Source of the DNA: a virus
Reading direction: 5' to 3' (one strand)
DNA length: 26,648 nucleotides
UHGV virus genome: UHGV-0191547
In this document: one piece after another, positions 1-26,648 of the stretch
Layout of the letters: each line of letters begins with the position of its first letter
How positions within the stretch are numbered: the stretch's first letter is position 1
The notes under the pieces: model-generated
Database searches by the model: none
What the model saw: the letters and a program-made list of their open reading frames with translations, nothing else
What the model was told of the DNA's origin: nothing
Made by a program: the position numbers and the translations under genes

Positions 1-8
1 CAAACAAA

Positions 9-395
9 ATGGTCACTACAGAACAGGCGCGGGAATATCTTGAAAGCCAGGGTATTGACCTGCCAGACATTATCTTATCTTTGCTGGTGGAACAGGCAAA
101 TAGCGTTAATGAATGCCTTGATGCTAACTATCCGGCCTCCACTGCAACATTAATTCAGCTTTATCTGATCGGGCTATTAGGACTCACACAGGCGAATAAA
201 TACGTTTCCTCACACACAGGTCCGAACGGTGCAAGCCAGTCTTACCGCTATGTTGATTTCAATAAAAAATGGAAGGCGGCTTGCTCGTTGCTACGCTCGA
301 TTGACAGGCATAATTGCACAGCCGAACTGATTCCCGCAGATCCTGAAGCCACCGCACATGCCGGACTATGGATCGGTAAGAGTGGGAGGATGTAA
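9..395 (+). CDS. Head-tail connector/adaptor-like protein (gp6-like); 5' end may lie upstream of the window
   Basis: 128-aa ORF, first gene of a run of small + strand genes preceding the tail genes; the frame stays open to the window start. Family assignment is by position and loose N-terminal resemblance only. Confidence 0.4.
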   Translation: MVTTEQAREYLESQGIDLPDIILSLLVEQANSVNECLDANYPASTATLIQLYLIGLLGLTQANKYVSSHTGPNGASQSYRYVDFNKKWKAACSLLRSIDRHNCTAELIPADPEATAHAGLWIGKSGRM

Positions 396-397
396 CC

Positions 398-583
398 ATG
401 TGGAACGACCTAACGTTACCGGACCCGGTATTACCTAAGCTATTCACCCGCGTATGGGTGAAGACTGACACTGGGCGACAGGTTGCCGCCTATCTCAATG
501 ATGCTGGCGAATGGGTAATTCTTTGCCCGCGCGTGGCGAAAACCCATCCGAAAATTGTTAAATGGAGCTATGGCTATGAGTAA
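398..583 (+). CDS. Small hypothetical phage protein (61 aa)
   Basis: ORF with RBS GGGAGGATG a few nt upstream of the ATG; tightly packed between neighbouring genes. Confidence 0.45.
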   Translation: MWNDLTLPDPVLPKLFTRVWVKTDTGRQVAAYLNDAGEWVILCPRVAKTHPKIVKWSYGYE

Positions 584-944
584 GATCGCGCGATTCAGCT
601 ACAAGGCATTAGCCACCATTTACCCCGTAACGCGTGACGACTGGACAAACTCCGATGTATACGGTGCACCATACCTGATTGATTGCTCATGGGAGCGCAC
701 AGACGGCACTGCAACAGACACAAACGGCAATGAGGTTAGCAATACAATAACTGTATTTACCGAACTGCTTCACAATATGCAGCCAGTGCAGCGCCCGGAA
801 AAAGGCTGGATGATTGCCACTGGCGACACCACTGATATTTCCGACCCGCTGGCGGCAGGTGCGAACGTTATAACCGGAATCGTTGAATGGGATATGAGCA
901 TGTTTAACGACACGCCGGATTATAAGATCGTGACAGGGGGTTAA
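576..944 (+). CDS. Head-tail joining / head completion-like protein (start chosen at MSKIARF)
   Basis: ORF 555-944; the ATG at 576 has a GGAG-containing RBS; positional assignment within the head-tail joining gene run. Confidence 0.4.
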   Translation: MSKIARFSYKALATIYPVTRDDWTNSDVYGAPYLIDCSWERTDGTATDTNGNEVSNTITVFTELLHNMQPVQRPEKGWMIATGDTTDISDPLAAGANVITGIVEWDMSMFNDTPDYKIVTGG

Positions 945-946
945 TC

Positions 947-1411
947 ATGCCTATCAAGGGTGTTAAACGTGTCAGGGAGCGATTAAAGCAGGAGCTAAAG
1001 GAAATCACAGATAAGAAAACTCATGAGGTGTTATGGCGAGTAGGGATGCTGGCTGGTGGCTTCGCGGCGAACATGACCCCCGTTGATACGGGTTTTTTAA
1101 TTAACAGCCAATTTCAGTATATAGGTAGCACGGCGGAGGGTATGCAGTTACGGCTGGGATATACGGCCCGGTATGCTGAATGGGTGCACAATATGCCAGG
1201 CACATTAAAAGGCCAGCCTCGCGAACATTTCGGGAAAACCAATAACCTTTCAGATTTCGGGCCGAAACAGGTAATTGAGTTCGGCGGCGGTACTGGAAAA
1301 GGTAAATATTGGGACCCAAACGCGGAGCCGGAATTTTTGCGCAAGGCATTCGAAGATCCAAACAACGCTGACGATATTTATAAAGAGATTGTAGAAGGTT
1401 ACAAAACATGA
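947..1411 (+). CDS. HK97 gp10-like tail component protein
   Basis: 154 aa; DTGFLINS motif and size fit the HK97 gp10 family; sits upstream of the tail terminator and tube genes. Confidence 0.55.
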   Translation: MPIKGVKRVRERLKQELKEITDKKTHEVLWRVGMLAGGFAANMTPVDTGFLINSQFQYIGSTAEGMQLRLGYTARYAEWVHNMPGTLKGQPREHFGKTNNLSDFGPKQVIEFGGGTGKGKYWDPNAEPEFLRKAFEDPNNADDIYKEIVEGYKT

Positions 1412-1794
1412 AACGCAGCGAAGTATACGACGAAATAAGGGATTGGATTAAATCCCACGGGTACGATGAAGGCTATATTTTGCAGGCCCGTTTCTGGAAT
1501 GAAAAATCCAATTCGAATAACGACCGATACATTGTTATCCAGCAAAACGGCGGCGCGGCTGGTGAGGAAGCAATAACCCGTGATTATTTCCGCATCCTGG
1601 TTATTTCGGCGCGTAATGATGCAAATATCAGTGAAGTGGAAGACCTTGCCGACGCCATCCGTCAAAGTATGTTAACAGAATATAAAACTGATAAAATTAC
1701 ACACATGAAGCCAGTTGGCGCTATTCCTGCAATGCAGACAAGAGAAGGGCGCTTTATTTTCACCGTAGCTTTTCAAACCATCATATCCAGATAA
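1408..1794 (+). CDS. Tail terminator / tail completion-like protein
   Basis: 128 aa; start overlaps the preceding stop (ATGA); position equivalent to lambda U. Confidence 0.45.
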   Translation: MKRSEVYDEIRDWIKSHGYDEGYILQARFWNEKSNSNNDRYIVIQQNGGAAGEEAITRDYFRILVISARNDANISEVEDLADAIRQSMLTEYKTDKITHMKPVGAIPAMQTREGRFIFTVAFQTIISR

Positions 1795-1806
1795 GAGGTA
1801 ATAAAC

Positions 1807-2283
1807 ATGTCTCAGACTTGCGAAAAGGGCGCGTTTTTGGGCCGCGACGTGGCTGTATTCTTCGCTATCGCTTGTCCTAACGCGAAGCCGTTAGATGACG
1901 ACTACAAAGCGTTAGGAATGATGCGCGGCAAAACGCTCTCAGTCGAATGGGAAACCGCAGACGCCACCGCTGATAAATCAGCAGACTACACAAAAGAATC
2001 AATGGTTACTTACAAATCTGTTTCTTTCTCCGGCGATGGTGTATCCCGTACTGAAGCAATCCATAATCAGAAAGAACTGAAGCGTCACGTTATTAACCCT
2101 GGTGAAACAACCGGATCTCAGCCTTATGTGTGGCTTAAACTTGTTTCCCCGGTTGATGTAACTGAAGGTCCATTCCTTTGCACTTCCTTTAAAGAGGAAG
2201 ACCCGAACGATGATGTTTCCACCTGGTCTATTGAGTGTTCAAGCGCTGGTAAGGTGACGGTTGGCGACATCCCAGCAGCATAA
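1807..2283 (+). CDS. Major tail tube protein (putative)
   Basis: 158 aa; position equivalent to lambda V between the terminator-like gene and the chaperone/tape-measure genes. Confidence 0.45.
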   Translation: MSQTCEKGAFLGRDVAVFFAIACPNAKPLDDDYKALGMMRGKTLSVEWETADATADKSADYTKESMVTYKSVSFSGDGVSRTEAIHNQKELKRHVINPGETTGSQPYVWLKLVSPVDVTEGPFLCTSFKEEDPNDDVSTWSIECSSAGKVTVGDIPAA

Positions 2284-2324
2284 TAATCAATATTAATAAT
2301 CGGGGCCGTTGGCCCCTTTCTTTT

Positions 2325-3014
2325 ATGGTGAAAACTATGATTCATGTTCGAACAGGACAATTTGCGGCGGTGGTAGACGGCAGGAGGTATGCGTTTAATC
2401 CCTGCTTCGCTGCAATGGCTAAGATCGGCAGTGACAGCGAACTGGTCGAATACTTCGCAACCATCCACGGTGGCAAATATCCATCACGATTGCCAGCAGA
2501 TCCAGACCTTCGCAATCGCATTCTGGCGCGGTGTTATGGTGAGTTAGTGCAAACGTCAATACACATCCTGAAATGTTGCTCAGACAACGAAATAGGCCCG
2601 TTATTGGGTGAATGTAGGTTTACTCCTTCCGGCAAATTGCGACTAAAACCCGGACTGATGCCGACCAGTGACGTTATCACGCTGGCGCAACATTGCATGT
2701 ACCACGGTTTAATCGGTGACGGGCCAGAAGAAGACGCCGGAGAGATCCGGGAAGGGGAATATAAGCCGACTTTTAACGTGCTGGAATTCGTTTATTCTGC
2801 CGTAGCTCACCTGGGGTTATCAGAATCAGAAGCATGGAATATGACAATGACCGGATATAGAGCCGCCGTACGCGCTAAAACGCCGCCAGACGAAAGAAAC
2901 GAGAGAAGCAAGCCAAACGTTCACATAAATAAACGTGCTTATGACGAGCAAATGGAGGCCGCTAAAAAGGCACTAGAAAGAATGAAAAATCGAGAGCAAG
3001 AAAAAGCCCGGTAG
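2325..3014 (+). CDS. Tail assembly chaperone-like protein (positional, G/GT equivalent)
   Basis: 229 aa ORF immediately upstream of the tape-measure region with a basic/acidic C-terminus; no motif recognised. Confidence 0.3.
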   Translation: MVKTMIHVRTGQFAAVVDGRRYAFNPCFAAMAKIGSDSELVEYFATIHGGKYPSRLPADPDLRNRILARCYGELVQTSIHILKCCSDNEIGPLLGECRFTPSGKLRLKPGLMPTSDVITLAQHCMYHGLIGDGPEEDAGEIREGEYKPTFNVLEFVYSAVAHLGLSESEAWNMTMTGYRAAVRAKTPPDERNERSKPNVHINKRAYDEQMEAAKKALERMKNREQEKAR

Positions 3015-3029
3015 ATCCGGGCGTTTTTG
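3006..3029. terminator. Rho-independent hairpin terminator, probably bidirectional
   Basis: GCCCGG-tagat-CCGGGC stem-loop followed by GTTTTTG, with an A-run on the other side. Confidence 0.6.
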
Positions 3030-3039
3030 TTAAGTTCGC

Positions 3040-3360
3040 TTATGCTATTTTTTCGTAAAGCACATTCATCTGGGTGCGAATCACTGTTAATATATTGATT
3101 GCTGCGTTCTTATCAATGCGTTTATTCGCTACTATTTTTGTTTTCCCATCAATAACAACCAGATCTGCGTGCAATACATGGTTGAAGTTGACAATGTAAT
3201 AATACTGTTTATCGCCAACATGTTGAACATATGCACCATTTAGATTTCCTTTATACCCACAATCACGCTCTGCGACACCGAAGTCAAATTCGCGGTTCAT
3301 CTTGCGATTATATGCTACTTGTTTATGTTCCCATTTTCTCATCCATTCATCGCGCTTCAT
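3040..3360 (-). CDS. Hypothetical protein, antisense cargo cassette A
   Basis: 106 aa ORF 9 nt downstream of the lipoprotein gene on the - strand, RBS AAGGGTGA; AT-rich by eye. Confidence 0.5.
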   Translation of the reverse strand: MKRDEWMRKWEHKQVAYNRKMNREFDFGVAERDCGYKGNLNGAYVQHVGDKQYYYIVNFNHVLHADLVVIDGKTKIVANKRIDKNAAINILTVIRTQMNVLYEKIA

Positions 3361-3369
3361 GTTTCACCC

Positions 3370-4029
3370 TTAATTCCAGTTGCAAGCGTTTTTTACTTTG
3401 TCGATGTGGTTATAAAGACCATCAATGTTAAACACTGCTTTCTCAATGTCGCCAGCTTCCGGCACTACTTCAATGATAAATTGTTTTTCGTTAACCAGAT
3501 TTTTAATCATTGGGATGGCTTTTTTGTCGTTCCATAATCCAAGAGCTTTATAGTTAGTTGACCGCCCCCATTCAGTGGCTACAGCTTTGTGATCGCCGAT
3601 CCGGTAGTTAATATAAGTAGCGTCCCCGGCGTCAGTTACACGGTGTGACCATGCTACGAACATTTTTGTTTTATTACCCTGGCAAGCAATTGTTAATACC
3701 GGTTTATTATTATCCTGTGCCTTCAGTGCCGGGAAGGCATCAAGACTTCCGCTAAAATGATCTGCTTTCACAAAAAGGAACACGTTTTTTGTGTCCTGCA
3801 TATCATCTTTTCTTTCGACCACAAGCCACTGTTTACCAGCTTTTTCTTTTGCTAACTGTGCCTCATATGCGGCTTGTTTTGCTTGTTGTTCCGCAAGCCA
3901 TTTAGCATTTTTCTCAGCCAATGCTTGTTGTTCTTGAGTGGTCACTATAGGCGCTTTTTCATTATCCTCATTGCAACCAACCAGACCCAATACCGCCGCA
4001 ATCATTGCCACTTTTGCTAACTGTTTCAT
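3370..4029 (-). CDS. Lipoprotein, antisense cargo cassette A
   Basis: 219 aa; N-terminus MKQLAKVAMIAAVLGLVGC is a signal peptide with lipobox L-V-G-C; Ala/Gln/Lys-rich predicted coiled segment after the lipidated Cys. Confidence 0.65.
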   Translation of the reverse strand: MKQLAKVAMIAAVLGLVGCNEDNEKAPIVTTQEQQALAEKNAKWLAEQQAKQAAYEAQLAKEKAGKQWLVVERKDDMQDTKNVFLFVKADHFSGSLDAFPALKAQDNNKPVLTIACQGNKTKMFVAWSHRVTDAGDATYINYRIGDHKAVATEWGRSTNYKALGLWNDKKAIPMIKNLVNEKQFIIEVVPEAGDIEKAVFNIDGLYNHIDKVKNACNWN

Positions 4030-4041
4030 AACCCACCACGC

Positions 4042-4131
4042 TTAGTTTTTATTTTTAAGTGATTTTAACATTTCTTCAATGAAATCCGCATAGCGTTCAT
4101 GTTCGTTGGGACGGTAGTTTACGTTTTTCAT
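4042..4131 (-). CDS. Possible micro-ORF (29 aa, MKNVNYRPNEHERYADFIEEMLKSLKNKN) leading cassette A
   Basis: Hand-translated from the - strand; GAGGA-type RBS upstream; not in the ORF track because it is under 60 aa. Confidence 0.2.
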   Translation of the reverse strand: MKNVNYRPNEHERYADFIEEMLKSLKNKN

Positions 4132-4208
4132 TTTCTTGTCCTCTTTTGCTTCCTCCGGTTTATCCGGTCCTTTTAAATCCCTTTACTCTATCCATTTCCT
4201 TTAGCCTC

Positions 4209-4237
4209 TTTATACAAAATGTATTCGTTGAAGTGAA
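4209..4237 (-). promoter_or_regulatory. Candidate sigma70 promoter for cassette A (TTCACT-N17-TATAAA) with upstream CAAAATGG element
   Basis: - strand reads CAAAATGGC-TTCACT-17 nt-TATAAA, nearly identical to the element at 7426-7454. Confidence 0.4.
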
Positions 4238-4289
4238 GCCATTTTGTATAAAATAGAGACATAGATCACATCTTGTATGAGGTTAAATC

Positions 4290-6629
4290 ATGGCTACCAG
4301 TGTAGGTACAATTTATTACGAAGTTGATGCAAAAACTGGTCAACTTCTCGTTGCACAACGACAGGCAGACCAGGCCTTTGACCGTATAGAGCGCGGCGCA
4401 AAACAGGCTGACCGCCAGGTAAACACCCTGAAAACATCCATCAAGGCACTGACCAGGGTTATCCATTTGCTAATTGCTGCCGAGGCTGTGCGCCAATTTA
4501 TGGATATGGCGGAGCAAGCCAAAATGCTTCGCGTAAAAATCAAATTGCTTACAGGTGAAGCGGAGGCAACGGAACGGGTTTTCAACAGACTGAAAGAAAT
4601 ATCAAAAGAAACAGGCCAAAGCCTCAAGGATACTGGTGCCCTGTGGCAAGGTCTTGCTATATCGCTAAAAAACACATCCGCCACAGAAGGCCAGGTGCTC
4701 AACCTGGTCAGCACGCTGCAAAAACTTGGTAACTTGGGCGGCGTGTCTGCGGAACAACTATCAAACTCCATGCTTCAGTTCCGCCAGGCTATTGATGCTG
4801 GCGTGTTGCAGGCGGAAGAGTTCAACTCAATACGTGATAACACCCCAACAATCATACAGGAAATGGCCCGACAGATGGGGTTATCTATGGGGCAGTTCCG
4901 CGCCGAAATGCTGGACGGCAAGATCACGGCTGAAAGGATGCTCAACGCGATCCAGGCGGCTACGCAGGAAACAAACGAGAAGTTTGCACAGTTACCGCGC
5001 ACGTCCGGTATGGCTTTTAATGAGCTTAAAGTCGAGGTGATGGGACTTGTCGAACAACTTGATGATCTTTTCGGCATATCAGATGGCGTTGTGTCAGCTA
5101 TCGACTTAATAACTGGTGGCGTTGAGGGATTAGGTAAAGGCGCAAAATTCGCCGCAACCTGTTTCAATACACTAAAAACGGCTGGCAGTGAGTTTATCGA
5201 CATGTTTGATGATGTTGCTGTTAAAGCTGGTGAGGTGGCGGAAGAGATTATCAGGATGGTAACGCCAATCAAAGCGCTAATGGATGGCTACAAATGGATG
5301 AAGGAGATCATTGATAAACGCAAGAATGAGCTAAACAGCAACAACGAAAAGAAATTCGGCCCTACAGTCGGTAAGGTCATGACGTTTGCAAATGACATCA
5401 AAAATGCGACCGCCGCTTATGATGAGTTTATGCAGAAACAGGGTGAGGCTGATGACGGCAAGATCACCGGATTCGATCAGCCAGTTGGCAAGCCGAAAAA
5501 AGGGAAAAAAGACAAGAAATCTGAAGCTGATCGGCTTGGTGATGAAGGCATAAAAGTATCCGACCAGTACAACAAAGACGCCGCAGCTATGCGCAAAGCG
5601 TTAGAGAACGGCAAGGCCATTGATGCTGCATTCGCCCAGGGTAAAATCACTCTCCTTGAGTACCGCGCCGCGCAAAAAGGGATAGGTAAGGAACTGAAGG
5701 AAGAATTAGCGCAAATTCCGGTAGATGAATTGCGTGATAAATGGGCGCAAATAGTAAGCCCGATGGATCAGCTTAAAGGTGAGGTTGACCCTATCCAGCA
5801 GGTGCAGAATGAATGGGCCGTCCGTAAGCAAATGCTTATCGACCTGGGCGTTACTGAAGCGCAACAGAAACAGGAACTGTTAGCCTATGAGCAACAGATC
5901 CGTGATCTGAAGTGGGAACAGTGGCAGGCACAAAGCGATACAAACGGCCTTATCGGTGATTGCGTTAATGGCCTAAAAGGTGGTATGAGCAATGCACTTG
6001 TTGGCCTGTTAAATGGTACTCAATCATTGAGTGATGTTTTTGCTAACTTAGGCAGCAATATCCTCGGGAATATCGGTAACAGGCTTTCAGACATAGCTGC
6101 AAACTGGATAGCAGATCAGATCATGATGGAAACGCAAAGCAAAGCGACTCAGGCAAGTACCACGGCGGGCGCGGTAGCGGCGCAAGGCCAGATTGCTGCG
6201 GCGGCGGCCCCGGCGGCGGCGGCAACAGCGGCGTCAACTGGCGGCGCATGGGCGGCGGCTGGTTCTGCGGCACTCACTGCGATCATGTCGCTGGCTACGT
6301 CAATTTTCGGCGGCGGTCGCTTTAATGGTGGTAGCGTTATTGGTGGCAATATGTACCGCGTAGGGGAACACAACAGGCCGGAGCTATTCCAGACATCTAA
6401 CGGAAATCAATATATGATCCCAGGCGAGAATGGCAGGGTTATTCCTGGGCGTGATATTGGCGGTGGCGGCGGCATTAGTATGCCTGTCAATATCAACATT
6501 CAGACCACAAACGGATTTAGCGACGAAGACAGTCGCAGACTTGAGCAAACAATGGAACGTGTAGCAATGAAGATGATAACAAGGGAATCACAAAGACCTG
6601 GAGGAATATTGCAACCGCGCCGCAAATAA
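4290..6629 (+). CDS. Tail tape measure protein
   Basis: 779 aa, alpha-helical N-terminal two thirds, Ala/Gly-rich low-complexity tract (AAAAPAAAATAAS), located between chaperone and gpM homologue. Confidence 0.9.
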   Translation: MATSVGTIYYEVDAKTGQLLVAQRQADQAFDRIERGAKQADRQVNTLKTSIKALTRVIHLLIAAEAVRQFMDMAEQAKMLRVKIKLLTGEAEATERVFNRLKEISKETGQSLKDTGALWQGLAISLKNTSATEGQVLNLVSTLQKLGNLGGVSAEQLSNSMLQFRQAIDAGVLQAEEFNSIRDNTPTIIQEMARQMGLSMGQFRAEMLDGKITAERMLNAIQAATQETNEKFAQLPRTSGMAFNELKVEVMGLVEQLDDLFGISDGVVSAIDLITGGVEGLGKGAKFAATCFNTLKTAGSEFIDMFDDVAVKAGEVAEEIIRMVTPIKALMDGYKWMKEIIDKRKNELNSNNEKKFGPTVGKVMTFANDIKNATAAYDEFMQKQGEADDGKITGFDQPVGKPKKGKKDKKSEADRLGDEGIKVSDQYNKDAAAMRKALENGKAIDAAFAQGKITLLEYRAAQKGIGKELKEELAQIPVDELRDKWAQIVSPMDQLKGEVDPIQQVQNEWAVRKQMLIDLGVTEAQQKQELLAYEQQIRDLKWEQWQAQSDTNGLIGDCVNGLKGGMSNALVGLLNGTQSLSDVFANLGSNILGNIGNRLSDIAANWIADQIMMETQSKATQASTTAGAVAAQGQIAAAAAPAAAATAASTGGAWAAAGSAALTAIMSLATSIFGGGRFNGGSVIGGNMYRVGEHNRPELFQTSNGNQYMIPGENGRVIPGRDIGGGGGISMPVNINIQTTNGFSDEDSRRLEQTMERVAMKMITRESQRPGGILQPRRK

Positions 6630-6635
6630 ACGAAA

Positions 6636-6663
6636 CCCCGGTACAATGCCGGGGTTATCTTTT
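6636..6663. terminator. Rho-independent terminator after the tape-measure gene
   Basis: CCCCGG-tacaatg-CCGGGG hairpin followed by TTATCTTTT. Confidence 0.6.
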
Positions 6664-6838
6664 AGTTATTCTCAAAACTTGTATATCCTCTTTCAATTTT
6701 CCCGCCTCTTACACTTCTTGCAAATACTGCATCATTATGTTTGAAAAATGGTTCAGTATATGTGTCTCCTTTACTATCCATCCATTTCACGATCCAGGCT
6801 ATACGTTTTACATTGCTTTTATTTGCCTGGTTTTTCAT
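6662..6838 (-). CDS. Possible small protein (58 aa), third gene of cassette B
   Basis: Hand-translated - strand ORF MKNQANKSNVKRIAWIVKWMDSKGDTYTEPFFKHNDAVFARSVRGGKIERGYTSFENN with RBS GGAGGAAAATAAA before the ATG. Confidence 0.3.
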   Translation of the reverse strand: MKNQANKSNVKRIAWIVKWMDSKGDTYTEPFFKHNDAVFARSVRGGKIERGYTSFENN

Positions 6839-6956
6839 TTTATTTTCCTCCGCAAATTACAATCTTCCGTTTCTGGCTATATAGCTGCGAGAAAACATCA
6901 CCAACCAAATATTCCAGATCTCCCTCCAGGTGAATTTATCGTCCTCCATACCCACC

Positions 6957-7211
6957 TCACTTATGGCAACCGCGAACGCCAGACAATTCATTGAATTTAT
7001 GGTGTTCAACAATCACCCACTCTTTCAGATCCTGGCTATAGACTCGCCAGTCTAAATTGGCGCGGAAGGCGTAGCCGTAACCGTCTTTCAATTTTTTGGG
7101 TGACGCATTCTTGTTTAAAAACGCGTTCAAAAGTTCCTTTGCTTTTTTGACTACATGTCCCGGCGCGTTTTTCTGTGCTTTCAGATTTTTGTCAATCGCT
7201 ACCAGTTTCAT
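6957..7211 (-). CDS. Small protein with RelE/ParE-like toxin signature (candidate mRNA interferase)
   Basis: 84 aa; C-terminal KKLKDGYGYAFRANLDWRVYSQDLKEWVIVEHHKF resembles the RelE/ParE core pattern kLkG..g.yelRvgdyRviY....ilrigHRk recalled from memory. Confidence 0.4.
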   Translation of the reverse strand: MKLVAIDKNLKAQKNAPGHVVKKAKELLNAFLNKNASPKKLKDGYGYAFRANLDWRVYSQDLKEWVIVEHHKFNELSGVRGCHK

Positions 7212-7228
7212 AACTCACCCCATCATCC

Positions 7229-7384
7229 TTAGTTAAGTGCCTTCAGGAAGAAGTCCCGGTATTCATCTTCTTTTGCATTCATCATGAATTGACCGTATTT
7301 GAATGCGTCGTCGAAACCCTTAACGATTGCTATTTCCACTTGTTCGAATGCGTTGTTTAGCATTACCACTACATAGCGTTTCAT
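7229..7384 (-). CDS. Small protein (51 aa) upstream of the RelE/ParE-like gene; possible antitoxin partner
   Basis: Internal start MKRYVVVM chosen over the ORF-track start at 7459 because it has a strong RBS (GAAGGAGG, 6 nt spacing); the 7459 ATG lies inside the conserved promoter element. Confidence 0.4.
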   Translation of the reverse strand: MKRYVVVMLNNAFEQVEIAIVKGFDDAFKYGQFMMNAKEDEYRDFFLKALN

Positions 7385-7425
7385 TTTGGGCCTCCTTCGT
7401 TGGTACTGCTTTTCTTCTTGCTTTC

Positions 7426-7454
7426 TATATACATCTTGATGCGTGATATGTGAA
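7426..7454 (-). promoter_or_regulatory. Candidate sigma70 promoter for cassette B (TTCACA-N17-TATATA) with upstream CAAAATGG element
   Basis: - strand reads CAAAATGGC-TTCACA-17 nt-TATATA; 17 of 18 nt identical to the cassette A element at 4233-4250. Confidence 0.4.
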
Positions 7455-7553
7455 GCCATTTTGTAAACTAGCTATAATCATTGTGATGAAGATCTCATTT
7501 TTTGCGTAGAATCGCGTAAAAGTATATACAAAATGTAAATTATAGGGGGATTT

Positions 7554-7907
7554 ATGCCTGAAGTGTTCCGATGGACACCACAAAGAAGCTACAGCGTAAA
7601 CAGTGAGCCTAACGTGTCTGTCATTAAGCTGGGTGATGGGTATGAACAGCGCCAGACAAAAGGGATTAACCCTTTACTTGATAGCTACAGCCTGGTTTTT
7701 AAAGGCACAAGCGCCGGATGCGGTGACGCCGGAAACGTGGCGCTCCAAGTTGACGCATTTTTAAGGGCGCGTTGCGCGGTCGAGGCGTTTTACTGGACTC
7801 CATCAACTGACGGGGTGCAAAGGCTTTTTGTATGCAGAAAGTGGAGCATGACGAAAGACGGCCCGGTATGCACGCTAAACGCAACTTTTGAGCAAGTTGT
7901 CAATTAA
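7554..7907 (+). CDS. M: Minor tail protein M
   Basis: 117 aa; FRWTP...GDGYEQR and C-terminal ATFEQVVN match the lambda gpM pattern (recalled ...FSAEFEQVVN). Confidence 0.85.
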   Translation: MPEVFRWTPQRSYSVNSEPNVSVIKLGDGYEQRQTKGINPLLDSYSLVFKGTSAGCGDAGNVALQVDAFLRARCAVEAFYWTPSTDGVQRLFVCRKWSMTKDGPVCTLNATFEQVVN

Positions 7908-7920
7908 TGGAGGTGTCAAT

Positions 7921-8106
7921 ATGTATGCTATTTGTGTAGTGGACCGCACGGGCGCTTTTACATTGTTTGACGACTATGAAATCAACGATCTTACTGTAAA
8001 GGCTGATAATGGCGAGATCTGGTATCTTCATGATGTTGGTGACGGGTATGTCGGATGCAGATCGAGAGAGGGTAGGGAAGTTTTATTTTTACTTGATGGC
8101 GTATAA
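7921..8106 (+). CDS. Small hypothetical protein (61 aa) inserted between M and L in sense orientation
   Basis: Start MYAICVV with RBS GGAGGTG; followed directly by a strong hairpin terminator; lambda has no gene here. Confidence 0.4.
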   Translation: MYAICVVDRTGAFTLFDDYEINDLTVKADNGEIWYLHDVGDGYVGCRSREGREVLFLLDGV

Positions 8107-8111
8107 ACACG

Positions 8112-8140
8112 ACCCCGCGCGAAGCGGGGTTATTATTATT
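8112..8140. terminator. Rho-independent terminator (CCCCGC-gcgaa-GCGGGG then TTATTATTATT)
   Basis: Hairpin plus T-rich tail; 8112-8134 is the exact reverse complement of 16307-16329. Confidence 0.6.
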
Positions 8141-8252
8141 CCATTTCCATTAACGCTATATTTTCTGCTATCGTTTTCCAGTCCAGATCTACAGCATGAA
8201 CACCAAATACTATCAATCCCATTGCGATTAGTGCTAAAACTTCGATTTTCAT
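8136..8252 (-). CDS. Possible small hydrophobic peptide (38 aa), last gene of cassette C
   Basis: Hand-translated MKIEVLALIAMGLIVFGVHAVDLDWKTIAENIALMEME with GTGAGG RBS; one predicted hydrophobic helix. Confidence 0.25.
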   Translation of the reverse strand: MKIEVLALIAMGLIVFGVHAVDLDWKTIAENIALMEME

Positions 8253-8343
8253 AATCAACCTCACTTAATTAAGAAAGGCATAAACGATGGCAATCGCGCC
8301 AGCCACTACCAAAACATTTCGATCACTTCGTCTACTTTATTGA

Positions 8344-8547
8344 TTAAGGTAACTCCACTTCGTTAAATGTAACAAGCACCCCTTGATTTTCTTTATTTAT
8401 AATTATGAAGGCATTAATTGAAGGCAGACATCTTTCCACGCGGTAAACGTCACCAATATCTAAACTGTAATATTCTGTTAATTCTCTATTGTTCCCTTTA
8501 GCAAAACCCGTAAACCTAACCATTTTTTGACCGTCGTACTTTAACAT
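8344..8547 (-). CDS. Hypothetical protein (67 aa), cassette C
   Basis: - strand ORF with AGGA RBS, tightly packed with neighbours; AT-rich. Confidence 0.45.
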   Translation of the reverse strand: MLKYDGQKMVRFTGFAKGNNRELTEYYSLDIGDVYRVERCLPSINAFIIINKENQGVLVTFNEVELP

Positions 8548-8555
8548 ATACAGTC

Positions 8556-8804
8556 CTATAGGTTATCACGCAGATAATTAACGCCTTTGTCAGTGACGAA
8601 TGAGTGATTAACCTGGTTTTCATCCGTCATGATGATGAATGACTTTTCCTGTAGGTATTTCGCTTTTGGGTACAGCGTTAAACAGACCTGGTACAGTATC
8701 CCGCGCTCAATCAGCAAATCAATAAATTCGTGCTCATGATAACCGACGAGGCGGGCGGCTTGTTTCAACGTGTACACATAATCGCCGTGATTGCGCCGCC
8801 CCAT
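8556..8804 (-). CDS. Hypothetical protein (82 aa), cassette C; possible helix-turn-helix
   Basis: Segment YTLKQAARLVGYHEHEFIDLLIERGIL has a helix-turn-helix-like pattern; no family recognised. Confidence 0.45.
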   Translation of the reverse strand: MGRRNHGDYVYTLKQAARLVGYHEHEFIDLLIERGILYQVCLTLYPKAKYLQEKSFIIMTDENQVNHSFVTDKGVNYLRDNL

Positions 8805-8813
8805 GTTGCCGCC

Positions 8814-9161
8814 TTATTTATCGAATGCGCCCAGGTTATCTATGCAGAAGTCTTTCGCAGCTTTTTCGTATTCGCGTTTTGCTTGCGGATCGTCTGCCGG
8901 GAAACCTTTTGCGTGTATTTCACCAGGGCAAGACTGATCCATAGAATCAGCAAATTCAACATTGACGTTAAAGTTAATATCTTTCGGATTCATGTTTTCC
9001 ACCTCATCAATTATCTGCACCGGATTAGCGGCATATTTCACTGGATGGCCTAAACTACATTCAAGAATCCTTCCTTCTTCCAAAGCTGCCTCTTCGCTAT
9101 CAAATAATCCGAAACACTCCTTGCAACCACTTAACCACACATCAAGACTATATTTTTGCAT
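8814..9161 (-). CDS. Hypothetical Cys-containing acidic protein (115 aa), cassette C
   Basis: - strand ORF with GAGAGG RBS; CKEC...C...SCPGEIH cysteines suggest possible metal binding. Confidence 0.5.
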   Translation of the reverse strand: MQKYSLDVWLSGCKECFGLFDSEEAALEEGRILECSLGHPVKYAANPVQIIDEVENMNPKDINFNVNVEFADSMDQSCPGEIHAKGFPADDPQAKREYEKAAKDFCIDNLGAFDK

Positions 9162-9173
9162 TTCGTTAACCTC

Positions 9174-9329
9174 TCATTTGACAGGTTCGATTCTGTACCC
9201 CAAAACGCGTTCGTCTTCAGCGAGTAATAGCGCGTCAGTCAGTGCCTCGCCTTCGTCTTTATACAGAGCTACAGTCATTTCCCTGCCACCTGACAGGAAT
9301 ACCTTCAACCTCCACACCTTATCAGCCAT
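9174..9329 (-). CDS. Hypothetical small protein (51 aa from MADKVWRL), first gene of cassette C
   Basis: Internal start preferred (RBS GGAGGTG, 6 nt spacing); the ORF-track start at 9404 overlaps the predicted -35. Confidence 0.4.
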   Translation of the reverse strand: MADKVWRLKVFLSGGREMTVALYKDEGEALTDALLLAEDERVLGYRIEPVK

Positions 9330-9375
9330 CTCACACCTCCGCGCCATTTTGTTAACTGTGCTTCCGTTTGAGTAA

Positions 9376-9404
9376 AATATACATATTGTATAAACCGCGA
9401 TCAA
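9376..9404 (-). promoter_or_regulatory. Candidate sigma70 promoter for cassette C (TTGATC-N17-TATATT) with upstream CCAAAATGG element
   Basis: - strand reads CCAAAATGGA-TTGATC-17 nt-TATATT; same architecture as the cassette A and B elements. Confidence 0.35.
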
Positions 9405-9458
9405 TCCATTTTGGTATGATTTAGCGTGACGCAGATCACAAAATCAGAAGGTGAGAAA

Positions 9459-10163
9459 ATGCGCAATATACCTACAGAGATGATTATTGATTCCGTGGAC
9501 GCTGGTGTGGGCGCGGTGATTGACTTGTTCGAACTGGACTTGTCGCCCCTGGGTGGCGAGGTTATCCGCTTCCATTCCGGCGCGAATGGCTATTACGGCC
9601 CGGTTATCTGGAAGGGATTAACTTACAACAGCTACCCGATCGAGGCTACTGGCTTCGAAATGAAAAACGAGGGCGTTTATTCGCGGCCTCAAATGGTTGT
9701 AGCCAATATCGGCGGGCTAATCACAGGGATGAATAACGACTTCAACGACCTGCGAGGAATGAAGGTTACGCGCCGCCAGGTGGAAGTAAAATACCTGGAC
9801 GCCGTTAACTTCCCAAACGGCAATCCAGACGCAGATCCATCTATTGAGGCTGTATCTTTTTACGTCGTGGAGGCCATGAGCGAGGAAACAGCGGATCAGG
9901 TGCAATATGAGCTGTCAACGCCAATTGATGCTGATAAGGCCGTTATCCCTGGGCGCACCATCCTTGCTGACGTTTGCCAGTGGCAATACAGAGGCGACGG
10001 GTGTATGTACGCTGGCGGACCAGTAGCAAACGATAAAGACGAGCCGACAAGCGATCCTAAAGCCGACAGATGCAGCCACCGTCTAAGCGGTTGTCGTTTG
10101 CGTTTCCCGCGTCCAAATCCGTTACCGATTTCCTGTTTCCCTGGTTCCAGTAAGGTAGGTTAA
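9459..10163 (+). CDS. L: Minor tail protein L
   Basis: Start at MRNIPTEM (RBS AGGTGAG); VTRRQVEVKYLDAVNF and PGRTILADVCQWQYRGDGC match recalled lambda gpL blocks. Confidence 0.85.
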   Translation: MRNIPTEMIIDSVDAGVGAVIDLFELDLSPLGGEVIRFHSGANGYYGPVIWKGLTYNSYPIEATGFEMKNEGVYSRPQMVVANIGGLITGMNNDFNDLRGMKVTRRQVEVKYLDAVNFPNGNPDADPSIEAVSFYVVEAMSEETADQVQYELSTPIDADKAVIPGRTILADVCQWQYRGDGCMYAGGPVANDKDEPTSDPKADRCSHRLSGCRLRFPRPNPLPISCFPGSSKVG

Positions 10164-10165
10164 TC

Positions 10166-10897
10166 ATGGTAATGGAAGACAAAATGTTGCGTTATGCCGC
10201 CGCGCATCCGTTTGAAGAAGTTTGCGGACTGGTAATAGATAACGAATATTTTTACCCGTGCGCTAACGTGTCTGAAACGCCCTACAACAGCTTCAAAATT
10301 TCGCCGGACGATTACATCAAAGCTGACGAATTGGGCGTTATAACCGCCGTTTTTCACTCTCACGTTGATGATATTCCGGTATTGTCGGCACGGGATCGAC
10401 AACAGCAGGTTATTTCAGGACTACCCTGGCTTTTGTATTCAGGCGGAAGGATCAGGAAATTCCGTCCGGTAGCGCACCTGTTAGGCAGAAAATTTGAACA
10501 CGGGAAAACAGACTGCTACGCGCTTTTCCGCGACGCCTATCACCTTTGCGGCGTGGATCTGCCTGACTTCGAGCGCCTTGATGGGTGGTGGTTGCGTGGT
10601 GAAAACCTGTATTTAAAAAACTTGCCTCTAAACGGGTTTTTCCAGGTTGACGCTAAAAGCATACAGCCTGGAGATGTAATTATCCGGCAGCCGTTTAAAG
10701 GCGCGGACCCATGCCACGCGATGATTTACCTGGGCGATAACACTGTTTTGCATCATGACAATGCCGGACTGCTAAGCCGCCGCGAGCAAATGCGGCCCGC
10801 TTATGTTCGACAAACGCATTCAATATGGAGATCTGATAAATGCTCAAATTTAGATTTACGGGCAATCTTCGAAGATATTACAGCAAAGTGTGTTTAA
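10166..10897 (+). CDS. K: Tail tip assembly protein K (NlpC/P60 plus JAB/MPN-like domains)
   Basis: FHSHVDD (JAMM-like) and GKTDCYALFRDAYHL (NlpC/P60 Cys) motifs; collinear with lambda gpK in my recalled alignment. Confidence 0.85.
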   Translation: MVMEDKMLRYAAAHPFEEVCGLVIDNEYFYPCANVSETPYNSFKISPDDYIKADELGVITAVFHSHVDDIPVLSARDRQQQVISGLPWLLYSGGRIRKFRPVAHLLGRKFEHGKTDCYALFRDAYHLCGVDLPDFERLDGWWLRGENLYLKNLPLNGFFQVDAKSIQPGDVIIRQPFKGADPCHAMIYLGDNTVLHHDNAGLLSRREQMRPAYVRQTHSIWRSDKCSNLDLRAIFEDITAKCV

Positions 10898-11370
10898 ACG
10901 TTGAAACGCCAGCGCAAGGACTTCGCTTGTTGACCGCGCAGAATCAGGAATTCAAGAAGGCGTTTTTAAATACACCTTTGCGTTTACGAATTTCCGGGAA
11001 AGATTACGACGAAAAGACCGCGCCCGCTGCGGTTAATAGCAAATATCCAGATGGGACTACGGTAATTATTGCGCCAATAGTGGAAGGTGGTATTGCAGGG
11101 ATCGGTGTGGTCGGTTGGATTATGATCGGAATATCAGTTGTTAGTGTCGCATTTTCTATTTTCATGTCTCGCAACATGAAGGTGAAAACATCATCAGAAA
11201 GCGCACAGGATAACACCATAACAAACAACAGTTACACCAGCATAGAAAACAGGGTGGGCCAGGGTAGACCAGTGCCAATTTTATTGGGTGAAATGAAAGT
11301 AGGTTCAAACGTCGGATCGTTAGGCATAGACACAACAAACAATAAAGACGCCTTAGACGTTGTAAGTTAA
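10840..11370 (+). CDS. I: Tail assembly protein I
   Basis: GEMKVGSNVGS matches recalled lambda gpI GEMRVGSRVVS; Gly-rich hydrophobic central segment; overlaps the K 3' end in another frame. Confidence 0.8.
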   Translation: MLKFRFTGNLRRYYSKVCLNVETPAQGLRLLTAQNQEFKKAFLNTPLRLRISGKDYDEKTAPAAVNSKYPDGTTVIIAPIVEGGIAGIGVVGWIMIGISVVSVAFSIFMSRNMKVKTSSESAQDNTITNNSYTSIENRVGQGRPVPILLGEMKVGSNVGSLGIDTTNNKDALDVVS

Positions 11371-11384
11371 CAGGAGAAATAACC

Positions 11385-14300
11385 ATGAGTAGCGGCGGCG
11401 GCAAAGCAAAAACACCAACTTTAATTAACGATAATCTATATCACAAACAGTTTTATCGTGTACTCGACATTATTTCAGAAGGTCCGATTTATGGTCCTGT
11501 TAATACCAATGCGCCATTAAACAGCGTAATGCTTAATGACACCCCTGTAACTGACGCGAACGGCAATACCAGCATCCCCGGTATTAGCGTAGCGTGGCGC
11601 AATGGTACGATAGATCAATCACCGATTAACGGTTTTAACGCCATTGAATCAACCGTTATTGTTAACGCACAGGTTAAACACGATACACCAATAATCAGGA
11701 CCGTTTCCGATCCTAACGTAAACCGCGTTCGCCTGAATATCGGCGTCGATTCACTTGTACAATCTGACGAGCAAAGCAATCAACATAACACATCGGTTAT
11801 GATGATGATTGACGTGAAGCCTTCGTCTTCTTCTACGTGGACGCTTGTTAAAGACGTTACTATAGGCCCAGGTAAGATCAGCGGAGAATATCTTGAAGCG
11901 CATATTATCAATGCACCAGATGAAAAACCGTTTGATATTCGCGTTCGCCGTGTAACCGCTGATAGCACAAGCGATCTGTTGCAGAATGATACGCGATGGA
12001 GTAGCTACAGCGAAATAATCGACGATAATTTGTCTTATCCTCACACCGCTGTAGCTGGCGCGGTAATTGACCATGATCAGTACGCTGACACGCCTACCCG
12101 CACCTATCACCTTCGCGGGCTGATTGTTGATATTCCTGATAACTACGACCCGGAAAAGCGCACTTATTCCGGTTTGTGGCTTGGCGGCTTCAAACAGGCG
12201 TACACCAATAACCCAGCATGGATCTTCCGCTATCTGGTTAAAAACGAGCGTTTCGGCCTTGCTCGTCACGCTGGCTATATTGACGTTGACGACGGCGCAT
12301 TATATACGCTTTCTCAATACTGCGACCAGTTGGTTGATGATGGCTACGGCGGCCTTGAGCCTCGCATGACGCTTAACGCTTACATCACAGAGCAAATGAG
12401 CGCCCGCGACTTACTGGACAATATCGCCGGGATGTTCAGGGGTATCGCGTTATGGGACGGGCAACGCCTTACCGTGATGATTGATGCACCACAAGACCCG
12501 ATCGCCACCATTACAAATGCAAATGTCGTTGATGGCGCGTTTACTCGTTCAAGTATCGCCCGCGCAGAATGCTACAACGCCGTGATCGTATCATGGACTG
12601 ACCCGGAAAACGGATGGGAGCAATCAAAAGAGTATGTAGCAGACGATGAACTGATCGCCCGTGATGGTTACAACGAAACCACGTTAGAGGCGTTCGGGTG
12701 CACATCACGCGGGCAAGCATACCGCGCGGGCAAGTGGCTGATAGAAACAGCAAAACGCGAGCCGTCAAAATTCACGTTTAAAATGGCGCGTGACGCGATT
12801 CACTTTACGCCAGGGGATATTATCGAGATACTCGACAATAACCGCGCAGGCGCTCGTTTAGGCGGCCGCATCGTTGCGAACAACGGCAAAGTAATAACGG
12901 TAGATAAGGTTGACGCCAATTATATCGCCGCTGGGGATACAATCAGCCTTCTTGATAGCGATGGCAAGTTTAAAAAGCATCAGATCACCGGGGTGAGCGG
13001 AAACAAAATCACACTGGCGGCGGCCCCGTCATGGATTCGAAACGGCACTGTTTTTGCTGTATCCACTGAATCAGCAAAACCCGTTTTGTGCCGGATCACC
13101 AGTGTAGCCGAAACAGAAAATAACAGCGTGTACACCATCGAGGCCGCACAGCACGACCCGAACAAGCAAGCAGTGGTCGATGAAGGCGCAATATTTGAAG
13201 TCAACAATGACACGCTTAACCATTTCCGCGTGCCGAACATTGAAAATCTGAAGGTGGTAAACATTGGATCGGAAACAATTCAATGTCGCGCCACATGGGA
13301 AACGCAGACAACAACGCATCGTATGACATTTGAGATCCGCATATATAATGCAGATGGTGCGGTGGTTAAAAGCTATGAAACAACGAAATACAGTTATGAT
13401 TTTTATGGCATTGACGCTGGCGTGTATTCTTTAGGGGTTCGCGGAAGAAATGACACTGGCATGAAGGGCGCGGAAAGTATTGTGGATCTGGTTATTGGTG
13501 CGCCAGCAGCGCCAATAGGTGTTAACTGGGTACCAGGTGTATTTCAGGCTACCGTATACCCGATAAGTAAGACAACGCTAACCACTGATACAGCGTATGA
13601 ATTCTACTATGCAGGGGAAAACCAGATCACAGATCCGGCAAAAATAACCACGGCGGCACAGTTTACCGGGCGCGGGTATCAGTGGACGTTCGGCGGAATG
13701 AACACGGGCCATACTTATTACGTTTATGTGCGTACACGTAATGCTTTTGGCGTGTCAGACTTCGTTGAAGCATCAGGTAAGCCGACAGAAAATTTTGATG
13801 AAATTAGCGATTACGTCACCAAAGACGTGATGAATTCCGAACAATTTAAAGAAATGGTGGGCGACATTAAGGATCTTGGCGATCGCACTGACATTATCGA
13901 AAGTGCAACTCAAGACCTTAAAACAGCTACTGATACCCTAAGCGGAATAACTGAAGGCTTAAGAACTGATACTGATAATTTAATTACAGAAACAGAATCA
14001 ATTAAAGCTGATACTGATTCCCTTAAAAAAGACACTGAAGACCTTTACAAGAAAGTCGAAGAAAACGCCGATGAAATAGGTAAACATGAGGTAAGAATTG
14101 ACTCATTAGAGGTATCAAGCGAAAACGTAGATAATGAACTGGCACAGACAAAAGCAAGCCTACAAAACGCATCGCTTGCTCTTATTAATAATTCGCTTGC
14201 TCAAACTAATACCAGAAGAACGCTGACAGCTCAGATCAAAAACGTGGATTATGAAACTAAGGCGCAAATAGATCGCATTGATAACGTGATTGTCAGTGAA

Positions 14301-16304
14301 AAAGAAGCAAGAGCGGAGGCAATGGAGACAATTACCGCCGAAATCGACACGATGGATAAAAACATCAAAGGTGAGATTGCGCGCGTAGATACTGCCATTG
14401 CCAATGAGAGCCAGGCAAGGGCTGATGCCATCAGTGAAGTTAGCGCAAACATTGACGCACTTGATAGTAAAACAGATGCCAGTGTTAATCGTCTTGATCA
14501 AGCTATCGCAGATGAGGCCAGCGCACGCGCACAGGCTATCAGCAATGTCAATGCGAGCATGACAAATCTTGATAACAAGGTTACAAGCAACGTTTCTAGA
14601 CTTGATCAGGCAATAGCTGACGAATCAAGCGCAAGAGCAGAAGCCGATGATCAGTTAATAGCAAAAAGCGAAAAACTTGATGGTGATCTCGCTATGGCAA
14701 GGGCAAGCCTACAAAACGCTTCGCTTGCTCTCATCAATAATACATTGTCTCAGACAAAGACAAGGCGCACTCTCACAGCGGAGTTCAAACGCGGACAAAG
14801 TGAAACTAAAGCACAAATTGACCGTATTGATAATGTCATTACTGACGAAAAACAGGCAACAGCGGAAGCGTTTGAAACTATCACAGCAGAAATGAACACG
14901 ATGGACTCAAACATTAAAGGAGAAATATCACGATTAGATAAAGTGATCGCGACTGAAACGCAAGCAAGATCTGAAGCTATAAGTAGTGTTAATGCAAGCA
15001 TAAAGACGCTAGAAAGCGACACTGAAGCCAGCGTTAACCGTCTTGATCAGGCAGTTGCTGACGAGGCCAGCGCCCGCGCACAAGCTATCAGCGGAGTAAA
15101 TGCAAGCATCAGCACGCTTGATAGCAAGGTTACAAGCAATGTGACCCGTATCGACAAAGCTATTGCAGATGAGACGCAGGCCCGCACAGACGCAATAAGC
15201 AACCTTAACTCATCGCTTACCAGTACGATTAATTCTAAAGTATCTGAAGTATCAACAGCACTTTCTACGCATGAAGCATCAAGCGCGGAAAAATTCAGCC
15301 AGATCTCAGCGTCTTTCGAAGCTGTAAACTCAAGCATCACGGAATGGTCGCAGACCATGACAACGGCGGACGAGGCATTATCAACCAAAATTGATCAGTT
15401 AACAGTAACCGTTAATGGGAACACAACAGCGATCGAGACGACATCGAAAGCGTTAACCGACTTCAAAGGTAATGTTGATGCGTCATGGTCAATCAAGATT
15501 GCTACTGATAACAACGGCATGAAATACGCTACAGGTATGTCGCTTGGCCTGACTGGTAGCGGGACTAACGTTCAATCGCAGTGTATTTTCCTCGTTGACC
15601 GCTTCGTGTTAATGACCGCAGCAAACGGCACATATACAACGCCTTTCTATGTGTCTAATGGTGCAATGTATGTGAAAGAAGCGTTTATTAAAAACGCATC
15701 AATAGGTACAGCTAAAATTGCAGATGCAGCCATTACTATGGCTAAAATTGTTAATGAAATAAAATCATCAAACTATGTTGCTGGTTCTAAAGGTTGGAGG
15801 ATAACACAAAGCGGATCATCAGAATTTAACGATGTTGTGGTAAGGGGCGAAATCCATGCTAATAGCGGTAAATTCAAAGGAACTGTAGAAGCTACATCCT
15901 TTGTTGGTGATGTCGCATCTACTAACGTTATACCGCAATCATCATTCCCTGGGACAAGTACAAGCGGATCTCGATCTGTTACGAAGACGTATAAAGATTC
16001 ATCATCAAGCTCGCTTTCGAAAACAGTTTTCGTAATGATTCCTTACCATCTTACTTATTATACTTATTCAGGATCATCAACAATAAAAGTAACAATTGAT
16101 ATTAATGGCAATAGCAAAACATATAACGTAGTAAGGGCGGCATCATCGCCTCAATTCGGATTTACGGTATCACATTGCGTAACTGGGATTACTGCTCAAA
16201 CAGTTACGATAAAAATAACAGAGGAATACACCAACACCGGAACATCAGCAGAAAGAAGGCCAGGTCTTGCACTTGTTACAAGAAGCTCAGGATCATGGTC
16301 ATAA
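11385..16304 (+). CDS. J: Central tail fibre / host specificity protein J with an expanded coiled-coil repeat region
   Basis: 1639 aa; N-terminal ISEGPIYGP, FGCTSRGQAYRAGKWL and the C-terminal KYATGMSLG...FLVDRF block match recalled lambda gpJ; about 500 aa of heptad-like repeats inserted between them. Confidence 0.9.
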   Translation: MSSGGGKAKTPTLINDNLYHKQFYRVLDIISEGPIYGPVNTNAPLNSVMLNDTPVTDANGNTSIPGISVAWRNGTIDQSPINGFNAIESTVIVNAQVKHDTPIIRTVSDPNVNRVRLNIGVDSLVQSDEQSNQHNTSVMMMIDVKPSSSSTWTLVKDVTIGPGKISGEYLEAHIINAPDEKPFDIRVRRVTADSTSDLLQNDTRWSSYSEIIDDNLSYPHTAVAGAVIDHDQYADTPTRTYHLRGLIVDIPDNYDPEKRTYSGLWLGGFKQAYTNNPAWIFRYLVKNERFGLARHAGYIDVDDGALYTLSQYCDQLVDDGYGGLEPRMTLNAYITEQMSARDLLDNIAGMFRGIALWDGQRLTVMIDAPQDPIATITNANVVDGAFTRSSIARAECYNAVIVSWTDPENGWEQSKEYVADDELIARDGYNETTLEAFGCTSRGQAYRAGKWLIETAKREPSKFTFKMARDAIHFTPGDIIEILDNNRAGARLGGRIVANNGKVITVDKVDANYIAAGDTISLLDSDGKFKKHQITGVSGNKITLAAAPSWIRNGTVFAVSTESAKPVLCRITSVAETENNSVYTIEAAQHDPNKQAVVDEGAIFEVNNDTLNHFRVPNIENLKVVNIGSETIQCRATWETQTTTHRMTFEIRIYNADGAVVKSYETTKYSYDFYGIDAGVYSLGVRGRNDTGMKGAESIVDLVIGAPAAPIGVNWVPGVFQATVYPISKTTLTTDTAYEFYYAGENQITDPAKITTAAQFTGRGYQWTFGGMNTGHTYYVYVRTRNAFGVSDFVEASGKPTENFDEISDYVTKDVMNSEQFKEMVGDIKDLGDRTDIIESATQDLKTATDTLSGITEGLRTDTDNLITETESIKADTDSLKKDTEDLYKKVEENADEIGKHEVRIDSLEVSSENVDNELAQTKASLQNASLALINNSLAQTNTRRTLTAQIKNVDYETKAQIDRIDNVIVSEKEARAEAMETITAEIDTMDKNIKGEIARVDTAIANESQARADAISEVSANIDALDSKTDASVNRLDQAIADEASARAQAISNVNASMTNLDNKVTSNVSRLDQAIADESSARAEADDQLIAKSEKLDGDLAMARASLQNASLALINNTLSQTKTRRTLTAEFKRGQSETKAQIDRIDNVITDEKQATAEAFETITAEMNTMDSNIKGEISRLDKVIATETQARSEAISSVNASIKTLESDTEASVNRLDQAVADEASARAQAISGVNASISTLDSKVTSNVTRIDKAIADETQARTDAISNLNSSLTSTINSKVSEVSTALSTHEASSAEKFSQISASFEAVNSSITEWSQTMTTADEALSTKIDQLTVTVNGNTTAIETTSKALTDFKGNVDASWSIKIATDNNGMKYATGMSLGLTGSGTNVQSQCIFLVDRFVLMTAANGTYTTPFYVSNGAMYVKEAFIKNASIGTAKIADAAITMAKIVNEIKSSNYVAGSKGWRITQSGSSEFNDVVVRGEIHANSGKFKGTVEATSFVGDVASTNVIPQSSFPGTSTSGSRSVTKTYKDSSSSSLSKTVFVMIPYHLTYYTYSGSSTIKVTIDINGNSKTYNVVRAASSPQFGFTVSHCVTGITAQTVTIKITEEYTNTGTSAERRPGLALVTRSSGSWS
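14154..15200 (+). repeat. Intragenic tandem duplication in J (two diverged units of about 550 bp, roughly 183 aa each)
   Basis: Both units open with GCAAGCCTACAAAACGC (14154 and 14704) and contain nested VNRLDQA(I/V)ADE(A/S)SARA sub-repeats. Confidence 0.8.
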
Positions 16305-16306
16305 AA

Positions 16307-16335
16307 AATAACCCCGCTTCGCGCGGGGTTTTCTT
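16307..16335. terminator. Rho-independent terminator after J (CCCCGC-ttcgc-GCGGGG then TTTTCTTTT)
   Basis: Hairpin plus T-run; reverse complement of the 8112-8134 element. Confidence 0.6.
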
Positions 16336-16584
16336 TTAGTAGTTAGCTACACAATTCGACGGGCTACCTATGCGGCGCATGTTGTGATCGAGTTCATGAC
16401 ACCATTGACCAGTATATGGCAGTTTTTCAGTGTCATATACAAGATGACCATTAGCATCATAGACGATTTCTTGTGGAATCACTCCGCTATTTGGCAGGTT
16501 ATGCAATGCAGCTTCTTTGTCAACAGCGCAACCAGTAAGAGCAACAGCCGCAGCGAATAAAACCACTTTGAACATGTTTTTCAT
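16336..16584 (-). CDS. Small lipoprotein (82 aa), antisense cassette D between J and the tail fibre
   Basis: MKNMFKVVLFAAAVALTGC signal peptide with lipobox A-L-T-G-C; single gene between two terminators. Confidence 0.6.
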   Translation of the reverse strand: MKNMFKVVLFAAAVALTGCAVDKEAALHNLPNSGVIPQEIVYDANGHLVYDTEKLPYTGQWCHELDHNMRRIGSPSNCVANY

Positions 16585-16761
16585 TTTTTAATCCTCGTTC
16601 TTGTTAGCTCATCCGGTTCATCCGGTGGCTTAAATATCCGACAAAACCACATTTCGTATATTGATATAAATCAATAAATACATTTTGTATAAGTCAAAAA
16701 TGTAACATAGATCACAAAATGGTAGAATTATTCCGTTAATTAACATAATGGAGTCATTGCG

Positions 16762-18552
16762 ATGATTTATACAACGGGAACAATTGCCATTAACGGCAAT
16801 ACTGTTACAGGCACGGGAACAAACTTTTCCGCGCCGCTTTCTCTCATCCGTGTAGGTTGCACGCTCATTGCCATTAGCAATCCTATCCAGATCTTTACCA
16901 TCACAGAAATTAAGAGCGGTACTGAACTGTCAGTGACGCCAGCGGCTAACCCTGCAATTGCTGCCGGGGCAAAATTCAGCATTCTGCTTTCTGACTCTAT
17001 CTCAGTTGATGGGCTTGCCCAGGATGTAGCGGAAACACTTCGTTTTTATCAGGAAAAAGAAGACGAAATATCCAGCGCAATAGATGGCAGCAATATTGGC
17101 TTAGGTCCAGAGCCGCGCGATTGCGTCGATATATCAGGCGATCCGTCTTCTTACGTTGGCTTTTTGCGCATAAAGGAAACGACTAAGGGTTTTCCTTCTG
17201 TAGCGGCTGGTGAATCATTTTTGAGTGGATTTATCTGTCAACGAGACACGACGCCTTCATATACAGGCGTCTTTGTCGGTTGGGCTACGCGATCACTTTA
17301 TACGTATACATGGGTCGCAACATCAGGTCCGAACTGGACACGACACGCAAGAAAAGATGAGGTGGATAGGCTTGTTCAAAGAACAGGAGAAACTCGCGTA
17401 CGCGCTCAAAACGCAAATAAATTCCTTACCGTCTATGATTCAGGATCGTGGGGTTATTATGACTCAGAGGCTAGTAAATGGCTACCGCTTCCAGTTCTTG
17501 CTGGAGGCACTGGTGCGGGAAACGCAGAAGAAGCAAGAAATAATTTAAATCTTGGTGAAAGCAACGCGGTTAAATTCAAAAACCTTACGTTAATAGGGGC
17601 GCTAGATGCAAATTTAGGCATGCTCGTAAAAACTGGAAGAGACTGGAATACTCAGCACACTGACAATATCCAAAAATTTATACCAATGGCAGGAAGCACA
17701 AACGGACCCGCCGGAGCAATGGTACTCGGTGGCTTCCATGTGCAATACAGCACAAATTACGCTGTGCAATTCGGGGGTCGAAATTCCGGTTTTTGGGGTA
17801 GAACAATTGAAAACGGAACAGTTCAGGAATGGCGTCAACTAGCTACGCTTAACACATCCGGTCAAAAATGGACTGCCGGTCAGCATTTTGTGACGACAAA
17901 AATTAACTCTTATGATTTCACAAGACGTTTAACTATCGATGTGATAGAAAACGCAAAAACAAACGCACGGTTACGCTTATGGGGATCAGAAACAAGGCAG
18001 TCCGTTTTAGAATATGGACTCTCGAACGCTGAAACCGATGAGTATAATACATATGGCTTTTATTGCCAGCTTAACCCAGACGGAGTAATTAGTTTTCAGG
18101 TTAACGGCGTAGTAAACTGCACAGCAGTTAATCAGACTTCAGATCGCGATCTGAAGGACAACATTCAGGTTATAGGTGATGCAACTGAAGCAATCCGTAA
18201 AATGAACGGGTACACCTACACCCTCAAGGAAAACGGCCTGCCTTACGCTGGCGTTATCGCTCAAGAGGTAATGGAGGCGCTGCCGGAGGCTGTGGGATCG
18301 TTTACTCATTACGGTAAAGCATTACAAGGCCCGACCACTGACGGCAACGAGCTACGCGAGGAAACGCGTTACCTCAATGTTGACTACGCTGCGGTGACTG
18401 GTTTACTTGTTCAGGTGGCACGCGAAACAGATAACCGCGTCACCGAACTGGAGGAAGAAAACGCCAGCTTACGAGCTAACATTGCCGTCATGGATGAGCG
18501 GATCACAAAACTTGAAGCGCTTGTCAGGCAGTTAACCGGAAGCGAAGAATAA
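16762..18552 (+). CDS. Tail fibre/tailspike protein with C-terminal intramolecular chaperone (peptidase S74-like) domain
   Basis: 596 aa; C-terminal TSDRDLKDNIQVIGDATEAIRKMNGYTY...YAGVIAQEV followed by a coiled coil is the S74 autoproteolytic chaperone signature. Confidence 0.75.
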   Translation: MIYTTGTIAINGNTVTGTGTNFSAPLSLIRVGCTLIAISNPIQIFTITEIKSGTELSVTPAANPAIAAGAKFSILLSDSISVDGLAQDVAETLRFYQEKEDEISSAIDGSNIGLGPEPRDCVDISGDPSSYVGFLRIKETTKGFPSVAAGESFLSGFICQRDTTPSYTGVFVGWATRSLYTYTWVATSGPNWTRHARKDEVDRLVQRTGETRVRAQNANKFLTVYDSGSWGYYDSEASKWLPLPVLAGGTGAGNAEEARNNLNLGESNAVKFKNLTLIGALDANLGMLVKTGRDWNTQHTDNIQKFIPMAGSTNGPAGAMVLGGFHVQYSTNYAVQFGGRNSGFWGRTIENGTVQEWRQLATLNTSGQKWTAGQHFVTTKINSYDFTRRLTIDVIENAKTNARLRLWGSETRQSVLEYGLSNAETDEYNTYGFYCQLNPDGVISFQVNGVVNCTAVNQTSDRDLKDNIQVIGDATEAIRKMNGYTYTLKENGLPYAGVIAQEVMEALPEAVGSFTHYGKALQGPTTDGNELREETRYLNVDYAAVTGLLVQVARETDNRVTELEEENASLRANIAVMDERITKLEALVRQLTGSEE

Positions 18553-18581
18553 GAGGTGATGTGCGAAGAACATCGCCGCGC

Positions 18582-18610
18582 GAAACGAGGCTAACGCCTC
18601 GTTTCTTTTT
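18582..18610 (+). terminator. Rho-independent terminator after the tail fibre gene
   Basis: GAAACGAGGC-taac-GCCTCGTTTC hairpin followed by TTTTT. Confidence 0.65.
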
Positions 18611-18864
18611 GTGTACCAAATAGTGACCAAAATGATAAATCAAAAACAAAAACAAAACATAACACATTGAATACAAATGAATTTTTCATTAAGTTATCCA
18701 TTCAAAAGATAAGTAGGTAACGCCATTTCTATCATTTCATATCGTGTCACATCGTCACCGTTTCACGTTGATTTCAAAAGAAATATTTATTCTATCGTGT
18801 CATATCGTTTTCTATCGTGATACTATCCATGCGTAAAATGTGTGTACCAAATAGTGACCAAATT
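18610..18864. promoter_or_regulatory. attP-like AT-rich region with a 22-bp perfect direct repeat and TATCGTG heptamer repeats
   Basis: TGTGTACCAAATAGTGACCAAA at 18610-18631 and 18841-18862; three or more TATCGTG copies in between; located immediately 5' of int. Confidence 0.4.
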
Positions 18865-20064
18865 ATGCTTACAGATACCAAATTACGAAACATCCACGGC
18901 AAGCCATATGACGGCCCGGAAGAAGTCCCGGACGCGGGCGGATTGTCTGCCAGGATAAGCCCGCGCGGAGTTATATCTTTCCAGTATCGCTACCGATTCA
19001 ACGGCAAGCCTCGACGGATGAAGATCGGCACATACGGAGAAATAACACTCAAAGAAGCGCGGGCGGCGGTGGCGGAGCATAAGGAAGTCTTAAACTCAGG
19101 ACGAGATCCATCGATCGTAAAAAGAATGAAATTGTCACGCGTTACGACACGGGCAACGATTGAGGATATTGTGAGGGAATACATGGAATCACCGCAGGCA
19201 AGAAACATGGTCAACTATAAGCAAGTCGAGGCGATGCTAAGTAAGCACATTGTCAGACCATGCGGTAGCTATATCGTCGATGATATGGACTCCATAATGT
19301 GGGAGGGGATTTTTAGAAAGGTAGCCAATGGTGGCGCGCCCGTTCAGGCCGGGATAGTCTTAAACAGGATGAAGGCGGTGATAAAATATGCCATGCGACG
19401 CCGCCGCGTGGAGCGTGACGACATATCATTACTACGCGTGAAAGACGTAGGCAAAAACCCGGCACAAAGGAAACGCGTCTTATCAATACAAGAGATTCAC
19501 CATCTAATCAGCATTATAGACAGTTCAAAAATGGCGCGGCTAAATCAGATATTGATGAAGCTGATTATATTCACCGGATGCAGAACAAGCGAACTAACAA
19601 ACGCAAGGCGCGAGCATTTCGATCTTGATAACTGTGTGTGGACCGTGCCGGGCGCATTGAGTAAGAACAGAAACGAGTTTAAACGCGGTTTATCCGCCGT
19701 TAGCGTTGATTTATTGCGTGAAGCTATGGATTTGCACGGCTTTAATTTTATCTTCGTTCCCGTGCTTTCTGGAAGGGATGAAGCGGTAGACAGGAGCGTG
19801 CCGAAAACAGCCGCAAGGGATTTGATGCTAAGGATGGGCGGCGAGCCGTGGTCGTGTCACGACTTGCGCCGCACTGTAAGGACAAACCTTTCAGCGCTTG
19901 GCATTGCGCCGCACGTAGCAGAAAAGGTTTTAGGTCATAAACTGGCGGGAATGATGGCTATATATGATCAGTATGATTACGTGAAGGAGCAAATAGAGGC
20001 GATGAATAAACTGGCTGATTACTACATGAAGCCCATTGATTTACAAAATGAAATAACGTCCTGA
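18865..20064 (+). CDS. int: Tyrosine recombinase / integrase, P4 type
   Basis: Start chosen at MLTDTKLRN; N-terminal arm-binding-like segment GGLSARISPRGVISFQYRYRFNGK; C-terminal HDLRRT...LGH...Y catalytic box. Confidence 0.9.
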   Translation: MLTDTKLRNIHGKPYDGPEEVPDAGGLSARISPRGVISFQYRYRFNGKPRRMKIGTYGEITLKEARAAVAEHKEVLNSGRDPSIVKRMKLSRVTTRATIEDIVREYMESPQARNMVNYKQVEAMLSKHIVRPCGSYIVDDMDSIMWEGIFRKVANGGAPVQAGIVLNRMKAVIKYAMRRRRVERDDISLLRVKDVGKNPAQRKRVLSIQEIHHLISIIDSSKMARLNQILMKLIIFTGCRTSELTNARREHFDLDNCVWTVPGALSKNRNEFKRGLSAVSVDLLREAMDLHGFNFIFVPVLSGRDEAVDRSVPKTAARDLMLRMGGEPWSCHDLRRTVRTNLSALGIAPHVAEKVLGHKLAGMMAIYDQYDYVKEQIEAMNKLADYYMKPIDLQNEITS

Positions 20065-20240
20065 TAACGGTAAAGAGATCCGCCGCGCTTTAACGCTGGC
20101 ATCCCCTTAACAGGTTCAGGGAAAGGAGTTCCCGCATCTTTCCATTTTTTAACGAGCTTAAAAAAGGCGGACTTGCTAAGCCCGCCTAACATTTTTTGCA
20201 CTTGCTCGCGATTAATAAGTATTGTCCCGATCTTATCCAT
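20022..20240 (-). CDS. alpA: AlpA-family excisionase / transcriptional regulator
   Basis: 72 aa with LINREQVQKMLGGLSKSAFFKLVKK helix-turn-helix typical of AlpA/Xis-like proteins; convergent with int, 3' ends overlap by 43 bp. Confidence 0.75.
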   Translation of the reverse strand: MDKIGTILINREQVQKMLGGLSKSAFFKLVKKWKDAGTPFPEPVKGMPALKRGGSLYRYQDVISFCKSMGFM

Positions 20241-20890
20241 TACTTATCACCATTGTAATTAGTAAAAGGAATATCGCCATTAATAATGGCTTTTGCCATA
20301 TTGCGATAATCACACGAATAATCGTTTTCAGTTGAAAAATTAATATCGTCGGCGGCATCACTTCCCATCACTTCACCCGCCAGAGCCTTAGCAATTTTCG
20401 CAATAGCCTTATCGATTGGGTTAACGTGCAAAAAATAATTGTAGATACCCCATCTGATCGTGGACTCGACAGATTCAGAGCCTTTCTCAACATAAACACC
20501 GTATTCACTGCCGATGAATTTAAACATGATTGTTCCGTAGTGATAACCATCAGAATAATAACAATCAAGCCACACGCCGCATGGCGGCTTTTCTCCTGGC
20601 TTCCATTCCGTTTTTTCTGGTTGCGTTTCGCAGTCGCAGCGTTCATCTTCGATTAATTCATCAATAACTTCACTTTCTTTATTCATACCGTCATCATCCT
20701 TTTCAGAGAAACGTATAAAGCGCCACGTATTAGCCATCAACGTATAAGATTCGCCGCCAACCTTAGATCCTGCGTAATACTCCGTACCAAAATCGTAATA
20801 GCTCGAAAACGTTGTCACTTCGAAAGGCGGAATATCAACGCGGAACCTGTGAAGCATTGTGCCTATTGCACGAGGTGTTTTATTTGCCAT
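20240..20890 (-). CDS. Hypothetical acidic protein (216 aa) with a CDCE...C cysteine cluster
   Basis: - strand ORF; its stop overlaps the alpA start; no motif recognised. Confidence 0.55.
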   Translation of the reverse strand: MANKTPRAIGTMLHRFRVDIPPFEVTTFSSYYDFGTEYYAGSKVGGESYTLMANTWRFIRFSEKDDDGMNKESEVIDELIEDERCDCETQPEKTEWKPGEKPPCGVWLDCYYSDGYHYGTIMFKFIGSEYGVYVEKGSESVESTIRWGIYNYFLHVNPIDKAIAKIAKALAGEVMGSDAADDINFSTENDYSCDYRNMAKAIINGDIPFTNYNGDK

Positions 20891-20891
20891 A

Positions 20892-21068
20892 TTACGCCAC
20901 CGTTACATTGTCAACTTTGATAAAGTATTCAGGGTGATTTTCTATTTCGTGCTTGAAGTGCGCGTGACACAATCGCCACTCCCGCGCCTGGTTGTGGAGG
21001 TAATAAACATATTCGCCATCAACCTTATACAAAATTCCTGTAGGTTTAGCCATGTAATAACGCACCAT
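20892..21068 (-). CDS. Small hypothetical protein (58 aa; start at MVRYYMAK)
   Basis: Internal start with a GGGGG RBS, two nt after the ninB stop; the longer track ORF 20892-21122 would overlap ninB. Confidence 0.4.
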   Translation of the reverse strand: MVRYYMAKPTGILYKVDGEYVYYLHNQAREWRLCHAHFKHEIENHPEYFIKVDNVTVA

Positions 21069-21070
21069 TA

Positions 21071-21499
21071 TTACCCCCAGCGTTTTATGAATTCCTCGTT
21101 TAATTTCGTATCGCCAGACCATTGAACATCATGTTCAGCGCCGAACGAGTAGATCAGCTCGATTAGTTCACTGAATTCTGATTTACTCATCCGGCTGGTT
21201 GATGTCCCCAATACAACAAAGCCGGATTTATCCAGGTTAGGGACGACGCCATATTTCTTAAGCCCGGCAGTAAATACCGCTTTCCAGTCTTCCGGCGACA
21301 GCTTCTTACCGTACCAATTAACCTGATCGCTAATGTCGGTTAACAGCGCCCAAAGCAACGCGTTTTGGCTTAGCGAGCGGGTTTTCTCCTGAATGGTGAT
21401 TATCAGCGGGCTTTTGCTATCAGGCTGGATCTCTCTTATCTGCCTGATAGCATTTTCTTTCACTGCGTCGTTGACTATCTCAAATCTAATTTGCCTCAT
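21071..21499 (-). CDS. ninB: NinB/Orf recombination protein
   Basis: 142 aa; blocks SLSQNALLWALLTDISDQVNWYGK, EDWKAVFTAGLK and GFVVLGTSTSRMSKSEFSELIELI align with recalled lambda NinB. Confidence 0.85.
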   Translation of the reverse strand: MRQIRFEIVNDAVKENAIRQIREIQPDSKSPLIITIQEKTRSLSQNALLWALLTDISDQVNWYGKKLSPEDWKAVFTAGLKKYGVVPNLDKSGFVVLGTSTSRMSKSEFSELIELIYSFGAEHDVQWSGDTKLNEEFIKRWG

Positions 21500-21693
21500 G
21501 ATACACCGTTACTATTTCGCCATATAGCCCGCGCATACATAATCTCCTGCAAAGAAATTAGCCGCGAGCTTGTCATGTATTTTTCCTTTAATCTTTTCAT
21601 ATCAACCGTGACAGGCTTATCAGGATCATCGCCGCGCATGTATTCCGCGATCGTGCTTAAATCCTCCACGGTCAATTCTAAATCCTTGTCCAT
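21496..21693 (-). CDS. Small hypothetical protein (65 aa)
   Basis: - strand ORF; start/stop overlap with neighbours, so translationally coupled. Confidence 0.45.
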   Translation of the reverse strand: MDKDLELTVEDLSTIAEYMRGDDPDKPVTVDMKRLKEKYMTSSRLISLQEIMYARAIWRNSNGVS

Positions 21694-21702
21694 AATTCCC
21701 CC

Positions 21703-21909
21703 TTACACAATCCGCATTGTGTTTCGCAATTCCCCACGCAGCGCCCGCAATGCATCGTGCATTGGCACAAAAACCCGGTTAAATTTTACGTGTTTATATT
21801 TCCGCATCAGTGGCGGTGTATACACCTTTGCGTCGTATACTTCCCACGGATAATAAACGCGCGTATCGTCGACAAACGTTTCAACTGAATAAAAGATTAC
21901 CCGTCTCAT
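21703..21909 (-). CDS. Small hypothetical protein (68 aa)
   Basis: - strand ORF with a 4-bp overlap with the upstream gene. Confidence 0.45.
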   Translation of the reverse strand: MRRVIFYSVETFVDDTRVYYPWEVYDAKVYTPPLMRKYKHVKFNRVFVPMHDALRALRGELRNTMRIV

Positions 21910-22499
21910 AATTCTAACCCCGTTTCACCGTTAAGTTTTTCGATCTCAAATACTGGTTTATCCGGTAACAGGCCGTTATTTTTCCGGTATTCATTCAGGC
22001 GGCTGTCAAAATCAAACGCGAGATCATTAGCGTGACCAAAGCGACCAGGTTTAAACAGTGAGTAAAAATTAAGGCCGTGTTTATTGGTATCTATGCAAAG
22101 CGTTTCATCCAGCACCATTAAACGCAGCGTGCGCGAAAGGTAATTCCACGGAATGCCAGTTTCCGCGCTAATATCTCTCATTCGCTTTCTAACGTTGTAG
22201 TCAGTAAATAACGCGGCTACACGCTCGCGTCGTTGTTCGTATAAATATTTAATTCGATAGCCCAGCAAGCGGCGGCGCGGGCCAAAATATGTATACACCC
22301 GCTCAACCAGATTAGTGTCGATCAGGTGTTTAACTGTTTCCGGCAAGCATCCGGCTTCGTCGTATTCCGCTGATAATCCTGTTTTCTGGCGTAGCTGGTG
22401 CATTGTTGCGATGCCATCAAGTTCAAGGATATTGATAATTTTTGCTTCAAGTTCAATGCTCATTGTTTTTCGCCTCGTTTTAAGCGCGAAAACAGCCAC
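21906..22499 (-). CDS. Hypothetical protein (197 aa), possible winged-helix N-terminus
   Basis: Follows the helicase gene; N-terminal IINILELDGIATMHQLRQKTGLS looks like a winged helix; the true start may be the internal MSIELEAK. Confidence 0.5.
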   Translation of the reverse strand: MAVFALKTRRKTMSIELEAKIINILELDGIATMHQLRQKTGLSAEYDEAGCLPETVKHLIDTNLVERVYTYFGPRRRLLGYRIKYLYEQRRERVAALFTDYNVRKRMRDISAETGIPWNYLSRTLRLMVLDETLCIDTNKHGLNFYSLFKPGRFGHANDLAFDFDSRLNEYRKNNGLLPDKPVFEIEKLNGETGLEL

Positions 22500-22542
22500 C
22501 AGAAAGCGGTCAACTTTCCGGTAAGCCGTTTGCTCGAGTTAA

Positions 22543-23964
22543 TTAAAAAGATGCGTTATTCTGGTTATTTCGTGGGGAGAATCGGCTTGTCGCCGGACGT
22601 TGTTGCATTGACTGAATGCAAGCGGACGCCGCGCGGGCCTGGTCGCATGGGATGATGTTGCCGTTATCGTCAAACCGCTGGTAAACAGTCCCCGTTTTCC
22701 CGTGACGGTTTTTTGAAACGATGATCTCCATATATTCGCGGGCAACCGATTGTTCGTTGTAGTAGCCGTCGCGGTAGACCATGATGATCCGGTCTGCGTC
22801 CTGTTCAAGATTACCGGAATCACGCAGATCAGAATTGTTCGGGCGCTTGTTCGGTCGTTCCTCAACGCGGCGGGATAATTGCGCCAGCGCCGCCACTGGC
22901 ACGCGCAACTCTTTCGCCATCATTTTCAATGACCACGACAATTGCCCTACGGCGAGATCATGACGTTCGGCCTTAGCCAGCTTCATTAACCCGATGTAGT
23001 CAATCATTACCATCCCCAGGTTAGGATGGTCCTGTTTCATCCGTTCGACGGTGGCGCGTATTTCCTCGACCGTTAACTGCGATGCGTCAACAATCCACAC
23101 ATCGAGATCGGCAAGGGCACTCATTCCCTGGGCGACGTGCGCCCAACCTTCGTCATCCAGTTTTACCGGATTACGTAGGCAATCCGTTGATAAGTTCCCA
23201 GCGCCAGCGATAGCACGTTCAGTCATCTGATCGAGCGACATTTCAAGCGTGAACAGCAAAACGCCGACCCGCTGACCTTCGCCGCCAGGGTATGGACGTT
23301 CAGCCGCCGCGCGGGCAATTGCCAACGCCAACGCCGATTTACCAGACCCCGGGCGTCCGGCGATAAGCACCAGATCAGTAGCGTTAATGCCGCCTAACAT
23401 TTCGTCGAGTGGGTCAATCCCTGTTTTGATGTTGTCAGAGTTCACGCCACACTCCATGCGTTTACTTAGCACTTCCGTGTATTCCTGGACCGCATCGCGC
23501 AACAGCACCGGGATAATTTGATCTTTTGTTACCTTTAATTTTGAATACCGGGAATCAAAATCTTTCATCGTCTCTTTGACGACTTCAAGCGTCCCTGTTT
23601 CCAGCTTGTAGCGAATGTCTTCCATTAGTTCCAGCATTTGCCGCCGCTGGTGTTCTTCCTGTAGTAGTTGAGCATATCCTTTTAGGTTGGCAGCAGAAGG
23701 ACACGATCGCGCCGTTTGCATCAGCGGTACAAAATTTTCGTTGCCAATCTCATCACCAACCAGCAAGGCGTCGATAAGATTTCTGTTTCTGGCTTGCGCC
23801 CGGATAATTTCAAAAGCCCGCTTATATAGCGGAATAGTGAACACTTCAGGATCAAGCGTAGCGAGAACATCCTGCGCGTTAGGAGTAAGCCCACCTAACA
23901 GCAGGCCACCGATAACCGCCGATTCTCTTTCTTGCCGCAATGAGTTTACTTGTTCGGTTATCAT
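22543..23964 (-). CDS. DnaB-family replicative DNA helicase
   Basis: 473 aa; DnaB-like N-terminal domain, Walker A GRPGSGKS, RecA-like core. Confidence 0.85.
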   Translation of the reverse strand: MITEQVNSLRQERESAVIGGLLLGGLTPNAQDVLATLDPEVFTIPLYKRAFEIIRAQARNRNLIDALLVGDEIGNENFVPLMQTARSCPSAANLKGYAQLLQEEHQRRQMLELMEDIRYKLETGTLEVVKETMKDFDSRYSKLKVTKDQIIPVLLRDAVQEYTEVLSKRMECGVNSDNIKTGIDPLDEMLGGINATDLVLIAGRPGSGKSALALAIARAAAERPYPGGEGQRVGVLLFTLEMSLDQMTERAIAGAGNLSTDCLRNPVKLDDEGWAHVAQGMSALADLDVWIVDASQLTVEEIRATVERMKQDHPNLGMVMIDYIGLMKLAKAERHDLAVGQLSWSLKMMAKELRVPVAALAQLSRRVEERPNKRPNNSDLRDSGNLEQDADRIIMVYRDGYYNEQSVAREYMEIIVSKNRHGKTGTVYQRFDDNGNIIPCDQARAASACIQSMQQRPATSRFSPRNNQNNASF

Positions 23965-23982
23965 TATGGCATCGCCTCCGGT

Positions 23983-25101
23983 TTACATAATGGAATATTC
24001 AGGGTAATAAACAAAGCGCCCAATTTCCCCATGATCCGGGCTGTAAATAATCACCGCTGCCAGACGCCGCGACCGCCAACCGCCATTCGTTGAATAAGCG
24101 TCTTTACCCGCTAATGTGCCGTGATACTCAACAACGCCTAACGATGATTCAATCAGCCGTTGATGATGCCAGTGCCCGCAATGAGCGTAAACCGCCGCAG
24201 ACTTGCCGAAATCCTCACGCCAGTCAGCTACGCAAGCAGACAATAAATTTTCCGGCTTTTTGATAGTGTGCCCGTGGTGGTAAGCAAGGAATGTTTTGCC
24301 GTACTGTGTGTGGTGGACGATAGCAGGGGACACATCAACCGTCACGCGCGGTTCATCTTCGTAAAAAGCCGCCAGCGCCGCGCGTAGCCAAATCATGCCT
24401 GACTGATCGTGATTGCCTGATAACACCTTGATTTCAACATCCTTATGATTTAACAACATCTTTCCTACCGCCCGCCGGACAGACCGGATCGCTACATAAA
24501 CAAGTTTTGCGTAGCGACTATCCTGATCAAGAATGTGCCCGCTTGTTGGTGTAACCGGAACCATTCCGTCAGAATGAAGCAGGTCGCCACCGAGAAGCAA
24601 AACAGCCTTTTCAGACATTGGAGCAGCGCCTACAGCGTAGTCGAAGAAGTCATTTAGCACGCGTTCAGCGATCCCGGTGTCGTAGCTCTCACCGCATTCA
24701 GCTTTATGAGCAAGCGCCCCGATATGCAGATCAAACACCGGATAAAGGGCCAGGCTTTTTTGAAAATCAATTTCAGGCACTGGCACGGCCTCCGCGCGTG
24801 GTATCTCTTCCGTGAAAGCATCGCAAGCCGCTTCCATTAGCATTTCCATTTCATCGCGATCACGGGCTGTTTTAATCCAGCGCATGACTGTATTCCCATC
24901 TTTATCAACAAGAACAGATTCACCAGTAACGCCAAAACCAGGGGCGCGTCGCGTTGATAATAAACCGCGTTTCGCCAGTTTTGCGCCTAGCCGCTCGACG
25001 TTGCGTTTTGACATGCCATATTTTTCAGCAATCTGCTTGTACGTTAAACCGTTGTTATATTCAGCGATCAATTGCTCATCGCTGATTTTTCTTTGCGACA
25101 T
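23983..25101 (-). CDS. Fusion protein: N-terminal helix-turn-helix plus calcineurin-like metallophosphoesterase
   Basis: 372 aa; HTH LTYKQIAEKYGMSKRNVERLGAKL; phosphoesterase motifs DLH, GGDLLH, GNHD, HHGH, GHWHH in canonical order. Confidence 0.6.
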   Translation of the reverse strand: MSQRKISDEQLIAEYNNGLTYKQIAEKYGMSKRNVERLGAKLAKRGLLSTRRAPGFGVTGESVLVDKDGNTVMRWIKTARDRDEMEMLMEAACDAFTEEIPRAEAVPVPEIDFQKSLALYPVFDLHIGALAHKAECGESYDTGIAERVLNDFFDYAVGAAPMSEKAVLLLGGDLLHSDGMVPVTPTSGHILDQDSRYAKLVYVAIRSVRRAVGKMLLNHKDVEIKVLSGNHDQSGMIWLRAALAAFYEDEPRVTVDVSPAIVHHTQYGKTFLAYHHGHTIKKPENLLSACVADWREDFGKSAAVYAHCGHWHHQRLIESSLGVVEYHGTLAGKDAYSTNGGWRSRRLAAVIIYSPDHGEIGRFVYYPEYSIM

Positions 25102-25140
25102 AATGTTATTTCCTCCGGTTTACATATTGTATATTCATTG

Positions 25141-26058
25141 TCAGCAAACAATCTCTTTATATGCTTCTTCTACCATGTCGAATACTTCAGACCTGTAATA
25201 AAAAAATTCTTCGCTACCGCTAAATTTTGCAGGAAACTTGATTTTATAATTGCTGAAAGCCTTATGCATTGTGCTTTCTAATTTATACATATTTCCGGTT
25301 GGCCCTTCTAACGTTTTCACGATATGCAAATCAGGAATTCTAATACCTGCTTTATGTGCGCTTTTTAATATATCATTTCTTCGCTTATTCTCCTTAGTGC
25401 TTACACCGATTTTCATTTGTGTAGGTACTTCCAGATCGTCAACCATGATGTAAAGTTTGCCGCGCTCATGTGATAAGAAACCAATTTTTGCACATTTAGG
25501 ACAACCTTTACCCTGTTTTAGGTTGTGAGGTCTAACAGACCATTCATGATCACAAACCTTGCAGCGGCATAATACATTCTTAAAATTACTAGTGATCTCA
25601 CCCAATACTTCAACATCAGGGTTAACCTTTGAGATAGCTAAAACTTGATCTTCATGTGTTAACTTCGTATTTCCAGCGCATTTCGGACAACTGCGCCCGC
25701 GCTTAAGGTGGGCAGGTATAGCAAACCATTCATGATCACAAACCTTGCAGCGGCATAACACATTCTTAATGCTATTAGTGATCTCACCCAATACTTCAAC
25801 ATCAGGGTTAACCTTTGAGATAGCCGTGACTTGTTCTTTGTGTGATAATGTTCTGCTTTGCGCTCGTTTTAGTTTCGCACATTTCGGGCAGCCGCAACCG
25901 TGCTTAAGATTGTTAGGTTTAGCCGACCATTCATGATCACAAACCTTGCAGCGGCATAATACTTTTGTGTCTGTGTTTATTATTTCTCCCAGCACTTCAA
26001 CATCAGGATTAATTTTCGCAATAGCCGCAATTTGTTCTTCGTGTGTTAACTTACGCAT
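25141..26058 (-). CDS. Triple zinc-ribbon repeat protein with C-terminal T5orf172-like domain
   Basis: 305 aa; three copies of VLCRCKVCDHEW...G.GCPKCA about 62 aa apart, then LYIMVDD...KIGVST...FSGSEEFFY resembling the T5orf172 fold. Confidence 0.65.
   Translation of the reverse strand: MRKLTHEEQIAAIAKINPDVEVLGEIINTDTKVLCRCKVCDHEWSAKPNNLKHGCGCPKCAKLKRAQSRTLSHKEQVTAISKVNPDVEVLGEITNSIKNVLCRCKVCDHEWFAIPAHLKRGRSCPKCAGNTKLTHEDQVLAISKVNPDVEVLGEITSNFKNVLCRCKVCDHEWSVRPHNLKQGKGCPKCAKIGFLSHERGKLYIMVDDLEVPTQMKIGVSTKENKRRNDILKSAHKAGIRIPDLHIVKTLEGPTGNMYKLESTMHKAFSNYKIKFPAKFSGSEEFFYYRSEVFDMVEEAYKEIVC
25539..26025 (-). repeat. Three tandem intragenic repeats of 186-201 bp encoding the zinc-ribbon modules
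   Basis: Units start at about 25539, 25725 and 25926; the first two are about 95 percent identical over the first 100 nt. Confidence 0.8.
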
Positions 26059-26198
26059 CGATCCAACTCCTTAAAACGCCTCAGACGCGCTACAACGCAA
26101 AAATCCACCGCGACACCCATTTGCACAGGTTGCAGTGTCTTATTGCGCCAGAGGCGCTATCATGTGGCTAATTTTTGATTTACAGACTGGTAGGTAGG

Positions 26199-26300
26199 TT
26201 ATGGATTGATAAGAAGGAACAAACCGCCGAACAAAGCGACGTTAACAGCGATTGCAGCAGCGATGGCAAAGGCCAGGGCGAAAACGTGTTTACCGTCCAT
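26199..26300 (-). CDS. Possible small hydrophobic peptide (33 aa, MDGKHVFALAFAIAAAIAVNVALFGGLFLLINP)
   Basis: Hand-translated - strand ORF with AGAGAGGA RBS; almost entirely one predicted transmembrane helix. Confidence 0.2.
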   Translation of the reverse strand: MDGKHVFALAFAIAAAIAVNVALFGGLFLLINP

Positions 26301-26433
26301 TTTTAGATCCTCTCTAAAACGCTCTATAACGAGCTAAACCGCTAAAGATATGCAATCGTAGCACAATGCGTGTTTTAGCTCGCTGGTGAGCTTGTTTTGC
26401 GGGTAATTTTGTGTTTTTGCGGATCGTGGTTGG

Positions 26434-26646
26434 TCAAAGAGCGCCACATCGTGTATCACGTAGCGTTTTTGGTTTAAGCAGGAAATCAAGTGTCGCTGTG
26501 AAGCCATTGCCGAAGTAAAAATCTGAAGCCGTGTTTTTGAACGTTTCAAAGTAGGCGACAAAGCCGTTGATGCTTTTGTCTTTCAGGTAGTCAGTGAACG
26601 CATAAATCTTGCGTTCAAGATCCCGATCCAGTTCGGCAGGTGGCAA
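26434..26646 (-). CDS. Partial CDS (3' end only; N-terminus beyond the window)
   Basis: ORF open to the window edge; the competing frame 26334-26561 makes this uncertain. Confidence 0.25.
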   Translation of the reverse strand: MPPAELDRDLERKIYAFTDYLKDKSINGFVAYFETFKNTASDFYFGNGFTATLDFLLKPKTLRDTRCGAL

Positions 26647-26648
26647 CA

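Follow-up and report, generated by a model that had tools for sequence, protein, structure and literature searches.

The gene at positions 16,762 to 18,552 of the window, which is the whole stretch of 26,648 nucleotides analysed (UHGV virus genome UHGV-0191547), most probably codes for the side (lateral) tail fibre in a temperate siphophage of E. coli that belongs to the mEpimmI group, a fibre that would mature by a five-step self-cleaving mechanism. We put the probability of this reading at about 85%. The window itself represents an mEp021-like coliphage of this group in unintegrated form, recovered from human gut metagenomes. The open reading frame, domain assignments, dyad alignment, heptads, mosaic boundaries and synteny observed in it are described below, and the coordinates are collected in Table 1.

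Exactly one ATG open reading frame in the ORF listing spans the gene, and its M1 is invariant among 120 relatives. The protein is 100% identical to the public sequence P0001, 'tail protein [Caudoviricetes sp.]', and has 2393 homologues with E ≤ 1e-5. The lengths of the 120 best matches range from 518 to 1043 aa with a mode at 853-854 aa. All PHROG matches are tail-fibre families, which span the fibre over its full length (best phrog_6578, E = 1e-156), and scans of the fibre with NCBIfam and PADLOC produced no match. The site homologous to the hairpin found after the gene carries a terminator annotation in mEp044. In the AT-rich spacer upstream, TGGTAGAAT resembles an extended -10 element by consensus only and falls below the scan's own criteria.

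Table 1. Features of the fibre gene and its surroundings in the window (aa, residues of the fibre unless stated).
Feature	Position	Strand	Remarks
Lipoprotein gene	16336..16584	-	82 aa, lipobox LTGC; divergent to fibre; neighbour, separate from fibre
Possible extended -10 element TGGTAGAAT	16720..16728	+	AT-rich spacer 5' of fibre gene
Ribosome-binding site GGAG	16750..16753	+	8 nt 5' of ATG; sequence reading
Side tail fibre gene (probable)	16762..18552	+	596 aa, 64.9 kDa precursor; stop codon included; ORF listing
N-terminal anchor domain	16762..17085	+	aa 1-108; tail attachment, by homology
Proximal beta-rich domain	17086..17547	+	aa 109-262; AlphaFold pLDDT ~90 for aa 120-200
Junction motif GGTGAGNAEEARNNLNLG (GGTGA junction)	17503..17556	+	aa 248-265; cassette's left boundary
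Exchanged cassette	17517..18093	+	aa ~253-444; linker and distal tip domain, probable receptor-binding part
Predicted scissile bond T459/S460	18136..18141	+	aligned with T5 Thr1263/Ser1264 and K1F Thr910/Ser911
Catalytic dyad S460, K465 (by alignment)	18139-18141, 18154-18156	+	T5 pb1 and K1F counterparts
S74 intramolecular chaperone domain	18139..18549	+	aa 460-596; 137 aa, 15.2 kDa; Pfam PF13884
C-terminal coiled coil	18439..18534	+	aa 560-591, about 4.5-5 heptads; heptad register
Intrinsic terminator-like hairpin	18582..18605	+	10-bp stem, 6 G-C pairs, T-run; 30 nt past fibre stop

The first-pass annotation had proposed a tail fibre with an S74-type chaperone domain on the strength of the motifs SDRDLKDNI and YAGVIAQEV and a heptad-rich tail, and had suggested a Pfam search. 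The motifs are present at aa 460-468 (nt 18139-18165) and aa 495-503, respectively. The search matched PF13884 (Peptidase_S74) to aa 460-511 over profile positions 1-57 of 58, with E = 1.5e-14 and a score of 54.4 bits, where the gathering score is 22 bits; such a match is far beyond chance. Together with the aligned dyad and the tail-fibre PHROGs, this result supported the proposal as far as sequence allows. The call was correct but routine. The exact protein and relatives annotated 'S74 family peptidase' are already public. S74-ended fibres and tailspikes are also found in phi29/GA-1 and in many automatically annotated phages.

Searches of the PDB with the single sequence and with the family profile did not reach the S74 structures of T5 or endoNF. 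The T5 pb1 and K1F gp17 sequences were therefore taken from a phage collection and compared directly with the fibre. Profile scores were weak (about 5 bits, with E-values from a two-sequence search) and the motif alignment was exact. S460 and K465 align with T5 S1264 and K1269 in the family profile, are positionally identical to K1F S911 and K916, and follow a pattern also seen in S16 gp37 (6F45). The roles of the Ser-Lys dyad have been established through mutagenesis and structures (PMC4690869, PMC8326128), and the T5 cleavage site is known (PMC4690869). A Thr precedes the scissile bond in all three proteins. The window fibre (NQT/SDRDLK) and T5 (INT/SDARLK) have in common the cleavage motif T/SDxxLK with equal Ser-Lys spacing. 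In K1F endoNF, the founder of S74 in MEROPS/Pfam, the site reads IVT/SNGERK, and the Thr, the dyad five residues apart and the GVIAQ downstream are found as in the window fibre.

Of 120 relatives, 118 retain the dyad; the two exceptions are P0023 (S->C) and P0077 (K->E). The C-terminal fragment measures 137 aa in 108 of the 111 relatives in which the strict motif could be located; from Ser to the C-terminus there are 137 aa in the window fibre, 133 in T5 and 154 in K1F. Within the family, the S74 domain has a median identity of 96%. The AlphaFold monomer is poor in this part, with pLDDT values of 35-45 over aa 478-548.

The heptad-rich tail could be assigned a register over aa 560-591. In the best register found within aa 537-596, V560, N567, I574, I581 and V588 occupy the a positions and L563, L570, M577, L584 and L591 the d positions. 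Beta-branched residues at a, plus one Asn, make up a core pattern like that described for the trimeric coiled coil of MyRF (PMC8326128). The AlphaFold monomer forms a helix at aa 534-592, with pLDDT 75-82 over aa 560-590. Weak PDB matches of the stretch (E 0.004-0.9) were designed coiled coils and the trimeric coiled coil of the P22 tail needle gp26. T5 pb1 ends in a trimeric coiled coil, and the one predicted for the window fibre would likewise be trimeric. The Pfam match, the dyad, the 137-aa fragment and the coiled coil support an S74-type intramolecular chaperone as the predicted C-terminus of the fibre.

This chaperone very probably cuts itself off after the trimer has folded. The domain could instead be kept as a permanent trimerisation module, so that the fibre in the virion stays at 64.9 kDa, a reading that we consider unlikely. 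It draws on the missing 'sensor' residues of T5 and endoNF: position -14 is Q446 instead of Arg and position -25 is C435 instead of Asp, so that T5 Arg1250 and Asp1239, which assist the active site, have no counterpart, and neither has endoNF Arg897, the folding sensor (PMC8326128). In those proteins the residues come from the triple beta-helix upstream; in the trimer of the window fibre another residue may take their place in space. A basic residue (Arg or Lys) occurs at -14 in only 2 of 119 relatives. The dyad substitutions in P0023 and P0077 are, in addition, at least tolerated in database sequences. Nevertheless, MyRF cleaves by the same dyad without an upstream sensor residue (PMC8326128), and the retention of Ser and Lys in nearly all relatives within so conserved a domain argues for cleavage. 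As long as the T5 chaperone stays uncleaved, it keeps the purified tip fragment from acting as an inhibitor, which fits a masked receptor site (PMC4690869).

The N-terminal region, which had been suggested to be a swapped receptor-binding module, turned out to be the most conserved part of the protein: aa 1-108 have a median identity of 97% in 119 relatives. The fibre N-terminus matches aa 4-109 of the depolymerases 7VYV, 7VZ3 and 7LZJ (E = 2e-22; E = 9e-30 with the family profile), and the N-terminus of such depolymerases in Klebsiella siphophages is said to tether the protein to the tail (PMC8552709). Because of this conservation and homology, the N-terminal ~108 residues are assigned as a virion anchor and not as a receptor module. 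The proximal domain that follows is less conserved (aa 109-262, median identity 76%) and is present twice in 750-aa relatives, such as P0002.

These top PDB matches prompted the idea that the protein is a tailspike with depolymerase activity and not a binding fibre. This was rejected as highly improbable because the homology is limited to the anchor, ending at aa ~108. RAD2 DpK2 (7LZJ) and 7VYV/7VZ3 share with the fibre a homologous, tail-attaching N-terminal end, but they continue into a beta-helix hydrolase and have no S74 domain, while the window fibre has small fibre domains and an S74 chaperone. Pfam, NCBIfam and PDB sequence searches gave no beta-helix or catalytic-domain match, the models consist of two small beta-rich domains instead of a right-handed beta-helix of ~300 aa, and the fold search returned fibres and no confident lyase or hydrolase. 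The K1F enzyme also differs from the window fibre: it is the tailspike of a podophage and combines a sialidase beta-propeller with a triple beta-helix stalk, all of which are absent here.

The flanks of the fibre gene match mEpimmI prophages of E. coli, and comparison with mEp044 and the other relatives located the exchanged part. In blastn against mEp044, similarity stops at 17516 and is absent over 17517-18093, with both flanks at 91-92%. At the protein level, mEp044_112, mEp021_82 and the E. coli prophage relatives share with the window fibre the gene position, the N-terminal 108 aa and the S74 domain at >90% identity; mEp044_112 is 90% identical over aa 1-271 and nearly identical from aa 452 of the window fibre. 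All of them have another distal cassette (~45-55% identity or less). The prophage relatives go by the names 'pyocin knob domain-containing S74 family peptidase', 'tail fiber domain-containing protein' or 'L-shaped tail fiber protein'. Among the relatives the identity of the distal domain ranges from 9.5 to 99%, with a median of 44%, and a search of 1.84 billion representatives found no more than 46 clusters for the cassette at E ≤ 0.001. The GGTGAGNAEEARNNLNLG motif is single in 96 and double in 16 of 120 relatives. As far as sequence comparison goes, the swapped module is the cassette, between the GGTGA junction and the conserved chaperone.

The distal domain was modelled with a pLDDT of 84.7, and its fold matches in BFVD were other coliphage tail fibres (best E = 8e-10). 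Foldseek against solved structures gave nothing confident (best E = 0.03, TM ≤ 0.35); the weak matches were T4 gp34, the phi812 receptor-binding protein and R-pyocin fibres, those to the R2/R1 pyocin fibres 6CL6, 6CL5 and 6CT8 having E 0.07-0.2 and TM 0.28-0.35, which left the domain without a named fold. The NCBIfam 'pyocin knob' model did not match the fibre, and neither sequence nor fold searches recovered the 'bullet' receptor domain of T5. For the whole chain, the AlphaFold monomer reached only a mediocre pLDDT of 67.8, and searching the PDB for its fold was uninformative (TM ≤ 0.24).

A near-invariant chaperone (96%) beside tips at 10-50% identity, without the Arg/Asp sensor, led us to consider that the chaperone is a trimerisation-and-release module independent of the tip, its cleavage set off, as in MyRF, when the module itself trimerises, and that it forms with the GGTGA junction a plug-and-play scaffold for cassettes. 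We offer this only as a tentative proposal.

Compared with the common 853-aa form, the window fibre is short of one internal module, lacking ~257 aa of mEp044_112, and its 596 aa put it towards the lower end of the lengths in the family. It might thus be a decayed or internally deleted remnant of an ~853-aa fibre with no functional product. We regard this as very unlikely. The frame is intact, with a good ribosome-binding site and terminator, and the junctions coincide exactly with module boundaries. An architecture of 596-599 aa recurs at full length in the diverged relatives P0025, P0043 and P0112 (76%, 74% and 61% identity); the short architecture is therefore a maintained form, and the remnant was rejected. 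The still shorter mEp021 homologue, gp82 (449 aa, S74-positive), is annotated as a virion structural protein; its predicted cleavage at L331/S332 would reduce it from 48.9 to 35.1 kDa.

The gene order in the window is J, exclusion lipoprotein, fibre, attP and integrase. The lipoprotein is 91% identical to mEp044_110 and matches phrog_12984, 'lipoprotein' (E = 4e-27); it is the type-C Lpp of mEpimmI phages, which functions in superinfection exclusion (PMC11893012). The synteny J-lipoprotein-fibre-att is common to the window, mEp044 and mEp021, and with the anchor and the S74 domain it agrees with what defines a side fibre of mEpimmI phages. The mEp021 GenBank record and the group's paper name the product 'tail structural protein; putative tail tip protein', and this paper includes a 'tail tip protein' among the virion proteins detected by mass spectrometry. 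That the protein is an integral component of a baseplate-like tip complex and not a lateral fibre has, in our judgement, only the slimmest chance of being right. The label comes without a stated analysis, and the available portion of the paper is silent on side fibres; there and in the corresponding supplements S74 is nowhere mentioned, and band sizes and peptide maps are absent. The gene lies outside the tail-assembly block, past a terminator and an oppositely oriented gene, its product is hypervariable and modular as receptor-binding fibres are, and the PHROG matches all point to tail fibres.

Lambda Stf has an equal role, as the accessory side fibre of a temperate coliphage, and a similar place downstream of J. 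That the N-terminal region is unlike lambda Stf, as the first-pass annotation stated, was confirmed by BLASTP, in which both Stf fragments, orf-401 and orf-314, gave E values of at least 0.06 against the fibre (best 0.06). Lambda encodes its chaperone in a separate gene, tfa (orf-194), whereas that of the window fibre is built in. The ORF listing contains no ORF, tfa-like or otherwise, from the fibre stop to the integrase gene; the terminator, attP and integrase are directly 3' of the fibre gene and leave no room for one. Closer in design is T5 pb1 (4UW7/4UW8; PMC4690869), like the window fibre a siphophage side fibre with a C-terminal S74 chaperone of ~135 aa. T5 pb1 is, however, 1396 aa long with a long shaft, has a different N-terminal anchor, and shows no sequence similarity to the window fibre beyond the S74 motif region. 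T5 and K1F provide the well-known examples of an S74-ended fibre and tailspike (PMC4690869, PMC8326128).

For a side fibre that cleaves itself, we infer the following pathway from trimerisation to receptor binding. The S74 domain would align three 64.9-kDa chains, with the terminal coiled coil nucleating the trimer, and would template the folding of the beta-rich distal tip immediately upstream. In the folded trimer, K465 would activate S460, and the T459-S460 bond would be cut in every chain. The released chaperone fragment (137 aa, 15.2 kDa) would stay out of the virion, and the mature chains of 459 aa (49.8 kDa) would be held on the tail tip via the conserved N-terminal anchor of 108 aa. 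The distal domain, aa ~284-459, now unmasked, could then bind a receptor on the cell surface, for which a glycan or some other accessory receptor is the most likely candidate. This binding would speed adsorption, and the central fibre J would engage the primary outer-membrane receptor. Host-range variation may arise by swapping the cassette between two 'handles', the GGTGA junction and the S74 domain.

In the group's paper and in GenBank records the fibre gene is labelled 'tail tip protein' or 'hypothetical protein'. The practical value of the analysis is modest and it opens no new biological question. It redescribes the last structural gene of the mEpimmI coliphages, a group defined only recently, as a side fibre that carries its own chaperone and probably sheds it. 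It also places the host-range cassette at aa ~253-444 (17517-18093), which would help to predict or engineer the host range of prophages that are common in the human gut.

The C-terminus of the fibre protein matches Pfam Peptidase_S74 at amino acids 460-511, starting at profile position 1, with 54.4 bits (E 1.5e-14) against a gathering score of 22, and the S74 assignment of the first-pass annotation is correct. The motifs quoted there were found at amino acids 460-468 (SDRDLKDNI) and 495-503 (YAGVIAQEV), and the "heptad-rich tail" was located at amino acids 560-591, where, in the best register, the a positions are V, N, I, I and V and the d positions are L, L, M, L and L. This stretch is a single long helix in the AlphaFold model and gave weak PDB matches to designed coiled coils and to the P22 tail needle's trimeric coiled coil. 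Trimerisation of S74 proteins is driven by a C-terminal triple coiled coil (PMC4690869, PMC8326128).

Structural studies of T5 pb1 and MyRF described S74 catalysis by a Ser-Lys dyad five residues apart, the published pairs being endoNF S911/K916, T5 S1264/K1269 and MyRF S587/K592 (PMC4690869, PMC8326128). The peptide bond cut is the one immediately before the Ser, Thr1263-Ser1264 in T5 (PMC4690869). Judging from the sequence, the counterparts in the fibre protein are the predicted scissile bond T459-S460 and K465. When T5 pb1 and K1F gp17 were compared against a profile of the family C-termini, S460/K465 aligned on T5 S1264/K1269; the profile scores were weak and the motif alignment was exact. 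The cleavage-site motifs are NQT-SDRDLK in the window, INT-SDARLK in T5 and IVT-SNGERK in K1F, and the C-terminal fragment, counted from the Ser, has 137 amino acids versus 133 in T5 and 154 in K1F. Both dyad residues are kept in 118 of the 120 closest relatives. Substitutions were seen in relatives P0023 (Ser to Cys) and P0077 (Lys to Glu); these may be natural variants that do not cleave, or sequencing errors. Cleavage of the fibre is something we infer rather than observe; as computed, the 64.9-kDa precursor would be split into a mature chain of 49.8 kDa and a fragment of 15.2 kDa.

In T5 and endoNF, an Arg at -14 and an Asp at -25 from the Ser act as the sensor of correct folding (PMC4690869, PMC8326128). 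Both are absent from the fibre protein, which has Q446 and C435 at these positions, and a basic residue at -14 occurs in only 2 of 119 relatives. Since MyRF cleaves without an upstream sensor (PMC8326128), this absence makes an active site identical to that of T5 and endoNF less probable and leaves the case for an S74 self-cleaving domain as it was. An S74 domain that stays on uncleaved, for which the missing sensor speaks and against which the retained dyad speaks, is a weak alternative.

We consider it highly probable (roughly 0.85) that the product is a lateral tail fibre, chaperoned at its C-terminus, self-cut at T459-S460, anchored by its N-terminus and directing its distal domain to an accessory receptor. 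The fibre would trimerise and fold starting at the C-terminal chaperone, which the cut would then remove; the N-terminal anchor would hold the fibre on the tail, and the exposed distal domain would bind the accessory receptor, the primary receptor being dealt with by J.

Features of the fibre protein and its surroundings (identities are medians to 119 relatives)
Feature	Position	Strand	Details
J, central fibre	11385..16304		1639 aa
Terminator-like hairpin, bidirectional	16310-16330		between J and lipoprotein gene
Lipoprotein	16336-16584	-	82 aa; lipobox LTGC; 91% identical to mEp044 type-C Lpp
Possible extended -10 element	16720-16728		TGGTAGAAT; in AT-rich spacer (16585-16761) upstream of fibre gene
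GGAG ribosome-binding site	8 nt upstream of fibre ORF		read from sequence
Fibre ORF	16762..18552	+	596 aa; sole long ORF here
N-terminal anchor	aa 1-108		97%
Proximal domain	aa 109-262		76%
Linker	aa 263-283		9.5%
Distal domain	aa 284-451		44% (range 9.5-99%)
S74 domain	aa 460-596		96%
attP region	18553-18870		between fibre gene and int
Strong terminator-like hairpin	18582-18605		30 nt downstream of fibre ORF

The anchor matches the N-termini of the Klebsiella phage depolymerases 7VYV, 7VZ3 and 7LZJ (E 2e-22; 9e-30 with the family profile). 7LZJ is DpK2 of siphophage RAD2, and the N-terminal end of such proteins is said to tether them to the tail; residues 1-190 are absent from the DpK2 model (PMC8552709). 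The homology ends at about amino acid 108, and an enzymatic tailspike is a weak alternative to the fibre reading. The N-terminus had been described as unlike lambda Stf, and the comparison indeed detected no similarity between Stf and the fibre protein; the swapped receptor-binding module that had been placed there is instead the distal cassette, the N-terminus being a conserved anchor. No tfa-like gene was found after the fibre gene in the window.

DNA similarity to phage mEp044 is 92% up to 17516, undetectable at 17517-18093 and 91% from 18094 on. The left break falls at the GGTGAGNAEEARNNLNLG motif (amino acids 248-265) and the right one about 15 residues ahead of the predicted cleavage site. 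Among the 120 best hits, lengths range from 518 to 1043 amino acids (mode 853-854) and the number of internal modules varies; compared with the 854-amino acid mEp044 protein, the form in the window has one module fewer. A decayed remnant is a weak explanation of this shorter form, because the 596-amino acid form recurs in the diverged relatives P0025, P0043 and P0112 and is therefore a maintained architecture. The relatives P0002-P0006, of about 750 amino acids, contain two copies of the proximal module (query amino acids ~182-262, with a GGTGA motif at the end); fibre modules can therefore undergo tandem duplication besides exchange. The distal domain family is small: a search of 1.84 billion representatives gave 46 clusters with E <= 0.001. 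S74 was present in five of six members scanned against Pfam. The distal domain model is good (pLDDT 84.7). A fold search against solved structures gave no confident counterpart (best E 0.03), and a viral predicted-structure library showed resemblance to the coliphage tail fibres navn, EdH4, SHSML-45 and grams (E down to 8e-10, TM 0.36-0.43).

The nearest phage records to the window are mEp044, mEp010, mEp554, mEp013, mEp515 and mEp021. They are the mEpimmI group, temperate siphophages from human faeces that are Nus-dependent and non-lambdoid (PMC11893012). The local order is J, bidirectional terminator, minus-strand lipoprotein gene, fibre gene, attP region, tyrosine integrase gene and early genes. 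J and the fibre gene are transcribed in one direction and the lipoprotein gene in the other; the terminator and this opposing gene set the fibre gene apart from the tail operon. In mEp010, the type-C Lpp was shown to exclude phages that depend on LamB, lambda among them (PMC11893012). In E. coli chromosomes abgT adjoins the fibre side and the integrase side lies about 50 kb off, at the opposite prophage end; the window is therefore an unintegrated phage form, circular or permuted. The fibre-side and integrase-side prophage homologies overlap at ~18704-18714, and this overlap is the expected att core of an abgT-type site. The 22-bp sequence TGTGTACCAAATAGTGACCAAA occurs twice in direct orientation without mismatch, at 18610-18631 and again at 18841-18862, where it falls within the 5'-terminal part of the integrase ORF. 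Repeats of the type TATCGTGTCA(C/T)ATCGT (18727-18755 and 18790-18818) are likely arm sites for the integrase. J has 1639 amino acids versus 1132 in lambda; the extra length is due to a long insert with repeats resembling coiled coils (RLDQAIADE.SARA..., ~aa 830-1340). Its identity to J of mEp044, a LamB-using phage, is 47% over the last 239 amino acids, chiefly in the first half; similarity is low in the last ~120, which form the receptor-binding end, and the primary receptor may therefore differ.

The mEp021 homologue, gp82, has 449 amino acids and the dyad S332/K337; its annotation is "virion structural protein". A "tail tip protein" is one of the virion proteins that the mEpimmI study detected by mass spectrometry (PMC11893012); S74 is nowhere mentioned in that paper, and no protein sizes were found in its text. 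An integral tip protein is a weak alternative to a lateral fibre. Between J and the lipoprotein gene, mEp021 has an additional "virion structural protein" gene, mEp021_80 (putative FlgL-like; 2302-3237, minus strand), which is absent from the window and mEp044. A protein identical to the fibre protein occurs with the same neighbours on the human-gut metagenome contigs ERR589747 and ERZ773186; nr already has an entry for it, named "tail protein [Caudoviricetes sp.]", in which PF13884 is precomputed. NCBI names relatives "pyocin knob domain-containing S74 family peptidase" and "L-shaped tail fiber protein"; the fibre protein is thus an uncharacterised addition to a well-known kind, and its only mildly unusual points are the absent sensor residues and a near-invariant chaperone beside very divergent tips.

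Follow-up and report, generated by a model that had tools for sequence, protein, structure and literature searches.

The attP region of an mEp021/MagusPhagus-like temperate coliphage: a mapped core in abgT and probable integrase arm-type sites

The DNA analysed here (the window) is a stretch of 26,648 nucleotides from virus genome UHGV-0191547. It comes from a temperate coliphage of the mEp-immI type, like mEp021 and MagusPhagus, and its genes stand in the unintegrated order; MagusPhagus matches it at 94.5% identity across 86% of 25 kb. The features considered below lie between and around two genes transcribed in the same direction (Table 1). The first, the tail fibre gene, is the last late gene before attP and stands at the attR end of the prophage; annotations of MagusPhagus and of E. 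coli lysogens call its counterpart a tail fibre. It is followed by a strong intrinsic terminator with a 10-bp stem (GAAACGAGGC/GCCTCGTTTC), a 4-nt loop, and a run of five T residues, and the hairpin (18582-18605) folds at -18.5 kcal/mol (z = -3.6). The second gene is int.

Table 1. Features of the fibre-int region (coordinates of the window)
Feature	Position	Strand	Evidence
Tail fibre gene, 596 aa, C-terminal S74 chaperone/peptidase domain	16762..18552	+	Pfam PF13884, E = 1.5e-14
Intrinsic terminator of the fibre gene	18582..18610	+	Terminator scan, inverted repeat, RNA fold
P-arm 22-mer (proposed Int arm-type sites)	18610..18631	+	Exact repeat; in attR of strain 09-00049
AT-rich P-arm spacer, 21% GC, A-tracts (CAAAAACAAAAACAAAAC)	18632..18703	.	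Composition, IHF pattern search
att core	18704..18719	.	attP/attB/attL/attR four-way comparison
TATC-type direct repeats, about TATCNNTTCA, P' arm	18730..18833	+	Positions; type II comparison
P'-arm 22-mer (proposed Int arm-type sites)	18841..18862	+	Exact repeat; present in attL
int, type II mEp-immI tyrosine integrase, 399 aa	18865..20064	+	Pfam PF13356, PF22022, PF00589
Small helix-turn-helix (HTH) protein, 72 aa	20022..20240	-	44% identical to mEp021_02 (annotated HTH)

The integrase carries an N-terminal Arm-DNA-bind_3 domain (PF13356; aa 2-87, E = 1.6e-19), followed by central and catalytic domains (PF22022 and PF00589). It is 50% identical to type I Int, 49% identical to type III Int, and 25% identical to the Int of P4. 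The arm domain is the most conserved part of the protein, with 62-67% identity between types as against 33-44% for the core-binding domain. The start of int was set by the conserved MLTDTK and by an in-frame upstream stop in mEp021. Two in-frame ATGs further upstream (18829 and 18838), which would place the second 22-mer of Table 1 inside int, as annotated in MagusPhagus and mEp010, were rejected because the mEp021 stop falls within the repeat and because every lineage starts with MLTDTK or its equivalent behind a Shine-Dalgarno sequence of its own.

A preliminary description of this DNA had pointed out a perfect 22-bp direct repeat flanking about 210 bp of AT-rich sequence with repeated TATCGTG heptamers, and each of these observations holds: TGTGTACCAAATAGTGACCAAA is present in two exact copies on the same strand, 231 bp apart from start to start and separated by 209 bp; GC content is 30% over 18610-18862 and 46% for the whole window; and TATCGTG occurs six times in the window, three of them (18740, 18793, and 18813) within 80 bp on the + strand. 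It had missed a further level of repetition: two 11-bp units, TGTGTACCAAA and TAGTGACCAAA, stand in tandem within each 22-mer. The first copy shares one base with the T-run of the fibre terminator, and the last base of the second lies 2 nt before the int ATG. No further match with up to three mismatches was found in the window (none expected, from 100 shuffles).

The nature of the region is established by E. coli prophages of this phage type, which are split within it. Junctions were read in six lysogens, and an empty site was found in abgT; sequences representing attL (L001), attR (L004), the empty attB (L005), and phage attP (the window, MagusPhagus, and mEp010) align on AAAAGATAAG, with a six-base extension. 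The match to E. coli genomes ends sharply, at about 18704 on the int side and about 18713 on the fibre side. Within the core, the stretch shared without mismatch with E. coli attB in abgT is 18704-18713 (AAAAGATAAG), which includes the strand-exchange zone, and 18714-18719 is a polymorphic extension that reads TAGGTA in the window and CGGATA in attB and MagusPhagus; lysogen N1286 keeps the TAGGTA variant on the int side (attL). Strain 190 narrows the identity to 9 bp, AAAAGATAA. Recombination with the E. coli chromosome thus takes place inside AAAAGATAA(G), at 18704-18712/13, a sequence that matches the 3' end of abgT. The P-arm pair lies 72 bp to the left of this core and the P'-arm pair about 125 bp to its right. 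Integration turns the fibre side into attR and the int side into attL, with one 22-mer remaining at each. Core-type inverted repeats were also sought, and the best arrangements, which match at 6/9 positions and vary between core variants, were too weak to accept.

Fibre gene and int adjoin in the window and are about 54 kb apart, at opposite ends, in the prophage. Since the E. coli prophages split inside 18610-18862, the window reflects phage or excised-circle order; both the attP-like character of the region and its unintegrated order had been put forward in the preliminary description, which had also allowed that the true core might lie elsewhere, a possibility now set aside by its location between the two 22-mers. 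The search of the host chromosome that it had recommended led to the 3' end of abgT and not to a tRNA or tmRNA gene. ARAGORN called no tRNA or tmRNA gene over the whole window, and the lack of tRNA-like sequence noted earlier is explained by the target being a protein-coding gene. The host gene is left truncated at its 3' end; restoration of abgT by phage DNA was ruled out, as the hybrid frame meets a TGA precisely where phage and host DNA join, and 27 residues are missing from the end of AbgT. A 2025 paper reported that type II integrases of mEp-immI phages target the 3' end of abgT (PMC11893012), and our junction mapping agrees independently with that report. This integration site, together with similarity to genomes of the mEp010/013/044 type, places the phage with integrase type II and att motif II of the mEp-immI group.

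The 22-mers are probably Int arm-type sites flanking the crossover point, as first suggested in the preliminary description; the claim draws support from their presence on both arms in one orientation, their conservation across Int types, and the P4-like anatomy of the region. The pairs occupy the same two positions despite different integrase types, cores, and intervening DNA, and pair-to-pair spacing is 230-241 bp in 6/6 lineages. In type I phages (mEp021, mEp554, L060, and L063), which have another core and unrelated inter-repeat DNA, the 22-mer is found at both positions with 0-2 mismatches. In the type III prophage LSU61 and in phage L095, 12-bp units are altered jointly on both arms, TGTGTACCATAT being common to the two. 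Oslo-like Salmonella phages (relatives of vB_SosS_Oslo), whose Int is about 45% identical, carry TGTGTACCAnnT pairs on both arms. The P-arm copy is kept in types I and II, diverged in type III, and present in the Oslo-like phages; within mEp-immI its conservation is partly explained by the neighbouring conserved terminator block. Across six lineages, mean pairwise identity is 73-79% for the two repeats and 24-56% in their flanks. The P' copy forms an island of 79% identity (92% in its first unit) between flanks at 24-45%, near the level of unrelated sequence.

This island bears on the idea that the 22-mer has no function and stayed behind as a duplication scar, or as a recombination hotspot, when integration modules were exchanged. 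Such modules have clearly been exchanged in the phage group, with a left divergence boundary near 18651, and two contigs (L019 and L024) lack exactly the DNA between the 22-mer copies; as these contigs are 99.85% identical, they count as one observation and not as independent ones. Against this idea, the P' copy stands out from its flanks, the two arms co-vary in type III, and the second 22-mer lies inside the module, between core and int, rather than at its outer edge. We regard this as the most improbable of the readings considered. Apart from that reading, and more tentatively, the direct 22-mers may occasionally delete attP precisely, which would give non-integrating variants such as these two contigs.

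We also considered whether the 22-mers could be operators for a phage regulator, for instance the mEp-immI immunity repressor, that controls int and has no role in recombination. All mEp-immI phages form one immunity group (PMC11893012), so conservation across integrase types would be explained, and the P' 22-mer abuts the int start. The immunity-repressor operator was nevertheless rejected, since the complete 54-kb MagusPhagus genome, immunity region included, holds no other copy even with up to six mismatches. In addition, the 22-mer reads as a direct repeat and not as a palindrome, the copy behind the fibre terminator has no gene there to regulate, and the same motif pairs are also found in the Oslo-like phages of Salmonella and ahead of integrase genes of other genera. 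The operator reading as a whole is accordingly very improbable, and we return to the 22-mers as probable Int sites.

The P' 22-mer was present in 25/25 distinct upstream regions of Int homologues (at least 44% identity), 24-52 nt before the start. A genome-wide scan of 185,579 species genomes gave 86 matches, of which 14 preceded a same-strand Int homologue by 2-62 nt and at least six others stood upstream of divergent integrases; about 50 had no neighbouring integrase, and many matches fell in unrelated settings such as thrS leaders, cobQ upstream regions, or mutY coding sequence. The scan is informative yet noisy. A full-text literature search for the motif returned unrelated primer sequences only.

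The DNA between the 22-mers contains further candidate binding sites. The P-arm spacer, with its A-tracts, is a possible site for a bending factor; a pattern search of the attP region for the IHF consensus WATCAANNNNTTR gave no match. On the P' arm, TATC-type units are phased every 10 bp in two clusters (18730/18740/18750 and 18793/18803/18813), with a further unit at 18824. Their ATCGTG cores are kept among type II phages and the spacers between them vary. TATC-related units occur in type I phages too, and a similar unit abuts the core at 18695. The idea that the heptamers are strictly specific to integrase type was rejected, as the type I TATCCGTTCA equals the type II core-left unit at 9/10 positions. 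Downstream, the gene for the 72-aa HTH protein is convergent with int and overlaps its 3' end. The mEp021 homologue of this protein matches HTH_23 (6e-07), and the window protein itself gave only a weak AlpA match (E = 0.19), together with a match to a PHROG of DNA-binding proteins (E = 5e-4). From these similarities we infer that it is a candidate recombination directionality factor (RDF; excisionase). The TATC-type repeats are putative accessory sites, and our best guess for the protein that binds them is this excisionase candidate.

These roles could also be exchanged, with attP as mapped, the TATC-type repeats serving as the arm sites of Int, and the 22-mers bound by another protein, either a host factor or the candidate excisionase. 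The TATC repeats are direct, lie on the int side near the core, and are conserved among type II phages, and the related unit that abuts the crossover could be a sign that Int recognises such sequences. According to PMC7498355, RDFs typically have direct repeats spaced by one helical turn as their sites, and the two 11-bp units of the 22-mer also fit that description. However, apart from the core unit, TATC repeats were noted on the P' arm only, whereas 22-mer pairs stand on both arms, like the annotated repeats of P4. The 22-mer also tracks the conserved Int arm domain and persists in Oslo-like phages in spite of their divergent Int, whereas the candidate RDF is just 44% identical even between types I and II. 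Finally, the constant spacing of the pairs favours a bridging role. We judge the exchanged assignment to be unlikely.

Overall, it appears likely that 18610-18862 is an attP used by a type II P4-family Int, that the 22-mers are its arm-type pairs, and that the P' pair is autoregulatory. The region has the anatomy of a heterobivalent tyrosine integrase attP (lambda/P4 class): an adjacent recombinase with a separate arm-binding N-terminal domain, a core shared with chromosomal attB at the prophage-host junctions, and repeats of the predicted arm type, distinct from the core, on both arms. In the model that we propose, the Arm-DNA-bind_3 domain would bind the 11-bp units (core motif GTGTACCAAA), the core-binding and catalytic domains of the same protomers would hold the core, and bridging by Int would join the P and P' arms into an intasome. 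Int bound to the P' pair would also repress its own gene. Because that pair lies between any prophage-active int promoter and the int ATG, Int probably regulates itself negatively there, as do P4 Int and the KplE1 integrase IntS, each of which represses its own promoter overlapping attL (PMC7286903 and PMC2951348, respectively). A sigma-70 promoter scan called none between core and int, so the case for autoregulation is purely geometric. By eye, a TAAAAT-like hexamer directly precedes the P' pair in several lineages; we do not rely on it.

The locus is an ordinary example of a known design and reveals no new mechanism. Its value lies in narrowing this phage's attP core down to about 10 bp and in identifying probable arm-type sites for an integrase clade common in gut E. 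coli prophages. To PMC11893012, which describes the integration loci and whose main text, by word search, does not mention attP, direct repeats, or excisionase, it adds the layout of the arm repeats and the observation that this layout is kept from one integrase type to another. The design is modular: cores and core-binding domains are swapped around a conserved set of arm domain, arm sites, and arm-site spacing. The results should be of use in annotating prophage ends, in predicting int autoregulation, and in developing integrases as site-specific tools.

A broader proposal, which we offer tentatively and would not ourselves bet on, is that a large Arm-DNA-bind_3 clade shares one arm-site code on a fixed scaffold and is re-targeted by core swapping. 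The shared code may consist of tandem GTGTACCAAA-type units on both arms, 230-241 bp apart, and the clade may span mEp-immI, the Salmonella Oslo-like phages, and prophages of Sodalis, Yersinia, Erwinia, Citrobacter, and Atlantibacter, possibly extending beyond. If so, re-targeting among ydaM, abgT, and mppA would require only a new core and inner P' arm together with new core-binding and catalytic domains, and co-resident prophages of the clade could cross-regulate or cross-assist one another through shared arm sites.

In lambda attP, the paradigm for heterobivalent integrases and one that the layout proposed here resembles, the core is flanked by arm-type sites bound by a separate N-terminal domain of Int, adjacent arm sites are about one helical turn apart, and sites for accessory factors lie between core and arm sites. 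Lambda differs in that the 3' end of its int faces attP, with transcription from pI and pL, and in that its Int has an arm-binding domain of another family with another arm consensus. Lambda also has obvious IHF consensus sites, of which none was found in the attP of the window.

The closer likeness is to satellite phage P4 (NC_001609), whose Int is homologous to that of the window (BLASTP, 25% identity over 254 aa, E = 2e-21), carries the same Arm-DNA-bind_3 N-terminal domain, and has the product name "integrase arm-type DNA-binding domain-containing protein." In both phages transcription of int leads away from the core, the 5' end of the gene lying next to the P' arm, and the P arm is the shorter (54/113 bp in P4, 72/about 125 bp here). 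In the P4 record, tandem pairs of 12 bp in the same orientation on both sides of the core are annotated as "attP arm sequence repeat," where the units of the window are 11 bp; the pairs are 209 bp apart in P4 and 231 bp apart here, and the int-side pair ends 15 nt before the ATG in P4 and 2 nt before it here. The arm motif itself differs (TGTGTACCAAAT-type in the window, TGGGGGCATAAT/TGGGGGCAYAWW in P4), so the comparison is one of architecture and not of sequence. P4 further has an extra inverted arm copy over the ATG and another inside int, and its excisionase, Vis, has no relation to the 72-aa candidate and is specified by a gene distant from int. The window thus shares with the P4-type module a homologous Int, an int 5' end facing the core, and same-orientation tandem pairs on either side, but its core of about 10 bp lies in protein-coding abgT, whereas the 20-bp core of P4 lies in the leuX tRNA gene. 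Integration into a tRNA 3' end is a typical trait of these modules but not a strict requirement, since protein-coding targets are used by many integrases of the P4 family. The P4 attP-int module was described by Pierson & Kahn 1987, as cited in PMC7286903.

The nearest relatives by target are mEp010, mEp013, mEp044, and the prophages of 09-00049, UMNK88, and others, which belong to the same group and have a type II Int and the abgT 3' end as target (PMC11893012). For regulation, the closest parallel is provided by the KplE1/HK620/Sf6 modules, in which the int promoter and attL overlap, the stretch from core to int ATG contains both arm-type (P') sites for Int and RDF sites, and int is under negative control by Int as well as by the RDF (Panis et al. 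2010, PMC2951348). These modules target the tRNA gene argW, where the window targets abgT, and their binding sites were mapped experimentally, where those of the window are predicted from sequence. By analogy, the regulatory logic that we propose for the window attP would be that of KplE1.

The perfect 22-bp direct repeat that the preliminary description placed between the fibre terminator and the start of int is present as claimed, with both copies exact and 231 bp apart, and the DNA that it brackets is AT-rich, 18610-18862 having a GC content of 30% compared with 46% for the window. Zero chance matches to the repeat are expected in the window, and no third copy was found there, even at three mismatches. 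Read directly from the sequence, the 22-mer consists of two tandem 11-bp units, TGTGTACCAAA and TAGTGACCAAA. The pair on the P arm (the fibre side of the att core) lies 72 bp from the core and the pair on the P' arm (the int side) lies 121-127 bp from it, in one common orientation. The T-run of the terminator shares one base with copy 1. Repeated TATCGTG heptamers (18740, 18793 and 18813, three within 80 bp) were likewise seen, and ARAGORN found no tRNA gene in the window, in agreement with the reported lack of tRNA-like sequence. In two phage contigs, L019 (IMGVR_UViG_3300045988_076816) and L024 (IMGVR_UViG_3300045988_064823), a single 22-mer joins the fibre terminator to the int ATG, with exact loss of 231 bp relative to window 18610-18862, so that both the core and the TATC repeats are absent. 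This structure is expected from direct-repeat recombination or slippage, or from an assembly shortcut; as both contigs derive from a single metagenome and share 99.85% identity, they were counted once.

Features of the attP region, host junctions and type III arm units
Feature	Position or sequence	Strand	Remark
22-mer copy 1, TGTGTACCAAATAGTGACCAAA	18610-18631	+	exact repeat
22-mer copy 2, TGTGTACCAAATAGTGACCAAA	18841-18862	+	exact repeat
Intrinsic terminator behind fibre gene	10-bp stem 18582-18605		-18.5 kcal/mol, z = -3.6
Tail-fibre gene	upstream of terminator		596 aa, S74 domain
Tyrosine integrase gene int	ATG 18865		399 aa; starts 2 nt after 22-mer copy 2
attB, empty site	...CCACCA AAAAGATAAGCGGATA GGGCAAG...
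attL, int side	host-CCACCA AAAAGATAAGCGGATA ACGCCATTTC-phage
attR, fibre side	phage-CCATTC AAAAGATAAGCGGATA GGGCAAG-host
attP, MagusPhagus	CCATTC AAAAGATAAGCGGATA ACGCC
attP, window and mEp010	AAAAGATAAG TAGGTA		in place of AAAAGATAAGCGGATA
LSU61 P arm units	TGTGCACCATTA + TGTGTACCATAT
LSU61 P' arm units	TGTGTACCATAT + TGTGCGCCAAAT

The window matches Escherichia phage MagusPhagus (94.5% identity over 86% of 25 kb) as well as mEp010, mEp013, mEp044, mEp021, mEp515 and mEp554, and these matches identify the element as a member of the mEp-immI group, non-lambdoid phages described in 2025 (PMC11893012). Fibre, 22-mer region and int are contiguous in MagusPhagus, as in the window. When the two halves of the region were compared with 5,426 complete E. 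coli genomes, the int-side half matched 13 chromosomes with a sharp start at window ~18704, adjoining ogt and a 3' fragment of abgT, and the fibre-side half matched the same 13 chromosomes about 54 kb away, ending at ~18713/14 within the remainder of abgT. The proposal that attP lies within 18553-18870 is thus borne out by an att core between the 22-mers, and the 54-kb separation of the fibre and int halves in E. coli chromosomes confirms that the window is in unintegrated gene order. The suggested search for host matches and junctions identified abgT as the target, and attL, attR and the empty attB could all be read, the lysogen junctions also showing the orientation of the element. Integration at abgT by the type II integrases of this phage group, the type carried by the window, has already been published (PMC11893012) and is not new.

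A prophage in E. coli N1286 carries the core variant of the window, with TAGGTA kept on the int side and a fibre-side match ending at 18713, and the core in strain 190 is AAAAGATAAA TGGATA. Because of the retained TAGGTA and the strain 190 variant, strand exchange is, on these junction sequences, confined to AAAAGATAA(G), at window 18704-18712/13. To the right of the crossover the core is polymorphic (18714-18719): TAGGTA is found in the window, mEp010, contigs L020, L021 and L026 and the N1286 prophage; most lysogens, like MagusPhagus and L023, carry the attB sequence CGGATA; and strain 190 and L022 have AAAAGATAAA with T/CGGATA. Int sequence does not predict the variant, since the Int of L023 is 99% identical to that of the window and yet L023 has CGGATA. 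Repair of abgT by the phage was ruled out: in the lysogen the reading frame runs ...YPLIF and meets TGA at the junction, costing AbgT 27 C-terminal residues. In contrast to this unrepaired truncation by type II phages, the integrase type III phage of E. coli O157:H7 LSU61, integrated in the 5' end of mppA (L067, 1600-1700; L068, ~12920-13000), appears to provide a replacement mppA start and signal-peptide region; in the RefSeq annotation an intact mppA starts in DNA matching the attP arm of phage L095, and the original 5' fragment remains as a pseudogene at attL.

The four integrase types of mEp-immI phages have been described as conserved in the N-terminal DNA-binding region and variable elsewhere (PMC11893012). 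Domain-wise identities between types confirm this statement, being 62-67% for Arm-DNA-bind_3 (aa 1-87), 33-44% for the core-binding domain and 45-52% for the catalytic domain. If the 22-mer is an arm site, it should therefore persist through a change of integrase type, and it does. The type I phages mEp021, mEp554, L060 and L063 have a ydaM core and unrelated inter-repeat DNA. Their two copies of the 22-mer, with 0-2 mismatches and a spacing of 241 bp, sit at both expected positions, one immediately behind the terminator and the other 12-16 nt short of the int ATG. In the type III prophage of LSU61 the units of both arms are 12 bp long and the two arms have altered together; phage L095 displays this arrangement too. 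A protein-based IMG/VR search recovered a second lineage, consisting of Salmonella phage vB_SosS_Oslo and relatives (Int ~45% identical), which has tandem TGTGTACCAnnT units in each arm at a spacing of 230-231 bp. Among Int homologues of at least 44% identity, the motif lies 24-52 nt before the start in 25 of 25 distinct upstream regions.

An ungapped comparison of six lineages, anchored on the repeat, gave a mean identity of 79% for the P' repeat (92% for its first unit) against 24-45% for its flanks, and of 73% for the P repeat against 39-56%. This island of conservation, together with the co-variation of the type III arms, makes a functionless duplication scar a disfavoured explanation of the 22-mer. 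Nor is an operator for a shared immunity repressor favoured: a complete 54-kb genome of the group holds no further copy of the motif, which argues against such a role, and motif pairs also occur in the Oslo lineage and upstream of Int homologues in other genera. Reversed roles, with the TATC repeats as arm sites and the 22-mer bound by a recombination directionality factor (RDF) or host factor, are disfavoured by the presence of the 22-mer on both arms, its persistence at 45% Int identity and the parallel with P4. Conservation, arm co-variation and spacing thus support the original suggestion that the 22-mers are Int arm-type sites near a core; what is already published on the locus is modestly extended by this assignment, by its conservation across lineages and integrase types and by the constant spacing.

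A degenerate motif scan of one genome per species (185,579 species) returned 86 loci. Fourteen lie 2-62 nt upstream of a same-strand Int homologue (in Sodalis, Atlantibacter, Yersinia, Citrobacter, Erwinia, Escherichia, Algicola, Chitinimonas and a Chloroflexia MAG), and another six or more closely precede integrases whose divergence puts them beyond tblastn; the remainder include unrelated contexts. In several genera (L166, L175, L181, L198 and L169, from Rosenbergiella, Pantoea, Tatumella and an Alteromonadaceae MAG), the tandem TGTGTACCAAAnnGTGTACCAA motif precedes thrS, the gene for threonyl-tRNA synthetase, by ~80-110 nt, a context apparently unrelated to integrases, and similar matches precede a gene read as cobQ in Photobacterium. 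Upstream of a ~32% identical Int, a distant relative, contig L134 (IMGVR_UViG_3300045970_000708), has counterparts of both repeat classes that differ in sequence: GTGTACCC units, one copy inverted, and GTCGCAT repeats in two clusters with 10-bp spacing.

TATCGTG and its variants form two clusters with 10-bp phasing, the P'-arm units belonging to a family of approximately TATCNNTTCA in the same phase. Type II phages conserve the ATCGTG cores and vary the spacers. The units are not strictly type-specific, as type I phages carry the related TATCCGTTCA and TATCCGTACA, one unit lying 8 nt before the P' pair there, compared with 7 nt in the window. Immediately left of the crossover, the 10-mer TATCCATTCA (18695-18704) belongs to the family at 18730-18833, with five P'-arm matches of at least 7/10 compared with 0.99 in shuffles, and agrees with TATCCGTTCA at 9/10 positions. 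RDF sites are typically direct repeats one helical turn apart (PMC7498355). A gene convergent with int encodes a 72-aa HTH protein that shares 44% identity with the mEp021 counterpart and gives weak matches of the AlpA and HTH types. Our best guess, given the 10-bp-phased direct repeats and this HTH protein beside int, is that an RDF binds the TATC-type repeats; Int or a host factor may instead read them.

In the proposed complex, the N-domains of Int protomers would hold the GTGTACCAAA units and the C-terminal domains the core, the Int-bridged P and P' arms forming the intasome. In a lysogen attL is preceded by host sequence, namely the abgT fragment and ogt, which both lie on the opposite strand, and therefore any dedicated int promoter would lie within the 150-bp P' arm, where a promoter scan called none. 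The P' pair would be located at or just past this promoter, such that bound Int should repress int, as Int does in P4 (PMC7286903) and KplE1 (PMC2951348). The type II int ATG at 18865 lacks the Shine-Dalgarno sequence present in types I and III and Oslo-like phages, and type II int expression is therefore probably low. Two in-frame ATGs, 18829 and 18838, precede the conserved start and account for the 411-aa Int of the MagusPhagus and mEp010 records versus 399 aa in RefSeq prophages; the extension would place the P' 22-mer in the coding sequence, but an in-frame stop at this point in mEp021 shows that it is not conserved.

The region is an attP of P4-type design. In the P4 RefSeq record, which carries 'attP arm sequence repeat' features, tandem 12-bp units (TGGGGGCATAAT, TGGGGGCATCTT) end 15 nt before the int ATG, and a second pair (TGGGGGCACAAA, AGGGGGCATATT) lies in the same orientation across a 20-bp core. 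The P4 pairs are 209 bp apart and those of the window 231 bp, and the P arm is the shorter in both (54 and 113 bp for P and P' in P4; 72 and ~125 bp in the window). The two Ints are distant homologues (25% identity, E = 2e-21), and the arm motifs differ in sequence. Judged by these sequences, the window attP therefore shares the architecture of P4 rather than its site.

Follow-up and report, generated by a model that had tools for sequence, protein, structure and literature searches.

We identified two genuine, selected protein-coding genes located distally in the leftward early operon of a temperate coliphage of the mEpimmI group (mEp021-like). The larger encodes a 216-aa product built from swappable domain variants, which is the unusual trait of an otherwise ordinary hypothetical early gene. 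The window, by which we mean the whole stretch of DNA analyzed, comprises 26,648 nt of virus genome UHGV-0191547. The 216-aa protein is shown or predicted to be soluble, acidic, modular and non-enzymatic-looking. As things stand, it and the 58-aa protein encoded upstream are products of ordinary lineage-specific early phage genes without an assignable function.

Gene boundaries and operon layout

The early-left arm of the window is ordered as helicase, wHTH protein, two small ORFs and ninB, followed by the 58-aa and 216-aa genes and an excisionase-like gene (Table 1). Junctions between the last of these are tight. The ATG of the 58-aa gene lies 2 nt past the ninB stop in the sequence GGGGGTAATAATG, which allows GGGGG to serve as its Shine-Dalgarno. 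The TAA of the same gene precedes the ATG of the 216-aa gene by 1 nt, and in TAATG the TAA of the 216-aa gene and the ATG of the 72-aa helix-turn-helix (HTH) ORF have one base in common. A sequence-only reading of this DNA had described an acidic 216-aa protein overlapping the start of the next gene and a 58-aa protein coupled to ninB, and both descriptions are borne out. The span that it gave, 20240-21122, holds as far as the placement of the ORFs is concerned and fails at its upper bound: position 21122 is the upper end of a more extended ORF of 76 aa, which begins with 18 codons inside ninB, and the 58-aa start is backed by relatives and by PGAP.

Table 1. Coordinates of the genes and protein domains in the window.
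Feature	Coordinates	Strand	Basis and remarks
Gene for 216-aa acidic modular protein	20240..20890	-	ATG start; ORF list and sequence; homologue of mEp021_03 / WP_255141406.1
N-terminal beta-rich domain, aa 1-62	20705..20890	-	Alignments; allele clustering of 237 homologues; two major alleles ~45% identical
Acidic linker, aa 63-103	20582..20704	-	Nearly invariant; KDDDGMNKESEVIDELIEDERCDCE...EW.PGE.PP; predicted disordered or short helix
Variable middle domain, aa 104-157	20420..20581	-	SH3/Tudor/Sm-like small beta-barrel, five- to six-stranded (AF2); confident fold ~aa 92-157
C-terminal helical domain, aa 158-216	20243..20419	-	Conserved DYRNMA.AII.G.I; 2-3 alleles
Gene for 58-aa protein	20892..21068	-	Between ninB and 216-aa gene; PGAP CDS WP_169072551.1 in strain MLI107
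ninB/orf recombination mediator (context)	21071..21499	-	Upstream, same operon; Pfam NinB PF05772 E 1.3e-46; PHROG 72 E 1e-43
72-aa basic HTH protein, probable excisionase/RDF (context)	20022..20240	-	Downstream gene
Tyrosine integrase (context)	18817..20064	+	Pfam Arm-DNA-bind_3 1.7e-19, Phage_integrase 6.6e-17; annotated in MLI107

Between positions 18400 and 23000 we found no promoter-like sites on the minus strand, and Rfam and tRNA scans of the whole window returned no matches. With 1-2 nt or overlapping junctions and no minus-strand promoter-like site nearby, the 58-aa and 216-aa genes most likely share the antiterminated early transcript of ninB and xis. Antitermination in this phage group is of the N type and involves Gp17/nutL (PMC11893012).

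At its 3' end the 72-aa gene runs 43 nt into int, which is convergent with it; PGAP starts the integrase at an ATG equivalent to window position 18865. The neighbor had been labeled alpA, an excisionase gene. At the family level, the match to AlpA (PF05930) is below threshold (E 0.19; 12 bits versus a cut-off of 21). The protein matches PHROG 4745 'DNA binding protein' (3.8e-4) and is 45% identical to mEp021_02, which itself matches HTH_23 at 6e-7 and HTH_17 at 0.035. Among loci having both genes, each xis allele type goes with one integrase type, with no exceptions (int at 90% or more pairs with xis at 95% or more; int at ~49% pairs with xis at 44-49%), a pairing that supports the role of recombination directionality factor (RDF). 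Thus, the 72-aa HTH protein is a probable excisionase/RDF.

Both ORFs are genes under selection

Between the window and mEp010, the 58-aa gene differs by 16 synonymous and 3 non-synonymous changes (pN/pS 0.04), and pN/pS of the 216-aa gene is 0.16-0.35 in each domain. The order ninB-58-216-xis-int was fixed in all 43 of the related loci that span the region. PGAP independently annotates both genes in strain MLI107, and the 58-aa allele of Ecol_244, at 53% identity, is still exactly 58 codons long. The view that both ORFs are spurious or decaying, without function, can call on the failure to place either gene in any family, and on the calling of the 58-aa ORF as a protein in only one cluster of a 5.8-billion-protein collection. 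Nevertheless, this view is almost certainly wrong. Purifying selection is strong, and the substitution pattern already refutes it; moreover, length is kept in alleles merely 47-53% identical, Shine-Dalgarno sequences are conserved, junctions are tight, and one domain of the 216-aa protein has a confident fold prediction.

Distribution in mEpimmI-type phages

In sequence searches, both families were restricted to mEpimmI-type phages of E. coli and Shigella, with members in mEp021, mEp013, MagusPhagus and an MLI107 prophage, and all sources label both proteins 'hypothetical'. Members of the 216-aa family occurred in 7 of 50,697 phage records, all of them mEp phages or MagusPhagus, and in all phages of the mEpimmI group that were checked. 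As an annotated CDS the gene was present in MagusPhagus, mEp013, mEp010, mEp554 and mEp021 and in prophages of MLI107, Ecol_244, MS 21-1 and LSU61. Sequence searches returned 400-430 homologous clusters (E 1e-147 to 1e-109), the named ones all being E. coli/Shigella 'hypothetical' proteins. An HMM search of 1.84 billion (1.84e9) protein representatives produced 10 matches, all of the same family; therefore, no deeper profile could be built.

The window protein aligns end to end with mEp021_03 (AXN54122.1; 47% identity) and others, with the same domain order. Gene, position and domain plan are shared with homologues in mEp010, mEp013, mEp044, mEp515, mEp554 and MagusPhagus and with WP_255141406.1 of the E. 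coli MLI107 prophage, at 47-99% identity. Relative to these named homologues, the window gene differs in how its domain alleles are combined; among the 20 combinations, the one it carries is the most frequent. Homologues of the 58-aa protein (mEp010_05 / WP_169072551.1) are 53-97% identical to the window copy, and the gene was found at 34 IMG/VR loci, all on phage contigs of 13-77 kb (47-57 kb in most cases) that preserve the gene order. Departures from the common plan were also seen. Contig L010 carries only a 127-aa form of the 216-aa family protein, and the 127-aa variant (P0126) keeps the C-terminal domain and is missing the linker and barrel, leaving N and C domains only. One related phage has a Rha/antirepressor-like ORF in place of the 58-aa gene, together with a 216-family gene devoid of linker and barrel.

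None of the mEp-group homologues of either gene has a described function, and the text and supplements of the paper on the mEpimmI group are silent on both (PMC11893012). In the human gut, mEpimmI phages reportedly match lambdoid phages in frequency (PMC11893012), and it would therefore be useful to have a function for the 216-aa gene, which is highly variable yet present in all members checked.

Domain architecture of the 216-aa protein

The window protein has a pI of 4.59, with 37 D+E versus 22 K+R. Acidity is kept among 237 homologues (pI 4.5-5.1) and derives mostly from the linker, whose median net charge in this set is -10. The linker sequence (KDDDGMNKESEIIDELIEDER) is nearly invariant, displays the lowest column entropy in the protein and includes an amphipathic stretch, ESEIIDELIEDE; AF2 pLDDT was below 50 for residues 64-91.

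A first AF2 run on 20 near-identical sequences reached a pLDDT of 53, at which its Foldseek matches to PafBC and eS4 are meaningless, and they were set aside. For the N-terminal domain, AF2 predicted beta strands at low confidence (pLDDT 37-69 over the two runs), a model that is unreliable. The later run used 75 sequences. It predicted C-terminal helices at residues 158-175, 177-181 and 190-203 with pLDDT 73-79, and residues 92-157 were modeled with pLDDT 82-90. The middle domain also has the highest entropy in the protein. The modeled fold of residues 92-157 gives local superpositions on SH3-like small beta-barrels, namely the PHF1/PHF19 Tudor domain, Sm/Hfq, the retroviral integrase C-terminal domain and eL14/KOW. 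Foldseek matches to the PHF19/PHF1 Tudor structure 6wau_D (TMt 0.60, rmsd 3.2 A over 52 columns), to Hfq (TMt 0.52-0.53, rmsd 2.9 A) and to eL14 were local and not significant, the best PDB E value being 0.055 and TM relative to the query ~0.2. Identity to these barrels is only 6-17%, with no sequence similarity, and the likeness indicates a fold class rather than a family and carries no functional inference. SH3-like barrels are generic and may bind peptides, nucleic acid or nothing in particular.

Some apparent relationships were rejected. Internal duplication (N domain versus barrel, or N versus C domain) and kinship of the 58-aa protein with the barrel or N domain each had an hhalign probability below 0.1%. 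The resemblance of residues 205-209, GDIPF, to the end of the E. coli SSB tail (DIPF) is coincidental, the motif being internal and the commoner C allele reading GCIGH.

Cysteines of the window protein lie at positions 85, 87, 104, 110 and 193, and the CDCE motif of the sequence-only reading corresponds to residues 85-88. The CDCE...C cluster is present in the window copy; it is not conserved. Among the 237 homologues, cysteine is retained at these positions in 27% (C85), 96% (C87), 65% (C104), 86% (C110) and 66% (C193), replacements include H/R/N, V/L and F/L, and whole alleles carry Leu, Val or Phe. The conservation expected of zinc or iron-sulfur ligands was not found, and by this measure the cysteines are not a metal site. 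These data bear on a proposal that acidity and the CDCE...C motif together might suggest, in which the 216-aa product counters restriction as a DNA mimic like ArdA or Ocr, or is a zinc protein built on the Cys cluster. Like Ocr and ArdA, the protein is acidic overall and early expressed, and its gene occupies an arm in which lambdoid phages keep host-takeover genes, those of lambda being gam, kil and ral. However, negative charge is concentrated in one disordered linker of ~40 residues instead of being spread across a folded surface, and the predicted barrel and helical architecture differs from the folds of Ocr and ArdA. Furthermore, searches of Pfam, PHROGs, NCBIfam and PADLOC at E values up to 10 matched neither the window protein nor 11 other alleles to ArdA, Ocr, ArdB or other anti-defense or defense families. 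With the Cys ligands poorly conserved as well, we consider this proposal very improbable.

Searches for a known family

Neither protein had a match at full length in Pfam, PHROGs, NCBIfam or PADLOC, nor did any of 12 alleles or the domains searched singly, and PDB sequence searches with single sequences and the 75-sequence profile returned noise only. This agrees with the earlier view that no motif supports a specific call for either gene: both are without assignment. Homology to a known housekeeping phage protein, which that reading had named as grounds for abandoning its proposal, was likewise negative in all libraries searched. The segment W..GE.PP..VWL had suggested DUF551 (PF04448), a beta domain of the phage nin region; as an identity for the barrel it was rejected, since neither the complete protein nor any of seven barrel alleles searched separately matched it with E values up to 10.

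The 58-aa gene is comparable in size and ninB adjacency to those of the small lambda nin-region proteins NinD, NinE, NinF and NinH. Unlike these, its product has no Nin-family match at E 0.1 or better in Pfam or 0.01 or better in PHROGs, and NCBIfam was negative. A His/Cys-rich stretch in the window copy (CHAHFKHEIENH) is not kept in the Ecol_244 allele (CQCYYLRDIRNH).

Allelic diversity and domain swapping

Clustering of the 237 homologues resolved four alleles of the N domain (two major), two of the linker (232 of 237 sequences in one), eight of the barrel at a 70% identity threshold and three of the C domain. The 20 combinations in which these occur indicate domain-by-domain reshuffling. 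Mean pN was 0.22 for the 216-aa gene as opposed to 0.033 for ninB and 0.024 for the helicase, with pS of 0.37-0.53 in all. The 216-aa protein has thus diverged 7-9 times as much as ninB or the helicase and ranks among the most divergent of the early-left operon. In the linker, mean pN was 0.10 and mean pS 0.47, and constraint therefore falls on the protein rather than the DNA. A cis-acting DNA site in this segment, like ori inside lambda O, was rejected since synonymous sites are free to vary. Pairwise Nei-Gojobori comparisons detected no positive selection in the 216-aa gene (pN/pS below 1 in 98-100% of unsaturated pairs). Diversity of the 216-aa gene reflects old alleles exchanged by recombination; an arms race is not demonstrable.

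Reshuffling bears on two alternative roles. In the first, the 58-aa and 216-aa proteins are recombination or replication accessory factors acting with NinB/Orf, for example to help load a recombinase or SSB onto ssDNA or to modulate it there, with the barrel binding nucleic acid or an SSB-like tail. Adjacency to ninB is invariant and packing tight, the 216-aa gene is in all group members checked, and Sm, Tudor and OB-like barrels are often nucleic-acid binders. The arm has also been placed in the replication/recombination cluster (PMC11893012). On the other hand, a NinB partner should vary less: NinB is 95-100% conserved in all loci but one, whereas the 216-aa protein is 47-99% conserved and swaps domains freely. 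A pI of 4.5-5.1 is unusual for a DNA binder, homology to recombination families is absent from Pfam, PHROGs and NCBIfam, and the related phage with the Rha/antirepressor-like ORF dispenses with the 58-aa gene, the linker and the barrel. We judge an accessory role of this kind unlikely. In the second, the 216-aa protein would assist or regulate its Xis-like and Int neighbors, controlling directionality or timing. The 216-aa gene ends within the start codon of the xis-like gene directly downstream, and it always lies beside the int/xis module. Yet 216-aa alleles do not follow the co-variation of int and xis: the two N-domain alleles, and several of those of the barrel, are each found alongside either int/xis type. 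The protein is, in addition, acidic and without a DNA-binding motif. A helper role is accordingly quite improbable.

Discussion

By combining comparative sequence data with structure prediction, we arrive at a tentative reading, held at somewhat less than even chances, in which the 216-aa protein is a non-enzymatic binder, possibly host-directed, and the 58-aa protein a small binder or partner. We infer that the 216-aa protein would act through binding, not catalysis. Its invariant acidic segment may dock on a host or phage protein, at a basic surface that is conserved and probably binds nucleic acid, with the exchangeable barrel and N domain giving a variable second contact. The likeliest target would be a host factor that the phage encounters early in the lytic cycle or on induction, as part of host takeover or counter-defense in the broad sense, and the 58-aa protein might be a small beta-rich partner or an independent small binder. 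Diversity and domain reshuffling of the 216-aa gene are compatible with a host-interaction role. Of the two roles for which the sequence-only reading had put these genes forward, host interaction is thus compatible with the divergence, and anti-restriction is without positive support. Several observations temper the host-directed reading. The fold matches are statistically insignificant and SH3-like barrels generic, positive selection was not detected, presence in every group phage checked is less typical of anti-defense cargo, and the invariant synteny with ninB fits a recombination role equally well.

A more elaborate form of the host-directed reading would make the 216-aa protein the first of a new modular class of host-interference proteins. 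The acidic segment would dock on a conserved host protein that handles nucleic acid, such as a nuclease, defense sensor or nucleoid protein, and exchangeable cassettes of the barrel and N domain would redirect or adjust the inhibitor to suit variable host alleles, with the 58-aa protein as co-factor. We consider this form distinctly unlikely. Should the 216-aa protein prove to be a host-directed binder in the simpler sense, its layout, an invariant acidic docking segment between exchangeable small domains, would make it a tidy model of how an inhibitor made by temperate phages is diversified through domain swapping. Meanwhile, removal of the Cys-cluster lead, fixed gene boundaries and the exhaustion of homology-based methods are gains of the analysis.

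Both genes have counterparts in position among lambda ea8.5, ea22, orf61/63/60a, gam and kil and P22 eaA-eaI and abc1/2, which likewise lie in an N-antiterminated leftward operon between recombination genes and xis/int. Early-left genes beside xis in lambda and P22 are non-essential, small and lineage-restricted, mostly of unknown function. The 216-aa and 58-aa genes differ in having no sequence relationship with them (PHROGs and Pfam negative). Unlike most of these genes, the 216-aa gene is present in every group phage checked and is mosaic by domain.

Two selected early genes between ninB and the xis-like gene

Four genes are tightly packed on the minus strand at 20022-21499 (see Table). At the ninB/58-aa junction, GGGGGTAATAATG, 2 nt separate the ninB stop from the 58-aa start; in TAATATG a single nucleotide separates the 58-aa stop from the 216-aa start, and in TAATG the stop of the 216-aa gene and the start of the HTH gene overlap. 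The sequence-only reading had described this overlap and the 216-aa protein correctly (pI 4.59; Cys at 85, 87, 104, 110 and 193). Its end coordinate of 21122 for the region came from a 76-aa extension into ninB; relatives and PGAP favour the 58-aa start.

Table. Features of the window and modules of the 216-aa protein
Feature	Position	Strand	Description
ninB	21071-21499	minus	142 aa; Pfam NinB E 1.3e-46; PHROG 72 E 1e-43
58-aa ORF	20892-21068	minus	
216-aa ORF	20240-20890	minus	
N-terminal domain	aa 1-62		4 clusters, 2 major, ~45% identical; beta-rich
Linker	aa 63-103		232/237 in one cluster; KDDDGMNKESEIIDELIEDER.DC ... EW..GE.PP; median net charge -10
Middle domain	aa 104-157		8 clusters; highest column entropy
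C-terminal domain	aa 158-216		2-3 clusters; conserved DYRNMA.AII.G.I
72-aa basic HTH ORF (xis-like)	20022-20240	minus	
Terminator-like hairpin	20165-20187	minus	10-bp stem, 6 G-C pairs, then TTTTTT
Tyrosine integrase (int)	18817-20064	plus	converges on operon
22-nt perfect direct repeat, TGTGTACCAAATAGTGACCAAA	18610-18631, 18841-18862		
29-nt imperfect repeat	18727-18755, 18790-18818		
106-aa ORF	3040-3360	minus	
219-aa ORF	3370-4029	minus	T6SS VasI/EvfG-family domain, PF11319, E 2e-14
84-aa ParE-like toxin	6957-7211	minus	PF24732, E 1e-7
76-aa ORF	7229-7459	minus	no assignment
82-aa ORF	8556-8804	minus	sole match KilAC/ANT antirepressor domain, PF03374, E 2e-6
305-aa early protein	25141-26058	minus	three DUF4379 treble-clef zinc-finger stretches; CapR homology and T5orf172 (GIY-YIG-like) domains

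Both ORFs are real, selected, closely packed and co-located early genes specific to a phage lineage, and their dismissal as junk is hardly credible. Between the window and mEp010, the 58-aa gene carries 16 synonymous and 3 non-synonymous differences (pN/pS 0.04), and the Ecol_244 allele has only 53% identity yet exactly 58 codons. In the 216-aa gene, pN/pS over unsaturated pairs is 0.23 for the N domain, 0.23 for the linker, 0.35 for the middle and 0.16 for the C domain. The order ninB-58-216-xis-int holds in 34 of 34 IMG/VR loci and in all phage and prophage loci examined save L010, a 53-kb contig of a related phage (Logan SRR32406413). At 4517-5637 of that contig, a 246-aa ORF that by eye looks Rha/antirepressor-like replaces the 58-aa gene, and the 216-aa family is shrunk to a natural 127-aa variant with N and C domains only. 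Directly upstream of ninB, a DNA methyltransferase is inserted in mEp021 and a BRO-N protein in the MS 21-1 prophage. This identifies a cargo hot spot there.

The 216-aa protein is modular

When 237 full-length homologues were aligned, with allele clusters separated below 70% identity, the 216-aa protein fell into the four modules of the Table. Because 20 combinations of module alleles occur, the gene is reshuffled module by module. Synonymous divergence is similar across the operon (mean pS 0.37-0.53); mean pN of the 216-aa gene is 0.22 versus 0.024 for the helicase and 0.033 for ninB, on par with int (0.185) and xis (0.20), which occur as distinct specificity types. Conservation of the linker acts on protein and not on DNA: with a mean pN of 0.10 against a mean pS of 0.47, no cis-acting DNA element can be hidden in it. 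Only the mosaic build of the protein, arranged about one invariant acidic segment, lifts the gene above a routine "hypothetical protein".

The CDCE...C cluster singled out from the sequence is present in the window copy but is not conserved among the 237 homologues. Cysteine occurs at position 85 in 27%, 87 in 96%, 104 in 65%, 110 in 86% and 193 in 66%, and whole alleles have Leu, Val or Phe at 104 and 110. Judged from the alignment, the cluster is not a conserved metal site. Nor is the His/Cys-rich stretch of the 58-aa protein kept in the divergent Ecol_244 allele. That the 216-aa product is a zinc-cluster protein or a DNA-mimic anti-restriction protein is very improbable.

At aa 205-209 (20264-20278), the window C-terminal allele reads GDIPF. 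DIPF forms the last four residues of the E. coli SSB tail. Resemblance to that tail is probably chance, given the internal position and a commoner allele that reads GCIGH.

Homology and predicted structure

Neither protein matched a family in Pfam, PHROG, NCBIfam or PADLOC, and nor did any of 12 alleles or the domains taken singly, in line with the first impression that no motif supports a specific call. PDB sequence and profile searches gave noise only. Scanned in full with an HMM, 1.84 billion representative proteins yielded 10, all of the 216-aa family and most truncated or frameshifted. The family is encoded in only 7 of 50,697 phage records; among 5,426 complete E. coli genomes, 50 have a match to at least part of the locus, ~30 of them in the ninB to 216-aa part. 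Named homologues all come from E. coli or Shigella and are called "hypothetical protein", and the 58-aa family is likewise restricted to contigs of mEpimmI type, the group of temperate coliphages that includes mEp021 and mEp010.

AF2 models of the 216-aa protein reached pLDDT 53 with a shallow alignment and a mean of 66.6 with 75 diverse homologues. The latter predicted a barrel of five to six strands at aa 92-157 (pLDDT 82-90), C-terminal helices (73-79) and a disordered linker at aa 64-91; the N-terminal model is unreliable. Foldseek found no significant match in the PDB (best E 0.055); the remote homology and structure searches suggested by the sequence-only reading yielded no family. Compact local superpositions, none significant, were all with SH3-like small barrels, among them the PHF19/PHF1 Tudor domain (TMt 0.60, rmsd 3.2 A, 52 columns) and Hfq (TMt 0.52-0.53). 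Within that group, retroviral integrase gave a short local match (54 columns, rmsd 4.6 A) and eL14 only long, loose alignments. Best matches in the viral library were uncharacterised proteins (E 2.4e-4, TM ~0.3). An SH3-like small-barrel fold class is plausible for the modelled aa 92-157 and implies no function.

Homology searches are thus exhausted, and functional family membership could be established for neither gene. Both belong to uncharacterised families already deposited (mEp021_03/WP_255141406.1 for the 216-aa protein; mEp010_05/WP_169072551.1 for the 58-aa protein) and are filed in a loose known class, lineage-specific early-operon phage proteins. In position they recall the non-essential genes of the early-left region in lambda and P22, but share no sequence relationship with them.

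Candidate functions

Both proteins look non-enzymatic. The 216-aa product may be a binding or adaptor protein whose invariant segment, acidic and amphipathic, would make contact with a conserved basic surface, while the interchangeable barrel and N-domain would supply a variable second contact. Because allelic diversity is high beside very conserved neighbours, a host target, in takeover or broad-sense counter-defence, is tentatively the single most likely class; this retains the host-interaction half of the earlier proposal and leaves little of its anti-restriction half. No positive selection was detected in the 216-aa gene, and an arms race is therefore not demonstrated. An accessory role with NinB in recombination or replication fits the synteny, but is unlikely in view of the conservation contrast with NinB and the acidity of the protein. 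It is quite improbable that the protein helps Int/Xis, as int and xis alleles co-vary perfectly and 216-aa alleles do not follow. Probability left over from the named readings falls to something else.

Integrase, xis-like gene and transcription

Across 44 loci, xis-like and int alleles co-vary without exception: ~95-100% identity in the former accompanies at least 90% in the latter, and 44-49% accompanies ~49%. Such pairing is good comparative evidence for the 72-aa HTH protein as the cognate recombination directionality factor, even though it falls below the Pfam threshold for AlpA, the name given to it initially. The xis-like gene and int converge with a 43-nt overlap of their 3' ends at 20022-20064, also present in mEp013, mEp010, mEp021, MagusPhagus and the MLI107, Ecol_244 and MS 21-1 prophages, an arrangement in which int and early-left transcripts might interfere with each other as antisense RNAs. 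Copies of TGTGTACCAAATAGTGACCAAA flank the intergenic stretch from the tail-fibre terminator to the PGAP int start (18865), and the 29-nt repeat lies within; these repeats probably serve as attP arm sites or in regulation.

With a prophage in E. coli MLI107 the region shares 98.8% identity, and in parts it is 87-96% identical to MagusPhagus, mEp013, mEp010 and mEp044; mEp554, mEp021 and mEp515 match on the ninB side only. The mEpimmI phages, described in 2025, are Nus-dependent non-lambdoid temperate coliphages whose N-like antiterminator Gp17 acts at nutL, nutR1 and nutR2 (PMC11893012). No sigma-70-like site was found on the minus strand at 18400-23000, and the simplest reading is therefore that the 58-aa and 216-aa genes lie distally in an antiterminated leftward early transcript. 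The strong terminator-like hairpin lies inside the xis-like ORF, 53 nt past the ATG; a scan of the corresponding mEp021 region found none like it. If functional, it would confine Xis production to antiterminated transcripts.

Other genes in the window

The 106-aa and 219-aa ORFs, side by side on the opposite strand within the tail-gene module, are a moron-like insertion. The ParE-like gene and the 76-aa ORF preceding it form a probable toxin-antitoxin pair amid tail genes. The KilAC/ANT ORF is one of four small ORFs that follow one another on the minus strand (8344-9404). A homologue of the 305-aa protein is named "zinc-ribbon domain-containing protein" by PGAP.

Follow-up and report, generated by a model that had tools for sequence, protein, structure and literature searches.

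A winged-HTH metallophosphoesterase of the phrog_704 family between the initiator and helicase genes of an mEpimmI-type phage: a candidate accessory enzyme of the replication module

Main finding

In the virus genome UHGV-0191547, analysed as a single stretch of 26,648 nt (the window), the gene located immediately before a DnaB-type replicative helicase encodes a protein with an N-terminal helix-turn-helix (HTH) and a metallophosphoesterase (MPE) core, referred to here as HTH-MPE, which is an ordinary member of a very common and already annotated phage family. The same phage has a separate initiator with its own origin, and the relatives of HTH-MPE are found in variable genomic contexts. With some reservation we favour the view that HTH-MPE acts as an accessory, DNA-targeted two-metal phosphodiesterase in a P22-type initiator-helicase module and not as an initiator, the substrate and the role discussed below being proposed ones. 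A first-pass annotation, made from the sequence alone, had described the gene as occupying the place where a replication initiator is expected, and had offered either a non-canonical initiator or nuclease, or else an accessory enzyme located within the replication operon. This interpretation can be retained in part: the option of an accessory enzyme is supported, that of a nuclease is compatible with the evidence, and the initiator framing has to be abandoned.

The gene and its transcription

The open reading frame is real, running from an ATG at 25101 to a TAA at 23985-23983, with a GGAGG about 10 nt upstream of the start codon, and a gap of 18 nt separates it from the helicase gene located downstream on the same strand (Table 1). 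Exact copies of a 13-nt translation-initiation sequence, TGTAAACCGGAGG, precede both genes; three matches to it at up to 2 mismatches are found in the window, against 0.42 expected, a number reached in 0 of 100 shuffles. No minus-strand promoter-like site was detected by a consensus scan between the initiator fragment and the helicase, although this promoter and terminator scan returned no more sites than expected by chance and lends weak support to co-transcription. HTH-MPE is probably co-transcribed as a delayed-early gene.

Table 1. Features of the HTH-MPE locus (positions in the window)
Feature	Position	Strand	Remarks
Terminator-like hairpin just after the helicase gene	22496..22524	(-)	consensus scan only
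DnaB-type replicative helicase, P22 gene 12-like	22543..23964	(-)	Pfam DnaB_C 1.1e-75, DnaB N-terminal domain 9.6e-12; phrog_19
TGTAAACCGGAGG, second exact copy	23975..23987	(-)	upstream of DnaB start; overlaps HTH-MPE stop codon
HTH-MPE gene	23983..25101	(-)	372-aa winged-HTH + MPE; phrog_704 / phage T1 gp16 family
MPE core, residues 114-372	23986..24762	(-)	
MPE codons D124; H126; D173; N230	24730-24732; 24724-24726; 24583-24585; 24412-24414	(-)	
MPE codons H231; H276; H310; H312	24409-24411; 24274-24276; 24172-24174; 24166-24168	(-)	
Wing (beta-hairpin 60-77) and linker helix 82-99, residues 55-99	24805..24939	(-)	AF2 and conservation
Tri-helical HTH, residues 8-44	24970..25080	(-)	Pfam sub-threshold matches, clear matches of relatives, AF2 helices
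TGTAAACCGGAGG, exact copy	25112..25124	(-)	13-nt translation-initiation region upstream of HTH-MPE start
Homing-endonuclease-like gene between initiator and HTH-MPE	25141..26058	(-)	3x DUF4379 zinc-finger repeats + T5orf172
Replication initiator, 3' end	26434..26648	(-)	last 70 codons + stop, cut by window edge

A separate initiator upstream

The true initiator is an O-like gene located one to two genes upstream of HTH-MPE and truncated by the edge of the window. The translation of the fragment retained corresponds almost exactly to the C-terminus of mEp013_15, annotated as 'replication protein O'. The complete gene is present in contig L008, which is 100% identical to window positions 17983-26648 and extends beyond the window end; there, at L008 3616-4668, it encodes a Lin1244_N protein of 350 aa with matches to phrog_345, 'replication initiation O-like' (1.3e-18), and to phrog_428 (1.3e-20). 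The origin iterons lie inside this gene, as four 11-bp copies of GGGTCATGA (L008 4002-4047) together with an AT-rich stretch. The initiator of phage mEp013 has a different N-terminal domain (HTH_36) and different iterons (4 x 23 bp), also contained in the gene. A repeat search in and around the HTH-MPE gene (23983-25140) revealed neither iterons nor repeat arrays; the origin, which it had been suggested to look for in or next to this gene, belongs to the initiator gene upstream.

The closest relatives of the helicase outside the mEpimmI group are the gene 12 proteins of P22 (56% identity), and in P22-like phages gene 12 abuts the initiator gene 18. Modules of the P22 type need only an initiator and a helicase. 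Taken as a whole, the phage is not P22-like; it is one of the mEpimmI phages, a group of temperate, Nus-dependent siphoviruses of coliphage type. HTH-MPE is kept at this position in the 7 of 7 mEpimmI-type records of the phage collection. In MagusPhagus the gene order is initiator, MPE and DnaB, the endonuclease gene being absent. Since the pair is a conventional P22-type one, its initiator merely running off the end of the window, no unusual initiation mechanism is needed, and for the window the result is mainly corrective.

The N-terminal HTH and wing

When the whole protein was compared with Pfam, its residues matched HTH_23, HTH_36 and Sigma70_r4_2 below threshold (E ~1e-3), and the same three models were recovered at 7e-5 to 3e-4 with residues 1-114 alone. 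In relatives the HTH is clear (Sigma70_r4_2 1.5e-9, GerE 2.4e-8, HTH_8 2.6e-7), and NCBIfam returned weak HTH matches only. The AF2 model, of moderate confidence overall (pLDDT 75.9), has helices at residues 8-16, 21-28 and 32-44 (pLDDT 80-86) and, after them, a beta-hairpin at 60-77. Along the wing and linker the family shares the motif G-F-x-V-x-G-x-S...G...W-x-K-T, the conserved residues being G55, F56, V58, S62, G69, W75, K77, T78 and D81, and both HTH and wing are kept family-wide. An N-terminal HTH and a position upstream of the helicase are traits that HTH-MPE has in common with initiators of the lambda O and P22 gp18 type, from which it differs by lacking initiator homology and in-gene iterons and by carrying a catalytic MPE domain. 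Homology to a characterised initiator family, which would have spoken against the first reading of the gene, did not appear, the HTH matches being generic and sub-threshold.

The metallophosphoesterase core

Direct reading of the protein reveals F-D124-L-H126-I-G, G-G172-D173-L-L-H176, S-G229-N230-H231-D232, H275-H276-G-H278 and G309-H310-W-H312, so that superfamily motifs I-VI (DxH, GD, GNH[DE], H, GH and GHxH) are all present. In 50 family members, 30-59% identical to the window protein, D124, H126, G172, D173, N230, H231, H276, G309 and H312 are invariant, and H310, D232 and G229 are conserved in at least 90%. This conservation of the catalytic motifs is far beyond chance. Thus, the original observation of an HTH and a complete phosphoesterase motif set encoded upstream of a DnaB-like helicase is borne out by the open reading frame, the HTH matches and the homologs, and in the alignment the motifs coincide with the catalytic positions of the phosphoesterase fold.

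The protein has the calcineurin-like beta-alpha-beta-alpha-beta sandwich fold. The window protein does not match Pfam Metallophos or Metallophos_2 even at E<=10; among the 50 relatives, 11 match Metallophos (best 5.8e-5) and 10 match Metallophos_2. A conserved, family-specific loop, H176-R196, is poorly modelled (AF2 pLDDT 37-60).

Fold and motifs group HTH-MPE with the phosphodiesterase and nuclease MPEs (MJ0936, SbcD/Mre11, LpxH) and not with the protein phosphatases of the lambda NinI type. The minimal phosphodiesterases MJ0936 and YfcE, and LpxH, lack a DNA-binding domain, and their substrates are small molecules or lipid precursors; HTH-MPE is 10-16% identical to them in sequence, and no counterpart of its H176-R196 loop is identifiable in the three. 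In Mre11/SbcD the MPE core is followed by a C-terminal capping domain, which is absent from HTH-MPE, where there is instead an HTH at the N-terminus, and the sequence profiles barely connect. Searches of PDB sequences with the window protein and two family profiles gave HTH matches only; the hmmsearch hit to Thermotoga maritima Mre11/SbcD was not significant (E=0.23-0.43), and neither was that to a Pseudomonas putida nuclease MPE (E=1.9). By hhalign, the family profile aligned with the single Escherichia coli SbcD sequence at motif III alone, with a probability of 2.7%, and gave no profile match with the single lambda NinI sequence, neither comparison being informative. A gene for a Rad50/SbcC-type ATPase partner was found neither in the window neighbourhood nor in the surveyed loci, and none is annotated in the whole MagusPhagus genome. 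The proposal of a nuclease is compatible with the evidence; the missing capping domain and partner gene count against it.

A very common phage family

HTH-MPE matches phrog_704 at E=2.1e-141, with residues 4-368 covering profile positions 2-387 of 390, that is, over its full length and with the same HTH and MPE architecture and size; gp16 of phage T1 is a member of this family and, by name, its prototype. HTH-MPE is 97% identical to mEp013_11. Matches occur in 2038 phage records, of which 1956 cover at least 80% of the protein, close to its full length, and the phages involved include T1-like, Jersey-like, Dhillonvirus, SP6-like, Vibrio and Campylobacter phages. Among the matches listed, identity is 57-67% with the proteins of the Drexlerviridae (T1-like) and 39-45% with those of Jersey-like phages, Dhillonvirus and Era103. 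With 4433 clusters at 50% identity, the family is among the commoner phage enzymes, and the name under which it is annotated, 'DNA repair exonuclease' or '(putative) phosphoesterase', is an inferred one. A search of the literature for experimental studies of its function yielded mentions in genome annotations only, and no biochemistry or genetics of any family member. The Metis preprint concerns an unrelated bacterial MPE.

Genomic context

The context of 288 unique family proteins, from 42 lineages, was surveyed. A DnaB gene adjoins the family member in 1 of the 42, and most members belong to virulent phages with other replication systems. Lysis genes are the commonest neighbours (14/42); HNH endonucleases occur in 11/42. 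That the lysis cassette should rank first does not in itself point to DNA metabolism; this proximity can be explained if the early operon ends with this gene. In 7 lineages the surroundings include a Pnk-type HAD 3'-phosphatase and in 5 a P-loop kinase, in a sampling that had been seeded with two lineages carrying the MPE, Pnk-type phosphatase and kinase arrangement. In Era103 the MPE is found among genes for an exonuclease, endonuclease VII, a HAD phosphatase, a kinase and a DNA ligase, and the nucleic-acid enzymes near family members also comprise a helicase, VRR-NUC and Dam. The phrog_704 relatives are located near lysis genes, beside a split Pnk, or within islands that interrupt the tail genes, unlike the HTH-MPE of the mEpimmI phages, which lies between the initiator and the DnaB-type helicase of a temperate phage.

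Proposed function and alternatives

According to the explanation that we favour, replication in the mEpimmI phage relies on a P22-type module of two genes, the O-like initiator, with the origin iterons within it, and then the DnaB-type helicase, between which the HTH-MPE gene has been inserted, here along with a homing-endonuclease gene. The HTH would tether the enzyme to DNA. The predicted binuclear centre (D124/H126/D173/N230/H276/H310/H312) keeps all its metal-binding and catalytic residues, and H231 would be the transition-state stabiliser. Acting on nucleic acid, this two-metal centre would hydrolyse either a phosphodiester or a terminal phosphate, resulting in an Mre11/SbcD-style nuclease or a 3'-end-processing activity that would serve phage DNA replication, recombination or repair, or nucleotide salvage.

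It could also be thought that HTH-MPE is a phosphodiesterase or pyrophosphatase of small molecules (cyclic or linear signalling nucleotides, NAD+, nucleotide-sugar or lipid precursors, as in the case of LpxH) used for counter-defence or host takeover, with the HTH devoted to regulation or localisation. We consider this unlikely, taking into account that the HTH and wing are conserved throughout the family, that a PADLOC scan gave no defence-system match, and that the informative partners are a Pnk-type phosphatase, kinase, ligase, exonuclease, endonuclease VII, helicase, VRR-NUC and Dam, the proximity to lysis genes being explicable by the operon position mentioned above.

A special case of the favoured explanation is a 3'-end-healing enzyme (2',3'-cyclic phosphodiesterase or 3'-phosphatase) working with a split polynucleotide kinase-phosphatase, which would mend nicked DNA or cleaved tRNA and in this way counteract defences based on anticodon nucleases or nicking systems. 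In bacterial Pnkp (Clostridium thermocellum) an MPE module is used for end healing. Webervirus, Sauletekiovirus AAS23, Era103-like podoviruses and YenM_27 carry the MPE gene followed by those for a Pnk-type HAD phosphatase and a P-loop kinase, and the HAD protein matches the phosphatase domain of T4 Pnk, Pnkp1 and Pfam HAD_PNKP. Individual loci with the three genes are those of Era103, Yersinia phage YenM_27 and Webervirus FZ10, to which Pantoea phage AAS23 can be added, where the MPE accompanies a Pnk-type phosphatase and a kinase (PMC8004638). The Era103 block adjoins the DNA ligase gene and is absent from SP6 according to the gene notes of the record. However, the arrangement is present in 5-7 of 42 lineages, with two of them used as seeds; the kinase is labelled in PHROGs as a dNMP kinase (phrog_139), which fits nucleotide salvage equally well; the HAD domain of the T4 type suffices alone for 3' healing in T4; and the two partners are missing from the mEpimmI phages, neither of them being found in the window, L008, the whole MagusPhagus genome or a 15.4-kb stretch of mEp013. 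End healing as the specific function is rather improbable.

A broader proposal, which we also hold as little probable, is that the family is a widespread, unrecognised nucleic-acid end-processing enzyme, forming a three-gene module with a split Pnk in many virulent phages and recruited into the replication operon in the mEpimmI group. Were this so, the module (MPE, HAD 3'-phosphatase and P-loop kinase) would act on damaged DNA or RNA, repairing or recycling it, for example to counter host nucleases used in defence, and the mEpimmI protein would process replication or recombination intermediates. The recurrent association with a split Pnk, phosphatase plus kinase, together with the frequent homing-endonuclease neighbours, makes the family a reasonable target for biochemical characterisation.

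It is very unlikely that HTH-MPE dephosphorylates proteins of the host or the phage on Ser/Thr (or Tyr) in the manner of lambda NinI, a protein phosphatase of the PPP family. The two proteins belong to the same superfamily and are both encoded by non-structural early-operon phage genes. In lambda, ninI occupies the position before the Q antiterminator gene, and in one lambdoid prophage a homolog of HTH-MPE lies just before Q, one copy being separated from it only by an HNH gene. This reading was rejected, because the PPP signatures GDxHG, GDxVDRG and GNHE are absent and structural similarity to PPPs is much lower, the HTH being an addition relative to NinI.

Finally, a non-canonical initiator or helicase-loading factor, whose HTH would bind the origin and which would itself recruit the adjacent DnaB-type helicase, is hardly credible and was rejected: the location directly upstream of DnaB, kept in the seven mEpimmI-type records, the translation-initiation sequence common to both genes and an HTH with a weak match to HTH_36, a domain also found in initiators, are outweighed by the separate O-like initiators with internal iterons of this phage and mEp013, by the lack of iterons in or beside the HTH-MPE gene and of any match to initiator families in Pfam, PHROGs or NCBIfam, by the absence of family-wide linkage to DnaB, and by strictly conserved catalytic residues, which argue for an enzyme.

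The adjacent endonuclease gene

The gene that separates HTH-MPE from the initiator matches Pfam DUF4379 (2.7e-18), CapR (2.3e-12) and T5orf172 (3.2e-6), as well as the endonuclease family phrog_681 (1.9e-56). Its zinc-finger modules constitute the largest repeat family around HTH-MPE, with three repeats of 173 nt, and the GC content of its 3' part is 0.34-0.37. The mEp013 version of this endonuclease has one repeat and 179 aa.

Genomic placement of the HTH-MPE gene

Within the early right operon, the HTH-MPE gene occupies a position between the replication initiator and a DnaB-type helicase gene. That it lies directly upstream of this helicase, as the first-pass annotation had held, is confirmed by the ORF calls and by the Pfam (DnaB_C, DnaB) and phrog_19 matches, the helicase gene beginning 18 nt downstream on the same strand. 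The same annotation took this to be the place where an initiator is expected, a framing that fails, as the real initiator lies upstream and only its 3' end falls within the window. The closest phage records are MagusPhagus and the mEpimmI group (mEp013, mEp021, mEp010 and others), which comprises Nus-dependent, non-lambdoid temperate coliphages (PMC11893012). In mEp013, a gene annotated as 'replication protein O' and the helicase gene lie on either side of the homolog (97% identity). The final 70 codons of this O gene encode a stretch nearly identical to the translation of window 26434..26646 (-). The metagenomic contig L008, which is 100% identical to window 17983-26648, encodes the exact window protein and runs 4453 nt past the window end; its upstream gene has a 350-aa product that carries a Lin1244_N domain (6.9e-11) and matches phrog_345 (1.3e-18), named 'replication initiation O-like', as well as phrog_428 (1.3e-20), named 'replication initiation protein'.

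Coordinates of the features discussed in the text
Feature	Location	Strand	Remarks
HTH-MPE gene	window 23983..25101	-	372-codon ORF, ATG at 25101, TAA at 23985-23983, GGAGG before start
DnaB-type helicase, 473 aa	window 22543..23964	-	DnaB_C E=1.1e-75, DnaB N-terminal domain 9.6e-12, phrog_19
13-nt repeat, two exact copies	window 23975-23987 and 25112-25124	-	ribosome-binding region of helicase / HTH-MPE genes
Homing-endonuclease-like gene	window 25141-26058	-	T5orf172 (GIY-YIG-like) + DUF4379/CapR modules
Iterons + A/T-rich stretch	L008 4002-4086		inside 350-aa initiator gene
HAD (DxDGT) Pnk-type 3'-phosphatase ORF, Klebsiella phage FZ10	L122 4035-4652 (record 42200-42817)		

The L008 initiator gene holds an 11-bp repeat (GGGTCATGA and two further bases) in four copies, followed at once by an A/T-rich stretch, as in lambdoid phages, where the origin classically lies within the initiator gene. 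In mEp013 the N-terminal DNA-binding domain of the initiator is another one, HTH_36 (4.9e-15), and the iterons differ with it (four of ~23 bp), the co-variation expected of an initiator and its origin. The possibility of iterons or an origin inside or next to the HTH-MPE gene was also checked: the repeat search detected no array in or beside it, and the gene borders on no AT-rich non-coding element: the sole low-GC stretch is the neighbouring endonuclease coding region.

The gene for the full-length Lin1244_N initiator is immediately preceded, ~1 kb beyond the window end, by an 84-aa ORF (L008 3358-3612) whose matches are confined to the N-terminal HTH_36 part of several initiator families (phrog_4617, 8e-19). 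Because that HTH_36 domain is fused in mEp013 to the same C-terminal domain, the ORF looks like what is left of an initiator DNA-binding domain that was displaced. An imperfect inverted repeat (window 26316-26396; 23-nt arms, 74% complementary, 35-nt spacer) follows shortly after the initiator stop codon and is conserved in mEp013 (8096-8166 of its 15.4-kb stretch, L001).

A P22-type module with inserted genes

Outside the mEpimmI group, the closest relatives of the helicase are P22-like gene 12 proteins (56% identity). In P22-like phages the O-like gene 18 abuts the helicase, whereas in the window extra genes separate initiator and helicase; thus, the module is a P22-type initiator-helicase pair with extra genes inserted, and of the earlier alternatives, that of an accessory enzyme in the replication operon is the one that held. 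HTH-MPE is present in all seven mEpimmI group members of the phage collection. The second insertion, the endonuclease-like gene, comprises three tandem 173-186-nt repeats, each one DUF4379/CapR treble-clef zinc-finger module, and then a T5orf172 part of low GC (0.34-0.37); it is polymorphic, being missing in MagusPhagus and reduced to a one-module 179-aa version in mEp013. The translation-initiation regions of the HTH-MPE and helicase genes contain the identical 13 nt, TGTAAACCGGAGG (with <=2 mismatches allowed, 3 matches versus 0.42 expected, 3 being reached in 0/100 shuffles), which could be a module-boundary sequence used in recombinational gene insertion.

Homing-type HNH genes flank HTH-MPE family genes in T1, Ent3 and a Vibrio phage and, of the prophage loci L010 and L011, which are otherwise identical, in one.

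Domain architecture

The protein joins a winged HTH to a binuclear metallophosphoesterase that is compact, has an intact catalytic site and is of the phosphodiesterase/nuclease type. The N-terminal HTH noted in the first reading is tri-helical (residues 8-44): the window protein has sub-threshold Pfam matches to HTH_23, HTH_36 and Sigma70_r4_2 (~1e-3 with the full sequence, 7e-5 to 3e-4 when residues 1-114 are searched by themselves), its relatives match clearly (Sigma70_r4_2 1.5e-9, GerE 2.4e-8, HTH_8 2.6e-7), and the AlphaFold2 model places helices at 8-16, 21-28 and 32-44 (pLDDT 80-86), followed by a beta-hairpin (60-77) and a further helix (82-99).

The calcineurin-like motif set is likewise complete on direct reading, and lies outside the HTH: D124-x-H126, G172-D173, G229-N230-H231-D232, H276, G309-H310 and H310-x-H312. 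Across 50 aligned family members that share only 30-59% identity with the window protein, D124, H126, G172, D173, N230, H231, H276, G309 and H312 are invariant and H310, D232 and G229 at least 90% conserved, strong evidence, at the sequence level, for a presumably active enzyme under selection. No Pfam model matched the catalytic part of the window protein even at E<=10; Metallophos was matched by 11 of the 50 relatives. Sequence-profile links from the protein or family to solved structures were insignificant.

Family and genomic contexts

The gene is a further member of a known, widely annotated, uncharacterised phage family: its product is a full-length phrog_704 member ('DNA repair exonuclease', E=2.1e-141), as is T1 gp16, and the literature search found no experimental work on any member. 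By tblastn, 2038 phage records contain a family member, which is near full length in 1956; among them are T1-like Drexlerviridae, Jersey-like, Dhillonvirus, SP6-like Era103, Vibrio and Campylobacter phages; an exhaustive search (E<=0.001) gave 4433 clusters at 50% identity.

For 355 loci, ORFs were called and neighbours clustered, and the 288 unique family proteins fell into 42 lineages at 70% identity; the survey was partly seeded from two MPE-HAD-kinase lineages, so that its fractions are rough. A DnaB-type helicase is adjacent in a single lineage, that of the mEpimmI phages. Within three genes lie lysis genes (14/42), HNH homing endonucleases (11/42), a stand-alone Pnk-type HAD 3'-phosphatase (7/42) or a T1 p62-related P-loop kinase (5/42). 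Matches of the HAD protein are to the phosphatase domain of T4 Pnk and Pnkp1. Four places show MPE, HAD phosphatase and P-loop kinase in this order: Webervirus FZ10, where the HAD ORF, missed by public annotation, sits between 'DNA repair exonuclease' and 'dNMP kinase'; Era103, where the block adjoins DNA ligase, exonuclease and endonuclease VII; Yersinia phage YenM_27; and Pantoea phage AAS23 (PMC8004638). The mEpimmI phages carry neither partner.

Proposed function

It is somewhat probable that HTH-MPE is a DNA-tethered enzyme with nuclease or end-processing activity on nucleic acid. The HTH would tether the enzyme to DNA, the two-metal site would hydrolyse a phosphodiester or terminal phosphate, and this activity may assist replication, recombination, repair or nucleotide salvage. 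An end-healing role together with a split Pnk, counted within this broader proposal, is a rather doubtful special case.

Read directly and compared with textbook signatures, the motif flavours (DLHIG, GGDLLH, GNHD, GHWH) are those of the Mre11/SbcD, LpxH and CpdA classes. Mre11/SbcD enzymes have a capping domain and a Rad50/SbcC partner; since the window protein lacks the former and no such partner gene occurs in its neighbourhood or in the surveyed loci, it does not belong to that family proper. A small-molecule phosphodiesterase or pyrophosphatase, which the structural matches to LpxH and MJ0936 and the proximity to lysis genes support, is possible, with a lower probability than a nucleic-acid enzyme. 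The signatures of lambda NinI-type phosphatases (PPP), in contrast, are GDxHG, GDxVDRG and GNHE; the flavours found are not these, and a PPP-like protein phosphatase is very unlikely. The question of phosphatase or nuclease is in this way half answered, PPP being discarded and nucleases not being separated from other phosphodiesterases or pyrophosphatases. Least probable of all is an initiator or helicase loader.

The HTH-MPE homolog of AAS23, gp38, was detected in purified virions by LC-MS/MS (PMC8004638). A presence in virions would not be expected of an enzyme of DNA metabolism, and could reflect a virion-carried or ejected protein, or contamination.

Other features of the region

After the helicase gene, and separated from it by a terminator-like hairpin (22496-22524), a 197-aa gene (window 21906-22499, -) gives weak winged-HTH/MarR-like matches (phrog_1687, 2e-7; phrog_142 'Ren-like exclusion protein', 3.5e-5). 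The ORF at window 18817-20064 (+) occupies the position of a tyrosine integrase gene called on L008, and that at 16762-18552 (+) is the counterpart of the L008 Peptidase_S74 tail-fibre gene. The integrase-position ORF has the end of the short early-right operon (NinB region) on one side and the tail-fibre ORF on the other, the unusual layout of the mEpimmI genomes.

Follow-up and report, generated by a model that had tools for sequence, protein, structure and literature searches.

The closest described relatives of the gene reported here are the T5orf172 homing-endonuclease genes (HEGs) of phages, represented by gp174, gp165 and gp121 of ICP1 and by genes of Vibrio phage Helene and of T5-like phages, whose products have fingers of about 60 amino acids arrayed at the N-terminus and a T5orf172 domain at the C-terminus (Barth, Dunham and Seed 2023; PMC10448857). 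Fingers of the CapR, DUF723 or DUF4379 type, often repeated, are present in 87% of the T5orf172 HEGs examined in that study, with six repeats in phage Helene. The repeats exist at the nucleotide level and recombine, ICP1 gp174 having a 228-bp in-frame deletion, and the genes cluster near essential genes. DNA binding by the zinc finger of CapR is cysteine-dependent, and ICP1 possesses putative homing endonucleases in which a CapR domain is combined with T5orf172 (Netter et al. 2021; PMC8096241). The T5orf172 protein Odn has been demonstrated to cleave DNA, an activity that its E180A mutant lacks (Barth et al. 2021; PMC8263062), and three to five CapR-like units precede an EDxHD/Vsr nuclease in a further set of phage proteins (PMC12350094, 2025).

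The stretch of DNA analysed here (26,648 nucleotides of UHGV virus genome UHGV-0191547, hereafter the window) belongs to a mEp021-like (mEpimmI) temperate coliphage from the human gut, in which tail genes and an integrase are followed by an early operon on the minus strand. One gene of this operon is probably a T5orf172-family homing or homing-derived site-specific endonuclease, free-standing, equipped with a three-finger array and carried in a swap-slot cassette. Like the published T5orf172 HEGs, it is a free-standing gene adjoining essential replication genes, its repeats are degenerate, and units are lost in frame (228 bp in ICP1 gp174; 201 and 387 nt here). Unlike them, it belongs to a human-gut coliphage or prophage of the mEpimmI type that is temperate and Nus-dependent, and its slot is shared with antirepressor-type cassettes (PMC10448857).

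The protein shares with CapR of PLE a homologous Cys4 zinc-finger module, Pfam family PF21817 being named after CapR; however, CapR is a transcriptional repressor consisting of a single module without a nuclease domain, whereas the window protein joins three modules to an apparently intact nuclease domain (PMC8096241). As in ICP1 Odn (Gp88), the arginine and the glutamate of the T5orf172 domain are kept, but Odn is targeted by a RepA_N domain and not by zinc fingers (PMC8263062). The CapR-like EDxHD/Vsr fusions of phage group II introns contain similar arrays, with 3–5 units of about 60 amino acids (CapR-, DUF4379- or DUF723-like) and a nuclease of about 100 amino acids, but the nuclease fold differs; relatives of that type are P0080 and P0120, described below (PMC12350094). 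In comparison with I-TevI and other GIY-YIG homing endonucleases, the parts come in the opposite order, the nuclease being C-terminal, the second GIY-YIG motif is KIG instead of YIG, and the DNA-binding part consists of a single module type repeated in tandem. The locus therefore represents no new kind of system, as its architecture, its predicted role and the recombination of its repeats are already published. What is added here is the membership of a temperate gut coliphage group, the sharing of the slot with antirepressor-type cassettes, an exact series of alleles with three, two and one units, and a map of hypervariable positions.

Gene, domains and fold

A single ORF at 25141–26058 on the minus strand encodes 305 amino acids plus a stop codon, and comprises three zinc-finger units followed by a T5orf172 nuclease domain, as identified from the ORF list of the window, Pfam and PHROG 681. 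The ribosome-binding site AAGGAG (26068–26073, minus strand), read from the sequence, lies 9 nt 5' of the ATG. On the same strand, unit R1 occupies residues 4–61 (25876–26049), R2 residues 71–128 (25675–25848) and R3 residues 133–190 (25489–25662), while the T5orf172 domain of GIY-YIG fold covers residues 197–305 (25144–25470). Each unit contains 58 amino acids with the conserved motif CRCKVCDHEW...CPKCA; R2 is preceded by a 9-residue linker (KLKRAQSRT) and R3 by a 4-residue linker (GNTK).

The starts of the units are spaced by 201 and 186 nt, in agreement with the repeat periods of 186–201 nt given in the preliminary description, and TRF returned a period of 201 with a score of 460. The three zinc modules encoded by tandem DNA repeats, as described there, are present, but the near-identity claimed for the first two (about 95%) does not hold: the whole-unit DNA identity is 75% for R1–R2, 75% for R1–R3 and 82% for R2–R3, and 95% is reached only in the best 100-nt segment of R2 and R3. 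The longest run common to R1, R2 and R3 is a block of 34 nt, TTATGCCGCTGCAAGGTTTGTGATCATGAATGGT, which encodes LCRCKVCDHEW and is located at 25539–25572 on the minus strand, with the other copies at 25725–25758 and 25926–25959; this block is a likely substrate for in-register recombination. A protein identical to that of the window (P0003) is encoded on 5 contigs from independent human-gut metagenomes, and the repeats are thus not an assembly artefact.

The zinc-ribbon and T5orf172 domains originally assigned from the sequence alone are both recovered by Pfam. DUF4379 (PF14311, 'probable treble clef zinc finger') matches in three stretches with 66.4 bits (E 2.7e-18), as does the CapR homology domain (PF21817) with 47.3 bits (E 2.3e-12), and each of the three units matches the CapR/DUF4379 treble-clef profile above threshold. 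T5orf172 (PF10544) is found at residues 210–293 with 28.0 bits against a cut-off of 20, and MUG113 (PF13455) at the C-terminus with 23.5 bits against a cut-off of 22.3. Among the PHROGs, the whole protein is assigned to phrog_681, 'endonuclease' (E 1.9e-56), while the repeats alone are assigned to phrog_559, 'HNH endonuclease'. The NCBIfam search of the protein gave no meaningful match, and sequence searches of PDB chains returned only DUF4379 mitoribosome factors of trypanosomes and none for the nuclease domain. The suggested relationship to Bro-N and antirepressor-like proteins is reduced to the sharing of a slot, as Bro-N, KilA-N and ANT/KilAC domains were not found in the protein by Pfam at E values up to 1.

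The AF2 model (mean pLDDT 85.9, pTM 0.47) contains three copies of a helix, a strand, a beta-hairpin zinc knuckle and a short helix, followed by a compact domain. The first cysteine pair of each unit is located in the beta-hairpin and the second at the start of the helix; the four residues C34, C37, C54 and C57 (unit positions) are cysteine in at least 221 of 222 units, and represent the four zinc ligands, one CxxC in the knuckle and one CxxC at the N-terminus of the helix. The linkers between units are modelled with low confidence, which gives a beads-on-a-string arrangement, and because the domains of such a model have no fixed arrangement the whole-protein Foldseek search against PDB was uninformative. 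The C-terminal domain has the GIY-YIG alpha/beta fold. Its residues that are invariant among homologues include Y203, K216, G218, R226, E261, H265 and E284, and R226, E261 and E284 are unchanged in sets of 38 and 22 homologues. By secondary-structure register, we take R226 to be equivalent to R27 of I-TevI and E261 to its catalytic E75, and in the I-TevI register the domain presumably lacks the His/Tyr of the first helix.

Variation and recombination of the finger units

Units were counted with a unit HMM in the best 120 of 1483 homologues (E below 1e-5). In this set, 15 proteins contain 2 units, 49 (the window protein included) contain 3, 44 contain 4, 9 contain 5, 3 contain 6 and one contains 8, and the T5orf172 domain is kept in 117 of the 120. 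The mean identity of units within a protein is 61% at the amino acid level, and for 402 of 420 units the nearest relative belongs to another protein, often at a different position, which identifies the arrays as mosaics and not as recent expansions. Positional orthology of the units was ruled out, since the nearest neighbour of a unit occupies a different position in a different allele. A recent duplication is indicated in mEp021, where units 5 and 6 share 94% DNA identity.

The loss of units can be followed directly in one allele lineage. Removing exactly 201 nt from the three-unit gene of locus L012 gives the two-unit gene of L015, with 2 mismatches in 723, and the deletion junction lies within a 59-nt block common to units 2 and 3. 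Removal of exactly 387 nt from the L012 gene yields the one-unit gene of L017, with 1 mismatch in 537, so that the three loci form a direct 3-2-1 unit series. Together with the alleles of 1, 2, 3 or 6 units found in the slot of the relatives compared, these exact in-register deletions support the earlier proposal that the repeat number varies by recombination. Two one-unit alleles from one metagenome (L018, 4001–4516, and L019, 4001–4501) have frameshifted ends inside the T5orf172 domain, with products of 171 and 166 amino acids versus 178, and may reflect decay of the nuclease or sequencing error.

Across 222 units, 13 positions are hypervariable (24–28, 38, 42–44, 46, 47, 50 and 52) while the scaffold is nearly fixed. 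Nei-Gojobori omega is 0.10 for the scaffold and about 0.9 for the hypervariable positions, the latter value being biased upward by a circular choice of sites, which were selected for their variability. Positive selection at these positions is not claimed, as omega does not exceed 1 and the site choice is circular. Within the KVLCRCKVCDHEW block (unit positions 29–41, in the region 25489–26049 of the window), third-codon positions are conserved in 80–100% of distinct units across alleles, a level above that of most other parts of the unit, which hints at gene conversion or a constraint at the nucleotide level.

The nuclease domain is under purifying selection, its omega of 0.12–0.37 comparing with 0.04–0.15 for the metallophosphoesterase and DnaB encoded downstream of it, and judging from these values the gene is functional but less constrained than the core genes. 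The dS of the nuclease domain is close to that of the metallophosphoesterase and DnaB genes in 7 of the 10 loci compared, and this similarity to the flanking core gene suggests that the gene is a long resident rather than a recent invader. In L012, L015 and L017 the dS is about 1.3, these loci representing a separate allele lineage.

Cassette, early operon and wider family

The gene and its AAGGAG site constitute a presence/absence cassette of 936 nt (25149–26084), the boundaries of which were set by blastn of the window against four isolated mEp phages. In mEp010, which is otherwise syntenic, the slot between the conserved genes is empty, the whole 936 nt are missing and the flanks abut exactly between positions 2747 and 2748 of L003. 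In mEp515 the same boundaries (L004, 2732 and 3495) enclose a gene of 247 amino acids with Bro-N and KilAC/ANT domains (Pfam of mEp515_13), while the slot is occupied by a one-unit allele of 178 amino acids in mEp013 and by a six-unit allele of 495 amino acids in mEp021. In complete E. coli genomes, the slot is occupied by a zinc-ribbon allele in 12 prophages, and in a further eight both flanks match but enclose a Rha, KilAC or BRO gene. In a small sample, the identity of the flanks to the window is no higher in cassette-bearing than in cassette-less phages. At the upstream junction (26074–26084, compared with L003 at about 2745–2760), cassette alleles read AAAACGCCTCAGACGCGCTACAACGC and the empty site reads AAAACGCGCTACAACGC; the 9 extra nt of the cassette-bearing alleles, flanked by ACGC, may represent either a scar of the junction or a portion of a target site.

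On a contig with the identical gene, the gene order is a divergent cI-like repressor, an 84-aa HTH gene, a 350-aa replication initiator, a 33-aa hydrophobic ORF, the zinc-finger nuclease gene, a 372-aa HTH-metallophosphoesterase, DnaB, further genes and NinB. The 84-aa HTH gene at the start of the operon is Cro-like, and the nuclease gene, which the preliminary description placed at the head of the early operon, is actually the fourth, after the Cro-like gene, the replication initiator and the 33-aa ORF. A promoter and terminator scan near the gene yielded nothing over shuffle expectation. NinB is carried by the window phage itself, and Erf is encoded on a contig with the same genotype.

The 33-aa hydrophobic ORF, MDGKHVFALAFAIAAAIAVNVALFGGLFLLINP, immediately precedes the cassette, at 26199–26300 on the minus strand. 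A copy was recognised in 12 of 19 related loci, with 94–97% identity in 11 and 82% in one, and is probably a small membrane peptide. The 372-aa core gene (23983–25101, minus strand) encodes a protein with an N-terminal HTH supported by sub-threshold Pfam matches only and with no Pfam phosphoesterase match; it matches PHROG 704, 'DNA repair exonuclease' (2e-141), NCBI labels its relatives metallophosphoesterase, and it is a conserved replication-module protein of the mEp021-like phage group. Between the phosphoesterase and DnaB genes, mEp021, mEp010 and mEp515 carry an HNH_3 + AP2 endonuclease gene (L001 4577–5080, L003 1041–1631 and L004 1077–1631, respectively), and the window (23965–23982) and mEp013 have only 18 nt between the DnaB start and the phosphoesterase stop. 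This site is a second homing-endonuclease slot. The phosphoesterase gene of mEp021 is thus bracketed by two nuclease genes, an arrangement resembling the 'HEG islands' of Barth et al. 2023 (PMC10448857). Elsewhere in the window, an ORF of 219 amino acids with a VasI (type VI secretion) domain (E 2.3e-14; 3370–4029, minus strand) sits on the opposite strand within the tail-gene module, adjoining the tape-measure gene, and looks like a moron.

Homologues are also present in unrelated genomic contexts and lineages. In a 137-kb contig (L021), a four-unit homologue with 50% identity is flanked by the tail tube and tail chaperone genes. A tblastn search placed homologues in 339 phage records; the hosts belong to many genera, among them Salmonella, Escherichia, Klebsiella, Staphylococcus, Enterococcus and Vibrio, and many of the homologues bear annotations such as endonuclease, HNH endonuclease, homing endonuclease or group I intron protein. 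In P0080 and P0120, the same arrays precede a different C-terminal domain, which matches Pfam RAP in P0080 and is provisionally read, from sequence motifs, as Vsr/PD-(D/E)xK-like in both; the arrays are also fused to HNH (PHROG 559). The use of an array by several nuclease types is a hallmark of a nuclease-associated DNA-binding module.

A probable homing-type nuclease and its alternatives

As a homing or homing-derived endonuclease, the protein would bind DNA and set its target with three independently folded treble-clef units, and would cut DNA with the C-terminal GIY-YIG-fold domain. Homing into genomes that lack it, or exchange at the conserved flanks, would keep the cassette in circulation. 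The length of the array, and presumably the target, would change when units recombine homologously in register; the short inter-unit identity blocks probably support such recombination, and the Erf recombinase and NinB could plausibly catalyse exchanges on short homologies. The architecture, the fold, the invariant Arg226 and Glu261/Glu284, the purifying selection, the empty site of mEp010, the unrelated contexts, the arrays on other nucleases and the changes in unit number count for this reading, while the dS close to that of the flanks, with the long residence that it suggests, counts against it. As Bro-N/KilAC and Rha cassettes have the same boundaries, the presence/absence pattern could also be produced by generic cassette exchange and not by homing, and no co-conversion signal was seen, since cassette-less phages match the window in their flanks as closely as cassette-bearing ones do. 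Barth et al. point out that homing cannot be inferred from sequence alone.

A somewhat unlikely alternative, with Odn as its precedent (PMC8263062), sees in the protein a domesticated conflict nuclease that would cut competing phages, satellites or resident prophages instead of spreading its own gene, with evolving targets driving the variation of the fingers. It would fit the alternation of the slot with antirepressor-type conflict genes (Bro-N/KilAC and Rha), the near-neutral hypervariable positions on a constrained scaffold, the shuffling of units between alleles and the apparently long residence of the gene; however, no known defence-system model was meaningfully matched (PADLOC, best E 0.007), and omega does not exceed 1, in an estimate that is circular because its sites were picked for their variation. 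GIY-YIG homing endonucleases such as I-TevI autorepress, and the gene is situated in a regulatory/replication operon, both of which would suit a nuclease-dead DNA-binding regulator with an array that represses or tunes early-operon transcription. The model for such a role is PLE CapR, a domesticated relative repressing a promoter (PMC8096241), but CapR has lost the nuclease domain, whereas here that domain is almost always kept among the top homologues, with its invariant Arg and Glu and under purifying selection, and the gene is dispensable, as seen from the empty slot of mEp010; a role as regulator is accordingly quite improbable.

The preliminary description also suggested that the gene, taken there as the first of the early operon, may act jointly with the phosphoesterase fusion that follows it, the two forming a module. 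As neighbours, this gene and that of the HTH-metallophosphoesterase share their orientation and are separated by 39 nt, and both products plausibly act on DNA, given the 'DNA repair exonuclease' label of PHROG 704, but the nuclease gene is only fourth in the operon. In addition, the metallophosphoesterase and DnaB are present in 19 of 19 related loci with 92–99% protein identity whatever fills the slot, the phosphoesterase itself at 92–97% and including loci with empty or Bro-N/KilAC slots, and neither was found beside homologues in three other contexts (1.4–5 kb of flank on each side). This persistence irrespective of the slot, together with the absence beside other homologues, argues against a functional pair, which we regard as extremely unlikely.

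The homing-type nuclease remains the preferred reading. In a more speculative one, to which we give little credence, the array is a natural modular code of DNA recognition in which the roughly 13 hypervariable positions of each unit read a short sub-site, making the protein a rapidly re-programmable weapon of temperate gut coliphages against competing phages or prophages, carried in a slot that otherwise receives antirepressors. If so, the nuclease would acquire new targets whenever units are shuffled, deleted or duplicated, and L012, L015 and L017, with 3, 2 and 1 units, would be a ready-made test set. Apart from the deletions, the members of this finger series are 99.7–99.8% identical, and they could be used for determining the part of each finger in target choice. 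For a prevalent group of human-gut coliphages, the analysis provides a functional label, that of a probable homing-type endonuclease, for a gene annotated only as 'zinc-ribbon domain-containing' or 'hypothetical', and it brings temperate phages and prophages into the range of the T5orf172 homing-endonuclease family, whose known members come mostly from lytic phages.
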